Source: Candidatus Kapaibacterium sp. (GTDB taxonomy: Bacteria > Bacteroidota > Ignavibacteria > Kapaibacteriales > UBA2268). Taken from it: 64,000 nucleotides of DNA. Positions 1-64,000 of the stretch are shown here, piece after piece. Location: NCBI GenBank assembly GCA_963665665.1, contig OY762428.1:448001-512000 (forward strand). The letters run 5' to 3'. The stretch's first letter is position 1. Every line of letters starts with the position of its first letter. Below the pieces are notes generated by a model. That model was not told where the DNA came from and did no database searches. It was given only the letters and a program-made list of their open reading frames with translations. Both the position numbers and the translations under genes were made by a program.

Positions 1-2156
1 CGCCGTGCTCCTGCAAATACGAGTTCATCGCCTTTTATCCTTATTATTGAAAGCTCCATGCCGTCCTGCTGGCTGCCAATTTCATCCTTCTGGTGGAGGG
101 CTTTCCTGACGAGTTCATTCAGCCTGGTTAGAATATCCCTCGGTTCAAAAATTTTATCAACCAGCACAATCTGGTTTAGCAGGTCGTAGCCGATTATCGA
201 CATAAATGCGCCCGGTACACCATGGCCCGTGCAGTCAACAACAGCTACGAATGTATATCCCCCCGCCTGGTCCACCCAGTAGAAGTCACCGGATACAACA
301 TCTTTGGGCTTATACAGAACAAAATGCTCCTTAAATATTTCATTCATTCTCTGGGGAAATGGCAGCATAGCTTTCTGAATTTTTTCCGCGTAGTTTATCG
401 AGTCGGTAATTTTCAGGTGTGCCTCGGATATTGTATGATTCTTTTCAGCAAGATCGTTGTTCAATTCCTCCAGTTCTGTGTTTGCAAGGCTTATCTGCCG
501 GTTTTTATCAGCCAGGTCATTATTCAGTGTTTCAAGTTCTATATTTGCTTCTTTGATCACCTTATTTTTTGCCGCCAGCCAGTGGTTGGATTTGCGTTTA
601 TTTCGATAAAAAAGGAACATAACTACAAGGACAAAAAAGATAAGAGCTGACAGTGCATAAAGATAATAACTCCTGGACTGCTGATATTCATTTTCTTTTT
701 CAAGTTTTTCTATCTCTTTTGCTTTAAGGTCATTTTCCCGTTTTGCTTCAAGATTGGCAATTTTTGTCAGGGTTTCCTCGTTGGAGATGGAATCCCTCAA
801 TGATATATGTTCTTTATAAGCCTCCAATGCTTTCTGATAGTCTTCGATTCCTATGTAATAGTTGGATAATGCTCTAAGATTATGAGAAATGCCTTCAATA
901 TTGTCAATCTCGCGTGATAGATCAATAGCCTTATTCGAATATTCAATTGCCTTCCGATTATTTAAAGTCTTATTTAAATTATTGGTTATACCCCGATCAT
1001 TTAATTTTTTAATTATTGAATCCTGAGATTTTTTAAAATACATACTTGCAATATTACCATACAAATATGCGATGTGCCTGCTATCATTGATTTCCTTGGC
1101 AATTTCAATCGACTTTTTATAATATTCATCAGCGATTTCGAATTCCAGCTCATCCGATGCTATCTGGGCAAGGTTATCAAGACTATGTGACATTGCAGTT
1201 TTTGCGCCTGTTTTCTCATATAGTTTCAAAGCGTCCATAAAATACTTTTTTGCCGAATCCATGTTTCCACGGTAATAATACACAGCTCCCAAATTATTTA
1301 AACATTGGGCTATCCCATTGGTAGAATTATTCTTATTAAAATTTTTCAATCCAATCTTGTAATGTTTCAGAGCTTTTGAAATATCATTCAATTCGATATA
1401 AATATTTCCGATATATAAATTAGAATTCCCTATCAATTCAGGGGCATCTATTTTCTCTGCGATAGACAAACCTTCCAGACAGTATTCAAGAGCTTTCGCA
1501 TGTTTGGATTGTCTGTACTTTGAAATCCCAATATTGCTTATAACTCTCACCATATTTATACTATCCTGTGCTTTTTTAAAATATTCCAATGCTTCAGAAT
1601 ATTGCTCAATTGATTTTTGAATTTGGTTTCTATTCGATGATGCTATTGCCAATCCGTTATATATCTTACCAAGTATTTTTGGATCCCTGTTGTATTCAAT
1701 ATTCTTCAGGGCTTGATCAAAATAATATTCAGAACTGTCGTAAATATTCTGACGGCCAAAACATATTCCAATATCACTAAAAATTATCGGGATCATATCT
1801 TCGGTATTCTTTTCCTTGGACAGGTTTAAGGTAATATTGTACAGGTTTATGGCATTTTCGAAATCAAAATTCTCTTCATAAACTGAAGCCATGGCACGGT
1901 TTGCCTTTACTATCCATTTATCGGAATTTATCTTTTCTGATAAGGAAATAGCCATTCTAATATTTTCCAAAGATTTATTCTTGTCTGACTTCATATAATA
2001 ATCAGATATACTTATCAACAGTTTTACTTTATTTGTATCTTCCTTCGCATTCGGTAATTCGGCAAGAAGAGAATCAATTTTATCCTGTCCCTGTTTTTTG
2101 GCAAAAGCAGGCGTTAACATTATTAATGCTAACAAAATGGCCAGTATGTTTTTCAT
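1..2156 (-). CDS. TPR-repeat / TM / coiled-coil / SpoIIE (PP2C-type) phosphatase receptor, copy 1 (3' end runs off the window)
   Basis: Absent from the ORF track because it has no stop in the window. Manual translation from ATG 2156 gives MKNILAILLALIMLTPAFAKKQGQDKIDSLLAELPNAKEDTNK..., with no stop across the TPR region, then the TM helix, VSGDFYW and VVDCTGHG, ending DELVFAGAR at the window edge. Confidence 0.9.
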   Translation of the reverse strand, partial: MKNILAILLALIMLTPAFAKKQGQDKIDSLLAELPNAKEDTNKVKLLISISDYYMKSDKNKSLENIRMAISLSEKINSDKWIVKANRAMASVYEENFDFENAINLYNITLNLSKEKNTEDMIPIIFSDIGICFGRQNIYDSSEYYFDQALKNIEYNRDPKILGKIYNGLAIASSNRNQIQKSIEQYSEALEYFKKAQDSINMVRVISNIGISKYRQSKHAKALEYCLEGLSIAEKIDAPELIGNSNLYIGNIYIELNDISKALKHYKIGLKNFNKNNSTNGIAQCLNNLGAVYYYRGNMDSAKKYFMDALKLYEKTGAKTAMSHSLDNLAQIASDELEFEIADEYYKKSIEIAKEINDSRHIAYLYGNIASMYFKKSQDSIIKKLNDRGITNNLNKTLNNRKAIEYSNKAIDLSREIDNIEGISHNLRALSNYYIGIEDYQKALEAYKEHISLRDSISNEETLTKIANLEAKRENDLKAKEIEKLEKENEYQQSRSYYLYALSALIFFVLVVMFLFYRNKRKSNHWLAAKNKVIKEANIELETLNNDLADKNRQISLANTELEELNNDLAEKNHTISEAHLKITDSINYAEKIQKAMLPFPQRMNEIFKEHFVLYKPKDVVSGDFYWVDQAGGYTFVAVVDCTGHGVPGAFMSIIGYDLLNQIVLVDKIFEPRDILTRLNELVRKALHQKDEIGSQQDGMELSIIRIKGDELVFAGAR

Positions 2157-2165
2157 GTAAAACCC

Positions 2166-4406
2166 TTAAAGTTTTATTCCTAAAACAGTTATATCATCCC
2201 GAAGGCTTTCTTCTGATCTGAATTCAATAAACTCACTATTCAGGGTTTCGGAAACTGAACTTAATTGTTCACTGCTTGTAAAAATAGTCCTAAGACGTTC
2301 TTTACCAAAGAATTCCTCATTCTCATTATTCTGGTCGATAATTCCATCCGAGAACATGAAGAGTTTTGTATCCCTGTTCAATTTCAGGGATTGCTGAGTA
2401 AATACCCTTTCTTTGCGAACCCTGCCGCCAATTCCAAATTTGTCACCCTTTATCTCTTCAATTTTTCCATTCATGGAATACCACAAAGGCCTTCGTGCAC
2501 CTGCAAATATAAGCTCATCGCCTTTTATCCTGGTGATAGAAAGCTCCATGCCGTCCTGCTGGCTGCCTATTTCATCCTTCTGATGAAGGGCTTTTCGGAC
2601 AAGTTCATTCAGCCTGGTTAGAATGTCCCTCGGTTCATAAATTTTATCCACCAGCACAATCTGGTTAAGCAGGTCATAGCCGATGATTGACATGAATGCA
2701 CCTGGTACGCCATGACCGGTACAGTCAACAACAGCCACAAATGTGTACCCGCCGGACTGCTCCACCCAGTAGAAGTCCCCGGAGACAACATCCTTTGGTT
2801 TATAGATTACAAAATGTTCTTTGAACATCTCGTTCAATCTTTCCGGGAAAGGCAGCATAGCCTTCTGGATTTTTTCCGCGTAATTAATCGAATCAGTAAT
2901 TTTCTGATGTGCCTCGGATATTGTATGGTTCTTGTCGGCAAGGTCATTGTTCAATTCCTCCAGTTCGGTGTTTGCAAGGCTTATCTGCCTGTTCTTATCA
3001 GCCAGGTCATTATTGAGTGTTTCAAGTTCGGTGTTAGCTTCTTTGATCACCTTATTTTTGGCAGCAAGCCATTGATTGGATTTTCGTTTATTGCGGTAAA
3101 AGAAGAACATAACAACAAGAACAACAAAGATCAGGGCAGATAGTGCATAAAGGTAATTACTTTTTGACTCCTGATACTCCTTTTCTTTCTTCAGAATTTT
3201 AATTTCCTTTGCCTTCAACTCATTTTCTCTCTTAGCTTCCAGGTTTGCAATTTTTGTCTTTGTTTCCGATGAAGAAATTGAATCTTTTAGAATTATATGC
3301 TCCTTAAAGGCTTCAAGAGCTTTTTTGTATTCACCCTTTTCAGCAAAAACAATTGATAAATACTTAAGGTATATCTGGTAACCATCTATGTTGCCAATTT
3401 CTGAATTAATATTTGCGGCTTTTTCAAAATATTCTTTTGCTTTCTTTAAGTTATTTATTTTGTTAAAACTTATATTTAATTTTTTTCCATCAAGCTGACT
3501 AAGTACCGAGTCTTGCGTTAGATTGAAATAAACTGAACCAATATTACCGAGGGCGAATGCTATGCCATTTCTATTTCCCATTTCTTCAAAATATTTTAGA
3601 GATTTATGATGATACTCAAGTGATTTATCGTACTCTAATAAAGCACTATATGTTAGTCCGATATTTAAAAAATTTATTGCACTGCCTCTTATATCTCCGA
3701 TTTCCTCATCAAGCCTAAGAGATTTATTGTAGTATTCAAGAGCTTTTTTAAAGTTTCCTTGTTCGTGATAAGTAAGTCCAATATTACCAAGAACTCTGGC
3801 AATACCTTCTTTATTCCCGATTTCTTCATCAAGCTTTAGAGCTTTGAAATAATAATCAAGTGCTTTTTCATAATTTTTTTGCTGATCAAAAACATTTCCG
3901 ATATTCGAGTAAGTTGTTGATTGACCACGTTTATTTTCCATTTCTTCAAACATCTGTAGCACTTTAAAATAATATTCAAGTGCTTTGTCGAAATTGGATT
4001 GATTATCATATATGATTCCAATATTTCCAAGATTTTTTGCAATTTCTTGTTTATTCCCAATTTCTCTCAATATTTTTAGAGCTTTTAAAAAATTATCAAG
4101 TGCTATGTTGAAATTTGATAAAACAATATTGCATCTAGCTATTGAATTCAATGACTTAGCTTCACCTTCTTTCCAGTTCAATTCTTTTGATAGTGATAGA
4201 GCCATTTCTCCATATTCTAAACCTTTTTCAGGATTTACGAAATAGTAAGAAAGAGATAATTCATTCATAGTTTTCACCTTATTGGTATCCTCCTTCGCAT
4301 TCGGCAATTCAGCAAGAAGGGAATCGATTTTTTCCTGCCCCTGTTTCTGGGCAAAAGAGGGTGTTAGCATAATAAATGCCAGTATCAGAGGTAGCACCTT
4401 TTTCAT
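2166..4406 (-). CDS. TPR-repeat / TM / SpoIIE (PP2C-type) phosphatase receptor, copy 2
   Basis: Signal peptide, TPR repeats (LGNIG..Y...ALEYY.KAL), TM helix (LYALSALIFVVLVVMFFFY), coiled coil and PP2C motifs SGDFY, DCTGHG, FSDG, DDITV. ATG 4406 is preferred over TTG 4412. Confidence 0.92.
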   Translation of the reverse strand: MKKVLPLILAFIMLTPSFAQKQGQEKIDSLLAELPNAKEDTNKVKTMNELSLSYYFVNPEKGLEYGEMALSLSKELNWKEGEAKSLNSIARCNIVLSNFNIALDNFLKALKILREIGNKQEIAKNLGNIGIIYDNQSNFDKALEYYFKVLQMFEEMENKRGQSTTYSNIGNVFDQQKNYEKALDYYFKALKLDEEIGNKEGIARVLGNIGLTYHEQGNFKKALEYYNKSLRLDEEIGDIRGSAINFLNIGLTYSALLEYDKSLEYHHKSLKYFEEMGNRNGIAFALGNIGSVYFNLTQDSVLSQLDGKKLNISFNKINNLKKAKEYFEKAANINSEIGNIDGYQIYLKYLSIVFAEKGEYKKALEAFKEHIILKDSISSSETKTKIANLEAKRENELKAKEIKILKKEKEYQESKSNYLYALSALIFVVLVVMFFFYRNKRKSNQWLAAKNKVIKEANTELETLNNDLADKNRQISLANTELEELNNDLADKNHTISEAHQKITDSINYAEKIQKAMLPFPERLNEMFKEHFVIYKPKDVVSGDFYWVEQSGGYTFVAVVDCTGHGVPGAFMSIIGYDLLNQIVLVDKIYEPRDILTRLNELVRKALHQKDEIGSQQDGMELSITRIKGDELIFAGARRPLWYSMNGKIEEIKGDKFGIGGRVRKERVFTQQSLKLNRDTKLFMFSDGIIDQNNENEEFFGKERLRTIFTSSEQLSSVSETLNSEFIEFRSEESLRDDITVLGIKL

Positions 4407-7395
4407 AAACAATCCTTAAAGTTTAAATCCAAAAACAGTTATATCATCTCGGCGCTCGGTGTTGGCCGCGAATTCATCGAATTCCTCGTTCAGCTTAGCA
4501 GAAACAGATTGAAGTTCCATACTACTTTCCAGAATACCTTTCAGCCTCGCCTTGCCGAACAGATCATCTTTCTCATTATTCTGATCTATTATCCCGTCGG
4601 AGAACATGAAGAGCTTTGTTTCTCCTGTTAATTTCATGGATTGCTGGGTAAATACCCTTTCTTTGCGAACCCTGCCGCCTATTCCAAATTTATTGCCCTT
4701 GATTTCCTCAATCTTTCCATTCGTAGAATACCACAAAGGCCTTCGTGCCCCTGCAAATATAAGTTCATCGCCTTTTATCCTTATTATTGAAAGTTCCATG
4801 CCGTCCTGCTGACTGCCTATTTCATCCTTCTGATGAAGGGCTTTTCGGACAAGTTCATTCAGCCTGTAAAGTATATCTTTGGGTTCATAAACTTTATCCA
4901 CCAGTACTATCTGGTTTAGCAGGTCGTAGCCGATTATCGACATGAAGGCGCCGGGCACGCCATGGCCGGTACAATCAACCACAGCTGCAAATGTGAAACC
5001 ACCGGACTGCTCAACCCAGTAGAAGTCACCGGATACAACATCTTTGGGCTTATACAGAACAAAATGCTCTTTAAATATTTCATTCATTCTCTCAGGAAAT
5101 GGCAGCATTGCCATCTGAATTTTTTCGGCATAATTAATTGAATCAGTGATTTTCTGGTGAGCCTCGGAAATAGTGTGGTTCTTTTCGGCAAGGTCATTGT
5201 TCAATTCCTCCAGTTCTGTGTTGGCAAGGCTTATCTGCCGATTCTTATCAGCCAGGTCATTATTCAGTGTTTCAAGTTCTATATTTGCTTCTTTGATCAC
5301 CTTATTTTTTGCCGCCAGCCAGTGGTTGGATTTGCGTTTATTTCGATAAAAAAGGAACATAACTACAAGGACAACAAAGATCAGGGCAGATAGTGCATAA
5401 AGGTAATTACTTTTTGACTCCTGATACTCCTTTTCTTTCTTCAGAATTTTAATTTCCTTTGCCTTCAACTCATTTTCTCTCTTAGCTTCCAGGTTTGCAA
5501 TTTTTGTCTTTGTTTCCGATGAAGAAATTGAATCTTTTAGAATTATATGCTCCTTAAAGGCTTCAAGAGCTTTTTTGTATTCACCCTTTTCAGCAAAAAC
5601 AATTGATAAATACTTAAGGTATATCTGGTAACCATCTATGTTGCCAATTTCTGAATTAATATTTGCGGCTTTTTCAAAATATTCTTTTGCTTTCTTTAAG
5701 TTATTTATTTTGTTAAAACTTATATTTAATTTTTTTCCATCAAGCTGACTAAGTACCGAGTCTTGCGTTAGATTGAAATAAACTGAACCAATATTACCGA
5801 GGGCGAATGCTATGCCATTTCTATTTCCCATTTCTTCAAAATATTTTAGAGATTTATGATGATACTCAAGTGATTTATCGTACTCTAATAAAGCACTATA
5901 TGTTAGTCCGATATTTAAAAAATTTATTGCACTGCCTCTTATATCTCCGATTTCCTCATCAAGCCTAAGAGATTTATTGTAGTATTCAAGAGCTTTTTTA
6001 AAGTTTCCTTGTTCGTGATAAGTAAGTCCAATATTACCAAGAACTCTGGCAATACCTTCTTTATTCCCGATTTCTTCATCAAGCTTTAGAGCTTTGAAAT
6101 AATAATCAAGTGCTTTTTCATAATTTTTTTGCTGATCAAAAACATTTCCGATATTCGAGTAAGTTGTTGATTGACCACGTTTATTTTCCATTTCTTCAAA
6201 CATCTGTAGCACTTTAAAATAATATTCAAGTGCTTTGTCGAAATTGGATTGATTATCATATATGATTCCAATATTTCCAAGATTTTTTGCAATTTCTTGT
6301 TTATTCCCAATTTCTCTCAATATTTTTAGAGCTTTTAAAAAATTATCAAGTGCTATGTTGAAATTTGATAAAACAATATTGCATCTAGCTATTGAATTCA
6401 ATGACTTAGCTTCACCTTCTTTCCAGTTCAATTCTTTTGATAGTGATAGAGCCATTTCTCCATATTCTAAACCTTTTTCAGGATTTACGAAATAGTAAGA
6501 AAGAGATAATTCATTCATAGTTTTCACCTTATTGGTATCCTCCTTCGCATTCGGCAATTCAGCAAGAAGGGAATCGATTTTTTCCTGCCCCTGTTTCTGG
6601 GCAAAAGAGGGTGTTAGCATAATAAATGCCAGTATCAGAGGTAGCACCTTTTTCATAAACAATCCTTAAAGTTTAAATCCAAAAACAGTTATATCATCTC
6701 GGCGCTCGGTGTTGGCCGCAAATTCATCGAATTCCTCGTTCAGCTTAGCAGAAACAGATTGAAGTTCCATACTACTTTCCAGAATACCTTTCAGCCTCGC
6801 CTTGCCGAACAGATCATCTTTTTCATTATTCTGATCTATTATCCCGTCGGAGAACATGAAGAGCTTTGTTTCTCCTGTTAATTTCATGGATTGCTGGGTA
6901 AATACCCTTTCTTTGCGAACCCTGCCGCCTATTCCAAATTTATTGCCCTTGATTTCCTCAATCTTTCCATTCGTAGAATACCACAAAGGCCTTCGTGCCC
7001 CGGCAAATACAAGTTCATCGCCTTTTATCCTTATTATTGAAAGTTCCATGCCGTCCTGCTGACTGCCTATTTCATCCTTCTGATGAAGGGCTTTTCGGAC
7101 AAGTTCATTCAGCCTGTAAAGTATATCCCTCGGTTCAAAAATTTTATCAACCAGTACTATCTGGTTTAGCAGGTCGTAGCCGATTATCGACATGAAGGCG
7201 CCGGGCACGCCATGGCCGGTACAATCAACCACAGCTGCAAATGTGAAACCACCGGACTGCTCAACCCAGTAGAAGTCACCGGATACAACATCTTTGGGCT
7301 TATACAGAACAAAATGCTCTTTAAATATTTCATTCATTCTCTCAGGAAATGGCAGCATTGCCATCTGAATTTTTTCGGCATAATTAATTGAATCG
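3121..7395. repeat. Direct repeat with 2250-bp period (about 3121-5145 vs 5371-7395)
   Basis: 3121-4469 reads identical to 5371-6719 (first mismatch seen at 4470/6720), then near-identical to about 5145/7395. Confidence 0.9.
4416..6656 (-). CDS. TPR-repeat / TM / SpoIIE (PP2C-type) phosphatase receptor, copy 3
   Basis: Same architecture. N-terminal half identical to copy 2; C-terminus nearly identical to copy 4. Confidence 0.92.
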   Translation of the reverse strand: MKKVLPLILAFIMLTPSFAQKQGQEKIDSLLAELPNAKEDTNKVKTMNELSLSYYFVNPEKGLEYGEMALSLSKELNWKEGEAKSLNSIARCNIVLSNFNIALDNFLKALKILREIGNKQEIAKNLGNIGIIYDNQSNFDKALEYYFKVLQMFEEMENKRGQSTTYSNIGNVFDQQKNYEKALDYYFKALKLDEEIGNKEGIARVLGNIGLTYHEQGNFKKALEYYNKSLRLDEEIGDIRGSAINFLNIGLTYSALLEYDKSLEYHHKSLKYFEEMGNRNGIAFALGNIGSVYFNLTQDSVLSQLDGKKLNISFNKINNLKKAKEYFEKAANINSEIGNIDGYQIYLKYLSIVFAEKGEYKKALEAFKEHIILKDSISSSETKTKIANLEAKRENELKAKEIKILKKEKEYQESKSNYLYALSALIFVVLVVMFLFYRNKRKSNHWLAAKNKVIKEANIELETLNNDLADKNRQISLANTELEELNNDLAEKNHTISEAHQKITDSINYAEKIQMAMLPFPERMNEIFKEHFVLYKPKDVVSGDFYWVEQSGGFTFAAVVDCTGHGVPGAFMSIIGYDLLNQIVLVDKVYEPKDILYRLNELVRKALHQKDEIGSQQDGMELSIIRIKGDELIFAGARRPLWYSTNGKIEEIKGNKFGIGGRVRKERVFTQQSMKLTGETKLFMFSDGIIDQNNEKDDLFGKARLKGILESSMELQSVSAKLNEEFDEFAANTERRDDITVFGFKL

Positions 7396-9146
7396 GTTAT
7401 CTTCTGGTGTGCCTCGGATATAGTATGGTTCTTGTCGGCAAGGTCATTGTTCAATTCCTCCAGTTCGGTGTTTGCAAGGCTTATCTGCCTGTTCTTATCA
7501 GCCAGGTCATTATTCAGTGTTTCCAGTTCAATATTTGCTTCTTTGATAACCTTATTTTTGGCAGCAAGCCATCGATTGGATTTGCGCTTGTTGCGATAAA
7601 AAAGGAACATAACTACAAGGACAACAAAGATAAGAGCTGACAGTGCATAAAGATAATAACTCCTGGATTGCTGATATTCATTTTCTTTTTCAAGTCTTTC
7701 TATCTCTTTTGCTTTAAGTTCATTTTCCCGTTTAGCTTCAAGGTTTGCAATTTTTGTCTGTGTTTCCTCGTTAAAAATAGAATCTTTAATTGTGATATGT
7801 TTTTTATATGTTTCAAGGGCTTTTTGATACTTATCATTTGCTGCATACGCATCTGAAAGTAATTTAGAATATGTTTTGGTATTTAATAAATCTCCGACTT
7901 TGATAAATAATGCAACAGATTTCTCTAAGTAATCAATTGCTTTTAATAAATAATTTTTTCGCGTATTGGATGAAATATTTTGATATTCTTTTCTTTCCAT
8001 ATTAATGGAATCCTGTGAGATAGAATAATATGCTAATCCTAATGAACCTAATGATACTGCCATATCATTTTCACTATTATATGATTCTGCCAAATGAAGA
8101 GATTTTTCCAATAACTCTATTGCTTTATAATAATTTTCCTTTTTAATATGTACAATTCCCATATTTTCATAAGCCACAAGTAAAGCATTGTTATCATTGA
8201 TTTCTAATGCCACTTCCAATAGGTTTTTAAAACTCTCCATTGCTTCATCATAATTTAATTTCTCTAAATTAATTAGCCCAATACTATTTAAAATATATGC
8301 TTCATTTTGAACATTGCCCATTTTCCTTGTTATTGGCAGAGCATGTTCAAAATACTCAAGCGCTTTAGCATTGTCATTCTTGTTTTTATAAATAATACCA
8401 ATACTGAGATCTGCTAAAACAACACCATCTAAGTCATCAATTTCTTCAAACACTTTCATGGCCTTATGAAAATAATCAATAGCTTCGTCAAAATCTGATT
8501 TGGCATCATATATTTGACCGATATTCAAAAAAATAGTGGATATGATTTGTTTATCATTCAAACTTTTGCCGATTTTGAGAGATTTCTTGTACAATTTCAT
8601 AGCTTCGTCAAATTTGTTCTGATCCTTATACACATTTGCTAAGTTAACTGATGATATTGCCAACCCTCTTTCATCACCCAATATCTTCTTCATTTCAATT
8701 GACTTTTTTGAATATTTTATTGCTTTGTCAAAATTGGATATGTTATAATAAAGCATAGACATATTGCCGTATAGTTGTGCCTTCCACCAGGTATTATCAG
8801 TCGTTTTTGCTATTTTCAAGGCCTTATCAAAATATTCAGTCGCCATATCATATTTTGATAAGAATAAATAATTAGTTGCAATAGCATTCAAGGCTCCGAT
8901 TATACCACTCTTCCATCCGATATCTTTTGCCAACTTTAACGATTTCTTACCGAACTCAATCCCCTTATCCGGATCGCTAACATTATATGCAAGAGAAATC
9001 ACAGCCAAAGTTCGAACTTTGTTTGTATCAAGTTTCATATCCGGCAATTCAGCAAGAAGGGAATCGATTTTTTCCTGCCCCTGTTTCTGGGCAAAAGAAG
9101 GTGTAAGCATAATAAATGCCAGTATCAGAGGTAGTATCTTCTTCAT
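6666..9146 (-). CDS. TPR-repeat / TM / SpoIIE (PP2C-type) phosphatase receptor, copy 4 (longer TPR region)
   Basis: 826 aa. Shares the signal peptide/N-cap and the PP2C domain with the other copies but has a divergent, longer TPR array. Confidence 0.92.
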   Translation of the reverse strand: MKKILPLILAFIMLTPSFAQKQGQEKIDSLLAELPDMKLDTNKVRTLAVISLAYNVSDPDKGIEFGKKSLKLAKDIGWKSGIIGALNAIATNYLFLSKYDMATEYFDKALKIAKTTDNTWWKAQLYGNMSMLYYNISNFDKAIKYSKKSIEMKKILGDERGLAISSVNLANVYKDQNKFDEAMKLYKKSLKIGKSLNDKQIISTIFLNIGQIYDAKSDFDEAIDYFHKAMKVFEEIDDLDGVVLADLSIGIIYKNKNDNAKALEYFEHALPITRKMGNVQNEAYILNSIGLINLEKLNYDEAMESFKNLLEVALEINDNNALLVAYENMGIVHIKKENYYKAIELLEKSLHLAESYNSENDMAVSLGSLGLAYYSISQDSINMERKEYQNISSNTRKNYLLKAIDYLEKSVALFIKVGDLLNTKTYSKLLSDAYAANDKYQKALETYKKHITIKDSIFNEETQTKIANLEAKRENELKAKEIERLEKENEYQQSRSYYLYALSALIFVVLVVMFLFYRNKRKSNRWLAAKNKVIKEANIELETLNNDLADKNRQISLANTELEELNNDLADKNHTISEAHQKITDSINYAEKIQMAMLPFPERMNEIFKEHFVLYKPKDVVSGDFYWVEQSGGFTFAAVVDCTGHGVPGAFMSIIGYDLLNQIVLVDKIFEPRDILYRLNELVRKALHQKDEIGSQQDGMELSIIRIKGDELVFAGARRPLWYSTNGKIEEIKGNKFGIGGRVRKERVFTQQSMKLTGETKLFMFSDGIIDQNNEKDDLFGKARLKGILESSMELQSVSAKLNEEFDEFAANTERRDDITVFGFKL

Positions 9147-9293
9147 GAATAATCCTTAATATTTAAACAGTTATTAAATGGCTGTTTACCCGGATCAGCA
9201 TATTGTATTTGGCGTTAAGTCTAATTCCCTGCATAAGTTTATTTAAAATAGTTATTTTTTACCGAATAACCAATTTATTATTGGATTGAAATT

Positions 9294-9325
9294 AAAAAAG
9301 CCCGGAGAGTTTTCACTTTCCGGAC
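9294..9325 (-). terminator. Intrinsic terminator after the pgk-like gene
   Basis: CCGGAAAG-loop-CTCTCCGGGC followed by a T-run on the minus strand. Confidence 0.65.
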
Positions 9326-9352
9326 TATATATAAAAAATAATATTCTAATGG

Positions 9353-10669
9353 TCAATGCAGTTTTTTGAAATTCCTTATAAGCGACTGCACCGGCTCAAG
9401 GCCATAGGGAGAATTCTCCTGGATTGCTTTAAGCACCGCTCCGCCACCTGTAAAAATACAATATTTCGGACTGTCAAGGGCAACGATATACAGGCCGGGA
9501 AGAAGTTTCTTCAATTCCTGGAGAGTATCCCCGCCTCCGTACATTTTTGTTGCCGCTTTATTATCATCAATAAGCTGATCCATGGCTACCGTTCCCTGTG
9601 TAAAATGGGGAACATAGCCCATAACGGCATTCACAAATATTGTCCGCGCCCCGAGAAATACATCCTTAACAGCCGGAAGTTCAAATGATTCAGCTCCAAT
9701 ATCCAGAACATAGTTCAGTTTCGTTCCTTCAGGCAGTTCATGAATATTATGAACCCTGTACTGGCCGTCTATCCTGCCATCCATTGTATCGGATTCGATA
9801 ATATAAGGTAGATCTACCATTTTGTGTTCGTATTTCTTCGAGAACTCCACGAATTCCTTCGCATGTGCAAGGTCATCATCACTGATGCCGTTTATTTTAA
9901 AACCGTACTTTGCGGAAAGATATGCATTATATATTACGCCTCCGAGAACAAGGTGGTCAGATTTTTCGAGCAATGCTTTTAGTGAACCTATCTTTGTATC
10001 GAATTTTGCACCTGCCACAACAGCAACAAACGGCCTTTCAGGATTCAGAACTCTTGTCAGGTTGGAAATCTCTTTCTGCATCAGAAGTCCTGCATAATCC
10101 GGCAGATGCTCACCAACCCCAACCGTTGATGCATGAGGCTGCCACGAGCCGAAAGCATCGTTAACATAAACATCCGCCAGCCCGGCAAGCTGGTAGGCAA
10201 AACGCTGTCCGAGTTCTCCTTCAGTTTCCTCGCCATAGAACCACCGGGTGTTCGGTAAATATATTCCGTCTATCTGTCCCTCCTTGAGATCACGTATCAT
10301 GTGGTTGATAGATGTTTCGATTCCCATGTATCCGAAATTTCCATTAACATGAAAATCAGGTACTTTCAGAGTAATCGACATTTTATTCTGAAGATAATCA
10401 ACTATCGGCTGAACGGATGTATGATCGGATATTTCAATATCTCCGGTTTTCTTGTTTCTCGGCCTGCCCACGTGAGACATCAGAATTAGTTTCCCGCCCT
10501 TTGCAACAATGTGGAACAAGGTTGGCAGAGTGGCATCTATCCTGTAAGGATCATGTATTTCTCCCTTTTTTACTACATTGTGGTCAACCCTTACAAGAAC
10601 AACTTTGTCCTTGAGATCAGCGTCCTGAAGACGGGGAATTTCAGGATTGTAAAGCATAATTTCTCCCAT
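9353..10669 (-). CDS. pgk: Phosphoglycerate kinase family protein (divergent paralog)
   Basis: VLVRVDHNV, SHVGRP, PNTRW, VNDAFGS, AGAKFDTKI, GGGDT, FTGGGAVL. The start may be ATG 10657 (GGGAG upstream). Confidence 0.85.
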   Translation of the reverse strand: MGEIMLYNPEIPRLQDADLKDKVVLVRVDHNVVKKGEIHDPYRIDATLPTLFHIVAKGGKLILMSHVGRPRNKKTGDIEISDHTSVQPIVDYLQNKMSITLKVPDFHVNGNFGYMGIETSINHMIRDLKEGQIDGIYLPNTRWFYGEETEGELGQRFAYQLAGLADVYVNDAFGSWQPHASTVGVGEHLPDYAGLLMQKEISNLTRVLNPERPFVAVVAGAKFDTKIGSLKALLEKSDHLVLGGVIYNAYLSAKYGFKINGISDDDLAHAKEFVEFSKKYEHKMVDLPYIIESDTMDGRIDGQYRVHNIHELPEGTKLNYVLDIGAESFELPAVKDVFLGARTIFVNAVMGYVPHFTQGTVAMDQLIDDNKAATKMYGGGDTLQELKKLLPGLYIVALDSPKYCIFTGGGAVLKAIQENSPYGLEPVQSLIRNFKKLH

Positions 10670-10818
10670 TATAAAAAACAGTTTTTCAGATATTGCTAAT
10701 AACGAATCTAATGCCTTAAAATTGATTTTAATAATAGTCGTCTTTGCCCTTGTAATTTAAATATTTTTGAATTTCTTATTTCTTGAATTAACAATTAGTA
10801 TTTTAAAAATTTAATATT

Positions 10819-10826
10819 TAAATTTG
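10819..10826 (+). promoter_or_regulatory. Bacteroidota-type -7 promoter element upstream of gap
   Basis: TAAATTTG matches TAnnTTTG about 70 nt upstream of the ATG. Confidence 0.4.
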
Positions 10827-10869
10827 ACTAACAATTATATGTTGAAAAACTAATAATTAACAAGTGTAA

Positions 10870-11889
<1,020 letters not shown>

Positions 11890-11905
11890 CTTACAATTGA
11901 GCTTT

Positions 11906-11936
11906 AAGGCTGTATCGAAAATACAGCCTTTTTTTT
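11906..11936 (+). terminator. Intrinsic terminator between gap and pgk
   Basis: AAGGCTGTAT-cgaaa-ATACAGCCTT followed by a T-run. Confidence 0.8.
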
Positions 11937-12067
11937 CTTTTCAGGCAAAATTGAACTTTTTCTATCAGAAATTAATTCTTATCTTGGATAGAATTTTTAT
12001 TTGGATTAGAATATTACATTCAAGTAGTATATAACATAAGTGATATTAACAGAATTAAAGGTTTGAT

Positions 12068-13261
12068 ATGTTACATTCAATGGATGATGTAAACTTTAAA
12101 TTCAAACATGTTTTGGTCAGGGTTGACTTCAATGTCCCCCTTGATTCTAAACAAAATATTACCGACGACATGAGGATAATTGAATCCCTGCCAACAATAG
12201 ACCAGATAATCGACGATGGCGGAATACCGATCGTTCTTTCACACCTTGGAAGGCCTAAAGGCAAGATAAACAGCAAATATTCTCTTGACACAGTTGCCCA
12301 CTACCTTCAGAAAAAATTCGGCTATGATGTGATATTCTCGCAGGACTGCAGGGGAAACAAACCACAAAGAGCCGTAAACAATGCAAAGCCGGGCGACATC
12401 GTTCTTCTTGAAAACCTTCGATTCTATGAAGGAGAAACAGCTAATGATCCGGAATTTGCAGCTGAACTGGCAGAACTTGGTGATGCCTATGTAAACGATG
12501 CTTTCGGTACTGTCCATCGCGCTCATGCCAGTATCCATGCTTTGCCAAAACTATTCCCCGGAAAATCCTATGCGGGTAAATCGCTTGTTTACGAGATCGA
12601 ATACCTTAATAACGCACTTACCGAACCGAGAAGCCCGTATATCGCAGTTATTGGCGGGGCCAAGATATCAGGCAAAATTGAAGTTATTCGGTCATTGATC
12701 AATCAGTGCGATACCGTTATCATTGGCGGCGGTATGATGTTCAATTTCCTGAAAGCTAAAGGATATAATATAGGCCGCTCGATATTCGAGGAAGATAAAA
12801 TCGAACTTGCAGCAGACCTGATTAAATTTGCCGAAAAAAAAGGCGTTAAACTTTTATTGCCGGAAGATGTTGTTGTAGCTGACAGGTTCTCTGATGATTC
12901 TGACAGGAATGACGTTCCTTCCGACAAAATCCCATCCGACTGGATAGGAATGGATATTGGTCCGAAAACTCAGGAATTATACAGGAAAGAAATACTCGGG
13001 GCTAAAACAATTGTTTGGAACGGCCCTATGGGAGTATTTGAAATGCCGAGATTTGCTCGCGGTACCAGGGCTGTTGCAAACTCGCTTGCTAATGTTACCG
13101 CTAAAGGGGCTACAACAATTCTTGGCGGAGGCGATTCGGCAGCAGCTATGAGCCAAATGCACCTTATCAACAAAGTAACTCATGTTACTCCGGGCGGCGG
13201 AGCATGGCTTAAATATATGGAAGGCGGAGAACTTCCGGGGATATCATCGCTTGTTATATAG
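12068..13261 (+). CDS. pgk: Phosphoglycerate kinase
   Basis: [58 protein letters not shown]; atypical C-terminal [12 protein letters not shown]. Confidence 0.93.
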
Positions 13262-13291
13262 TTTTTCCCGGTGAAATTAAATTATTTCTGT

Positions 13292-13317
13292 GGCGGTCAT
13301 TATTATGATCGCCTTTT
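13292..13317 (+). terminator. Probable terminator after pgk
   Basis: GGCGGTCAT-tatt-ATGATCGCC followed by TTTT. Confidence 0.6.
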
Positions 13318-13519
13318 ATATTTTCAAACATTTCTTAACAAGGTGTGAAACTTTTTATTAACTACCGGGCTATCAGAACCTTTCAATTAAAACATGATAC
13401 TATAAAATAGAATTCCAGGCATTTTTTTTTGTTCACCGGTTTCTGAATATGATTTATTCATCACAAATGATGCCTGCTGCACCCCGGCTGAATGAAATTT
13501 CGGCACAAAAGATTATTCC

Positions 13520-13811
13520 GAAAGCTCGGGGGAACGCTCAGAAAGCTCAAGGGAACGCTCGGAAAGCTCGGGGGAACGCTCGGAAAGCTCGGGGGAACGC
13601 TCGGAAAGCTCGGGGGAATGCTCGGAAAGCACGGGGGAACGCTCGGAAAGCTCGGGGGAACGCTCGGAAAGCTCGAGGGAATGCTCGGAAAGCTCAAGGG
13701 AACGCTCGGGAAGCTCGGGGGAACGCTCGGAAAGCTCAAGGGAACGCTCGGGAAGCTCGGGGGAACGCTCGGAAAGCTCAAGGGAACGCTCGGGAAGCTC
13801 GGGGGAATGCT
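13520..13811. repeat. 21-bp tandem repeat, about 14 copies (consensus GAAAGCTCGGGGGAACGCTCG)
   Basis: Directly visible, with no spacers. The last six units alternate as a 42-bp higher-order repeat. Confidence 0.95.
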
Positions 13812-14008
13812 ATGATGACATGAATCAAGGCTGATATCGCTTGGAATATTGGCAATTAAAAAAACAACATTCTTATCTGAAAGAAAAAGAATATCTAAAA
13901 AAACCAGGATAGTCCTTATTTTGCGCCGAAGCAGCCCGGATTATATATACAAGGAACATACTACACCCAACCATCTGTAAGGGATGTATTATGAATAGCA
14001 AAGAAATC

Positions 14009-14183
14009 GGGGATGTATCATTTTTCTGAATTTTTACGATTTGTAATTCCCCGAGAAAGCTCCGATAAATCGGGACAAGCTGAGGGCAGGCGAAAGCGTT
14101 GTGAAAAATCCGGTATTCATGCTGGTTCTGGATTCTTCGCTGCCCTCAGAGTGACAATATTGGCCGCTTATGAGAAATCCCCT
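14009..14183. mobile_element. REP/MITE-like palindromic element (GTCATTCTGAG...CTCAGAATGAC type), degenerate
   Basis: CTGAGGGCAG..GTGAAAAATCC pairs with GGATTCTTCGCTGCCCTCAG. Inner ends TTGTAATTC/GAGTGACAA; outer imperfect IR GGGGATGTATCAT/ATGAGAAATCCCC. Confidence 0.65.
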
Positions 14184-14196
14184 TTTTTGTCTCCTG

Positions 14197-16617
14197 TTAT
14201 TCTCCGCCCTTGACAAATTTCTTTGTCAGCATGTAGCCGTCGGACGTTAGTTTTATAAAATATACACCCATTGGAAATCCTGCCATATCAATAGTAAATT
14301 TAGACGTTGAACCGTCGTTATTGCGGTTGGCCTCAAAAGAGTAATCTGCTTTTTCCGTTCCGTAAATATCAATTAATTTCACTGATAATTCTTTACCTTC
14401 GACTGAATACAGGCCGTATAGCTTAACATTTGCCGTATTTGTAACGGGATGCGGATTTATATCAATATGGAAATAACGGTTGTATTTATATTCGGCGGCG
14501 TATTCCTCCACCCCTACCTGGTGTTCAGGAATACCCTTAACTATCCTGCCGGCTCCGCTTATGTATATGCAGCCGTCCTTGCCCATTACCATTTTCCTCA
14601 GGGAGCCGCCTACATCGGCTCTGAAACCGGCATAGTTCAGATCAACTTCTTCCCAGCTTTGCCCCTCGTCAGTAGTGAATGCAATATTATTCCGTCCGTC
14701 GGTAATCAATATACGCCCGTCTTCAAGGCCAAGCATGTCTCCTACATTCTTGTATGGCGAGGGAATATGATCCCATGTTGTTCCCTCGTCGGTCGATCTT
14801 AAAATACCGAGGCTGTCTCCGCCTGTTAAGTATATATTCCCATTAATATATTCAATTCCCCCGTAATAGGCATCCCTGCTATCAAGCGCATAAACGGAAT
14901 CATAGCTTTCTCCCCTGTTGTCAATCCGAAAAATCCTGAATACTGTTTTAATCCCGTAGGGGAAATTAACAGTATCATCGGTTTTAACTCTGTTCTCTTC
15001 GCTGAAAATATAAGCGCTTTCGCCGGAAACAAGGGCGGCAGATTTGATCACCCCTTTTATATAATCCAGGGTATCATGCACCCAACTTCCCCCGCCATCG
15101 CTGCTCCTTACGGCTTCATTTATCCAGACAACAGAAGAATACAAATTACCGGATAGAACAAGGAAATTCTCATTATCAAATGCAAGGAATTCCATACCGC
15201 CGCAAACGTCCGTATTCGTCCAGTTTTTACCACCGTCGCTTGTTTCAATACTTAGATAATATGGCCAATATGGATTTTGATTTGCACTCCTGTTACCAAA
15301 CAAAAAGCCTTCTTTACTATTCTTAAAATATCCGCATGTCATATCTGATTCTGAAATCCCTGCTATTTGAAACCAGTATTCCTGTTCTTCCTCCGAAAGT
15401 GAATCATTCCAGCCGATATTGGGATATGCCTGATCCCAGCTTGCCCCGGCATCGTCGCTCCGGAATACTGCCGCGCCGTCAATCCTTAAAGCCAGCAGTG
15501 TTGAATCGGATGCCGGTATTAAATCAATTAATACTTTTTCACTTTGCCAGGTTAAATAAAAAGTATAGCAATAGCGGTTAATATCAAAATTCTCCCCGCT
15601 GTCGTTGCTGAATGATATCATCCTGAATAATTGCAGAGCGGCAATGTTATTTTCGTCATAAGCAGAAAAATCTAAAAATGACTGACCGTAAGGGCTATAT
15701 GAATAGATTGAATACTTGTCCATAAAAGCAGTATCCGGCCTGTATGTTTTAAAATTGTCTTCGGTTCTAATTAAATGCCCCAATCCCAGCCCCAAAAGAA
15801 TTGTATCAGAGTTAAACGTAATTAAACAGGACACCCTTGATATCCTACAGATTTCCGGGTCCAATTCTGTAATTTTCCAGCTTTCGCCCCCGTCGAGAGT
15901 TCTCGCAATATAAGTAGAATAAGTTGCTGAATTAGTATCAGAATAAGCTATTGTACCGTTTCTTCCGTCGGAAAAATCCATGGCTGTATATAAATGACCG
16001 TTATTATAACTGTTTGTATCATTATAAACAATGCTCCAGTTTTTTCCGCCGTCGCTGCTTTTGCTTAGTAGCCCCAGGGTAGTAAGGTGATAAATATAAT
16101 TTGTTTCGGGGGCATCAATGTCAACTGTTTCAATATCCCCGAAATCAATTTTTTCCTGCCAGCTATTGCCCATATCGCTGCTTTTGTATAATTTTCCGGC
16201 ATCGCTTGCAATATAGGTTTCTTCGGGCGAAGCATTTGCCATGCAGGAAAACGAAGAACTTCCGAAGCCGGCTGCCGCCCAGTTTTTGCCGCCGTCCGTT
16301 GTTGTTTCTATCATTCCATTGTCCCCGGCAATCACCCAGTTATTAAAATCATAATAAACAATACTGCTGATATTTTCGCGCGTACCGGTTTCAATATATC
16401 TCCACTTTTCTCCCCGGTTCTCGGTTATCATCAGGTAGCCGTTATTGCCGGAAACAAGGCATGTAAGCGAATCCATAAGCTTTATATCGCTGTAGTATGG
16501 TATCATGTTCTGCCATACATAGCCGCCGCCCTTATAATCGAGGGATTTTGACGTTGTAGGGCTGAATATCTGAACTAAAAATATTAATGATGCTATAATA
16601 TATATTTTCCGGCTCAT
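14197..16617 (-). CDS. Secreted BNR/Asp-box (YCF48-like) beta-propeller protein with T9SS type A sorting domain, copy A
   Basis: Signal peptide, many S/T-x-D-G-G-x-x-W Asp-boxes, C-terminal PHPVTN...GVYFIKL...KKFVK. Confidence 0.9.
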   Translation of the reverse strand: MSRKIYIIASLIFLVQIFSPTTSKSLDYKGGGYVWQNMIPYYSDIKLMDSLTCLVSGNNGYLMITENRGEKWRYIETGTRENISSIVYYDFNNWVIAGDNGMIETTTDGGKNWAAAGFGSSSFSCMANASPEETYIASDAGKLYKSSDMGNSWQEKIDFGDIETVDIDAPETNYIYHLTTLGLLSKSSDGGKNWSIVYNDTNSYNNGHLYTAMDFSDGRNGTIAYSDTNSATYSTYIARTLDGGESWKITELDPEICRISRVSCLITFNSDTILLGLGLGHLIRTEDNFKTYRPDTAFMDKYSIYSYSPYGQSFLDFSAYDENNIAALQLFRMISFSNDSGENFDINRYCYTFYLTWQSEKVLIDLIPASDSTLLALRIDGAAVFRSDDAGASWDQAYPNIGWNDSLSEEEQEYWFQIAGISESDMTCGYFKNSKEGFLFGNRSANQNPYWPYYLSIETSDGGKNWTNTDVCGGMEFLAFDNENFLVLSGNLYSSVVWINEAVRSSDGGGSWVHDTLDYIKGVIKSAALVSGESAYIFSEENRVKTDDTVNFPYGIKTVFRIFRIDNRGESYDSVYALDSRDAYYGGIEYINGNIYLTGGDSLGILRSTDEGTTWDHIPSPYKNVGDMLGLEDGRILITDGRNNIAFTTDEGQSWEEVDLNYAGFRADVGGSLRKMVMGKDGCIYISGAGRIVKGIPEHQVGVEEYAAEYKYNRYFHIDINPHPVTNTANVKLYGLYSVEGKELSVKLIDIYGTEKADYSFEANRNNDGSTSKFTIDMAGFPMGVYFIKLTSDGYMLTKKFVKGGE

Positions 16618-16679
16618 TTTTTTTCCTCTTGGAATTATATTAAAAATTTCTATTTTTGTTCAGGCGTTTTTAAAAGCCC

Positions 16680-16706
16680 GGGGGACTTCCCGAAGGACAA
16701 TCCCCC
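16680..16706 (-). terminator. Intergenic UUCG-loop hairpin between the Cys-rich gene and the propeller gene (copy A)
   Basis: Minus strand reads GGGGGATTGTCC-TTCG-GGAAGTCCCCC with a weak T-tail; partial terminator or mRNA stabiliser. Confidence 0.5.
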
Positions 16707-16754
16707 GTTACCAGTCATGCAGAGTCTGTAAATGTGCTTTTAATTGCGCCTTTT

Positions 16755-17342
16755 TTAATTGCACTCAGAGTGACATCCAGTATCACAATCATCACCGATT
16801 ACAGATTTACCAATCGGAATAGCTGTTTTATTCCCGTTACCGTCGCAACAAACTTCTAATTCTGTTCTGCAATATGAATTCCCGCCACTACATGGTGTAC
16901 CATTATTATCATCCCAACAGTTATCATAATAAAAGCGATAATTTGGTTCTGTTGTAGGGCAGGGTGGGCATGGCCACTGATTGTTATCCGGATTCTGTTC
17001 AATCAATGCATAAGCGGCAAGTTCTAATAATTCAGGCCCGCTGGGGGGTGGTTGAATCTGGTTAAAACAAGTAATATCAACAGGCCCTACAAGCCACACG
17101 TAAACTTCAATCATTGGCTCCACGTCGCCAATATTACGCCAGCAATACCCCACTTTGTAATCACATGTAATACCGTTAACAGTTATAGAAACAATTGTTC
17201 CCCCTCCGTCTATCCAGGGAATATTCGGAGGTATAGCTCCGTCCGGCGGACAACCCTGTTGCGCCAGGGCATTCTGATTCATGCTGAAAAATGAAACCAA
17301 AAGAACTGCAAACAAAAGGATAAAACTTCTGCCTTTTTTCAT
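16755..17342 (-). CDS. Secreted cysteine-rich protein (14 Cys), copy A
   Basis: SPI-type signal (..NALA/QQ), 14 Cys including CPPC and CC. GGAG RBS upstream of ATG 17342 (the ORF track uses TTG 17354). Confidence 0.88.
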   Translation of the reverse strand: MKKGRSFILLFAVLLVSFFSMNQNALAQQGCPPDGAIPPNIPWIDGGGTIVSITVNGITCDYKVGYCWRNIGDVEPMIEVYVWLVGPVDITCFNQIQPPPSGPELLELAAYALIEQNPDNNQWPCPPCPTTEPNYRFYYDNCWDDNNGTPCSGGNSYCRTELEVCCDGNGNKTAIPIGKSVIGDDCDTGCHSECN

Positions 17343-17468
17343 GATAAACTCCAAAATTAATTAAATAAGAATAATTAATGATTTAACATCCTATGTTAAA
17401 CCTGATATTTAAATTTTATACCAAATATGTTTCAAACATAATATCTTATTTATAACTGTGTTTAATTA

Positions 17469-19844
17469 TCATTCCTTCACAAACTTACCCTTCAAAGTAG
17501 CGCCGCCGCTGCTGATGGACACAACATAAGCCCCGGCTGGGAGCATGGAAATATCAAGTTTTATTTCACCCCCGGAAATTATATATGCTGTTTGGCTAAG
17601 AACGATATTCCCTTCCATATCAGTAATGCTGATTTCAGCAATGCCGTCTATTTCATTTCCCGGCCGGATTGATATTGAATTTGCTGCGGGGTTGGGGAAG
17701 ACGTAGATTAACGATGCCTGATTTTTAAATTCTTCCACCCCTACCTGGTGTTCAGGAATACCTTTAACTATCCTGCCGGCTCCGCTTATGTATATGCAGC
17801 CGTCCTTGCCCATTACCATTTTCCTCAGGGAACCGCCTACATCGGCTCTGAAACCGGCATAGTTCAGATCAACTTCTTCCCAGCTTTGCCCCTCATCAGT
17901 AGTGAATGCAATATTATTCCGGCCGTCTGTAATCAATATACGCCCGTCTTCAAGGCCGAGCATGTCTCCTACATTCCTGTATGGCGAGGGAATATGATCC
18001 CATGTTGTTCCCTCGTCAGTCGATCTTAAAATACCGAGGCTGTCTCCGCCTGTTAAGTATATATTCCCATTAATATATTCAATTCCCCCGTAATAGGCAT
18101 CCCTGCTATCAAGCGCATAAACGGAATCATAGCTTTCTCCCCTGTTATCAGTCCGGAAAATCCTGAATACTGTTTTAATCCCGTAGGGGAAATTAACAGT
18201 ATCATCGGTTTTAACTCTGTTCTCTTCGCTGTAAATATAAGCGCTTTCGCCGGAAACAAGGGCGGCAGATTCGATCACCCCTTTTATATAATCCAGGGTA
18301 TCATGCACCCAGCTCCCCCCGCCGTCGCTGCTCCTTACGGCTTCATTTATCCAGCCAACAGAAGAATACAAACTGCCGGATAGAACAAGGAAATTCTCAT
18401 TGTCGAAAGCAAGGAATTCCATACCGCCGCAAATGTCCGTATTCGTCCAGTTTTTACCACCATCGCTTGTTTCAATACTTAAATAATATGACCAATATGC
18501 CGACTGAGAGCAACTCCTGTTACCAAATATAAAACCTTCTTTACTATTCTTAAAATATCCGCAAGTCATATCTGATTCTGAATTGCCCGCAATAGTTACC
18601 CAAAAATCCTGTTCTTCTTCCGAAAGTGAATCATTCCAGCCGATATTGGGATAAGCCTGGTCCCAGCTTGCCCCGGCATCGTCGCTCCTGAATACAGCAG
18701 CCCCGTCAATCCTTAAAGCCAGCAGTGTTGAATCGGATGCCGGAATAAAATCAATTAATACTTTCTCTCTTTGCGCTGTTAAATAAAAAGTATTGCAATA
18801 TCGGTTAATATCAAAATTCTCCCCGCCGTCGTTGCTGAATGATATCATCCTGTTTAATTGCAGAGCGGCAATGTTATTTTCGTCATAAGCAGAAAAATCT
18901 AAAAATAACCGGCCGTAACCGTTATAAGAATAAATTGAATACTTGTCCATAAATGATGTATCCGGCCTATATGTTTTAAAATTGTCATCGGTTCTAATTA
19001 AATGCCCTGCATTTTGACCCAATAAAATATTATCATTATCAAATGTTATTATACATCTTGTCATATAAGGTTTGTAGATTTTCGGGTCCAATGCTATAAT
19101 TTGCCAGCTTTCACCCCCGTCGAGCGTTCTCGCAATATAATCAGTAAAAGTAGCAGAATTAGTATCAGCAAAAGCTATTGTACCATTATTACCATCAGAA
19201 AAATCCATGGCTGTATATAAATGACCGTTCTTATAACTATTTGTATCATTATAAACAATGCTCCAGTTTTTTCCGCCGTCGCTGCTTTTGCTTAGTTGCC
19301 CCAGGGTAGTAAGGTGGTAAATATAATTTGTTTCGGGGGCATCAATGTCAACTGTTTCAATATCCCCGAAATCAATTTTTTCCTGCCAGTTATTGCCCAT
19401 ATCACTGCTTTTGTATAATTTTCCGGCATCGCTTGCAATATAGGTTTCTTCGGGTGAAGCATTTGCCATGCAGGAAAACGAAGAACTTCCGAAGCCGGCT
19501 GCCGCCCAGTTTTTTCCACCGTCCGTAGTTGTTTCTATCATTCCATTGTCCCCGGCAATCACCCAGTTATTAAAATCATAATAAACAATACTGCTGATAT
19601 TTTCGCGCGTACCGGTTTCAATATATCTCCATTTTTCTCCCCGATTCTCGGTTATCATCAGGTAGCCGTTATTGCCGGAAACAAGGCATGTAAGCGAATC
19701 CATAAGCTTTATATCGCTGTAGTATGGTATCATGTTCTGCCATACATAGCCGCCGCCTTTGTAATCGAGGGATTTTGACGTTGTAGGGCTGAATATCTGA
19801 ACTAAAAATATTAATGATGCTATAATATATATTTTCCGGCTCAT
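17469..19844 (-). CDS. Secreted BNR/Asp-box beta-propeller protein with T9SS type A sorting domain, copy B
   Basis: As copy A but with a different CTD (VFPNPAANSI...GAYVVSI...KGKFVKE). Confidence 0.9.
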   Translation of the reverse strand: MSRKIYIIASLIFLVQIFSPTTSKSLDYKGGGYVWQNMIPYYSDIKLMDSLTCLVSGNNGYLMITENRGEKWRYIETGTRENISSIVYYDFNNWVIAGDNGMIETTTDGGKNWAAAGFGSSSFSCMANASPEETYIASDAGKLYKSSDMGNNWQEKIDFGDIETVDIDAPETNYIYHLTTLGQLSKSSDGGKNWSIVYNDTNSYKNGHLYTAMDFSDGNNGTIAFADTNSATFTDYIARTLDGGESWQIIALDPKIYKPYMTRCIITFDNDNILLGQNAGHLIRTDDNFKTYRPDTSFMDKYSIYSYNGYGRLFLDFSAYDENNIAALQLNRMISFSNDGGENFDINRYCNTFYLTAQREKVLIDFIPASDSTLLALRIDGAAVFRSDDAGASWDQAYPNIGWNDSLSEEEQDFWVTIAGNSESDMTCGYFKNSKEGFIFGNRSCSQSAYWSYYLSIETSDGGKNWTNTDICGGMEFLAFDNENFLVLSGSLYSSVGWINEAVRSSDGGGSWVHDTLDYIKGVIESAALVSGESAYIYSEENRVKTDDTVNFPYGIKTVFRIFRTDNRGESYDSVYALDSRDAYYGGIEYINGNIYLTGGDSLGILRSTDEGTTWDHIPSPYRNVGDMLGLEDGRILITDGRNNIAFTTDEGQSWEEVDLNYAGFRADVGGSLRKMVMGKDGCIYISGAGRIVKGIPEHQVGVEEFKNQASLIYVFPNPAANSISIRPGNEIDGIAEISITDMEGNIVLSQTAYIISGGEIKLDISMLPAGAYVVSISSGGATLKGKFVKE

Positions 19845-19905
19845 TTTTTTCCTCTTGGAATTATATTAAAAATTTCTATTTTTGTTCAGGCGTTTTTAAA
19901 AGCCT

Positions 19906-19932
19906 GGGGGACTTCCCGAAGGACAATCCCCC
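19906..19932 (-). terminator. Intergenic UUCG-loop hairpin (copy B)
   Basis: Same sequence as 16680-16706. Confidence 0.5.
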
Positions 19933-19981
19933 GTTACCAGTCATGCAAAGTCTGTAAATGTGCTTTTAATTGCGCCTTTTT

Positions 19982-20563
19982 TTAATTACATTGAGGTTCA
20001 CAAGGAGAAACACAATCATCACCGATTACAAAGGAATTCAATGTATTAGTTATTCTATTCCCGTTACCGTCGCAACATACTTCCAGTTCCGTTCTGCAAT
20101 ATGAATTACCACCGGCACAAGGACTTCCGTTATACCAACAGTTATCATAATAAAAGCGATAATTTGGTTCTGTTGTAGGGCAGGGGGGGCATGGCCACTG
20201 ATTGTTATCCGGATTCTGTTTGATCAATGCATAAGCGGCAAGTTTTAATAATTCAGGCCCGCTGGGGGGTGGTTGAATCTGGTTAAAACAATTAATATCA
20301 ATTGGACTGACATCCCATACGTAAACTTCAATCATTGGCTCCACGTCGCCAATATTACGCCAGCAATACCCCACTTTGTAATCACATGTAATACCGTTAA
20401 CAGTTATAGAAACAATTGTTCCCCCTCCGTCTATCCAGGGAATATTCGGTGGGATAGCTCCGTCCGGCGGACAACCCTGTTGCGCCAGGGCATTCTGATT
20501 CATGCTGAAAAATGAAACCAAAAGAACTGCAAACAAAAGGATAAAACTTCTGCCTTTTGTCAT
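19982..20563 (-). CDS. Secreted cysteine-rich protein (14 Cys), copy B
   Basis: Paralog of 16755-17342 with all 14 Cys conserved; AGGAG RBS. Confidence 0.88.
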   Translation of the reverse strand: MTKGRSFILLFAVLLVSFFSMNQNALAQQGCPPDGAIPPNIPWIDGGGTIVSITVNGITCDYKVGYCWRNIGDVEPMIEVYVWDVSPIDINCFNQIQPPPSGPELLKLAAYALIKQNPDNNQWPCPPCPTTEPNYRFYYDNCWYNGSPCAGGNSYCRTELEVCCDGNGNRITNTLNSFVIGDDCVSPCEPQCN

Positions 20564-20640
20564 GGCAAACTCCTGTAAATAATTTGTAAATAACTAACAA
20601 TGCGGCAATATTCCGCATGTAATATTATTTGTATTTAATT

Positions 20641-20874
20641 GTTACTATTCAGTTGAACAATGTAAATTCGATAAAATTGTATGAAGCTGTCATACTGAGC
20701 GACTTGTCCCGAGCACATTATTTTGTATTGACCTATCGGGAAGTGAAGTATCCATTCTTCTACATATTCTGCTATATTATGTGGATTCTTCCCTCACTGC
20801 GCTCGGTCAGAATGACATTTCTCTGCATTTTTTCTTCAATAACAGCAATATATTGTACCCACCTGAGTAGAAAC
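20641..20874. mobile_element. REP/MITE-like palindromic element
   Basis: Core TGTCATACTGAGCGA...GAAGTATCC / GGATTCTTC...TCAGAATGACA (20688-20817); outer imperfect IR GTTACTATTCAGTTG/CACCTGAGTAGAAAC. Flanks resemble 44918-45120. Confidence 0.7.
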
Positions 20875-21071
20875 ATTTATTTTAGTATTTAATCAATTAC
20901 AATTAGCATTATTAAATTTTTCCTCCCAACTCCCTATCTTGTCTAAACCGGCATTCAGGGGAAGTATTTTCTCATCATTAATTTAACGTACAAAGTAAAA
21001 AAAAAAAATGAAAATTACAAGTAAAAATGAAAAAGAATATTTATACACGATACAATCCGTCATTGTATTTC

Positions 21072-21183
21072 CTCCTTCCAAGATTGCACTTTGGAAGTTC
21101 ATTTTCCATAAAGTTTCACTTTAGATTTCCTGAAGCAAAGCTTTTGTTGAAAACAGCATTACGAAGTGCAACTTCGTAATGAG
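21072..21183. repeat. Multi-hairpin REP-like element of a second type
   Basis: Hairpins CTTCCAAG..TTTGGAAG, TAAAG..CTTTA, GAAGC..GCTTT and CATTACGAAG-TGCAA-CTTCGTAATG; the first and last loops (TTGCAC/GTGCAA) are mutually complementary. Confidence 0.55.
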
Positions 21184-21223
21184 CTGCCTGTAAAAGTTTA
21201 TACTGATTACTTTTATTATTCTT

Positions 21224-23338
21224 TTACTCCCCGCAAACTTTCATTTTCTCAGCTTTGGCAGCTTTCAGCCCGAGCCTTTCTGCTATATCAAAATCCTGGC
21301 AGCATTCATTTTTATGCCCCATATTCAGATGGCAGTAGGCCCTGAGGAAATAAGCCTGCGCAAGCCGGGGATTCAGGTCGATAGCTTTTGTAAGGTCTTT
21401 CAGTGCGGCTTTCAGGCTTCCGAGGTGCAGCAAAGCCTCTCCCCTTTCCAGGTATGCCGAAGCATTTTTCCTGTCAAGTTGAATTGCCTTTTCCAGGTCT
21501 GGCAGGGCTTCCCTGAATTTACCAGCCTGAACAAGCAGGTATCCCCTGCTCAGGAAATATTCCGTTTCATTGGGGTTAATCTCAATTGATTTGGTAAAAT
21601 CGGCATAAGCTTCCGGAATACGTCCGCTTTCCAGCAGGGCGTGGCCACGCAGGTTATATAGCTTGGAATCTTTGGGATTAACCTTCAGGCCATTGCTGTA
21701 ATCAATTAGTGCAAGCTCCCTCCTGCCGGTTTCCATATACACATAGCCTCGGGTTCCATACAGTTTAAAATTATTAGAATCAAGGGCTATGGCTTTGTCC
21801 AGATTTTTTTCCGCTCCGGCCAGGTCTCCGCTTTTTACTTTTTCAACGGCATTCTGGTAAAGGAAATAATCATTATCAAGGAACTTTGGCTGCAGTTCGG
21901 TAAAGTCCCCCGGACGCAGATTCACAAATTCAGGTATATTGCACGCCCGGCCTGGCTTCCACATGTTTTCGAGTAATACAGGCGGAGAATCATTACCGTT
22001 CTCATCAATATGAGTAAGGTAAAGGCGCGTATATTTATCATGCATTTTGGATGAAAATACCAGCCATTTGCCATTAGGCGACCATGAATGCCAGGAGTTC
22101 ATATTGTCCGAATTGCATTGCATTTCCCTTGGCTCTCCTCCTTCTGCCGGCATAATAAACAGTTTGCTGTCCGGTTGGAGCAGCATAAAACTTTCCGCCT
22201 GGTTGAACACGATCCATTTTCCATCCGGCGACATCCTGGGATAATAGTTACTTTTTCCGTTTTTTGATGCTCCCGGCACAGGTTGGGCTTTGCCGCCCCT
22301 CCCCTCGTTGAAAGGTATGCGATAAATATCATATTTGAATTTTTTATCATGCAGAACAAAATCATCAGCAAGGCGGTTAAAAATAGAAGTATCCTTATCA
22401 AAAGCATTTGTAAAGCCGCTTTCGCCGGCCTTGATTGCCGTGGCTTTTGCAAATAGTATTTCCCTGCCGTCGGGACTCCAGGACGGATTAGACTGAACAT
22501 AATTTATATCATCTGCCCCCGGCAAAGCTGCATAAGTGCCTTTGTGCCTGTCGCTTATCACCAGGATACCGTGAATGGGAAAAAACAACTGAGAATAAGC
22601 CGTGTCCGGCCTTGTTACGAAGAAATTATGATCTTTTAATGTTGCAGCAATATATCTTCCCGAAGGCGATATATTAGCCAGAAGGCCGTAAGTAGGCTCT
22701 CCATCCTGATATTCGCTCCAGTGCATCATTTTGTACAGTACTGTTTTCTTAGCAATATCCGTGATCCCGTAGGCATCTTTGTCGCTGTGGGCATCAACAT
22801 CCATACCAAGCACCCTGCCGTTAGCCGAAAAGGAATGGCAATTTGCACACACGTGGATATTTTCCATGAGTATTGTTGAAGGCTCGTCAGAGGAAATATC
22901 CCCAATTCGCCATTTTATTTCTTTAAGGTTTGCAAGTGCATATTTAAACGGCAGAGGAACATCACGAAAAAATATGGGGGCAATAACAGAATCTTCCGAT
23001 ACAATTATTTTTACTGAGGATAATTCTTTACCGTAACGGTCGTTGAGAACAATTTTACCATTATTGCCAATACAGGCGGCCTTGAACTTTTCCCATTCAC
23101 CCCTTTCAGGTTTCCATTCTTTACCGTTAATTTTTCCTTCAATCTTTGTATCTCCTGATTCAAGAGAAATATTCATACCAACAGCATCGCCCGAGAATCG
23201 GATAACAGGAGATGCAATATCCGGTGGAAATATTGTATTTTCAGCGGGATAAGTTATAGCAATGCCATTATTGCCAGCAGATAAAAAATAAATAAAAAAT
23301 GCAGTTATTATTGAAATTAAGAAAAGCGTGCGTTTCAT
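21224..23338 (-). CDS. Exported protein with CxxCH motif, TolB-like PD40 repeats and C-terminal TPRs
   Basis: CANCHSF; SNPSWSPDG, YPRMSPDGKW, WHSWSPNGKW; several TPRs at the C-terminus. Confidence 0.85.
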   Translation of the reverse strand: MKRTLFLISIITAFFIYFLSAGNNGIAITYPAENTIFPPDIASPVIRFSGDAVGMNISLESGDTKIEGKINGKEWKPERGEWEKFKAACIGNNGKIVLNDRYGKELSSVKIIVSEDSVIAPIFFRDVPLPFKYALANLKEIKWRIGDISSDEPSTILMENIHVCANCHSFSANGRVLGMDVDAHSDKDAYGITDIAKKTVLYKMMHWSEYQDGEPTYGLLANISPSGRYIAATLKDHNFFVTRPDTAYSQLFFPIHGILVISDRHKGTYAALPGADDINYVQSNPSWSPDGREILFAKATAIKAGESGFTNAFDKDTSIFNRLADDFVLHDKKFKYDIYRIPFNEGRGGKAQPVPGASKNGKSNYYPRMSPDGKWIVFNQAESFMLLQPDSKLFIMPAEGGEPREMQCNSDNMNSWHSWSPNGKWLVFSSKMHDKYTRLYLTHIDENGNDSPPVLLENMWKPGRACNIPEFVNLRPGDFTELQPKFLDNDYFLYQNAVEKVKSGDLAGAEKNLDKAIALDSNNFKLYGTRGYVYMETGRRELALIDYSNGLKVNPKDSKLYNLRGHALLESGRIPEAYADFTKSIEINPNETEYFLSRGYLLVQAGKFREALPDLEKAIQLDRKNASAYLERGEALLHLGSLKAALKDLTKAIDLNPRLAQAYFLRAYCHLNMGHKNECCQDFDIAERLGLKAAKAEKMKVCGE

Positions 23339-23693
23339 TACTTCATCTTCAAAAATTCAAAACAATTTCTTATATCATAAATATAAAAAAAATTAGCAGA
23401 ATTGTACAGTAAGATCAAAATTTATTCAACAATTTTTGAAACCCTGCTTCCCTCCGGTTCAAAAATTATCAATAATATTTACCAGTAAGATATATGCAAA
23501 ATTTATTATTTGATTACTGTAAATATATTCCGAATTTTTTTCCTCTGAAAGAAAAACCTACGCAGAGCCATCCTGTAAAAGGCAAAAAATGAGAGTTTTG
23601 GAAAATCATCTTAGCATAATAATCACTGATTATATTCGTTATATTGCCGGAACGGTATATAAATATGAATTTTCAAATTACCGGGTTTGATTG

Positions 23694-23701
23694 TATATTT
23701 G
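23694..23701 (+). promoter_or_regulatory. TAnnTTTG -7 promoter element upstream of trxB
   Basis: TATATTTG 37 nt before the ATG. Confidence 0.45.
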
Positions 23702-23738
23702 AAATTATGGATTATCAGACAATAGAAAGGTTGACATA

Positions 23739-24698
23739 ATGAGTGAAAATAATGCTCAACACACTAAACTTGCAATTATTGGAACTGGTCCCGCAGGCTT
23801 TACTGCAGGCCTGTACGCCGGAAGGGCAAACCTGGAAGTGTTAATGTTCGAAGGCATGCAGCCGGGCGGACAGCTTACAATAACAACTGAAGTAGAAAAC
23901 TACCCGGGCTTCGTTGACGGAGTTCAGGGGCCTGAAATGATGGATATTTTGCGCAAACAGGCACATAAATTCGGCGCTCAGTCAATTTATGAAACTATCA
24001 CAAAGGTTGATTTCTCTGAACGCCCGTTTAAATTGTGGTCCGATTCAGATAAAATGTATACTGCCGACTCAGTAATTATTGCTACAGGTGCCACAGCACG
24101 CAAGCTTGACGGCACAAAAGGGCATGAAACATATTGGGGACGCGGCATTTCGGCTTGTGCCACATGCGACGGTTTCTTTTACAAAGGTAAAAAAATATTC
24201 GTTGTCGGCGGTGGTGACAGTGCTCTTGAAGAAGCAATTTACCTGACACACTTCGGCGAATCGGTAACGCTCATACACAGGCGTCAGGAATTCCGCGGAT
24301 CAAAAATCATGGTTGACCGTGCAGAAAATCATCCCAAAATTAATATTCTCCGCGACAGTGTTATCGATGAATTCCTTGGCGAAAATAAAATGGGATTTCC
24401 CAACCTGACATCCATAAACATTAAAAATGTAAAAACAGGTGAAATTGAAAACCACGCAGCTGACGGAGTATTTATTGCCATCGGGCACGTACCCAATACA
24501 ACAATATTCGAAGGCCTGCTTGATATGGACGATGAAAAATATCTGATTACTGATCCGAAATCAACATATACAAACATACCCGGCGTTTTTGCCTGTGGTG
24601 ATGTTCAGGATAAAACTTACCGCCAGGCAATTACAGCTGCCGGAAGCGGTTGCCAGGCAGCAATTGATGCAGAACGCTGGCTGACAGAACAGGATTAA
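23739..24698 (+). CDS. trxB: Thioredoxin reductase
   Basis: IIGTGPAG, GGQLTITTEVENYPG, redox motif CATCDG, VVGGGDSA, GDVQD..YRQAITAAG. Confidence 0.97.
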   Translation: MSENNAQHTKLAIIGTGPAGFTAGLYAGRANLEVLMFEGMQPGGQLTITTEVENYPGFVDGVQGPEMMDILRKQAHKFGAQSIYETITKVDFSERPFKLWSDSDKMYTADSVIIATGATARKLDGTKGHETYWGRGISACATCDGFFYKGKKIFVVGGGDSALEEAIYLTHFGESVTLIHRRQEFRGSKIMVDRAENHPKINILRDSVIDEFLGENKMGFPNLTSINIKNVKTGEIENHAADGVFIAIGHVPNTTIFEGLLDMDDEKYLITDPKSTYTNIPGVFACGDVQDKTYRQAITAAGSGCQAAIDAERWLTEQD

Positions 24699-24721
24699 AA
24701 TCAGTATAAATATTATTATTG

Positions 24722-24753
24722 GCCCGGCTGATTGATTTAGGCGGGCTTTTTTT
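24722..24753 (+). terminator. Intrinsic terminator after trxB
   Basis: GCCCG-CT...AG-GCGGGC followed by a T-run. Confidence 0.65.
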
Positions 24754-24926
24754 GATGTATATTAAGCATTTCAATCTGACACGATCAATATTATAAACCA
24801 GTACAAAAAACAAAACAACAGCGTACAATATTAGTCACACCTAAAATAATATTATATTCAATTCGTTGCTCCATTTACGGGTATGAATCCAAAAATGAAC
24901 TTCGGAAATGAATCAATGGAATTATT

Positions 24927-25337
24927 ATGAAACTTATCATTCTTTTATTTGTATTATTATCGATGATCATTATTTCATCCTGTACTGATAAAATTGTTAG
25001 TGAATGTGATGAAGATCTGACAACCGGTGCTTCAACATTTTCATCAATTCAAGCGGAAATATTTGATAAACATTGTGCAACTTCCGGGTGTCACGCTGGT
25101 AATCAGCCCGCCGGAGCTTTGTTGCTTACCGGAGATAATGTTTATAATAACCTGGTTGGTAAAAGCAGCAATCAGGTTTCAATGAACCTTGTGGAACCTG
25201 GTGACAGTAAAAACAGCTACCTGATAAAAAAACTTCTCGGAGAGGGCACGTCTCTTATGCCGCCACTTGGCAAATTGCCTGATGATTATATTAACAATGT
25301 AAGCGAATGGATTGATAATGGAGCAAACAATGATTAA
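24927..25337 (+). CDS. Lipoprotein with cytochrome c-like domain (CX4CH)
   Basis: Lipobox ISSC; CATSGCH; VEPGDSKNSYL..K, MPP and WIDNGA, typical of planctomycete-type cytochrome c domains. Confidence 0.75.
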   Translation: MKLIILLFVLLSMIIISSCTDKIVSECDEDLTTGASTFSSIQAEIFDKHCATSGCHAGNQPAGALLLTGDNVYNNLVGKSSNQVSMNLVEPGDSKNSYLIKKLLGEGTSLMPPLGKLPDDYINNVSEWIDNGANND

Positions 25338-25917
25338 AGATTTTTTCAGACATAGTTTTCTTTTTTTAGTAATAACTGCTTTATCAGTTCATAGTTTGTA
25401 TTCAGCAGAATGCCATGTAAACAAGGATAAAAACAATGTAGTAAAATTTATATCAGATGCCCCGCTTGAGGATTTTGAAGGAGTAACTGATAAAATCGAC
25501 GGATTTATTCATATTGAATCTATCGAATCCCTTGTTGGCAGCAAACTTTATTTCGAGGTTGACCTGAACTCATTAGATACAGGAATAGGACTTAGAAACA
25601 GGCACATGAGAGAAAATTACCTTCATACCGAAAAATTTCCGTTTACTTATTTCGAGGGTGAAATTACAAAATCTGAAAAAGATACGGATTCAAGGTATAA
25701 AGTATCTGTAGAAGGGCAAATATTCATTCATGGCAAAACAAAAGATATAGAAGCCAGTGGTTACATCACAACAAACAATGAAGGATCATACAGAATCCAG
25801 TCAAAGTTTGATATTGCTCTTACTGATTTTGATATAGAAGTGCCGGAACTGATGTTTATGAAAATTGATGAAAAAATGGACATTGTCCTTGATTTTTATG
25901 TTTTTAAGGTTGAATAA
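25330..25917 (+). CDS. YceI family protein
   Basis: LDTGIGLRNRHM, G.IFIHGKTK, DFDIEVP; ATG 25330 overlaps the upstream gene. Confidence 0.9.
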   Translation: MIKDFFRHSFLFLVITALSVHSLYSAECHVNKDKNNVVKFISDAPLEDFEGVTDKIDGFIHIESIESLVGSKLYFEVDLNSLDTGIGLRNRHMRENYLHTEKFPFTYFEGEITKSEKDTDSRYKVSVEGQIFIHGKTKDIEASGYITTNNEGSYRIQSKFDIALTDFDIEVPELMFMKIDEKMDIVLDFYVFKVE

Positions 25918-25935
25918 TATTAAAGTGGAATTATA

Positions 25936-26775
25936 ATGAAAAAAATCTTTATACCGATTGTTGCAATTATTATATTATCAGTTTCTTTAGCAAATTCACA
26001 AAGCACAAAATGGAAGAGGAAATCTGCACCGGTTAAACCCGAGCTCCAGCTTTTTCATTCCATTTTTGCCATTAACCTGCCAACTTCAGAAACACTTCAA
26101 TCCGGGAATTTTTATCTCGGTATAGCACACAGGTTTGCTGTACCTGTATCTTCAGGAATCGGCGACTTATGGGGAATCGACGGTTCGGTGGTTAACAGGT
26201 TTGATTTTGCCTATGCAATAACTAATAAATTATTAGCATCCGTCGGGCGTTCAAACCTTGATGGAAATATTGACTTACAGCTAAAATACAAATTCTTCAC
26301 AGATGACAATCAGGCTGTGCCAATCTCCGCAACGGTAATTGGAGGCCTGGCATATAACGGAAAACCTGCAATAGAACCAAAAGATGATTCACGGCTTTTC
26401 CAATATTTCGGTCAATTGGTCATCAACACGATGTTTATGAAAAAAATCGGATTTGGAATCGTTCCATCCTACTTGCAAAACAGCCATATTATCTGTACTG
26501 ACAACCAGTATTCCTTTACAGTCGGCCTTTACGGACAATATTATGTTAATGAAAACCTGAGTTTTATTGCAGAAGCCAATCCCACTGTTACAGGATGGCG
26601 TAACAAGTACGACAGCTATTCCGCAGGAATTGAACTTGAAACCGGCGGCCACTTCTTCAAGATAATTATTGGCAACAATACTGCAATGAACCCTACCCAA
26701 TTTCTTGCAGGCGCCACAGATGCATTTGACAGTGGAGACCTCCACCTTGGTTTCCATATAACAAGGAATCTTTAA
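25936..26775 (+). CDS. DUF5777-like outer-membrane beta-barrel protein
   Basis: INLPTSETL, IAHRF, LWGID, IELETGGHFF, LHLGFHITR; typical neighbour of YceI and cytochrome genes in FCB genomes. Confidence 0.8.
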   Translation: MKKIFIPIVAIIILSVSLANSQSTKWKRKSAPVKPELQLFHSIFAINLPTSETLQSGNFYLGIAHRFAVPVSSGIGDLWGIDGSVVNRFDFAYAITNKLLASVGRSNLDGNIDLQLKYKFFTDDNQAVPISATVIGGLAYNGKPAIEPKDDSRLFQYFGQLVINTMFMKKIGFGIVPSYLQNSHIICTDNQYSFTVGLYGQYYVNENLSFIAEANPTVTGWRNKYDSYSAGIELETGGHFFKIIIGNNTAMNPTQFLAGATDAFDSGDLHLGFHITRNL

Positions 26776-26818
26776 AACCAGTAAAAAATTAAAAATAAAT
26801 ATTTAATTTTAAAAAAAT

Positions 26819-26852
26819 AAAGACTGCTAATAAATTTGGCAGTCTTTTTTTT
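26819..26852 (+). terminator. Intrinsic terminator
   Basis: AAAGACTGCTAA-loop-TTGGCAGTCTTT followed by a T-run. Confidence 0.8.
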
Positions 26853-27210
26853 AAATAATATCGGAAAGAAAAATAATTACACTATATATCCTGATTTCAT
26901 TGTTGATGATTTTTGTAACTACTAAATGTTACATATATATTACTCTTTATCAATATAATTACTATAGAATTTTTAATAAAATATTTTTTTTAAATATTGT
27001 TGCAACATTTAGTAATTTTTTGTGTTATTATAAATTATTGATATATTTTATACTTACTGTAATTAATTTGTAACATTTGAAAAATGCCTGTGTTATTGTT
27101 TATGAGGTTAAAGATTGAGAAGGTCAACACAAGATGGCCTAAGAGGTTAAATTCTGGAATTTGTAAAACATAATCAACTTGTTTTTTTTCCACAATTTGC
27201 GGAGAACACT

Positions 27211-30200
27211 ATGTTCCAAAAACTACCTTTACGGGGCCTGATTTTATCGGCCATGGTGGGTGTGCTATTGATGTTTGGTACTCAAAGATCACAGGCACAG
27301 TTGCCAGACTACTGTATTCCGTTCGGGTTTGCCACATACAGTTACTGCTACTCGTATTATGGCTATATAACCTGGACGAAAATCCAATCACAGGACGGCG
27401 AGACTCTGCTCGACCAGACATCAGGTGACGACGGATGTTACAAGTTCTGGGAAGATATCACCTTCCAATTGGTTCCGGGCGTTACATACACTTTAACTGT
27501 TAAAACCCAGGGCTATTACTATGCCAGGGCCAGACTGTTTATTGACTGGAACCGCGATGGTAACTTCATTGATATACCTACGCAGAAAGAATTCTATGGT
27601 TATTCGGATGTATATTATTATAATAATAGTAATTGGACACCATATAATAATTATAATGGCGGAATAACTTATTCATTCGAATTCACGGTTCCCGATGACG
27701 CTTCCGAGACATATCGTATGAGGCTTATGAATGCCTATTACGTTTATTATTACTACTACAATTATCCGGATTACTGGTATGAGTATCAGTATTCAAATGC
27801 CTGCCTGAATGGTTACTGGTATGATTACATGGACTACTATGGCTATGATTATAACTATGGCTATGGCGAATGTAATGATTACAACTTCCAGGTATTCGGC
27901 GGTGTTAAAGATACATACCCGGGTAATGACGACATTCTCTTCGCCAATGAAGAATATGACGGCACAACCCGCCTGAAAAACGGCGAGATGACCGAATTCC
28001 CCAAACCTGCAATAATTTTCCCGGCTGAACCTGAAAACGGCGCTCTCGTGCAGTACTATATCTATGGCCCGGCACCTTCAACGAATGTTGTTTATGAAGG
28101 TTTGGCAGAATACCCCTCAAACTCAATAAATATTGATGTTGCTGATGCTGATTACAACACATATACCATTCAGCATTCAAGAGGTTTGTACTCATATCCT
28201 GAGACTCCTTATGGCGATGGTTCTTTTAAAGCAACGCGCGGCGGTACATACAAAGTATATGCCTACCAGCTTGAATCGCCTAAAGCAAAAATTAACACAT
28301 TTACAGTATCCTGGAACAATGATCTTTCAGTTTCAAGGATCGTTTCCCCAAGGAAAAATGTGGAACCGGACTTCTTCAAATATGTTCAGGGCCAGTCTAT
28401 CAGGGTAATCGGCCTGTACAGGAACGTTGGTATCAGCGATGTTACAGAATTTGAAGGAACAGCACGTATCTGGGATCCAAATGGAGAGCTTGTATATGAA
28501 GATACAAAAACTTATGAAGCTCCCCCGAGAGAAGTTCTCAGTACAGCAGATGCTGTTGAGCTTGAATTCGACAATGCAAGGTTCACGCAGACAGGTATTT
28601 ATACCATTGAAATGGAATGCGACCTGATAGACACAAGTGATGATGACTTTGATGGTGATCAGGACGATTACAATGATATAGTACCACGTTCTGACCTACC
28701 AGCTTATACATTCGAAATTTCATACGAAATCCAGCTTACAGCTGATATGATACTTCTTCCCCACGAAGATACTGAAGTACTCGTTAATCGTCCGTTCGTA
28801 CCGATGGCACAGTTCAAAAACTCAGGTATCGGCGATGCTTCAGACGTACCTGCAACTATGGTGGTGTATAACGAAGACGATCAGGTTGTTTACGAAAGTA
28901 ATATTATTATCCAGGATATTCCTTCCGGTAAATATAATACCAAGGTTGAGAGATTCGAACACATGACAATTTCCGAACCAGGAAATTACAGGGTATGTGT
29001 ATGGCTTACTGATCCTAATGACCCGCTGCGTGAAGACGATACTGTTTGCACAACATTCACAGTTGATGCAGGTATGCAGGGTACCTTCACGGTTGGTACC
29101 AGGTTTGAAGGCCAGACACGAAACTATACAACAATTGGCGATGTAATGGATGACCTTTATCTTAAAGGTATTACCGGTCCAATAACATTCGAATTGACTG
29201 ACAGCTATTATGAACTAGAAGAAAATTCATCTGAATTCGGTGCATGGGAATTCACATCAAGGATCATCGGACTTGGTTATGACCTTGAAACAGAAGATCC
29301 CAATACAATTACCTGGAAACCCCACAGGGACAGGGCAAACGTTAAAGGCGGAGTACATATTGTACTTAATTCAAACAGCGGACGCGGCGTAACATTCGGG
29401 CAGTCACACTACCCGCAGAATGACAATGCTATCGCCAAACGCTTCCCGACAAAAGCTAATGTTAATGCTCCGGGTTATATCGTATTTGACGGCGGCAGAC
29501 AAAAAGCTTTGAAATTTACTATTAACAGTAATTCAGAACATGCTTCAGGATTCTATCTTGGCCGCGGCTCAAGCAATATAACTGTTAAAAACTGTATTAT
29601 TGAAAACGGCAGGGATAATCTTAAAACACAGACAAGAATACCACTTGTAACATTTGATCCTTCACGCGGCTTTGGTTTCGAACCTGACGTATTCGAATCA
29701 AGCGGTGTTAGAACAAGCTTCTCGGCAGGTATCGCTTCAAGAAGCAGCCTGCTTAAAGTTGAAGAAAGTATGTTCATTGCTCTCGATACTCTTCCCAACA
29801 TGAACAACGTAATTGAAGGCAACGAGATCAGCGGCTTCGGTTATGGCATCATGTCGCTTGGTATCGGCGCTCTCTACATGCAGAACGAGAACTACTACCA
29901 GCGCTTCTATAATGAAGACAACACATACAGCAATAATACAATAACAGACTGTTACCGTGCAGGTATCCTTCTCGGCTTTGAAGAAGACAGTAAAGTAGAA
30001 GGCAACAGGATATATGACATGGGCGGTGCATCCAATGCGGCAGGCATCCTTCTTGGCGGAAACAGCCGTGATGACATTGACGGATATAACAACGTTGACA
30101 TCATGGTAAGCGGCAACGAGATCAGCGGTATTGAAGCCCGCGACTTTGCCTTCGGTATCAGCAACGAGCAGGTAAGGATAACATTCCAGAACCCGGGCGG

Positions 30201-32865
30201 CGGAGTTGTTTACTTCCCGAACAAGATGGAAGACATCGTTATCAGCAATAACGTTGTTCGCGGCATCACAGGAAATGCAAATACAAATATCTGCGGAATC
30301 GCCTCCTTCACAAGGCGCTATGATGATGCCAGGGAAAACTGGGAATTCATCTCCACACCGTTTGAAGAAGACTACTTCACAAGAGGCGATATCATTGCCA
30401 ACAACACAGTAGTAATGACAGATGAAGAAGATATTGAAAATGCAGGCGCAGTTGCAGCTATCGGCATTCAGAATGCATACGGTGCAACATTCAAGAATAA
30501 CGCCATCCTCTTCGAAGACGAAAGCTTCGACGCAGGCAGCCCCATGGCAGCAGGCTTATTCTACCAGGGCCCGAAAACAGGCAGCGAAGGCGGCCTTATG
30601 AGTGACAGGAATGCCTACTTCACTGGCAATGCCACACTCTTCCGCTTTATCGAAACAGATGCAGAAGGCAACCTTCTGGAACCAGGCACAAGGAATGAAT
30701 TCCAGACACTGGGCCAGTGGCAGCTCTGGACAGGCGCAGACCTGAACTCAATAAATGCTGACTTCACATCAGACATGGACTACCAGGGTAATTATCCTTA
30801 TAAACTAAGAATAGACGACGTACCCGAACTTCCACTTGGTTCAGTCCTTAACAACAGGGGTGAAAACCTTGACGAAGTAACAGAAGATATAGACGGCAAC
30901 CCGAGAGGCGCCGCCGGCCAGCGCTGCGATATTGGCGCATTTGAATTTGCAGGCCGTATGTTCGTATCCGACGTTGAAATGCAGAATATCCCTGTTCCTG
31001 GTAACTACAAAGCAGGCGACGGCAGCTTCAACGATGCAGAATATATAATGACAGACGCACCTGTTGAAATAACAGCCAACATCAGAAATAATGGTTCACT
31101 CCAGCAGTCAGACATTAACGTTTACGTTAAAGTCTTCAGGCAGGAGCCGGACGGCACTTATGACGAAGATGCTCCTGTAGTTGACAAAACAGTAAAAACA
31201 TCTATCCCGACAACAGAAAGCCGCATGGTATCATTCGGCCTTGCAGACGGTGATAATGACGATTTTGCTCCGGCTACATACCTTGACCTTGATACATTGA
31301 ACTATACAGTGCCTTATCTCTTCACAGAGATGAAAGCCAACGTAACACCTGTATACAAGATCGAAGTAAGCGTCGAAAGCGATCAGGAAAATGATAATAA
31401 CATAATCGAAAAAGAAGTAAGGTTCTACATAAGGAAATCTCCTCTGAAACTTCTCGTTTCATCAGAGAACTCCATGCGCGACCTTTATGCAGCAAATATG
31501 TACACACCGGGACTTCCCACAGCCAACGAAATAGCAGGACGTTTGAACCGCGACAGCCTTGACCAGGCACTGCGCCGCCTTGGCTGGTACACAGACCTTG
31601 AAGAAGAACGCTTTGACGTAGACCTCTTTGACAGGACAGCATGGGAAGAAAGAGCCGTAAACTATACAATCTACCGCTCAATCTTCTGGACTGACGGCGA
31701 TGACAGCAACGGCGATGACAAAGGTATCACACGCTACCAGCGCCAGGATATCCGCGACTTCCTGAACGAAGGCGTGCCGGGCGACAAACGCAACCTCGTG
31801 GTAAGTTCACAGGAACTTGTACGCGAACTCAGCTCAGCCGGAACAGTAAACAACAGCGATCCTGAATTCGTGGAAGAGATACTCAGGGCCGAGAATGTAT
31901 ATCCTTACAATCCTCTTGGCATGAATGTCAGCAATAACGGCAACAGCGTAACAGGAGAAGCCGTGGGCCAGGGCCTTACGGAATATATCTCTGCATCAAG
32001 CTATATCGACCAGGATTACCGTGAAATGGACGGCAATGTGGTGACACTGAACGACGTACAACCCTATTGCGGACTTATGGACGTAAGCCCCAACGGCGAC
32101 GGACTTGCCAGGATAGCTTACAACTATGAAAACCACAACGCAGCACCGAATAACAGCGGTATGGGCGTAGCCACAACAACACTGGAACGCAACGTAGTAG
32201 TACTTGGTGTTGACTGGCGTCACTGGGCAAACCTCGACCGTGTACTCCGCTCTGTATTTGACTTTGTAGAAAACAACGGCGGCGAGATCGTTCCTGTAGA
32301 GCTTGCAGCATTCGATGCAACAGCAGCAGGCAAACGCGTGGATATTACATGGGCAACAGCGAGTGAATATAACTCCTCACTCTTTGAAGTTGAAAAAGCA
32401 GGCTACAGCGAGGCAGGCACAGGCTTGTTCACAGGCATCGGCGAGATGGCAGCAGCCGGCAACAGCAGCAAACATCTCGAATACGGCCCCGTAACAGACT
32501 ATGATGTAGAATATGGTAACAGCTATGTTTACAGGCTGAAGATGACAGACCTTGACGGAAAAGTTAACTACAGCGATGAAGAAGTAGTAACAATCGGCGA
32601 AAACGGTGCTATAAGCTTAGGCCAGGCATTCCCGAACCCGAGTAAGGAATCTGCTAAGTTCAAACTGAGCACAGGCAGCGACGTAAACATCAGCATAGAC
32701 CTTTATGATATGAGCGGCAAGCTTGTACGCAACGTTATGAGCGAAGCCACAAGCGGCACAAGGACAATTGAAGTGGATACCCGCAACCTTACAAGCGGCA
32801 GTTACACACTCGTTCTTCGCAGCGGCTCAACAATCATTAACAGGACTGTTCGCGTTGTTAAGTAA
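27211..32865 (+). CDS. Large T9SS-secreted surface protein: Tyr-rich GEVED domain, Ig/CARDB-like domains, parallel beta-helix, choice-of-anchor-Q-like motif, T9SS CTD
   Basis: Signal peptide; FIDWNRDGNF...FTVP...RMR...GECNDY (GEVED-like); GNEISG/NNTI beta-helix repeats; DIDGNPR...DIGAFEF; PVELAAF...WATASEYN; FPNP...GSYTL CTD. Confidence 0.92.
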   Translation: MFQKLPLRGLILSAMVGVLLMFGTQRSQAQLPDYCIPFGFATYSYCYSYYGYITWTKIQSQDGETLLDQTSGDDGCYKFWEDITFQLVPGVTYTLTVKTQGYYYARARLFIDWNRDGNFIDIPTQKEFYGYSDVYYYNNSNWTPYNNYNGGITYSFEFTVPDDASETYRMRLMNAYYVYYYYYNYPDYWYEYQYSNACLNGYWYDYMDYYGYDYNYGYGECNDYNFQVFGGVKDTYPGNDDILFANEEYDGTTRLKNGEMTEFPKPAIIFPAEPENGALVQYYIYGPAPSTNVVYEGLAEYPSNSINIDVADADYNTYTIQHSRGLYSYPETPYGDGSFKATRGGTYKVYAYQLESPKAKINTFTVSWNNDLSVSRIVSPRKNVEPDFFKYVQGQSIRVIGLYRNVGISDVTEFEGTARIWDPNGELVYEDTKTYEAPPREVLSTADAVELEFDNARFTQTGIYTIEMECDLIDTSDDDFDGDQDDYNDIVPRSDLPAYTFEISYEIQLTADMILLPHEDTEVLVNRPFVPMAQFKNSGIGDASDVPATMVVYNEDDQVVYESNIIIQDIPSGKYNTKVERFEHMTISEPGNYRVCVWLTDPNDPLREDDTVCTTFTVDAGMQGTFTVGTRFEGQTRNYTTIGDVMDDLYLKGITGPITFELTDSYYELEENSSEFGAWEFTSRIIGLGYDLETEDPNTITWKPHRDRANVKGGVHIVLNSNSGRGVTFGQSHYPQNDNAIAKRFPTKANVNAPGYIVFDGGRQKALKFTINSNSEHASGFYLGRGSSNITVKNCIIENGRDNLKTQTRIPLVTFDPSRGFGFEPDVFESSGVRTSFSAGIASRSSLLKVEESMFIALDTLPNMNNVIEGNEISGFGYGIMSLGIGALYMQNENYYQRFYNEDNTYSNNTITDCYRAGILLGFEEDSKVEGNRIYDMGGASNAAGILLGGNSRDDIDGYNNVDIMVSGNEISGIEARDFAFGISNEQVRITFQNPGGGVVYFPNKMEDIVISNNVVRGITGNANTNICGIASFTRRYDDARENWEFISTPFEEDYFTRGDIIANNTVVMTDEEDIENAGAVAAIGIQNAYGATFKNNAILFEDESFDAGSPMAAGLFYQGPKTGSEGGLMSDRNAYFTGNATLFRFIETDAEGNLLEPGTRNEFQTLGQWQLWTGADLNSINADFTSDMDYQGNYPYKLRIDDVPELPLGSVLNNRGENLDEVTEDIDGNPRGAAGQRCDIGAFEFAGRMFVSDVEMQNIPVPGNYKAGDGSFNDAEYIMTDAPVEITANIRNNGSLQQSDINVYVKVFRQEPDGTYDEDAPVVDKTVKTSIPTTESRMVSFGLADGDNDDFAPATYLDLDTLNYTVPYLFTEMKANVTPVYKIEVSVESDQENDNNIIEKEVRFYIRKSPLKLLVSSENSMRDLYAANMYTPGLPTANEIAGRLNRDSLDQALRRLGWYTDLEEERFDVDLFDRTAWEERAVNYTIYRSIFWTDGDDSNGDDKGITRYQRQDIRDFLNEGVPGDKRNLVVSSQELVRELSSAGTVNNSDPEFVEEILRAENVYPYNPLGMNVSNNGNSVTGEAVGQGLTEYISASSYIDQDYREMDGNVVTLNDVQPYCGLMDVSPNGDGLARIAYNYENHNAAPNNSGMGVATTTLERNVVVLGVDWRHWANLDRVLRSVFDFVENNGGEIVPVELAAFDATAAGKRVDITWATASEYNSSLFEVEKAGYSEAGTGLFTGIGEMAAAGNSSKHLEYGPVTDYDVEYGNSYVYRLKMTDLDGKVNYSDEEVVTIGENGAISLGQAFPNPSKESAKFKLSTGSDVNISIDLYDMSGKLVRNVMSEATSGTRTIEVDTRNLTSGSYTLVLRSGSTIINRTVRVVK

Positions 32866-32906
32866 TCAACCTTAACAGCTGAATATAATTCTTATAATAA
32901 GAAAAG

Positions 32907-32934
32907 AACCCCGGGCAAAGCCCGGGGTTTTTTT
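32907..32934 (+). terminator. Strong, likely bidirectional terminator
   Basis: AACCCCGGGC-AAA-GCCCGGGGTT followed by a T-run, between convergent genes. Confidence 0.85.
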
Positions 32935-32949
32935 ATAATATTTCTAATA

Positions 32950-33621
32950 TCAATTCTCATCAGAAAGTATATTAAAATTTAAGATATCCTTATTAAAGAA
33001 ATCAGGCATATCATTCCATTTCGGACAAAATTTGTGGGAAACATAAATACAATCCAGATCATCAAAAAAATCAGTTTTAGTTATTAGCCTTAGTGAATAT
33101 GATATACATGGCATGGTACTTTTAACCCATAAATAATATTCACTCGGATCAAGCCATTTTTTAAATATCCTGCCAGACTTAGATTCTTTTATTAAAACAT
33201 AAATCTCGGCAGAGCTGAGCTGCTCACCAAAATAAAGACATCCGGGCCTGAATGGAATATCATTGATTTTTATTGAATATGATTCGATTATAAATCTCCT
33301 GCCTTCAATATAATCTTCAGGGAAATTCTGATTTACTTTGGTTTCGATATTAAATTTCGGTGGGGAAATATTGGTATCTATGGTATATTTTTGTGTTTCA
33401 AGTTTGTAATAATTATCCCAGCAAAATGTTTTTTTGTCATCACTCAATCCTATTGATTCATTGGCTGTTACCTGTACATCGTTTGCATCAATTGGTAACA
33501 ATCCCCTTTTTACAGGTACGGGTTCTTTTATCACATCCGGATCAGTACCGTATGGATTCTGGCAAGCATTTAATAGCAATACTAACCCTATAAAAGCAAC
33601 TGTATATCTGAATTTTCTCAT
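32950..33621 (-). CDS. Hypothetical lipoprotein
   Basis: Lipobox LNAC; 1-bp gap to the upstream gene. Confidence 0.75.
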   Translation of the reverse strand: MRKFRYTVAFIGLVLLLNACQNPYGTDPDVIKEPVPVKRGLLPIDANDVQVTANESIGLSDDKKTFCWDNYYKLETQKYTIDTNISPPKFNIETKVNQNFPEDYIEGRRFIIESYSIKINDIPFRPGCLYFGEQLSSAEIYVLIKESKSGRIFKKWLDPSEYYLWVKSTMPCISYSLRLITKTDFFDDLDCIYVSHKFCPKWNDMPDFFNKDILNFNILSDEN

Positions 33622-33622
33622 T

Positions 33623-34786
33623 TTAAAGCCCCAATCTTAATCCGTAATACAAACCGTATTTACTTGACAGAAAAGTAATATTCTGCTGCTTATATACAAG
33701 AGAATTTAACTCAAATCCGAAGAACATTGAATATTCTGCCGAATGATTATATTCAATTCCGGCAGAAACCCTTCCTATTCCTCCAATCCTGTTAGCTCCG
33801 ATCCCCAGGCGGGAATAAAAGTCAAATTTGCCAATTTGCAAAAGACCTGCCTGGAAATATGCGTTATAAGACCAATAATCAGTATTTTGATAGAAATGAT
33901 AATCTCTTCCATTCAATTTCCCCTGGTAATCAAGGTAATAATTTTCTTTCCGGAATTCTATACCAATAAATTTATTTTCTTTAAGCTTGTATCTAAACCC
34001 AATAATGGTATTATCAAAAAATGAATCTTTATCATAGCTTACTAATTCTCTCTTGAAATTGTCGGCATATTGTCCGGATAGCTCGATGGATAATTTCCCA
34101 TCATCAAAAAAGCTGCTTTGATGAACAAAGTCATTATAATAGGGAGAATAATCTGTGCCGGAATTGTGTAATTCAGGTTTCTCAAATACCCTGTTTGGGT
34201 GGTATGATGAGAATTGCTTTTGCTGATACGACGAAGCAATAACCGGAATAGATTTATCGTTATCTGAATCAGATAAAACATTTTCGCTTTTCTCGTCTTC
34301 GAATGATTTAATCATACTAATCTTATTTTCATTTATCATATCTTCATCAGGAATAGCTATTGAAATTGCAGGAGGGGTAAGATTTTTTAATTCAATTGCT
34401 TGAAAATTATTAACTATTGTTCCACTTTCAACAAATTGCTGAGTATTAGTATTGTTGCCGTTGAATAATAAAAGAAGCATAAATGCAGCTGTTGCCAGAG
34501 ATGATAGCAGGCCTTGTTTATAATTTGTAATGAAACCAATGAATTTTCCGGATAATCCGGGCTTTTGATAGATTGGTATCTGAATCTCATCGAATACATT
34601 AGCGGTAACATTTTCCGGAACCAGGCCATTAAAAGACTCATGATCCGGGAGCCTGTCAATTTCAATAAACTGCTTAAAATCCCCCCTGAACTTTTTATCA
34701 TAAAAAAGTTTGGAGAAAAGCTGATCTTCATCGTCAGGATTGATCATCCCGTCAATAAAATCATTAATCATTGCTTGGTATTTCAT
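33623..34786 (-). CDS. Putative anti-sigma factor with TM helix and C-terminal outer-membrane beta-barrel-like domain
   Basis: N-terminal FIDGMI..DEDQLF anti-sigma-like segment, TM, linker and amphipathic strands ending YGLYYGLRLGL; directly downstream of the ECF sigma gene. Confidence 0.7.
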   Translation of the reverse strand: MKYQAMINDFIDGMINPDDEDQLFSKLFYDKKFRGDFKQFIEIDRLPDHESFNGLVPENVTANVFDEIQIPIYQKPGLSGKFIGFITNYKQGLLSSLATAAFMLLLLFNGNNTNTQQFVESGTIVNNFQAIELKNLTPPAISIAIPDEDMINENKISMIKSFEDEKSENVLSDSDNDKSIPVIASSYQQKQFSSYHPNRVFEKPELHNSGTDYSPYYNDFVHQSSFFDDGKLSIELSGQYADNFKRELVSYDKDSFFDNTIIGFRYKLKENKFIGIEFRKENYYLDYQGKLNGRDYHFYQNTDYWSYNAYFQAGLLQIGKFDFYSRLGIGANRIGGIGRVSAGIEYNHSAEYSMFFGFELNSLVYKQQNITFLSSKYGLYYGLRLGL

Positions 34787-34799
34787 ATCATATATCTAT

Positions 34800-35372
34800 T
34801 TATTTTTCAAACATTTCATAATATGGTTCAATAATTTTTTTCAGCCTGATTTTAGCTCTGAAAACTTTTTTTCTGGCATTAGATTCATCAATATCAAGAA
34901 TTTCTGCTATTTCCCTGTATTTCATCCTGTGAAAAATTCTAAGTATCAATAATTCCTTATCAATAGCTGACAAAAGGTCAAGAGATTTCATTAACAGCTT
35001 AAATTTCTCTTCAATTTGGTCATCATCTGAATAAATGCCGTCGTTATCAGGCAAGTCTATTTGGAAGTCATCCAAAGAAACATTGTTTATTTTAGATCTG
35101 TAATGATCATAGCATAGATTCCTCCCAATCCGGATCAGGTATCCGATAATCGATACTTTATTCTGATTTGGTTTTGCATTTTTATAAAATCTGATAAAGG
35201 TTTCCTGGAAAATATCTTCAGCGATTGTTTGATTTTTCATCATTTTACGGCAGTATGCCATTAGTCTTGAAGAATATTTATTGTAAATAAAACGAAAAGC
35301 TCTTTCCCCCTGTCTGCCTTTTTTATCAAGGAGTATTAAAAGATCATTATCGTGGAGTTCTTCAAGTTTCAT
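34800..35372 (-). CDS. ECF RNA polymerase sigma-70 factor
   Basis: AEDIFQETFIRFY (region 2) and MKYREIAEIL...VFRAKIRLK (region 4). Confidence 0.92.
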   Translation of the reverse strand: MKLEELHDNDLLILLDKKGRQGERAFRFIYNKYSSRLMAYCRKMMKNQTIAEDIFQETFIRFYKNAKPNQNKVSIIGYLIRIGRNLCYDHYRSKINNVSLDDFQIDLPDNDGIYSDDDQIEEKFKLLMKSLDLLSAIDKELLILRIFHRMKYREIAEILDIDESNARKKVFRAKIRLKKIIEPYYEMFEK

Positions 35373-35539
35373 TATAGTCAATCAAATTTGAGACTTACTA
35401 TGTAAACACTTCTAATCTTCAAATAGTTACTGTATTTTGTCAAATAGTAATTAGTTTGATCATTATTTTAATTTAATTCGAGGGCTTTTATATAAAAAAG
35501 CCCCCGCGGCGATAAAAACAGCCCTGGAAAATTATTGTT

Positions 35540-36034
35540 TTATCTAATTATAATCTTGCCCATTAAATTTTTTATTGTATCTCCGTAATAAATAAAGTAT
35601 ATACCCTTAGCCAGATCAGCTTTCTTCAATATTCCTTTGTACCTGTCATTATCATATTTAAGTTCTACAACAGCTACAGTATTTCCGAGTAAATCTATTA
35701 TCCGGCAATCAATTTTCTCATCATAATTATTGTCGTCAATTACCTCCAACTGAATTTCTTCAACCTTGAATTTATTAGCCGACCTTTCAGGATTATCAAG
35801 ATAAACGGGATCTACATTTGCATTTGAATACCATGTGTGAAATACCATTGGGATGGCTTTATTTGATACATCGTTATAAAACTGAAACAGAACTCGGTCG
35901 GCATCATAGCTTTCCATCACGACACCGCTGGAAAATGTTTCGATGATACTAAGACGGGGGCTTGCACCATAACAAGAGATGGTTATTATTGAGAGTAATA
36001 AAATTGATTTAAAAAAGTTGGAAATTTGGAACAT
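35540..36034 (-). CDS. Short secreted protein: Omp28/thioredoxin-like N-terminal fragment fused to a T9SS-like CTD (possibly internally deleted)
   Basis: Signal peptide; IIETFSS...FHTWY...DPVYLDNP; then IIDLLGNTV...LAKGIYFI...GKIIIR. Confidence 0.55.
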   Translation of the reverse strand: MFQISNFFKSILLLSIITISCYGASPRLSIIETFSSGVVMESYDADRVLFQFYNDVSNKAIPMVFHTWYSNANVDPVYLDNPERSANKFKVEEIQLEVIDDNNYDEKIDCRIIDLLGNTVAVVELKYDNDRYKGILKKADLAKGIYFIYYGDTIKNLMGKIIIR

Positions 36035-36121
36035 GATCTTACCCTTGATAGTTCAATAACCTCGTTTATAAGGTTAACGGTAAAAATCAAAAACGTTCCG
36101 GGTAAATCAAAAAAAAACAAA

Positions 36122-37417
36122 TCAATCATTTATGATATTGAAAATTTCAGTTTCTATTAATTTGCCGGTTTCAATGTCCGTAAATACAGAAATTTCATTA
36201 TTTGCCCCGTTCAGAAAAATTCTATAATCTTTGCCTGACATACCGTGGGATAATTTGTTAATTATTTTTATAAATTTGTCAGTGCTGTTGTTGATAACCG
36301 AAATCCGGCACCAGTTTTTTATTACTTTCGTATTTTCTAAATCTATATCCTTGTTGCTGCCATTAGTATTCAGAACAAAATATAAATAGTTATTCTCTTC
36401 CCATGTGAATAATATTTTATTCCTGCAAGATTCATTAATTTTTTTAATACTATCAGATAAGGATTTTCTTAAATATAATATCTCAAGCTTATCTATTCTG
36501 ATAATTATTGGTAGATCCGAACTGATGCTTTCTGATATTACTGTATTTCTACCAGATTTGTTAAAAATCGATCGAAAAGTAATAATTACATTTGAATTTT
36601 TAGCAAAGTCGATCATGTCGGGATATATTAGTTTTAATCCCTTTATTCCTGCCGACAAAGCTGTATTGTAATCTGAGGTTTGAATATTTTGTGCATCAGG
36701 GAAACGTTCCGGGTCGGCCTGCATTATTCCTTCAACATTAGTATATATATCTATACTGCTGCAGCTTAGTATATCAGCACAAAGGATTGCAGTTAAATTG
36801 GAACTTTCCATTCCCATGGTAGTAACGATATTATCTTTGGTAGACGCAACAAATCCCTGGATAATGAAACACCCTGTGTCAGGATTTGATTCAATAGCAT
36901 TTTTCAGCCTTTTACCAGTTTCATTTCTATCAGGTTTGGCTTTTCCAAAATTTTTATCTGTAATTACTATTTCTTTTGAATCAAGTTTAATATTATCAAT
37001 TTTATTTTCATTAAGGTATAGATGAAGAAACTCCAATGCAAAGCTTTCCCCGAAACTCATAACCATATCCATGGTCCTGTAGCTCAGATCCGAAGTAATT
37101 TCAATACCTTTAAGAATCTTTTTCAGGTATTCAATCTCACTACCAAAGTACTGTTTAAACTTATACTTTGATATATTATTTTTGAAAATTTGATCGGCTA
37201 AGCCTGAATGAAGTAGTTCAACTTCAGATATAATTTTATTATATCCAATGCTTCCTGATTCAGCCAGAACCGCAGCTTTTTTTAGCTGTGATGTAATTTT
37301 TCCGAATGCTGAAATAACAACAAGTACCCTTTCATTCCTGGAAATAAGTATATCACGGAAGTTAGCAAATGCTTCTTTCCTGGTAAAAACAGCGCCGCCG
37401 AACTTGATTACTTTCAC
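36122..37417 (-). CDS. Aspartokinase-family protein with degenerate motifs
   Basis: VIKFGG, VVISAFGKIT, SFGE, QGFVAST, ADP; the canonical GRGGSD is replaced by GMESSN. Confidence 0.8.
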   Translation of the reverse strand: MKVIKFGGAVFTRKEAFANFRDILISRNERVLVVISAFGKITSQLKKAAVLAESGSIGYNKIISEVELLHSGLADQIFKNNISKYKFKQYFGSEIEYLKKILKGIEITSDLSYRTMDMVMSFGESFALEFLHLYLNENKIDNIKLDSKEIVITDKNFGKAKPDRNETGKRLKNAIESNPDTGCFIIQGFVASTKDNIVTTMGMESSNLTAILCADILSCSSIDIYTNVEGIMQADPERFPDAQNIQTSDYNTALSAGIKGLKLIYPDMIDFAKNSNVIITFRSIFNKSGRNTVISESISSDLPIIIRIDKLEILYLRKSLSDSIKKINESCRNKILFTWEENNYLYFVLNTNGSNKDIDLENTKVIKNWCRISVINNSTDKFIKIINKLSHGMSGKDYRIFLNGANNEISVFTDIETGKLIETEIFNIIND

Positions 37418-37515
37418 TCAACTATCCTTTAATTACATATTATATTCTACAAAATTAAGAAAGATAGTTATCAGCAGGAAATATTTTAAATTTTTTTGCC
37501 TCGAATCCGTATTTT

Positions 37516-38685
37516 TTACAGCCTTTTAATAAACTTTCCAAGAGAATCGGCAAGCTGCACATAATCATCTATTTCATTATATACCTGAGCAGCAATTCTG
37601 TACCAGATTTTACCTTTGAAAGGTATAAACATCAATTCAGTTTTATATTCCCTTAGAAATGTTGTTCGTAGATATGCAGCTGTGGAATCCTTTGCAGAAA
37701 GGTCTATATCAATTGCCAAAGTAAGAATAGATCCTGCCATTTCTTCTGGACAATTAAACTCCGATCCCAAATGAAAATTCAGAAAAGTTCCGGCTTCCAT
37801 AATAAGATCATGATTATATTTTCTTAGTTCGGATCCACCGAGAGAATTATAAAAATCAATCGCTTCCGGCAAAGCCAGCCAGGAGGATGGGTTTCTTGTC
37901 CCAACCCAGGCGAATTCTTCTCCAAAACCTTTCTTATAATTATGAGAAATTGTCAGAGGATGTATTTTTTCCTGAAATTCATGAGCTGCATACATCAGGG
38001 CACAACCTTTTGGAGCAAAAAGCCATTTATGGCAGTTAGCAACATAAAAATCACATTGAAGCGCCGAAATATCCAAATCCAGCATTCCCGGGGCATGAGC
38101 GCCGTCAATAATTGAAATTATTCCATTTTCTTTGAAGAATGCAGTTAATTCTTCAACCGGCAGAATCAATCCTGTAGCTGAAGTCACATGATCGTAAATC
38201 GCAATTGTAACCCGTGAATCAGTTGAATTTTTAAAGCTGTTTGTAATAGCTTCAATATTTTCAATAGGAAAAGGAATTTCTACAATCCTTATTTCGGCTC
38301 CGGTTACAGAACAAATATAATCCGTAGTAATTTTTATAGCCGGATAGACATGGTCAGATATCAGAATCACATCTCCTTTATTAATTTCAGGAATCAGTGA
38401 TCGAAGAATAGTATTTATTCCTGATGTTGCATTCTCAATTAAAACCAGGTCCTTAGGGTCAGCACCACAAAATTCAGACACTTTATTTATTGCATTTTCA
38501 AGCAATCCCGGATACTCTTCCATAAAAAACCTGACAGGTTCGGTTTCCATTTGGATTTCAATTTCTCTTGATCTATCAATCACTTTTATCGGCGTAGCTC
38601 CGAAAGAACCGTTATTCAGAAAGTTTATACCGTCTTCAAGATACCATAATTTTTTAAGTGGCCTTCCAAATTCCATTTCCCGCAT
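37516..38685 (-). CDS. Aminotransferase class V PLP enzyme (isopenicillin N epimerase / C-S lyase-like)
   Basis: FLNNGSFGA, DHVTSATG, IDGAHAPG, PLP-lysine motif NCHKWLFAPKG, RIAAQVYN. Confidence 0.9.
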   Translation of the reverse strand: MREMEFGRPLKKLWYLEDGINFLNNGSFGATPIKVIDRSREIEIQMETEPVRFFMEEYPGLLENAINKVSEFCGADPKDLVLIENATSGINTILRSLIPEINKGDVILISDHVYPAIKITTDYICSVTGAEIRIVEIPFPIENIEAITNSFKNSTDSRVTIAIYDHVTSATGLILPVEELTAFFKENGIISIIDGAHAPGMLDLDISALQCDFYVANCHKWLFAPKGCALMYAAHEFQEKIHPLTISHNYKKGFGEEFAWVGTRNPSSWLALPEAIDFYNSLGGSELRKYNHDLIMEAGTFLNFHLGSEFNCPEEMAGSILTLAIDIDLSAKDSTAAYLRTTFLREYKTELMFIPFKGKIWYRIAAQVYNEIDDYVQLADSLGKFIKRL

Positions 38686-38736
38686 CCGGTTGTGAATAAA
38701 ATATCAAGATAACTAAATATTTCAAAATATTAAAGC

Positions 38737-38875
38737 AAAAAATAGAAGCCCGCCTTCCGGCGGGTCTTTCTATAGATCGGTAGGATTATCATAGAAATGA
38801 GAGTATTGATTTCATCCGAGATAAAGCTGCTGTTATGGATTAGGAATTGTAAGAATGCGATAGCCTTATCTCCTG
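38737..38875 (-). ncRNA. Candidate small structured RNA or attenuating leader
   Basis: TATATTTG promoter motif (38879-38886, minus), 5' long hairpin GAGATAAGGCT/AGCTTTATCTC, and a GGAA-loop terminator with T6. No recognised Rfam signature. Confidence 0.4.
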
Positions 38876-39162
38876 GAACAAATATAAAAATTAATATTAT
38901 ACTTTCCTAATATTATTTTTAGGTTTTATTAATTATTTAAATAATCAATAAAAAGAAGAAGTATCAATTTACATAAAAATAAAAAAATATTTTTGGCGGC
39001 AATTTATTTAACATTCTATGTAATCTTCACTTAAACCATCAAATAAAATTATATTCATATATGCCACTCGTTTTAGTTAAATAAATTAACTTGATTATTT
39101 TCAATTAAATTGCTATTATTGTCGGATTGTATATTAATATTATTTCATTTTATGGAGACAAT

Positions 39163-40257
39163 ATGAAAAGATACTTACCCTTTGCCGCACTGCTGTTATT
39201 CTTTGCCTATATTAATACTACAGCAAGAGATAATCCGATAATAATCGATCACACCTGTTGTGACCTGAGTGTAGTGCCGGAAGCGGATATTATTACTGCC
39301 AAGAGTTCTTTCAGGATTTCTTATGGCCACACTTCACACGGCAGCCAGATAGTCAGCGGTATGAACCGGACAGAGGCTAACTACGGCGACCTTTTTGCCT
39401 ACCAGACCGTAAGCAATATGCTGCAGGATGTTCCGGACGGACATCTTTGGATTTATGACAGGTATCCCGCCGGAGACCTTGGAAATCCGGACAGGACTAC
39501 CTGGGCCGACAGAACCAGAGATATGCTCTATTTAGATAATTGTACAGTAAATACTGTTATGTGGTCATGGTGCGGACAGGTTAACGGCAGCGAGGATAAC
39601 ATCAACACCTACCTGACATTGATGAATGGTCTTGAAGAAGAATTTCCATATATCACTTTCATTTATATGACGGGCCATCTCGACGGTTCGGGTGAAGACG
39701 GCAACGTAAATGTAAGAAATAATCAAATCAGGGAATTTTGCAAAGAAAATAATAAAATACTCTTTGACTTTGCGGATATTGAAAGCTACGATCCCGACGG
39801 CAATTATTTTCTTGACAGGGGAGCCGACGACGGCTGCAATTACGACGATGGCAACTGGGCCGTGGAATGGTGTGAAGCCCACCCAGGCGAATGCGATGAT
39901 TGCTCATGCGCTCACAGCCATTGCCTGAACTGCCAGCAGAAAGGCAGGGCATTCTGGTGGATGATGGCCCGCCTCGCAGGCTGGGAAGGTATAACATCAG
40001 TAAGCGATGATACTAAAAGCGGGCTATCCGTGTATCCTTCCCCGGCAAATGATTATGTTACTATCGAGCTTTCTGAAAATATTACTTCCGGAAAAATTGA
40101 AATATTTGATGTTAGTGGAAACAGATATTCCATTGAACCTAAACTCGAAGGCAATAAGATAGTAATTAGTACACTTGATCTTACTCCCGGTTTTTATTCA
40201 TTCAGGTTGTACTCAGGCCTGGAAGTTAAATCCGGCAAATTTGTTATATCAAGATAA
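39163..40257 (+). CDS. Secreted hypothetical protein (possible SGNH-like alpha/beta domain) with T9SS CTD
   Basis: GGAG RBS before ATG 39163; GHTSHGSQ, MWSWCG, YMTGHLDG, LFDFADIES, WWMMARLAGW; VYPSPAND...GFY CTD. Confidence 0.8.
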   Translation: MKRYLPFAALLLFFAYINTTARDNPIIIDHTCCDLSVVPEADIITAKSSFRISYGHTSHGSQIVSGMNRTEANYGDLFAYQTVSNMLQDVPDGHLWIYDRYPAGDLGNPDRTTWADRTRDMLYLDNCTVNTVMWSWCGQVNGSEDNINTYLTLMNGLEEEFPYITFIYMTGHLDGSGEDGNVNVRNNQIREFCKENNKILFDFADIESYDPDGNYFLDRGADDGCNYDDGNWAVEWCEAHPGECDDCSCAHSHCLNCQQKGRAFWWMMARLAGWEGITSVSDDTKSGLSVYPSPANDYVTIELSENITSGKIEIFDVSGNRYSIEPKLEGNKIVISTLDLTPGFYSFRLYSGLEVKSGKFVISR

Positions 40258-40369
40258 ATAATTAAGTCTAAACAATATTTCGTTATTAAAATTTATATCG
40301 GCCGGAGGCTATTTCTCCGGTCGAATTATTTAAATAGAACTGTCAAAAATAATTTAGTACAGTTTCCCA

Positions 40370-41161
40370 TTAAAACAACAACCTGATACCATTTACAAAT
40401 TCAAAATCATAATCCTTTTTATCAATTGGGGGCTGTTGGTCAAAACGATAGTGGATACTCATGTTGAATTTTATCACATCAGTTACTGAAAATTCAAGTA
40501 CATTGTCTGTTAAAATTCTTGAATCATCGAGATCATTGATATTAACCTGATAGTAAATCACAGTTTCGAAATGTATGTTTCGGTGCAATAACCATTTTAA
40601 AGACAGATAATTAGTGGAACGTATAAGCCTGGTATTACTATGTGTGTTTTTACTGTAATCCTCATGTTCATACATGGCTCCTATACCAACGTTGATGTGA
40701 ATAAGCGAAGTTGAATCATTTCCATAAGGCCTTTTTAAAATAAGCATTCTCAATCCTCCGCCGGCAAGCCATCGCAAATGAAGGTCCAGGAATCTGTTAA
40801 ATTCAACCTGACTAAATGCTTCCGGTAATAAAATATTATTATAATGCCATATTCCACGAAGGTGAATAAATCCCTTATTTGTTATAATTTCGTCGTTACC
40901 TTCTTTATATTCCAGATTACCACTTATAAAAGAATACATGGTAGAATCAAAATAATCCACCCTGACGCTGCTGGTAAACTTAGTATATTCAGTATTCCCG
41001 GAGTTAAAATCAAGCCCCAGATCAATCGCCGTATGAAAGCCGTCCTTCAATCCGCTTCTACGCAGTACTTCAGTATTTACCTGGGATAATAGTTCAATAC
41101 TACAAATGAAAAATAATACCAGGAGAGAAATTGAATTTATTAATACAGATTTTATTTTCAT
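40370..41161 (-). CDS. DUF481-like outer-membrane beta-barrel protein
   Basis: SQVNTE.LR, FNSGNT, amphipathic strands and a terminal Phe. Confidence 0.8.
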   Translation of the reverse strand: MKIKSVLINSISLLVLFFICSIELLSQVNTEVLRRSGLKDGFHTAIDLGLDFNSGNTEYTKFTSSVRVDYFDSTMYSFISGNLEYKEGNDEIITNKGFIHLRGIWHYNNILLPEAFSQVEFNRFLDLHLRWLAGGGLRMLILKRPYGNDSTSLIHINVGIGAMYEHEDYSKNTHSNTRLIRSTNYLSLKWLLHRNIHFETVIYYQVNINDLDDSRILTDNVLEFSVTDVIKFNMSIHYRFDQQPPIDKKDYDFEFVNGIRLLF

Positions 41162-41185
41162 AATGATTACCCGCAGAATTGTAAT

Positions 41186-41410
41186 TTATTCATAAGTTCC
41201 CGTATGTACGAAAGCACTTTGCTTCATCCTAATCTTTAAGTTGTCTGAAGTACCAATTAGATTTCCACATTTGCAATAAATCTTGTTTCCCTTTCTTACG
41301 GTGTAGTCTTCAACAATCCTGGAATGCCAGCAACGCAAAACTCTTCCCGAACCTATCTTCCGATATTTCAGTAACTTCTTTTTACATTTACTGCATTTGA
41401 TCGTATACAT
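41186..41410 (-). CDS. Small basic zinc-ribbon protein
   Basis: CSKCKKKLLKYRKIGSG..LRC...CKCGNLIG. Confidence 0.7.
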   Translation of the reverse strand: MYTIKCSKCKKKLLKYRKIGSGRVLRCWHSRIVEDYTVRKGNKIYCKCGNLIGTSDNLKIRMKQSAFVHTGTYE

Positions 41411-41542
41411 TTAAAACTAAAAATTAAATTTTAATAATTTTTAGACTAAATCTAAGAAATAAAGGTCTGAATTAAAAATTTCAGCAATGTTTTTATTATT
41501 TTTGTAAAAATTTTTAATAATAATTTTTAAAAAGGGATTTAG

Positions 41543-42421
41543 ATGGAAACTGTACACTCAACAAAATTCGAGAACCTGAACTTAAAGCACCGCGGCAAAG
41601 TGCGTGATATATATGACCTTGGCGAATACCTTCTTTTTGTTGCCAGCGACAGGATTTCTGCATTCGATGTAATAATGAATGAGCCTGTGAACGGCAAAGG
41701 CGCTATACTTTCGGGTATATCCAAATTCTGGTTTGGTAAAACGCAGGATATCATTGCCAACCACTTCGTTACCGACGATGTGAATGAGTATCCTGATGAA
41801 TGCAAACCTTATGCTTCAGCTCTCGAAGGACGCTCAATGCTGGTGAAAAAATGCAAACCTCTTGCCGTTGAATTTATTGTTCGCGGCTACGTGGCAGGCT
41901 CGGGATGGAAAGAATACAAGAAAAGCGAGACAATATGCGGAATACCGCTTCCGGGTGGCCTTCAGGAATTTGAACAGCTTCCGGAACCGCTTTTCACACC
42001 ATCAACAAAGGCAGACGTAGGCCACGATGAGAATATTAATTTTGAACAGGCTGCTGAAATTCTTGGTCAGGAAACAGCAGAAAAACTCCGCGACGTTGCC
42101 CTGGATCTTTACAAATTCGGACGTGACTATATGAATGAGCATGGTATCATCCTGGCAGATACAAAATTTGAATTCGGCGAACTTGAAAATGGTGATATTA
42201 TACTTATCGACGAAGCATTAACTCCGGATTCTTCAAGATTCTGGCTAAAAGAAACCTACGCTCCGGGCAAACCACAGGTTCAGTTCGACAAGCAGGTACT
42301 GCGTGATTACCTTGAAACTCTTGATTGGGATAAAAATCCGCCGTCACCGGCTCTTCCCGATAAAGTTATTAATGATATCATTACCTCCTACAAAGAAGCC
42401 TATAATAGAATAGTAAAATAA
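41543..42421 (+). CDS. purC: Phosphoribosylaminoimidazolesuccinocarboxamide (SAICAR) synthase
   Basis: GKVRDIY, SDRISAFD, FTPSTKA..GHDENI, ADTKFEFG, DEALTPDSSRFW, FDKQ. Confidence 0.97.
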   Translation: METVHSTKFENLNLKHRGKVRDIYDLGEYLLFVASDRISAFDVIMNEPVNGKGAILSGISKFWFGKTQDIIANHFVTDDVNEYPDECKPYASALEGRSMLVKKCKPLAVEFIVRGYVAGSGWKEYKKSETICGIPLPGGLQEFEQLPEPLFTPSTKADVGHDENINFEQAAEILGQETAEKLRDVALDLYKFGRDYMNEHGIILADTKFEFGELENGDIILIDEALTPDSSRFWLKETYAPGKPQVQFDKQVLRDYLETLDWDKNPPSPALPDKVINDIITSYKEAYNRIVK

Positions 42422-42440
42422 TTTTTTTGTTTTCAAATAT

Positions 42441-42471
42441 TTCATCCGATCACTCCAAGTGGTCGGATGAA
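42441..42471. terminator. Hairpin between convergent genes
   Basis: TTCATCCGATCACT-cca-AGTGGTCGGATGAA. Confidence 0.55.
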
Positions 42472-42481
42472 TAGTGAAATA

Positions 42482-44833
42482 TCACTCCACAACTAATTTA
42501 AAATCAATAGTATTATCAGCGGTAGTCACTTTAATAAAATACGCGCCCGGTAATATCTCACCCGGTAATTTGTACTGAATATCCTGGCGTATGGCTCCGA
42601 AAAGAGATAGTTTTTCTTTCTTTATCGTTCTTCCGCTAAGGTCAATCAATTCAATTATTGTCTCACCGGCAAATTCATCATTCAAAGTCAAAGTAATCAA
42701 AGAGCCGGGATGAGCGGGATTAGGAAAAATATTTGCCTTAATGCCCTGGGTTTCTTCAACTGAAGTGCCCGGGTTGTATTCTATAGCACAAAGAAAGCCT
42801 GTTGATTTGCCGGGATAAATCCGGGAATCATAAGCATCTTTTAAATGGAAATCAGGACTTTCTGTTAACCCGCAATAATATACTCTGCCGAGGCTGTCAA
42901 TTGCCGTTCCCTGTAATTTCTGATAAGGCCATGAACCGCCAAAATAGGTGCAATAAAGGATTGAGTCAAGATTAGAGCTGACTATCATTGTAAACCCTCT
43001 ATGCTCGCCAATATCTTTTGACTCCATCCGTGTAAGTGCGTCCTTGCTGATTGTTAAATTACCCCACAGGCAATTTCCTGATATAATAAAATCGCCATTA
43101 GAAGTCTGGTTGAAATTATTATAATTAACATTAATTGCTCCTGTAAATGTAGCCGCTTTTTCAATTTTTCCTTTGGCCGAGTCAGTTTTTGCAATAAAGA
43201 ATCTAATGCTTCCTATACCATCAGAAGCGTCGTGAGCTCCGGGCGTAACAGGCAGTTTGCCTTCCTCGCATATACCGCCTATGTAATATGAATTATTTCC
43301 GCTAAATTGACATGCTAATGTAGCAATATTATATTCTGATTGATGATATGAAATTGTTTTTTTTGTTTTTAAATCTATTAAACTATAATATGATATTACG
43401 TCACTATTGTTAAAAAAATCATAACCTGTAATGCAAAGAATATCATTGCTGACAGAAAAATAAACGGGCCTTGAAGCTATACCTTCACCAAAATAAGTTG
43501 AAAATGATATATCGGATCCGTCTGAATTCATAATTATTATGCCTCCGTCAAAAACATTTTTACTTCCTGGTACAGTATCAATCTTCTTTTCTTTCCTGAT
43601 TGCATTTTCTGTTGGTATTATTTTTAAATCATCATAAATTGTAAAAATAATATAACAGTTGCCTTTTGAATCAATGTCAAAATGAGGAATACTCATATAT
43701 TTATGCGTTTCAGAAAATTCCCAGTAAGAACCGTGAAATAAGGAATCGCCATTTTTAGATAAATTGACCGAATAAAACCTGTAATCCTGCTCGTCAAAAT
43801 CAGGAGCGTCCATATAGGCATGTTCGCTTACAGGCATGCTGTCTCTGGATAAACCTAATAATTTATATGATCTATCTTCAAGATATGCAATTTTATTAAA
43901 TGCAAAGTTTCGAAAATGGCTTGTCCATAAGGGATATTGCCCGTCCCTGTTGAAACAACAAATAATTCCTTCCCCTCCATTACTGGTTTTGTTATATCTT
44001 CTAAGAGAATCCGGAAAATAATTTTTATTATTTAGGTACATTCCTATTACAGGATTATTTTCATTATTTATACATATTGATTCCATAAATGCATATTCGC
44101 CTCCGAGAAAAGTAGAAAAAACTGTCGGATCGATAATCAATTCTTTTGTTTCATCATAGTTACCAAGTTCAAATGTCAGGTGTTTACTATCACGTATAAC
44201 TGGCGCACATTCAACTGTCTGCAATAGATTCCCAGATTTTTGAAAAGCTTTCAGCGCCCCGTGCGTATATTCTTCATTACCTGAAACAACTTTGAAGCTG
44301 CCATTATCAGAATAATCAAGGATTCCGTCTCCTTTGAATTCAATTTTCAAATTACCCGGATTAGCGCCGGGAGGAAGGATTATATCATATCTCGGTTTGT
44401 GACTATCAATTGTCAGTTTCAGGCTGAAATCCTGGTAATTAACCGTTATTTCCCGATAGGATTTTACCCTTACCGCTTTATTGCTTCTATGATCATAAAA
44501 GTAATTATGAACAGTCGGTGTCTCACCATCAGTATTCAAGTTCAAAATTTTGCTACCATTCTTGCCTGATGAAAACGACAACATATAGGCGCAACCGCTT
44601 ATTGTATCAAGGGCATTTGATTCAAATTTACCGGGGCTTTTCAGCCCCGGTTTAATATTATAATGATCAAATACAAGCCCTTCCCCGGTTACCCATACAT
44701 TGATACCATCAGCAGAAGCTTTGGCCAATATGTTTTCCGGCCACTGCCCGGCGTTCGGAATAATGGATTCTTCGGAATAAACAAATCCGGCGGAAAGGAA
44801 TAAAATACAAAATATTATTAGCGTATTTTTCAT
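42482..44833 (-). CDS. SBBP-repeat-like beta-propeller surface protein with T9SS CTD
   Basis: PNAGQW, YD...LIIDP..FSTFLGG, YCTYFGGS...G.TESPDF, IFPNPA...PGAYFIKV. Confidence 0.85.
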   Translation of the reverse strand: MKNTLIIFCILFLSAGFVYSEESIIPNAGQWPENILAKASADGINVWVTGEGLVFDHYNIKPGLKSPGKFESNALDTISGCAYMLSFSSGKNGSKILNLNTDGETPTVHNYFYDHRSNKAVRVKSYREITVNYQDFSLKLTIDSHKPRYDIILPPGANPGNLKIEFKGDGILDYSDNGSFKVVSGNEEYTHGALKAFQKSGNLLQTVECAPVIRDSKHLTFELGNYDETKELIIDPTVFSTFLGGEYAFMESICINNENNPVIGMYLNNKNYFPDSLRRYNKTSNGGEGIICCFNRDGQYPLWTSHFRNFAFNKIAYLEDRSYKLLGLSRDSMPVSEHAYMDAPDFDEQDYRFYSVNLSKNGDSLFHGSYWEFSETHKYMSIPHFDIDSKGNCYIIFTIYDDLKIIPTENAIRKEKKIDTVPGSKNVFDGGIIIMNSDGSDISFSTYFGEGIASRPVYFSVSNDILCITGYDFFNNSDVISYYSLIDLKTKKTISYHQSEYNIATLACQFSGNNSYYIGGICEEGKLPVTPGAHDASDGIGSIRFFIAKTDSAKGKIEKAATFTGAINVNYNNFNQTSNGDFIISGNCLWGNLTISKDALTRMESKDIGEHRGFTMIVSSNLDSILYCTYFGGSWPYQKLQGTAIDSLGRVYYCGLTESPDFHLKDAYDSRIYPGKSTGFLCAIEYNPGTSVEETQGIKANIFPNPAHPGSLITLTLNDEFAGETIIELIDLSGRTIKKEKLSLFGAIRQDIQYKLPGEILPGAYFIKVTTADNTIDFKLVVE

Positions 44834-44917
44834 TGTCTTACCTGTTTATTTGCAATTTCTGATTATTAATTTTTATAATATAACGAATTTATAAAGAAAA
44901 AGTAATGGTGGAACTTC

Positions 44918-45120
44918 GTTACCATTCAGTTTAACTTTGAAAATATGTAAAAACTGTATAAAGCGGTCATTCTGAGTGCCAGCGAAGAATCCATTCTTTG
45001 ATAATAATTTAAAAAAATTATGGATTCTTCAGTCGCTTCGCTCCTAAAGCCTGCCACGAGGTGTAGGGGAATGACATTTTTAGATTTTCTCTTCAACATT
45101 TAAACCATCAGAGTGGTTAC
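44918..45120. mobile_element. REP/MITE-like palindromic element (same family as 20641-20874)
   Basis: GTCATTCTGAGTGCCAGCGAAGAATCCA...TGGATTCTTCAGTCGCTTCGCTCC...GAATGAC; outer IR GTTACCATTCAG/CAGAGTGGTTAC. Confidence 0.72.
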
Positions 45121-45126
45121 CCTATT

Positions 45127-45576
45127 TCAATTCTTAATATATGATTCGATAAAGTTACATAGCTGTGTCTTTTTTGCCTCGTTGTAATTTAGTTCAAAAA
45201 GAACATTCCCTCTACTATCAATTAATGCATACAAGGTTGCAGGCTTCAAATTAAGCTCTTTTCTTGAAATGTTTACTTCTTCCTTTACGCAGTGAGGCCA
45301 GTCTTGGGATTTGATAAAGTTTTTCTGTTCTTTCTTCCTGTCGCATAATATATAACCGCAAACTTCAACATTTTGATATTTCTTATTAACGCATTTAATA
45401 TCCTCATTTATGTATGCTATACAAGCCGGACAGTCGTGAATAGAGAATATGTAAATTAACTGATAATCATTTGCCTGATTGGATTTATTGTTTTGAGTAA
45501 ACAAACAGATAAAAGAAACCAAAAAAATAATTGAAGTCAATAGGAATGATTTAACAAAATTTGAGATACTTATCAT
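45127..45576 (-). CDS. Exported thioredoxin-fold-like CxxC protein
   Basis: N-terminal anchor, IFSIHDCPAC, C-terminal ALIDSRGNVL. GGAG RBS favours ATG 45576. Confidence 0.7.
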   Translation of the reverse strand: MISISNFVKSFLLTSIIFLVSFICLFTQNNKSNQANDYQLIYIFSIHDCPACIAYINEDIKCVNKKYQNVEVCGYILCDRKKEQKNFIKSQDWPHCVKEEVNISRKELNLKPATLYALIDSRGNVLFELNYNEAKKTQLCNFIESYIKN

Positions 45577-45577
45577 T

Positions 45578-46870
45578 TTAATAACTCCATTCATATTCTT
45601 CTATAATCCAATTTTCCGCATTTTTTCTGAATATTCTGATTTTATTATCAATTTTTGAATAATGGATGTATTCAATTTTACCATTTTCATTTTTATTGGA
45701 TATTTTAGTGTTTTGAACAATAAGACTTCCTTCCTTATTGTATAGTTGTAATATTGGTTGATTTTTGTCTTCATTTAATATGTAATGGTCAACATGTACA
45801 AGAATGTTATTGTTCTTTGTAACAAAAATTGATTTGGTAAATAAAGTAATTTCGTTTTTAAGCAAAGTATACATATAATCATACGAAGATCGTTCTTCTG
45901 ATTTAAGTTTTTCAATCTTTTCAAAAAGCTCGTTATTCGTTGAAGGCAAATTGGTAAGATCAAAATTCGTATCTGTTGATGCATTGAATATTTTATTTAA
46001 ATAAGGAAACAATATAAATACGTTTCCATTATCATCGATATCAACATTTACTGTATTGAGTAGTTTGTATTTCAATTTTGTTCTTTTATAAATTTCAGGT
46101 AGAGGGAGAATAATATCAATGAACTTGCCTTTACTATCATTTCTTCCTATTGCTATAAGCTCGTCTATCAGACTGTCCTGCATTGAATAAGGTGTTTCGT
46201 GTATTGAATAAATTTCCTTCTTCAATTTGTTATATTTTATTTTGTTTGCCTGTGCAAAGGAAGTTTGAATATCATCTGAACACCTTCGGCTGTTTAAAAC
46301 AAAACATTCATATTTTTTTGAGTTTTTATTTAAATAACTAATTAAAGGTACAGTTGTTTTTCTGGTAGTTCCCCACTTTGGGACTATGTTTCGTTGAGTT
46401 GAATCTTCACCATGTTTTTTTAACTCACATTTTGCTGAGACTTTTGAACATAGAAAAATGGTCGAATCATTTATAAATTCTCCATATGTATATCTGTTTT
46501 CAAAAAAGAAATGTGGGTCTTTTTTTCTCAATTTTTTTGGATCAATAAATTGATATTCTTTTCTAAAGTAACTTCCTTTTTGATATAAGGAATCACTTAA
46601 ATATTCTGGAGGCGATAAAATATCTATTAATCCAAAATAGTTTGATGTATATAAATAAATATTTTTACTAAAAATTGAACTTATCAAAAATAGTTCACCA
46701 TTATCAGAAAATGAACAGTTGTCAATCGAACTAATTGCAATATCATCTGGTTCCTGTAGGACTTCGTATCTTACTAATTTTAGTTTTAAATGTTTAGATT
46801 CGGTTTTTCCATTACAGTTTGTCGAAAAAAATAAAATAATGAAACTAAATAGAATTATTTTCAGATTCAT
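45578..46870 (-). CDS. Hypothetical exported/lipoprotein, probable beta-propeller
   Basis: Signal with possible lipobox (FSTNC); blade-like segments FSDNGELFLI, DIDDNGNVFI, FVTKNNNILV, LYNKEGSLI; very AT-rich. Confidence 0.7.
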   Translation of the reverse strand: MNLKIILFSFIILFFSTNCNGKTESKHLKLKLVRYEVLQEPDDIAISSIDNCSFSDNGELFLISSIFSKNIYLYTSNYFGLIDILSPPEYLSDSLYQKGSYFRKEYQFIDPKKLRKKDPHFFFENRYTYGEFINDSTIFLCSKVSAKCELKKHGEDSTQRNIVPKWGTTRKTTVPLISYLNKNSKKYECFVLNSRRCSDDIQTSFAQANKIKYNKLKKEIYSIHETPYSMQDSLIDELIAIGRNDSKGKFIDIILPLPEIYKRTKLKYKLLNTVNVDIDDNGNVFILFPYLNKIFNASTDTNFDLTNLPSTNNELFEKIEKLKSEERSSYDYMYTLLKNEITLFTKSIFVTKNNNILVHVDHYILNEDKNQPILQLYNKEGSLIVQNTKISNKNENGKIEYIHYSKIDNKIRIFRKNAENWIIEEYEWSY

Positions 46871-46896
46871 TTCATTTCCTCTTAATATTGAAAAAA

Positions 46897-46921
46897 GCTC
46901 TCTAAAAATAAAGAGAGCTTA
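46897..46921 (-). terminator. Hairpin/terminator between the small Cys-rich gene and the downstream gene
   Basis: AAGCTCTCT...AGAGAGCTT followed by a T-run on the minus strand. Confidence 0.6.
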
Positions 46922-46935
46922 AATGAAATAAATAT

Positions 46936-47295
46936 TTAATGTAAAACTCTTGATTTAAAATAGTTATCGGTCGGATCAAGATATAATTCTTCGCAGCCGT
47001 CACTTGGGCTTGGTTGAAATGATTCCAAGTTGATTTCTATATACCATGACTCAACATCGCAATCATAGCCCCATGTAAAACAAGCATCATCCTGTTCTTT
47101 GCACCAGCAATAGGCTGAGGAATTATTATTGTAGATTGCATAATTTGTTGCTGGGCCATCCAGTTCACTTTCGCTATATTGCCCGCATCCCGGTGTAGCT
47201 CCACCGTTAAGATATTCCCGACATGGTGCGCTGTCGCTTATACTATAAGCTGATAGGAGGAGAACAAATCCCAAAAACAGAGATATTAATTTCAT
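46936..47295 (-). CDS. Small secreted Cys-rich protein
   Basis: Signal peptide, 7 Cys in an acidic mature region. Confidence 0.75.
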   Translation of the reverse strand: MKLISLFLGFVLLLSAYSISDSAPCREYLNGGATPGCGQYSESELDGPATNYAIYNNNSSAYCWCKEQDDACFTWGYDCDVESWYIEINLESFQPSPSDGCEELYLDPTDNYFKSRVLH

Positions 47296-47603
47296 AATAT
47301 CACCCGTATTATTTGTTGTAAAATAAATTAATTACGGTCTTAATGTATAAAAAAAAAAAAATGATTAATCAAAGAAAATTATTGATTTTGTTAAAAATAC
47401 CAGAAAATACTTAGGTATAAATACGTATAATTTTTTTAATAAAGTATTAACCAGGCTAAGTTTAATAAAATGATAATTGATAACCTGTCTTGCTTTTTGG
47501 CAGAGTAATTGCAATACTACTGTCAGAAACAAGGACGAAATTATATAAAGTATTGAATGTATTGGGCATAGGAATATTAAAGCAAAAAACATGATGAGAA
47601 CAG

Positions 47604-49727
47604 ATGGCTAATAACAGACAGTTGAGCATATTTAGCAGCGGCCCTATGGCCAAAGCAAAGGATTTTCTGGAGCCTATAGCTTCAAAAAATAAGGATCTTG
47701 TTTTGGCTGCCGGTGTTATTTTAATACTTGCCCTGCTTATCATTCCCATACCGGCAATGATGCTCGACCTGTTCCTTGCTATGAATATTGCATTTTCCGT
47801 CCTTATTCTTCTTGTGGCTGTATATCTTATCAGCCCTCTGGAATTTTCCGCCTTTCCCTCAATATTGCTTATTGCCACATTGTTCCGGCTTGGCCTGAAC
47901 GTTGGCTCCACGCGATTAATACTCGGCGAGGCAGATGCCGGAGAGATTATTAATGCCTTCGGTTCCTTCGTGATAGGAGGGAACTACGTTGTTGGTATAA
48001 TTATATTCCTGATATTATTGATAATAAACTTTGTGGTTGTTATCAAGGGTTCTACACGTATTGCCGAGGTTGCAGCCAGGTTCACACTGGATGCCCTGCC
48101 CGGCAAGCAAATGTCTATTGATGCCGACCTGAACGCGGGATATATCGACGAGCAGGAAGCACGGCGCAGACGCGAGAACCTTACACGCGAATCAGATTTC
48201 TACGGTTCAATGGATGGTGCAGCCAAGTTTATCAAGGGTGATGCTATCGCGGGATTGATAATTGCCGGTATAAATATACTCGGCGGTTTTGCAATTGGTA
48301 TCCTGCAAAAGGGAATGCCAATAACAGATGCTTTATCCACTTATACTATACTGACAATTGGCGACGGACTTGTTTCGCAGATTCCTTCGCTGTTTATTTC
48401 AGTTGCAGGTGGTATGGTTGTAACACGTTCAGGCGCCAAGAATCAGCTCGATAAGGAATTACTTTCCCAGTTCGGTGCCCAGCCCAAGGCATTCGCTGTA
48501 GCTTCCGGAGCATTAGGGCTTATTGCCTTTCTCCCGGGATTCCCGATGGTTCCTTTTCTTGCTTTATCCGCTGCAGCAGGATCACTTGCATATTTCCGTA
48601 CCAAGATGATGAAACAGAAGGAAGAAGACCGAATCCGTAAGGAAATGACGGAGGCCGAGGATGCAAGAAAACCCGAAGAACAGCCTGTTGAAGAATTGCT
48701 GAAGGTTGACCCTGTTGAAATTGAGCTTGGTTACAGCCTGATAGCACTTGTGGATGAAACCCAGGGCGGTGATGTATTCAAGCGTATCACTAATGTCAGG
48801 CGTCAGCTTGCCACAGAGCTTGGTATTATCCTTCCGCCGGTCAGGGTTAGGGATAATCTGCAACTTGAAGCAGAAGATTATGTAATTAAAATTCGAGGAA
48901 TTGAAATTGCCCGCAACACTCTGCATCCGAATATGCTATTGGCCATGGATCCCGGAACTGCTGACGGAAAACTCCGGGGTATTGAAGTAACTGAGCCAGT
49001 CTTCGGACTTCCGGCTGTATGGATTAGTATGTCCGACCGGGAAAATGCAGAGATAATGGGATATACAGTTGTTGAAGCTCCTACTGTTCTTACAACACAC
49101 CTGACAGAACTCCTGCGAAGCAATTCAAATAAATTGATTACCAGGCAGGATATCAAACATCTGATAGAAAACCTGAAAGGTGATTACCCCGCGTTGATCG
49201 AAGAAATTACCCCTGAAAATCTCCCACAATCAACCATTCAGAAAGTTGTTCAGAATCTTTTGAAGGAATCAATCCCGGTAAGGGATCTGCCAATAATTAT
49301 CGAATCATTGCTTGAATATTACAAAATAACAACCAATGTGGATGTGCTTACCGAGTATGTCCGCCATGGATTATCGGAAACACTACGAAAATTATACGAA
49401 GACAATAACGGTGTAATTCATGCCATTGGTATGGATCCGCAATTGGAACAGGAAATGACAAATGCCCTGCAGAAAAGTAACAGTGCAAATATCAGCCCTA
49501 CAATGGGCCTTCCTCCGGCTGTTGTTAATAATGTTCAGCAAAGTGTTTCGAATGCTATTGATGAGATTACCATGCTCGGTTATATGCCCGTTGTATTGTG
49601 TGCGGCCCAGGTACGCCCCTATTTTTACAGGATGATACACACCGCATTCCCAATGGTGTCAGTTGTCAGCTATACCGAACTACCTGCCGACACTGAAATT
49701 GAAATTCACGCGCAGATCAGTATTTAG
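47604..49727 (+). CDS. flhA: Flagellar export apparatus protein FlhA
   Basis: RIAEVAARFTLDALPGKQMSIDADLNAG, FYGSMDGAAKFIKGDA, LTIGDGLVSQIP, VRDNLQL, EPVFGLPAVWI. Confidence 0.95.
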   Translation: MANNRQLSIFSSGPMAKAKDFLEPIASKNKDLVLAAGVILILALLIIPIPAMMLDLFLAMNIAFSVLILLVAVYLISPLEFSAFPSILLIATLFRLGLNVGSTRLILGEADAGEIINAFGSFVIGGNYVVGIIIFLILLIINFVVVIKGSTRIAEVAARFTLDALPGKQMSIDADLNAGYIDEQEARRRRENLTRESDFYGSMDGAAKFIKGDAIAGLIIAGINILGGFAIGILQKGMPITDALSTYTILTIGDGLVSQIPSLFISVAGGMVVTRSGAKNQLDKELLSQFGAQPKAFAVASGALGLIAFLPGFPMVPFLALSAAAGSLAYFRTKMMKQKEEDRIRKEMTEAEDARKPEEQPVEELLKVDPVEIELGYSLIALVDETQGGDVFKRITNVRRQLATELGIILPPVRVRDNLQLEAEDYVIKIRGIEIARNTLHPNMLLAMDPGTADGKLRGIEVTEPVFGLPAVWISMSDRENAEIMGYTVVEAPTVLTTHLTELLRSNSNKLITRQDIKHLIENLKGDYPALIEEITPENLPQSTIQKVVQNLLKESIPVRDLPIIIESLLEYYKITTNVDVLTEYVRHGLSETLRKLYEDNNGVIHAIGMDPQLEQEMTNALQKSNSANISPTMGLPPAVVNNVQQSVSNAIDEITMLGYMPVVLCAAQVRPYFYRMIHTAFPMVSVVSYTELPADTEIEIHAQISI

Positions 49728-49872
49728 GTTTATTAAATTGCTTAAATTGTCAGGATTTCATGTTCATTAAGCAATTTAATTTTATATTCTCAATCAAATG
49801 GTTCCAATTGTCGAAACAGGCTAATAAAAAATTAATAAAAAAACATTTCTGGATTTTTAGATCAATGATAAC

Positions 49873-49880
49873 TATCTTTG
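49873..49880 (+). promoter_or_regulatory. TAnnTTTG -7 promoter element upstream of glgA
   Basis: TATCTTTG 41 nt before the ATG. Confidence 0.45.
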
Positions 49881-49921
49881 CTATTTGGAATCTTACACAT
49901 ATTGTGATTATATAATTTAGT

Positions 49922-51391
49922 ATGAATATATTATTAGCATCAGCAGAAGTTACTCCATTTGCAAAAGCCGGCGGCCTGGCTGACGTAGCATCCTACCTGC
50001 CGATTGAATGGCAGAAATTCGGGCAAAACCCTGTAGTGATAATGCCTAAATACAGCAGTATCGATATTGAAAAATATAATTTCCAGCCTACAGAATTGGT
50101 TCTTTATGTAAAGATATCATGGTGGACTGAATTTGCCCGGCTGTGGTATGGTGAACTTCCAGGGTCGAAAGTTCCGGTTTATCTGATTGAAAACGATGAT
50201 TATTTCAACCGCCCCGGAATATACGGAGACCCGAATGAATATGATGATAACGACAGGCGCTTTATATTTTTCAGTCGTGCGGTAATGGAAGCTGCGAAAG
50301 CTCTTAATTTCAGGCCTGATATCCTGCATGCACATGATTTTCATACTGCATTTACTCTTGCATTTCTTAAATCCCAATATGCCAATGATCCCTTCTTTTC
50401 AAAAACAGCAGCTGTCTATACAATTCACAATCTTTCTTACCAGGGATGGTTCAATCCCGAAAGAGCGATGGAATATTCAGGTTTTGGAATGAAAGAATTC
50501 TACAATGGTTCCTGGTTTGAAATGAACGGCGCGGTAAATGCAATGAAAACCGGTATTATGTTTGCAGACAAAATTACTACCGTCAGCCCCACTTATGCTC
50601 GGGAAATCCGTCACCCCTATTATTCCGAGGGACTCCAAAACATACTGAACCTTCGCGGCGAAGATCTGATAGGAATATTAAACGGTGTTTATTACGATGA
50701 ATGGAATCCTGAAAACGATAAATATATTACTCATAATTATAGCATTGATTCTCTGCCTGGAAAGATTGAAAATAAAATTTCCCTGCTAAAAGATTTTGGT
50801 TTGGATGACAATGATGATTTCGAAAAGCCACTTGTTGGTATGGTTACCCGATTAACAGAGCAAAAAGGAATAGATCTGATAAGGGACAAACTTGAAGGAT
50901 TCATAGCAAACGGAACCTTCCGTTTCATTCTTCTTGGATCAGGAAATCGCGAATACGAAGATTTCTTCAACTATATGAAATATAAATACCCGAAAATGGT
51001 TTTTGCCACTATTGGCTACAACAGCGAGCTTTCTCATCGAATTATGGCCGGCAGCGACTACCTGCTTCTCCCCTCCCGCTTCGAACCCTGCGGACTGACT
51101 CAGATGTACGCTTTGAAATACGGCACAATACCAATTGTAAGGCAAACCGGAGGCCTGGCCGATACCGTGAAAGAATATAACAATGAAAAGGGCAAAGGTA
51201 ACGGATTTGTTTTTCTACATTATTATTCCGAGGATTATGCCTATGCCATGCGAAGGGCCATGAGTATTTACAATGTTCAGCCACATTGGGATATTATCCG
51301 CAGGAATGCCATGAAATCCGAATATTCATCCGGCAAGTCGGCTCTGGAATACCTTAAAGTATTCAAATGGGCTTTGGAAAAAGTAAGGTAA
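49922..51391 (+). CDS. glgA: Glycogen synthase
   Basis: KAGGLADV, HAHDFH, TIHNLSYQG, TVSPTYA, PSRFEPCGLTQM, TGGLADTV. Confidence 0.95.
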   Translation: MNILLASAEVTPFAKAGGLADVASYLPIEWQKFGQNPVVIMPKYSSIDIEKYNFQPTELVLYVKISWWTEFARLWYGELPGSKVPVYLIENDDYFNRPGIYGDPNEYDDNDRRFIFFSRAVMEAAKALNFRPDILHAHDFHTAFTLAFLKSQYANDPFFSKTAAVYTIHNLSYQGWFNPERAMEYSGFGMKEFYNGSWFEMNGAVNAMKTGIMFADKITTVSPTYAREIRHPYYSEGLQNILNLRGEDLIGILNGVYYDEWNPENDKYITHNYSIDSLPGKIENKISLLKDFGLDDNDDFEKPLVGMVTRLTEQKGIDLIRDKLEGFIANGTFRFILLGSGNREYEDFFNYMKYKYPKMVFATIGYNSELSHRIMAGSDYLLLPSRFEPCGLTQMYALKYGTIPIVRQTGGLADTVKEYNNEKGKGNGFVFLHYYSEDYAYAMRRAMSIYNVQPHWDIIRRNAMKSEYSSGKSALEYLKVFKWALEKVR

Positions 51392-51392
51392 A

Positions 51393-52283
51393 ATGACCCG
51401 ACAAAACCAGGCATATATTTTTGCCCTGACAGCAATAGCACTTTGGTCTACTGTCGCTACAGCTTTCAAACTGACGCTTAGTGAAACCTCGCCTGTTCAA
51501 ATGCTCTTCTGGGCTTCGCTAACTTCGCTTTTAATATTCATATTCAATATTTTAATATCCGGAAAAGCCCGTGAATTGTCTGCTTTAAAGCTATCTAAAA
51601 TCCTTTTAATAGCTTTTACCGGACTTCTGAACCCGTTTATATACTATCTTGTTCTTTTCGAAGCTTATAATATTCTGCCTGCACAGCTGGCACAGCCCCT
51701 GAATTATACCTGGCCCCTGATGCTGGTATTACTATCATGGCCGATTCTCGGACAAAAATTCGGGATAAAAAGTATTTTAGCCCTGATTGTTTCGTTCACA
51801 GGTGTAATATTGATTGCCGGAAAAGGAAATTTTCTTTCTTTTGAATCAGGAGACCTGGCCGGAATATTTCTGGCTCTCGGGAGTTCCCTGATATGGGCAC
51901 TTTACTGGCTGATCAATATGAAATTCAGAGAAAGCGAATCAATAAAACTTGCTGTCAGTTTTGCATCAGGTACTTTTTTCATCTATATATGGATGCTTAT
52001 TAACGGAATTAATATCGATGTATCAGCGAATGGATTATTCGGGTCGATATATATCGGCCTGTTCGAAATGGGTATTACATTTTTCTTTTGGCTGAAAGCT
52101 ATGACATTATCCGAAAACAACTCAAAAATCGGAAGCCTTGTATTTCTTTCTCCCTTTTTATCTTTGATCTTTATTTCACTTATTTTGGGCGAAACAATCT
52201 ATTCAACAACAATAATCGGGCTTATTTTGATCGTTTTGGGGATTATTATTGAAAAATCAGAGAATAAGTTTAAGAAATCATAG
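51393..52283 (+). CDS. DMT/EamA family transporter
   Basis: About 10 hydrophobic helices; WSTVATAFK, LNYTWP, FLSPFLSL. Confidence 0.9.
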   Translation: MTRQNQAYIFALTAIALWSTVATAFKLTLSETSPVQMLFWASLTSLLIFIFNILISGKARELSALKLSKILLIAFTGLLNPFIYYLVLFEAYNILPAQLAQPLNYTWPLMLVLLSWPILGQKFGIKSILALIVSFTGVILIAGKGNFLSFESGDLAGIFLALGSSLIWALYWLINMKFRESESIKLAVSFASGTFFIYIWMLINGINIDVSANGLFGSIYIGLFEMGITFFFWLKAMTLSENNSKIGSLVFLSPFLSLIFISLILGETIYSTTIIGLILIVLGIIIEKSENKFKKS

Positions 52284-52362
52284 ATATTTATTGTTTTTTT
52301 TAAAAAAAATTCACATATTTATTTATATTTATTTCATCTATTTTGTTTTTCCGGAGTTTAAA

Positions 52363-52815
52363 GTGCCAAAAGCTAAGAGCAAGAAAAAAATCACGATACA
52401 TTATACTGCAATGCTTCCTGACGGAACAGAAATTGACAGTACCAGAGATTCCGATCCGGTAATTCTTACAATGGGCAAAGGGGAAGTTATTCCCGGCCTT
52501 GAAAAAGCTCTTACCAACATGAAAGCTGGTGAGAGAAAATCAGTGGATATCAGCTGCGATGATGCTTTTGGACCATACGACACAGACCTTGCCGTGGAAA
52601 TTCCAAAAGATGACCTGCCTGAGGAAATTGAACCGGAACTTGGTATGGAACTTGAATTTATTCCGGAACTGGAAAACGGCGAAGAAAATGAAGAGATGGA
52701 GCCAATTAATTTTACCATCATCGATATCAGGGATGATTCGCTTATACTTGATGCAAACCACCCTCTTGCAGGACAGGATATGGTTTACGAGATAGAAGTT
52801 ATCAGTATCGATTAA
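52363..52815 (+). CDS. FKBP-type peptidyl-prolyl isomerase (SlyD/SlpA-like)
   Basis: HYT..LPDG..IDST, VIPGLEKAL, AFG, LDANHPLAG; GTG start with GGAG RBS. Confidence 0.9.
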   Translation: MPKAKSKKKITIHYTAMLPDGTEIDSTRDSDPVILTMGKGEVIPGLEKALTNMKAGERKSVDISCDDAFGPYDTDLAVEIPKDDLPEEIEPELGMELEFIPELENGEENEEMEPINFTIIDIRDDSLILDANHPLAGQDMVYEIEVISID

Positions 52816-52840
52816 TATATCTGAAAATATATTTATTCAG

Positions 52841-52868
52841 GATCCCGGCTCATTTGAGCCGGGATTTT
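52841..52868 (+). terminator. Intrinsic terminator
   Basis: ATCCCGGCTC-attt-GAGCCGGGAT followed by TTT. Confidence 0.75.
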
Positions 52869-53059
52869 CTTGATATAGCATTTCTTGATATTTGATTATA
52901 CAGGCTTCATGAATATTTGAAAATCCTTTTTGAAAATTTAACACAGAACAATTACTTTGCGTTGAAATAATTCAACAAATGTTCAGATTATCGGGATAAT
53001 GTTTCATTTCTGACAGTTCAATTTTATTAAAAAAAAATTTATCCCTCATGTTTTAGCCC

Positions 53060-53168
53060 TGGTGCGTGGCATCTTAGCATTGGTGCGTGGCATCTTAGCA
53101 TTGGTGCGTGGCATCTTAGCATTGGTGCGTGGCATCTTAGCATTGGTGCATGGCATCTTAGCATTGGT
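53060..53168. repeat. 21-bp tandem repeat, about 5 copies (TGGTGCGTGGCATCTTAGCAT)
   Basis: Four exact units, one variant unit and a partial unit; no spacers. Confidence 0.95.
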
Positions 53169-53642
53169 TTGCACCATCAAAGTTGTATTTTTTCATAAAT
53201 TTTTGATATTTCGCCCAACAAGTTGATAAAACCCGGCATATTTTTCTTTGTCCGGCTCAATCAAGGTATTCACTCGTGCAGATATAATTATTTTTCGTAG
53301 GGAATTTCACTCAGGAAGGTGTCTGGATAAATTTTTAGATATGAAAAAAGCATTGCCATGAACAAGTTAACTGTAAAATAAGAAGCTATTTTGATTCTAA
53401 AACATCATCTTTTAAATTTACAGTTTAAATATTTTATTTAACATATTGAAATTAGCTTAGGGTTTATCAAAATTTTTCTTATAATATTAGTACTGATAGT
53501 TATCAGGAATGGGGCATTCGGCAGGCTGTCCGGTTGATGGCTTCAAAAACATTTATTCCTGATCAGTATCAATCTTTATTCAAACTTCTATTTTTATCTT
53601 CAATACCAATTAATTAATTTGCTTTTTGATTTGTAAACAATA

Positions 53643-54908
53643 ATGGTAACTAAAATGACAACATTGATCACAAATATAAGCAGCCTGATAACGGTTGATG
53701 CGAAAGGAAAAGAATTCAAGGCTGGCAAAGAGATGTCCGAGATCGGTGAGATTATAAATGGTGCTGTACTATTTGATGAGAATATAATTTGGGTAGGTAC
53801 TGCAGATGAAGCATCAAAGAAGATAAGCGACGGCAGTATAAATGCCGATAAAATTATTGATGCAAGCGGAAAAACACTAATCCCCGGATTTGCTGATTCC
53901 CACACTCATATAGTTTTTGGCGGTAACAGGTCGGGCGAGTTTGCCCGCAGGCTCAGAGGTGTAACTTACCAGGAGATAGCTGCCGAGGGCGGAGGCATCC
54001 TGACTACAATGAAAGGCACAAGGCAGGCAAGTGTTGAACAGCTTTATGAAACCGGGAAAAAACTTGCCATAAGCGCAATGAAGCACGGTACAACTGCTAT
54101 TGAAGTTAAAAGCGGCTACGGGCTGACTACCGAAGCTGAAATGAATCAGCTTTATGCCATCAAAAAGCTTAAAGAAGACCTGCCATTACATATTAGTACA
54201 ACATTTCTCGGAGCTCATGATTTTCCGCCTGAATATAAAAATGACAGACAGAAATATATTGATATTATATGCAAAGAAATGATTCCGAGAGTTGCTGAAG
54301 AAGGTCTGGCGGAATACTGCGATGCATTCATTGACAAGGGTTATTACACTCTTGAAGAGGGCGAGCAGGTGCTACAGGCCGGACTTGATCACGGACTTAA
54401 ACTTAAAGTTCACTGCGACGAGCTGGCTGACTTTGGTTCATCAGCATTGGCAGCAAAGCTTGGAGCCATATCTGCCGATCACCTTCTGTTTGTTTCCGAT
54501 GAAGGTATTGAAGCTTTGAAAAATGCCGGAACAGTTGCTACACTTTTGCCAGGAACTGCTTATTTTATAAGGATGCCTTTTGCACCGGCCAGGAAAATGA
54601 TTGAGAAAAACGCCATAGTAGCACTTTCAACTGATTGCAACCCGGGAAGCTGCTTCACGGAAAACCTGCAGATGATTATGTCATTTGCAGCTATTAATAT
54701 GAATATGACAGCAGAAGAATGTTTGTCTGCTGCAACCATTAACGGAGCTGCTGCTATTGAGCAATCAGACGAAAGAGGCAGCATCGAGATAGGTAAGAAA
54801 GCAGATTTTGCCATAATGAATGTACCAAGCTACACTGACTTATTTTATCATTTTGCTATTAATCATGTTGAATCAACCTGGATTAGCGGAAAGAAAGTGA
54901 ACCTGTAA
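53643..54908 (+). CDS. hutI: Imidazolonepropionase
   Basis: PGFADSHTH..FGG.R..EF, GGGI, EVKSGYGL, FLGAH, HCDEL, STDCNPGS. Confidence 0.95.
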   Translation: MVTKMTTLITNISSLITVDAKGKEFKAGKEMSEIGEIINGAVLFDENIIWVGTADEASKKISDGSINADKIIDASGKTLIPGFADSHTHIVFGGNRSGEFARRLRGVTYQEIAAEGGGILTTMKGTRQASVEQLYETGKKLAISAMKHGTTAIEVKSGYGLTTEAEMNQLYAIKKLKEDLPLHISTTFLGAHDFPPEYKNDRQKYIDIICKEMIPRVAEEGLAEYCDAFIDKGYYTLEEGEQVLQAGLDHGLKLKVHCDELADFGSSALAAKLGAISADHLLFVSDEGIEALKNAGTVATLLPGTAYFIRMPFAPARKMIEKNAIVALSTDCNPGSCFTENLQMIMSFAAINMNMTAEECLSAATINGAAAIEQSDERGSIEIGKKADFAIMNVPSYTDLFYHFAINHVESTWISGKKVNL

Positions 54909-54914
54909 AAACTG

Positions 54915-56264
54915 ATGAACGAAAAAAAAATAATTGTGATCGGGGCGGGAATTGCCGGGCTTTCTGCTGCTGCAAGCCTTGCCTCGAAAAATTTATGCCC
55001 GGTTCTTTTCGAGTCATCGGCAAAGATCGGCGGACGCTGCTATTCCTTTACAGACAAAACAACCGGCGAGATAATTGATAATGGCCAGCATTTAATGATG
55101 GGAGCTTATAAATCATTTTTAACTCTAACCGATATTATCGGAACCAGGGAAATGATGCGTTCAATTTATCCTATGAGCGTTCGTTTCAATGGTAGGAACG
55201 GGGAAAACGGTCGCCTGGACACATCCTATTTTCCGGGCCTTCCCGGTATGCTTGCAGGGCTTTTATTTTTCAGTTTACTGAATTTCAAAGATAAACTGCA
55301 TCTGATTAAATTGATTAGCCTTATAAGGTTTCATTTAGCAGGGCCCGGAAATGAAACAGTTTTCAATTTTTTAAAAAAATATAGTCAAACATCAAAAAGT
55401 ATTGAATATTTCTGGGAACCATTAACATTAGCTACTATAAATGCATCAATTGAAAGTGCTGATGCTTTTCTTCTTTGTCAGGTTGTCAGAAAGGCATTTC
55501 GCGGGGGCAGAGATTCTGCATTCCTGATACCCAGGACAGGATTAAGCGAAATATTGGCTCCGCTTCCGGATTATATTGAATCAGCCGGGGGAGAGCTTAT
55601 TCTCAGAAACGGTATTAAAAAGATTGTATTCACAGGCCGGAAAGCAGCAGGTGTGGTTGATGCTCAGGGTAATTACCATGCTGCTTCATCAATAATTACG
55701 GCAGTTCCGGAAACCGTGTTGAAAAATATTCTTCCGCAGGAAAGCCACAGAGAATTTTTCTTTGACAGATCTGATCTGGAATGGTCAACAATTATATCAG
55801 CTTATTTGTGGTATGATCAGGACTTTTTCGCTGCCAGAATGTCTGCTATGCTGGGCACTAATTCGCAGTGGATATTTAACCGCAGGGCTTTGTGTAATGC
55901 TCCTGAAATCGTAAAACATAATTACCCAGGGCATTACGAAATCACTATCAGCGCAGCAGATAAGTTAATAAATATGAATCGCTCCGAAATTGTTTCAATT
56001 ATTGATAAGGAACTGAAACAATGCTTTCTCGACGCGAATGAAGCCAGTCTTCTGCATTCATCAATATTTATAAATAAAAGGGCCACGCCCCTGTTAACTC
56101 CCGAAAACAGGAATAAAAGACAAAGTTTTCAATCACCCTATAAGGGGCTATACATAGCCGGTGACTGGACTGATACCCGACTTCCCGCAACTATAGAATC
56201 TGCTGCTTTCAGCGGATTTGAAGCCGCAAGGCTTGTGAAGAAGAATCATCTGAAGGATAAATAG
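54915..56264 (+). CDS. hpnE: Hydroxysqualene dehydroxylase HpnE-like FAD oxidoreductase
   Basis: VIGAGIAGLSAA, GGRCYSF, IDNGQH, AGDWT.T.LPATIESA. Confidence 0.8.
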   Translation: MNEKKIIVIGAGIAGLSAAASLASKNLCPVLFESSAKIGGRCYSFTDKTTGEIIDNGQHLMMGAYKSFLTLTDIIGTREMMRSIYPMSVRFNGRNGENGRLDTSYFPGLPGMLAGLLFFSLLNFKDKLHLIKLISLIRFHLAGPGNETVFNFLKKYSQTSKSIEYFWEPLTLATINASIESADAFLLCQVVRKAFRGGRDSAFLIPRTGLSEILAPLPDYIESAGGELILRNGIKKIVFTGRKAAGVVDAQGNYHAASSIITAVPETVLKNILPQESHREFFFDRSDLEWSTIISAYLWYDQDFFAARMSAMLGTNSQWIFNRRALCNAPEIVKHNYPGHYEITISAADKLINMNRSEIVSIIDKELKQCFLDANEASLLHSSIFINKRATPLLTPENRNKRQSFQSPYKGLYIAGDWTDTRLPATIESAAFSGFEAARLVKKNHLKDK

Positions 56265-56279
56265 CCGTTGATTATAAAG

Positions 56280-57338
56280 TCAATTTTTAATAGCTACAAT
56301 TATATCTCTTTTAATTGATCTATCTACTTTATGTTCGAACATATCATAAGGATGGGTATCTAATATCTCTAATCCTTCTTTACGGAACAGATTGGAAAGA
56401 TCAGTACGTGATATCAGAAAAGAATTCCATGCTAGAACAATTGACCCGCTTTTCTTCAATAGTTTTTTCCACTCAGAAAGGCACGATTCAAGCAGTTCCA
56501 GTGGGTTTCTGCTTGGGGATTTCTTTTTCCTGCCTGAAGAGCTTCCATGAAAAATACCATAAGGCAAATCACCAACTATTAAATGAAAACTCCCTGACGG
56601 AAAAAAGGAAGAACTAAATTGTGTGTCGGCGTTTATCATTCCGAATTTAAGTATATTCTGACCATTTTTGAAATCTTCCTTAGTTCTTGCAAATTCGAAT
56701 TCCTGGATATGCACGCCATCGGAATTTCCGTTGCCAGCAACTTTTCTTTTCGCGAAAGTATGTTTAAATCTTTCCTGCTCAATGAACTTTTTAAAGAATA
56801 CAATAGCTTCATGAACCTGCTTTTGGCTAATTTCCACACCGTAGGAATTAAATCCGTATTTCAGGGATTCAAACATGGTTGTACCTTTGCCTGCCACCGG
56901 GTCAAGTAGCCTGATTTTGTTTTTATAGTCGAAACCCGAAGACATCAATGCAACATTTATCATCATGCGTGTGAACAGTTCGTTTGTTTTTCCCTGGTAC
57001 TTCAGGATGGAACTTATCTTTCCATCGATAAATTCATTCGAAAGTATTCGAATAGGCAGTAAATAATCCTGCCCGTTAATTTGATCAAGACGGTAAATGG
57101 CAAAAACAAAGGAAAGCCCTGATATAATTGCAATGTCTTTTTCGATAAGTGGGGTTTCAGTATAAAAAGAAAGATATCTGATACCGGCAATCTCGGTAAT
57201 TTCAATTTTATCACAGGCTGATTCAAAGCTTTTTGAAGCAATTGTAAGTTCGGCAAGGGCAAGCTTATCAGAATAATTGTAATAAACTCTGTTGTGTCCG
57301 GGGTTTTGTAAAATCAGGTATTTCATATTCCTTTCCAT
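56280..57338 (-). CDS. TRM11/UPF0020-like SAM-dependent methyltransferase
   Basis: KYQGKTNE, LLDPVAGKGTT (SAM-binding), VGDLPYG. Confidence 0.82.
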   Translation of the reverse strand: MERNMKYLILQNPGHNRVYYNYSDKLALAELTIASKSFESACDKIEITEIAGIRYLSFYTETPLIEKDIAIISGLSFVFAIYRLDQINGQDYLLPIRILSNEFIDGKISSILKYQGKTNELFTRMMINVALMSSGFDYKNKIRLLDPVAGKGTTMFESLKYGFNSYGVEISQKQVHEAIVFFKKFIEQERFKHTFAKRKVAGNGNSDGVHIQEFEFARTKEDFKNGQNILKFGMINADTQFSSSFFPSGSFHLIVGDLPYGIFHGSSSGRKKKSPSRNPLELLESCLSEWKKLLKKSGSIVLAWNSFLISRTDLSNLFRKEGLEILDTHPYDMFEHKVDRSIKRDIIVAIKN

Positions 57339-57482
57339 TTATCTTGATTTCAATAGCTCAAAATAAATAAAATATGTCAATTCTGCATTTTTTAATTTTA
57401 TTAAATTATTTCGTATTTTATGATAAAACTATTCCAAGATCGTATATATTAATAGTTTATATTACTAATATCGGGCATAGAA

Positions 57483-58340
57483 ATGGAACAAGAAGAAAAA
57501 TATATAAATCCCTTTACGGATTTTGGATTTAAGAAACTTTTTGGTGAAGAACCAAACAAAGATTTACTTCTTGATTTTCTTAACGAATTGCTCAGAGAAG
57601 AACAGGGTGAAATTACCAGTTTAACATATTTGAAATCTGAGCATCTTGGTGATACTGATTTAGATAGAAAAGCCATTTTCGACCTTTATTGCGAAAATGA
57701 AAAGGGAGAGAAATTTATTGTTGAGCTTCAAAAATCAAAACAAAATTTTTTCAAAGACCGAACAGTATATTATTCAACTTTTCCTATCAGGCAACAAGCA
57801 AAAAGGAAAGACTGGAATTATGAATTAAAAGCTGTATATACAATAGCCATACTTGATTTTATTTTTGACGAAGACAAGAATGATCCTCATAAATATCGAT
57901 ATGATATAAAATTATCAGATACTGAAACTCATAAAATATTCTATGACAAGTTAACTTTCATTTACCTTGAAATGCCAAAGTTTAATAAAACTATCGATGA
58001 ACTTGAAACCAGATTCGACAAATGGCTATATGTTATTAAAAATTTAAACTGGCTGGACAGAATACCGAATAAACTTAGAGAAAAAATATTTGAAAAGCTT
58101 TTTGAAGTTGCCGAGATTGCAAAGTTTACCCCTGAGCAAATTTTGAATTATGAAAATAGTTTGAAATATTACAGGGATCTGAAAAATTCAATTGATACTG
58201 CTAAGGAAGAAGGTAAGGAGGAGGGTAAAGAAGAAAGATCAATAGAAATTGCAAAAAAATTATTAAATAAGGGATACCAAACTGACGAAATAGCTGAAAT
58301 TACCGGACTAACAAAAAATGATATAAACCAATTGAGCTAA
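57483..58340 (+). CDS. Rpn family PD-(D/E)XK nuclease / putative transposase
   Basis: INPFTDFGFKKLFG, AIFDLYC, FIVELQ, YLEMPKF, EEGKEEG repeats, IAEITGL. Confidence 0.92.
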   Translation: MEQEEKYINPFTDFGFKKLFGEEPNKDLLLDFLNELLREEQGEITSLTYLKSEHLGDTDLDRKAIFDLYCENEKGEKFIVELQKSKQNFFKDRTVYYSTFPIRQQAKRKDWNYELKAVYTIAILDFIFDEDKNDPHKYRYDIKLSDTETHKIFYDKLTFIYLEMPKFNKTIDELETRFDKWLYVIKNLNWLDRIPNKLREKIFEKLFEVAEIAKFTPEQILNYENSLKYYRDLKNSIDTAKEEGKEEGKEERSIEIAKKLLNKGYQTDEIAEITGLTKNDINQLS

Positions 58341-58455
58341 AAATCAATAATAATTCCAATATTAGTTCTGTTTTAACGAAACAAATAGCGCCTTATCTTG
58401 TTTATATAATATAAAAGATGTAATTTCGGAAAGTTTGAAAGTATGGAGTTTATAA

Positions 58456-58911
58456 ATGATGAGAAGCATGGCAAAATTAATTGTAAGAATATTACCCGCA
58501 GCGTTAATTATTTCTATCCTTGCATCAATCAATATTTTCCCGGACATTCCCAAACCGGACATGAAAAAAGCCAAAAAGCTTTATATAGAACAGTGTTCGA
58601 AATGCCACAGGAAAAATGGCAAGGGAATTAAAAGGGTTTATCCACCATTAAAAGATGCTGATTATATTGTTGAAAATCCGACAGAAGAGCTGCTCAGGGG
58701 AATGATCTTTGGCCGCAGCGGAAAAATTACAGTGAACGGAAAAACCTACAACGGAGTAATGACAACGGAAATCGACGAATCCATTAGCGATTCCGATATT
58801 GCGCTGATACTTACTTATGTTTACAAAGAACTTAATGATATGAAAAAAGTTGTGACGGCAAAAGAAGTTGCCGATGCCAGGAAAAAAGGTAAATTACCTG
58901 AACATAAATAG
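58456..58911 (+). CDS. Periplasmic monoheme cytochrome c
   Basis: LY...CSKCH...GKG..YPPL, VNGKTYNGVM, IA.ILTYV. Confidence 0.88.
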   Translation: MMRSMAKLIVRILPAALIISILASINIFPDIPKPDMKKAKKLYIEQCSKCHRKNGKGIKRVYPPLKDADYIVENPTEELLRGMIFGRSGKITVNGKTYNGVMTTEIDESISDSDIALILTYVYKELNDMKKVVTAKEVADARKKGKLPEHK

Positions 58912-58918
58912 GCCTGAT

Positions 58919-60085
58919 ATGTTGCTAAGATTTGTAATTATTTTTATTTTTAGCCTGTTTTCAACATCTGAAATTTTCGCAACACCTGAACTGGCCCTGA
59001 TGACTGGTAACCGTTGTTCGGAATGCCATTTGTCTGTTACTGGCGGAGGGGCGAGAAATGAATTCGGTTGGCAGTTCGGTTCTGATGCATCCACTTACAG
59101 GCCCGCAAAATTCTCGATGGAAGATATTTATGAAATTTGCGATAAAAATGATTATTCCTATCTTGATGGTTTATTTGCTTTCGGGACTGATTTCAGGTTA
59201 CAGACAATACGTTCTCATAAAACAGAAGATGCTGAAAGAAGAATAATTCCAATGCAGGCAGCTCTGTACCTAAGCTCTCAACCTGCTGAGTGGCTGCTGC
59301 TTGACGGACAATACAACGTAGGGCCAAAGATCTTTCCCGGGCAAAAAGAATGGTCGGCATCTGTTTTAATCCGGCCTTCGGATTATCTTCCGATGATCAA
59401 AGCGGGATTCTTTCAGCCAACTATTGGAATTCGCGAGTGCGATATGACTCAGTTCGATCGCAGAATAGCTGTTCAGGATGGTACCGAATCGCTAATAGCC
59501 CCAAATTTTGCAGAAGCCGGAGTGGAAGTTATATACGAGGGAACTGAATGGCTCACTGTAAGTGCCGGTATTTTTGACAGCCGCAGCCTCAGTGAAGTAA
59601 AAGTATTCGGTTCAATAGGAAACCTGATAACTGTTCCGGACAATCCCACGGAAACAATCAGGATTGTTTTCTGGCCAGCTCTGTTATGGGATATCCCTGT
59701 AGGGTATTTTGGCGCTTCAGGTATGGTCAACGGCGATTTCTATCTTACCAATATTTTTGCATATCAATCAATAACAGATTTGCTTAGTGTATATGCTCAA
59801 TACTCATTTTCCGATAAGGAATTTGTAAGGGAAACACGCAATATTACAGCCGGTGTTAGTTATTCACCCTGGGCAGGGGTTATCTTTGGATTAAGAGGGG
59901 AAAAAGGTTTAACTGAAATATCTCTCGGGCAGGGGGTTAATACAAAATTTGATACATACCAGGCTGTTCTTTATGCCACTTGGATGATACTGCCTTATAT
60001 CGAGTTGCGTCCGGAATACCGATATATGAATGCTTATGAGTATGAATCAACACGTTGGGCTTTCCAGTTTCATTTCTATTATTGA
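58919..60085 (+). CDS. Outer-membrane beta-barrel with N-terminal CxxCH (Cyc2-like cytochrome-porin fusion)
   Basis: ATG 58919; signal peptide, then TPELALMTGNRCSECH...RNEFG.QF; barrel strands ending QFHFYY. Confidence 0.72.
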   Translation: MLLRFVIIFIFSLFSTSEIFATPELALMTGNRCSECHLSVTGGGARNEFGWQFGSDASTYRPAKFSMEDIYEICDKNDYSYLDGLFAFGTDFRLQTIRSHKTEDAERRIIPMQAALYLSSQPAEWLLLDGQYNVGPKIFPGQKEWSASVLIRPSDYLPMIKAGFFQPTIGIRECDMTQFDRRIAVQDGTESLIAPNFAEAGVEVIYEGTEWLTVSAGIFDSRSLSEVKVFGSIGNLITVPDNPTETIRIVFWPALLWDIPVGYFGASGMVNGDFYLTNIFAYQSITDLLSVYAQYSFSDKEFVRETRNITAGVSYSPWAGVIFGLRGEKGLTEISLGQGVNTKFDTYQAVLYATWMILPYIELRPEYRYMNAYEYESTRWAFQFHFYY

Positions 60086-60194
60086 TTTGGCTTTTATAAT
60101 TATCTGACAATTTGATTTTATTTTTAATTCTTACCTTTGTATTCTACAAGGTGCTTATTTGTATAGTTGTGTTTTTAGGACTAAGGATTTAATA

Positions 60195-62543
60195 ATGAAA
60201 AAATTATTTTTTGTAATAGTGTTTTCAATAATATTTGCCATAAACCACCCAATATATCTGAGCAGCCAGGAATTAACCCAGGTAGTCAGGGGAAGAGTAA
60301 TTGACGCTAATAATCAGCATCCTGTTATCGGGGCTACGGTACTAATTGCCGATACAAAACTTGGTTCATTTACACAACAGGATGGTACATTCAAAATAAA
60401 AAACGTACCTGTAGGCAGGCAAAAGCTTGTTGTTCGGTCGGTATCTTATGAAAGCCGGGTTATTGATATTATTGTTGGTTCCGGAAAGGAAATTGTAAAA
60501 ACAATTGAATTGATACCGTCTATTGTTGAAACCGGCGAAGTAAAAGTTGTGGCTGACAGGGGAGGATTTGCATCAATTAATGAAACAGCAATAGTCAGTT
60601 CAACCCTGTTCGACATGGATGATGTGGAGCGTTTTGCAGGAGCCAGGAACGATCCTGCCCGAATGGCTCAGAATTATGCCGGTGTGGTTGGTACTGACGA
60701 TTCCAGAAATGATATAATCATCAGGGGTGGTTCGCCAACAGAACTGCTTTGGAGGGTGGACGGACTTGATATACCCAACCCTAACCATTTTGCCACTCAG
60801 GGGGCTACAGGCGGCCCTGTAAATGCTATAAACAGCCTTCTTCTTGCCAACAGCGACTTTATTACCGGGGCCTTCCCTGCTGAATATACTGACAAAATGA
60901 GCGGTGTATTTGACCTGAAAACAAGAAAGGGCAATGATGAAAAATATGAGTTTACCGGACAGTTTGGTTTTAACGGGTTTGAATTTGGAGCAGAAGGGCC
61001 AACCCCTTTTGAGAGATCTTCATTTATTGCTAACTATAGATATTCATTCCTTGACTTGATTGATAAAATGGGATTCGATCTCGGTTTTGCCGGTATTCCG
61101 CGCTATCAGGACGGTACACTAAAGCTTGATTTTCAAATTGGGCAGGCAGATTATATCAGCCTTACTTCAATTTTTGGTATTAGCGAGATAAATATAAAGG
61201 AATCGGAAGAAGATGATGTTTATACTGGTGATTTTGATATTCTGAACGGTTCCGATTTGTTTACACTTGGTATAAACTGGAAGCATTTATTCTCGAAAAA
61301 AGTATTCTCAACAATGACAACAGGCTATGTTTATTCCAATTACCTTACTGATATGGACTCGATAACCACTGATCCTGAAAATAATGTTTTAAGTGCTGAC
61401 AGGTGGTTTGTTCAGAATTCAGCAGAATCATATATAACTATGAAATATAATCTGAATTACCTTCCTGAGAAGTCTCATTCCCTGGCAATAGGTGCGGAAA
61501 GCCGGATATTGAATTTTAATTTGTCAAGAAAACGAATTGCCGATTATTATGATGGCGGTGAGTTATGGATTAATAAAGCTGACGGTAATGGCCTGCATTT
61601 CCTTTCATTTTTTAATTGGAACTGGCGGCCGGACGCAGACCTGACAGTTAATCTCGGGCTTAGTTCACAATACCATTCAATTAGCAAAAAATATACTGCC
61701 GAGCCAAGAGCATCATTAAGTTACAGGCTGTCAGAAAAGCATAGCTGTGAACTTGGTTTCGGAGTACACAGGCAGTCACTGCCGCTTTCCGTTCTATATT
61801 CAAATCAAAATAATGAAGACCTGGACTTCATGCAGTCAGTTCATTACATTGCAGGATACTCCTGGCAGCCTTTCGGAGAACTTATGTTAAAGGCAGAAAT
61901 ATATTATAAAAATTTGAGTAAAATACCGGTTGAAGCACAAGAAAGAAGTGCGTGGTCATTCCTGAACACCGGAGCCGATTACGGCGCTGTTACCTACGAC
62001 GACAGGGAATTAAAAAGTACGGGTAATGGAAAAGCTTATGGATTTGATTTTTCAGCAACAAAACATTTTACAGATGGGTACTACATTACAGGAACTGCAA
62101 GCTTTATCAGACAGAAATATGAAGGGTCTGACGGAATTGAACGAAACGGAGCTTTCGATAATAAATTCGTATTTAATCTGTTAGCAGGATACGAATGGAA
62201 ATTAAGCGAAACACACTCCCTTGATTTTTCTGGAAAATATATTATTGCCGGTGGTGTTCCTTACACTCCTGTCGATCCTGAAAAATCAAAAGAAGCAAGC
62301 AGAACTGAACATTTAGAAGATGAAGCATTTTCATTAAGATATGATGATTATAGCAAATTTGATATTAAAGTGGAATTCAGACATAATTATCCTGGCTTTG
62401 CAATTATCAGTTTTATATCGGCAGAAAATATTTTTAATCAGAACAATCCCCTGATGTACCTTTACGACGTAAAAAATGATAATATTAAGCGGGTAAATCA
62501 ACTCGGAACATTTATTGTTGGCGGCTTTAGAATAGAATTTTAA
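60195..62543 (+). CDS. TonB-dependent receptor with N-terminal carboxypeptidase-regulatory-like domain
   Basis: VRGRVID...VIGATV, RNDIIIRGGSP, DIPNPNHF, GAFPAEY, terminal GFRIEF. Confidence 0.92.
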   Translation: MKKLFFVIVFSIIFAINHPIYLSSQELTQVVRGRVIDANNQHPVIGATVLIADTKLGSFTQQDGTFKIKNVPVGRQKLVVRSVSYESRVIDIIVGSGKEIVKTIELIPSIVETGEVKVVADRGGFASINETAIVSSTLFDMDDVERFAGARNDPARMAQNYAGVVGTDDSRNDIIIRGGSPTELLWRVDGLDIPNPNHFATQGATGGPVNAINSLLLANSDFITGAFPAEYTDKMSGVFDLKTRKGNDEKYEFTGQFGFNGFEFGAEGPTPFERSSFIANYRYSFLDLIDKMGFDLGFAGIPRYQDGTLKLDFQIGQADYISLTSIFGISEINIKESEEDDVYTGDFDILNGSDLFTLGINWKHLFSKKVFSTMTTGYVYSNYLTDMDSITTDPENNVLSADRWFVQNSAESYITMKYNLNYLPEKSHSLAIGAESRILNFNLSRKRIADYYDGGELWINKADGNGLHFLSFFNWNWRPDADLTVNLGLSSQYHSISKKYTAEPRASLSYRLSEKHSCELGFGVHRQSLPLSVLYSNQNNEDLDFMQSVHYIAGYSWQPFGELMLKAEIYYKNLSKIPVEAQERSAWSFLNTGADYGAVTYDDRELKSTGNGKAYGFDFSATKHFTDGYYITGTASFIRQKYEGSDGIERNGAFDNKFVFNLLAGYEWKLSETHSLDFSGKYIIAGGVPYTPVDPEKSKEASRTEHLEDEAFSLRYDDYSKFDIKVEFRHNYPGFAIISFISAENIFNQNNPLMYLYDVKNDNIKRVNQLGTFIVGGFRIEF

Positions 62544-62589
62544 CGATGGGTGGAATATCCAAAAATTGAAAGTATTTAATGATGTATGA

Positions 62590-63459
62590 TTATCGCCCGG
62601 GCTTTTCATTGGAATAGTTTTTCAGAAAAAACAACTCTCCCGGTGTAAGCGATTCCTGTCCGCTATCAAGAATTTTGTCAAGAATATAGTCAAGCCTTTC
62701 TTCAGGCTCCATATCAAAATTCTCATATTCTTCAGGAATTTCGGAATCATGTTTTCTACTGTTGGCCCTGTATGATTTCTCGGCACTTATCATAGCCATT
62801 CTCAGTTCTTCAGGATTAGGAATATCCGGTTCGGAATTTTTTTCTTCTGATTTCAAAAAAGACTTTAAGAACCTGATTTGCAGATAACACAGGGATGCCG
62901 TCAGTATTCCGAATAGTGCAGAAGCAGAAGAAATGAGTACAGCATCGCTACCGGTATCATAAATATAATAAAATTTTATACTGCCCCACAATGCTATCAG
63001 TGCAGTAATTATAAACACCAGCCTGAGTGAAGGAGCAAACCGAACCTTTAAATGGGTTGAAGGATTCATATAAACGAAAAGTGTAAGAACAAAAAAACTG
63101 ATTCCTTCCAATCCGCTTAAAGCAGAAGAACTATTCCAGAAAAGAAGAGTATGGATTACTCCCTGAAGGAATATTAACGGTGGTAATAACGATAAGAATA
63201 CACCACCTTTAAGTATTTTTTCAAGCCTTGGAGCTACAAGATAGAATGTAAACAAAAATAAAACAAGGCCTTCGGCAGACGTAGTTGCAAATGGAAATGA
63301 TATCAGCCGCCAATATTCCGATTTATTAATAACTAATCCCGGCACAAGCTCCAAAGCAGAACTAATTATCCCGCCAAGGAAAATGTCAATAACAATTAGC
63401 AGAAATACCAGCGGTATTATCTTTTGTGAATGTGTCCCTATAGTCCTGATACCAAACAA
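62590..63459 (-). CDS. Rhomboid-like membrane protein with DUF6576-like C-terminal domain, probably catalytically inactive
   Basis: L.LVP....EYWRLISF.F; about 6 TMs; GLEG in place of GxSG; C-terminal LD.ILDKI..SG.ESLT..E. TTG start. Confidence 0.72.
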   Translation of the reverse strand: MFGIRTIGTHSQKIIPLVFLLIVIDIFLGGIISSALELVPGLVINKSEYWRLISFPFATTSAEGLVLFLFTFYLVAPRLEKILKGGVFLSLLPPLIFLQGVIHTLLFWNSSSALSGLEGISFFVLTLFVYMNPSTHLKVRFAPSLRLVFIITALIALWGSIKFYYIYDTGSDAVLISSASALFGILTASLCYLQIRFLKSFLKSEEKNSEPDIPNPEELRMAMISAEKSYRANSRKHDSEIPEEYENFDMEPEERLDYILDKILDSGQESLTPGELFFLKNYSNEKPGR

Positions 63460-63466
63460 TTTTCCA

Positions 63467-64000
63467 TTATCTCAGGTTTAATATTATCGAATATGGATAA
63501 GGGCTGAAGTGTCCCGGTTTCGGTGACTTATTCAAACCCGAATATTCAAAATTAGAATATTTTCTTATATTTTCAAAATAAGCAATTGAAAAAGGTATTT
63601 CATCTCCGGGATATAAAGTAACGTCTTCATCTCCATTACCTGTTTCAAGTTTACGCCTGAATTCAACGACCCACATGCCGTCCTTGTACTGCCCCTTTGC
63701 TTGAATATCTCCCCTTCCGTTTTCAGGCGATTCCTGCGTACCAAGAAGCCATCCGGGCACATAGTCCCCTATACTCCAGGACGCACCTGTAATAGGGTTA
63801 TTATCCGGACTGAAATCTACTGATGAATTTTTCCAAAGATACCTGCTCTTGTCGAAACCGTTATTGCCATTGGCAGGCAGTTTAAGTGGTAAATAGGATG
63901 TTGAAGTATAATTAGGGTTAGCAAATTCATTGCCGTCATCTCCCGAGCGCCTGTCGGGGTTAATTCCGTCAAGCCCCGAAGCATAATAGTCATCTGCATA
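63467..64000 (-). CDS. Ethylbenzene dehydrogenase gamma-like (EB_dh/DOMON) protein, 5' end outside the window
   Basis: Frame is open to the window edge: YADDYY...VPGWLL...GDIQAKGQYKDGMWVVEFRRKLETG..DV...FSIAYF. Confidence 0.75.
   Translation of the reverse strand, partial: YADDYYASGLDGINPDRRSGDDGNEFANPNYTSTSYLPLKLPANGNNGFDKSRYLWKNSSVDFSPDNNPITGASWSIGDYVPGWLLGTQESPENGRGDIQAKGQYKDGMWVVEFRRKLETGNGDEDVTLYPGDEIPFSIAYFENIRKYSNFEYSGLNKSPKPGHFSPYPYSIILNLR

Follow-up and report, generated by a model that had tools for sequence, protein, structure and literature searches.

[quoted passage not shown] The YCF48-related or BNR-repeat type A cargo of Bacteroidota and of Ignavibacteria-like organisms has a putative signal peptide, Asp-box blades and a Por_Secre_tail CTD in common with the two propellers described here, PropA and PropB, which differ, together with their subfamily, in being always preceded by the gene of a Cys-rich partner. 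In fold, they are closest to the GH74 xyloglucanases (7kn8, 6p2m), which likewise have two tandem seven-bladed propellers over about 700 residues and gave the best Foldseek matches (at least eight entries, E 1e-19 to 1e-18, TM 0.40-0.47). However, identity to GH74 is 11-15%, with sequence similarity at the repeat level only, and, for the catalytic Asp pair conserved in the inter-propeller cleft of these enzymes, alignment columns of seven partner-linked propellers show no invariant acidic residue outside the Asp-box motifs. A Cys-rich partner is not known for GH74 enzymes. PorZ (5m11, Foldseek E 2e-16), which belongs to the T9SS attachment complex, also joins two propellers to a CTD, but the TM score is only 0.25-0.27, and PorZ is, according to a passage of PMC8545088, a single-copy machine component that passes A-LPS to PorU, whereas the Prop genes are numerous, diversified and individually partnered. 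The photosystem II factor Ycf48/HCF136, a single seven-bladed propeller, was rejected as an assignment, given scores of 54.5 and 71.8 bits against the NF010237 cut-off of 326, and the two propellers plus CTD of Prop.

Paired genes have been described too. SprF/PorP-like partners sit beside cargo with a type B CTD, for example SprB, and are multiplied with it. A dedicated accessory gene adjoining a T9SS cargo gene (compare PMC12618676) and multiplied with that cargo is what they share with our locus. Yet SprF/PorP-like proteins are beta-barrels of the outer membrane that serve type B CTDs, whereas the Cys-rich partner is small, soluble, disulfide-rich and encoded upstream of a cargo with a type A CTD. 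The paired surface genes of SusC/SusD-like families are likewise two-gene modules multiplied and co-diversified within one genome, but there is no homology and the secretion route is different. Sortilin (Vps10 propeller plus 10CC) and semaphorin (Sema plus PSI) combine a propeller with a small disulfide-rich module, and the likeness is by analogy only, since here the Cys-rich part forms a chain of its own, for which no resemblance to a solved fold was detected. Pfam Sortilin-Vps10 does match both propellers (44.6 and 44.8 bits), but only over profile positions 3-63 and 2-112 of 446, and Prop, with a predicted 7+7 blades and no Cys-rich module in its chain, would not correspond to the ten blades plus 10CC of that domain. 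A polymorphic toxin/immunity pair, with a variable toxin domain at the C-terminus and a cytoplasmic or periplasmic immunity gene immediately downstream, was also rejected: Prop ends in a T9SS CTD and varies in its middle, the small gene precedes it and encodes a signal peptide, and neither Pfam nor NCBIfam found a toxin family in the propellers.

A tandemly duplicated gene pair

The window, namely the whole stretch of 64,000 nucleotides that was analysed, carries on its minus strand two tandem copies of a small Cys-rich gene followed by a large propeller gene, in the order CysB-PropB-CysA-PropA. This duplication, proposed in the earlier note, was borne out by ORF calls and by a DNA repeat of 2.85 kb with 92.4% identity across 2858 columns (unit A, 14502..17352; unit B, 17729..20573; spacing 3227), each unit consisting of the Cys gene, the spacer and the propeller body minus its CTD. 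The repeat begins only about 10 nt upstream of the Cys start codon and the CTDs lie outside it, both of which the earlier note overlooked. The tandem order is independently backed by a short-read contig from a source-like run, which aligns on 17308-17793 with 0 differences and spans the stretch from the PropB stop to the CysA start (17343..17468), a unique AT-rich spacer that also lies outside the repeat.

The upstream copy consists of CysB (19982..20563; 193 aa, 14 Cys, signal peptide), hairpin B (19906..19932; -18.2 kcal/mol), in which a UUCG tetraloop is followed by GGCUUUU, and PropB (17469..19844; 791 aa), with a putative signal peptide, a double BNR/Ycf48-like beta-propeller and a T9SS type A CTD, encoded by 17469..17701 (CTD_B). 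In the downstream copy, CysA (16755..17342) is a small secreted protein with 14 Cys, of 195 aa from the ATG at 17342 or 199 aa from a TTG at 17354; hairpin A (16679..16707; -20.7 kcal/mol) has a UUCG tetraloop followed by GGGCUUUU; and PropA (14197..16617; 806 aa) is again a double propeller with a T9SS type A CTD (CTD_A, about 14197-14500). Protein identity is 86% between CysA and CysB (168/195) and 83% between PropA and PropB (670/810), the latter differing at one position within residues 1-180 and at four within 501-705. The near-identical propeller ends, the hairpin in each copy, the 14 Cys and all nine divergent patch pairs quoted previously were thus recovered.

Conservation of the pair

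An attempt to refute linkage of the two genes in other genomes, by a test that the earlier note had set, failed. First, in relatives with a Cys homolog, a propeller of 775-840 aa is the next gene downstream in 5/5. Second, the Cys-rich profile matches 59/401 genomes of the class, and at 25 of the 29 best class-wide loci a BNR propeller ORF follows directly on the same strand; three have a T9SS-CTD or FG-GAP protein of 728-755 aa there instead, and one is cut by the contig end. The genes flanking the module are not conserved. The gap between Cys and propeller genes is short or negative (-41 to +137 nt), and in other genomes they often overlap or lie less than 30 nt apart. No fused Cys-propeller protein was found, which is weak evidence.

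Third, this genome holds at least ten more such modules. From 240 ORFs that encode 10 Cys or more, we chose by eye 12 Cys-rich ORFs bearing signal peptides; 10/12 are followed, at a distance of no more than 92 nt, by a gene for a protein of 500 aa or more, and 8/11 downstream proteins carry Por_Secre_tail. One of these Cys-rich groups aligns with the Cys family by hhalign (probability 97.8%, E 1e-12), and the small and large proteins of the in-genome modules share subgroups (Spearman 0.71 over 66 non-independent pairs). Further cases of a duplicated and diverged module are seen elsewhere. These observations show that the two genes have been passed on and duplicated together, across the class and many times in this genome, where partner subfamilies track cargo subfamilies, and they support a specific cognate pair forming a conserved two-gene module.

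The Cys-rich protein family

The Cys-rich proteins form an undescribed family without a clear structural relative. Neither CysA nor CysB matches a Pfam family, no model of their own family exists in Pfam or NCBIfam, and phmmer found 43 representatives among 1.84 billion proteins. Its members, of 175-230 aa with a signal peptide, align around about 12 conserved Cys, W43, R69 and G170 (each conserved in 90% or more) and a PCPPCP consensus stretch in which P is not invariant. Of the 14 Cys, 12 are invariant or at least 90% conserved, and both window proteins retain all 12. An AF2 model of CysA (pLDDT 89.2, pTM 0.81) predicts a compact globular alpha/beta domain, with no clear match detected among solved folds.

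Among 49 Cys ORFs from the collected loci, a count that includes re-fetches of some loci, nine extend by 55 aa or more at the C-terminus. Eight extended ORFs were scanned, and Por_Secre_tail was above cut-off in two (36.5 and 33.5 bits) and just under it in a third (22.9 bits). The remaining 40/49, as well as both window copies, have neither extension nor CTD.

The propellers as T9SS cargo

PSII_BNR, Sortilin-Vps10, BNR and Por_Secre_tail score above Pfam cut-offs in both propellers. The CTD of PropA scores 28.2 bits with PF18962 (cut-off 27) and 25.4 with TIGR04183 (cut-off 23), and that of PropB 44.4 and 39.0 bits, respectively. The N-terminus is hydrophobic by eye, and the structure model, which Foldseek places with GH74-like double propellers, has a helix at 3-18. 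The 20 invariant pre-CTD columns of the seven partner-linked propellers are all G, W, D or T of Asp-box-type motifs. Hundreds of relatives are named YCF48-related or BNR-repeat T9SS cargo, and this genome has many paralogs, the nearest unpartnered one, at 22-23% identity, sitting after a PorE-like gene. The genome encodes the T9SS translocon SprA (TIGR04189, 956.6 bits, cut-off 200), and nothing in it matched the GldK equivalog model above its cut-off. According to a review, T9SS transports its proteins in folded form (PMC9251779).

A possible surface partner

As one best explanation for these data, to which we give just short of an even chance, we propose that the locus is a tandem, conserved, self-contained module that joins a surface partner subunit to its propeller, with copies shaped into a recombination mosaic. 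The product of the first gene, predicted to be Sec-exported with about 165 mature residues and about six disulfides, would fold oxidatively in the periplasm, bind its own propeller and act with it outside the outer membrane, as a dedicated extracytoplasmic partner subunit of T9SS cargo. It would leave the cell by riding on the CTD of the propeller, or by its own CTD in lineages having one, and the outcome would be a surface binding module. We know of no case of piggy-back export through T9SS, and a literature search for one found none. Because of this, and because most members have no CTD, the CTD-less Cys proteins, which make up most of the family and include both window copies, may remain in the periplasm.

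Staying behind is what a periplasmic chaperone, inhibitor or immunity-like partner would do, after holding the propeller folded or inactive until T9SS export. The predominance of CTD-less members is consistent with such a role, a Sec signal peptide and many disulfides fit a periplasmic protein, and specific partners in strict adjacency suit it equally. However, the two members with a confident T9SS CTD, and the marginal third, argue for a place outside the cell in those lineages, the propellers have no conserved toxin or enzyme signature, and the small gene lies upstream, unlike in most toxin-immunity pairs. A purely periplasmic partner is therefore, in our view, unlikely.

Adjacency by itself is no proof of binding, and both proteins could act on the same external substrate while being co-regulated only, for example with the propeller binding a glycan and the Cys-rich protein acting separately in binding or redox chemistry. 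The propeller fold, like that of GH74 glycanases, would agree with this, as would the hairpin and promoter-like site between the genes here. But the parallel subfamilies, maintained through repeated duplications, go beyond the needs of co-regulation, and the frequent overlap or close spacing of the genes in other genomes and the lack of a conserved catalytic acid also speak against it; we regard coupling without a complex as quite unlikely.

Carried further, the surface-partner proposal would make these modules an unrecognised class of two-chain surface receptors, in which the propeller carries a CTD-less, disulfide-knotted partner out, and duplication, CTD capture and conversion generate a binding repertoire. 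This extension is rather doubtful. If true, the Cys partner would be the first hitch-hiking T9SS cargo, and the pair an in-trans bacterial counterpart of the propeller plus Cys-rich-cap design of sortilins, semaphorins and integrins. A conserved and repeatedly duplicated partner gene, mostly CTD-less, without a family model and with a confidently predicted fold that lacks a clear counterpart among solved structures, beside BNR propellers that are among the most expanded secreted proteins in this class, suggests that type IX secretion or surface-protein function has an accessory layer yet to be studied, and raises the questions of whether a CTD-less protein can exit on its partner and what the ligands of these propellers are.

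Patchy divergence between the copies

The differences between copies are concentrated in two blocks: residues 201-500 of PropA (15118..16017; B counterpart 18345-19244; dS 0.39, dN 0.106) and residues 143-195 of CysA (16755..16916; B counterpart 19982-20137). Synonymous divergence is itself uneven, in Prop (flank, core and flank dS of 0.087, 0.388 and 0.103; chi-square p=6e-8) as in Cys (p=7e-9), where dS is saturated at codons 143-165. Thus, the patches claimed in the earlier note exist, but the diversifying selection on an interface with which they had been explained does not follow, as dS is raised in the same patches. The dN/dS (w) in the propeller core, at 0.27, is well below 1, an outcome that the earlier note had named as speaking against its reading, albeit higher than the 0.05-0.08 outside (Fisher p=8e-4), and at Cys codons 166-195, where it is raised over the remainder of Cys (p=0.002), w of about 1.26 is not significantly above 1 (p=0.57).

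Since dS is raised there too, we read the divergent patches as older or imported segments of a recombination mosaic. In orthologs, conservation is as high in the propeller core (entropy 1.53) as in the flanks (1.49 and 1.58), and therefore selection does not explain the near-identical flanks. CTD_A and CTD_B, with dN 0.88, are about as diverged as unrelated CTDs, and CTD_B is 88% identical in nucleotides to the 3' end of a paralogous gene (genome 3615646-3615878). Other samples hold related forms. In a contig from the run of another organism, 14536 abuts 17764 and 3227 nt are absent, which yields a single B-type module with CTD_A; proteins P0001 and P0044 have the same form; and a third-study contig, from a groundwater metagenome, aligns on the A-type propeller core with 96.2% identity.

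In the reading that we prefer, recombination or gene conversion would have homogenised three tracts, namely the 5' half of the Cys gene, the hairpin-bearing spacer with the initial 200 codons of the propeller, and the final 200 codons of the propeller, leaving two blocks, older or imported, in which selection is purifying to relaxed, while the upstream copy would have acquired its CTD from the paralogous gene. Sequence comparison thus suggests that A/B patchiness comes mostly from a recombination mosaic and not from arms-race-like diversification. Some adaptive divergence on a putative binding face may be added to this, given the raised w and the enrichment of A/B propeller differences in the D-A and B-C blade loops (31/124 versus 20/176, p=0.003), as assigned by us from AF2 secondary structure.

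The same loop enrichment, on the top face, and the Cys codons with w above 1 could be taken as signs of what the earlier note had proposed, namely that the two copies act in ligand-receptor signalling or kin recognition as allele-specific pairs, whose interaction surfaces co-diversify under positive selection; A-like and B-type forms do occur separately in other samples, a B-type Cys accompanies a B-type propeller body in the single-copy relative, and duplication with divergence is recurrent. Against this, the dS pattern makes divergence time, and not selection, the explanation of patchiness, neither the propeller core nor the Cys C-terminus significantly exceeds neutrality, A/B-variable Cys positions fall in generally variable family columns (entropy 3.01 versus 2.35, p=0.003), and only two haplotypes are known, making such recognition highly unlikely. 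The locus is nonetheless a clean natural case of tandem-paralog mosaic evolution, with conversion tracts, CTD capture, and single- and double-copy forms in related populations, and such a pattern, judged from protein sequence alone, can pass for co-evolving interfaces.

Intergenic signals

A polymerising Cys subunit, forming a fibre or layer held by an A-LPS-anchored propeller, which was the alternative in the earlier note, would agree with a small, disulfide-stabilised, abundant-type protein and with a hairpin 3' of its gene that could lift the Cys transcript over that of the propeller, but is extremely unlikely in view of the compact globular model, without donor-strand or repeat features. 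Hairpin B matched no Rfam family; the whole 137-nt Cys-Prop spacer has a folding z of -3.8. A promoter-like site, TGAACA-17-TATAAT, lies directly before each of the two propeller genes, and together with the hairpin it could mean that Cys and propeller genes are separately expressed here.

Two tandem copies of a two-gene module

The minus strand of 14197-20563 encodes four ORFs in the order CysB (20563..19982, 193 aa), PropB (19844..17469, 791 aa), CysA (17342..16755, 195 aa) and PropA (16617..14197, 806 aa), namely, two tandem copies of a module in which the gene of a small Cys-rich secreted protein is followed by that of a BNR beta-propeller with a T9SS C-terminal sorting domain (CTD). At the protein level, CysA and CysB, with 14 Cys each, are 86% identical, and PropA and PropB 83%. 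The underlying DNA repeat (14502-17352 versus 17729-20573, 92.4% identity) starts around 10 nt 5' of the Cys start codon and stops where the propeller body meets the CTD, such that both CTDs, together with a 126-nt spacer 3' of PropB, lie outside it. A short-read contig from a source-like run matches 17308-17793 with no differences and, because it bridges this unique spacer, the tandem layout did not arise from misassembly of the window.

The variable patches quoted in the earlier note, the 14 Cys and the UUCG hairpins of both Cys-propeller spacers were all confirmed by alignment and folding. The hairpins, of -20.7 and -18.2 kcal/mol, were not called as terminators by a scan for consensus terminators. 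Promoter-like sites showed no excess (22 found, 23.2 expected from shuffled sequences); one such site, TGAACA-17-TATAAT (10/12), lies between the hairpin and the propeller start in both copies (16634-16662 and 19860-19888). No Rfam family reached its gathering score within 13300-21300, where the sole match was sR14 (E 0.37).

The Cys-rich gene is linked to a propeller gene across Ignavibacteria

The earlier note proposed that both genes may encode a cognate pair, and named their linkage in relatives as a test. The linkage was recovered at two levels. First, a single-protein query found a Cys homolog in 5 of 60 relatives, and in all five the next gene on the same strand encodes a propeller of 775-840 aa. 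Second, a family profile (E <= 1e-5) matched 59 of the 401 genomes of the class, from 7 of its 33 families and with up to six copies per genome. Among the 29 best loci examined, one per genome, a BNR propeller ORF is directly downstream of the Cys gene in 25; three others, inspected with longer flanks, have a T9SS-CTD protein of 752-755 aa (two loci) or an FG-GAP propeller protein of 728 aa (one locus), and the last one ends at a contig end. In three more loci a propeller ORF is just upstream of the Cys gene. The genes on either side vary between loci, with DnaB, aminotransferase, PhoU and EngA among them, and the conserved unit is the Cys-propeller pair itself. Tandem modules recur, as in G232, a genome where the propellers are 58% identical and the second Cys gene is truncated, and so do Cys-Cys-propeller arrangements, with Cys paralogs 51-60% identical. 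In a single relative (L008:1836-3803), the opposite strand encodes a DsbD-type thiol:disulfide interchange protein some 2.2 kb upstream of the Cys gene.

Further modules were sought in the same genome by screening every ORF of 90-320 aa for 10 or more Cys, which yielded 240, mostly spurious frames over a dispersed 21-nt repeat, from which 12 with a signal-peptide-like start were chosen by eye. Ten of these 12 are followed within 92 nt by the gene of a 502-890 aa protein; the propeller profile matched 9 of the 12 downstream ORFs, and Por_Secre_tail is present in 8 of 11 candidate cargo proteins. Homology to the window family is clear for a group of four small proteins (hhalign 97.8%, E 1e-12) and uncertain for two further groups (77.6% and 38.5%). 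The small proteins sort into the same subgroups as the large ones, namely, the window modules {winA, winB} and, named by genome position, {1214k, 3421k}, {1268k, 1912k, 2003k} and {1754k, 1983k, 2235k, 3011k}, and their similarities are correlated (Spearman 0.71 over 66 non-independent pairs). Therefore, modules duplicate as units, with partners unswapped between subfamilies. Together, conserved synteny and this family-level co-diversification strongly support a specific cognate pair.

Two loci of this genome depart from the simple module. In L059 (C1:3421423-3424362), a Cys-rich protein of 226 aa, a T9SS protein of 504 aa and a second Cys-rich protein of 237 aa precede an MlaD gene, an order that reads as a module with an additional Cys-rich gene behind it. 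L061 (C1:104016-107748) contains the closest BNR propeller that has no such partner (C1:105562-107748); this propeller has a CTD, and directly 5' of it a PorE-like gene (PD40, CarboxypepD_reg and OmpA; 513 aa) takes the place of the Cys gene.

Patch-wise divergence as a probable recombination mosaic

The patches had been read as co-diversifying interaction surfaces that mark allele-specific recognition, which found no support, given a mosaic structure and dN/dS below 1. In Nei-Gojobori counts between copies A and B (custom script), propeller codons 1-200, 201-500 and 501-705 gave dS of 0.087, 0.388 and 0.103, with dN/dS of 0.05, 0.27 and 0.08, respectively. For the Cys gene, dS was 0.057 in codons 1-82, 0.136 in codons 83-142, saturated in codons 143-165, where 10.5 of 13 synonymous sites differ, and 0.288 in codons 166-195. 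Synonymous differences are thus heterogeneous along both genes (chi-square p=6e-8 for the propeller and p=7e-9 for Cys), with local dS of up to 0.9-1.6 in 30-codon propeller windows. Since silent sites are as patchy as amino acids, the DNA of the patches is older or was imported, and tracts of recent conversion or recombination account for the stretches that are nearly identical. The hairpin spacer (134 of 138 columns identical) belongs to one of these tracts, which begins at the end of the Cys gene and extends over the first 200 propeller codons. Conservation of the propeller core among orthologs is not below that of its flanks (entropy 1.53 versus 1.49 and 1.58), and therefore the identity of the flanks is not due to stronger constraint. 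On these sequence comparisons, the patchiness appears to be primarily a recombination mosaic.

Selection is nevertheless not absent. First, dN/dS is higher in the propeller core than in its flanks (Fisher p=8e-4). Second, the dN/dS of the last 30 Cys codons, about 1.26, is distinct from that of the remaining codons (p=0.002) but does not depart significantly from the neutral value (p=0.57). Third, the D-A and B-C loops, on the face opposite the Asp-boxes, hold an excess of core differences (31/124 versus 20/176, p=0.003), which is not significant relative to the A-B loops (p=0.23). Fourth, Cys positions that vary between A and B are generally variable columns of the family (p=0.003). This pattern fits relaxed, surface-exposed sites; some adaptive change among them is compatible with the data, which do not require it.

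Possible exchange of sorting domains, and modules in other populations

The DNA of CTD_B, the sorting domain of PropB, is 88% identical by blastn to the 3' end of another gene (C1:3615646-3615878) and 82% identical to that of a third (C1:3622475-3622682). Therefore, the upstream copy, PropB, took its CTD from a paralog, which suggests that CTD cassettes may be exchanged between T9SS cargo genes.

Clusters of the window proteins at 90% identity contained one extra Cys protein and one extra propeller, both on one 210 kb contig. Apart from one private change, this Cys protein is of the B type. The propeller, too, belongs to the B type over its entire body, save for one A-type and one private residue, but carries CTD_A, the sorting domain of PropA. 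Independently, a different study provided a run assigned by its label to another organism, and a contig from it connects 14536 with 17764 through 68 shared letters, omitting exactly one unit (3227 nt); no contig of this run covers 14544-16109, within the A-type body, although contigs show presence and not absence. The single-copy form may be either ancestral or the product of deletion between repeats. In a groundwater metagenome from a third study, a contig covers the A-type core (14960-15967) and differs from it at 38 of 1008 positions; almost nothing covers the B core and no contig at 85% identity or above covers CysA, neither of which contigs can establish as absence. Thus, the tandem of this genome combines B-type and A-like modules that occur separately in nature.

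A putative partner subunit of a T9SS-exported propeller

Both propellers matched PSII_BNR, Sortilin-Vps10, BNR and Por_Secre_tail above Pfam cut-offs, and TIGR04183 above that of NCBIfam. The genome encodes the T9SS translocon protein SprA (956.6 bits), and no GldK equivalog above cut-off was found in it. An AF2 model of PropA (pLDDT 78.3) has a double propeller and a beta-sandwich CTD. Its best solved matches in Foldseek are GH74 xyloglucanases (E 1e-19, TM 0.40-0.47), with PorZ and the sensor domains of Bacteroides hybrid two-component systems next in rank. Sequence comparison places solved Ycf48 proteins closest (E 6e-22), with a similarity confined to single blades. In the seven propellers adjoining a Cys gene, the invariant positions N-terminal to the CTD are all G, W, D or T residues belonging to Asp-box-type motifs. 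Since no conserved catalytic acid was seen in this small sample, a binding scaffold may be slightly favoured over an enzyme.

The Cys proteins had no match in NCBIfam or, for CysA and CysB, in Pfam, where 37 family members also gave nothing meaningful. Using phmmer over 1.84 billion representatives, we found 43 relatives, nearly all of 175-230 aa. Fused or longer forms were also sought and none was recovered, which is weak evidence. An alignment of 37 sequences shows a signal peptide, 12 invariant or nearly invariant Cys and a PCPPCP consensus stretch. CysA was modelled by AF2 as a compact alpha/beta domain (pLDDT 89.2, pTM 0.81), with no PDB match in Foldseek at E <= 0.001 and, by VIA-align over 48,161 chains, a top Z of 5.4 (2qx2_A, rmsd 5.5 over 119 residues) and none of at least 8; these searches do not make its fold a new one. 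In the ESM Atlas it matched only unnamed Bacteroidota clusters (scores 0.87-0.91).

Where the Cys protein acts is suggested by its own variants. Of 49 Cys ORFs from the collected loci, a set in which some places are represented more than once, 9 are extended at the C-terminus by 55 aa or more. Eight extended ORFs were scanned for Por_Secre_tail: two scored above the cut-off (36.5 and 33.5 bits), one just below (22.9 bits) and one faintly. In these CTD-bearing lineages, where the adjacent gene encodes a single propeller of about 440-456 aa, the Cys-rich domain would itself be T9SS cargo. Therefore, at least some of the family would act outside the outer membrane, and mainly for this reason we consider a surface partner more likely than a chaperone or inhibitor restricted to the periplasm. 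Most likely, then, the Cys protein is a putative dedicated extracytoplasmic partner subunit of the T9SS-exported propeller. For the majority lacking a CTD we infer the export route, and we know of no demonstrated case of piggy-back export by the T9SS. Transport of folded proteins by this system is described (PMC9251779). Complex prediction of PropA 24-705 with CysA 29-195 scored 0.00 in both of two runs, which weighs neither for nor against the pairing. A Cys-rich partner of T9SS propeller cargo was not found described in a full-text collection with few subscription journals; supplementary files might list such pairs.

Surroundings of the module

Repeats border the module on both sides. A 21-nt tandem array (13520-13811, 13.9 copies, unit GAAAGCTCGGGGGAACGCTCG) lies at its 3' side; such arrays seem scattered genome-wide, as dozens of the Cys-containing ORFs of the screen are frames through them. 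Summed contig depth is around 1531 on 13500-13760, versus some 20-130 nearby. The 660-nt region upstream of CysB (20564-21223) consists of dispersed intergenic repeats, for which blastn gave more than 80 matches genome-wide at 70-90% identity, and a palindromic element just 3' of PropA (14100-14160) is related to them. Beyond, on the minus strand, the product of the gene at 21224-23338 (704 aa) combines PD40 (TolB-like propeller) repeats with a TPR array at its C-terminus; given the terminator-like hairpin that follows this gene (21157-21181), it is probably a separate transcription unit. On the other side, two plus-strand ORFs convergent with the module (10897-13261) resemble, by eye, glyceraldehyde-3-phosphate dehydrogenase and phosphoglycerate kinase.
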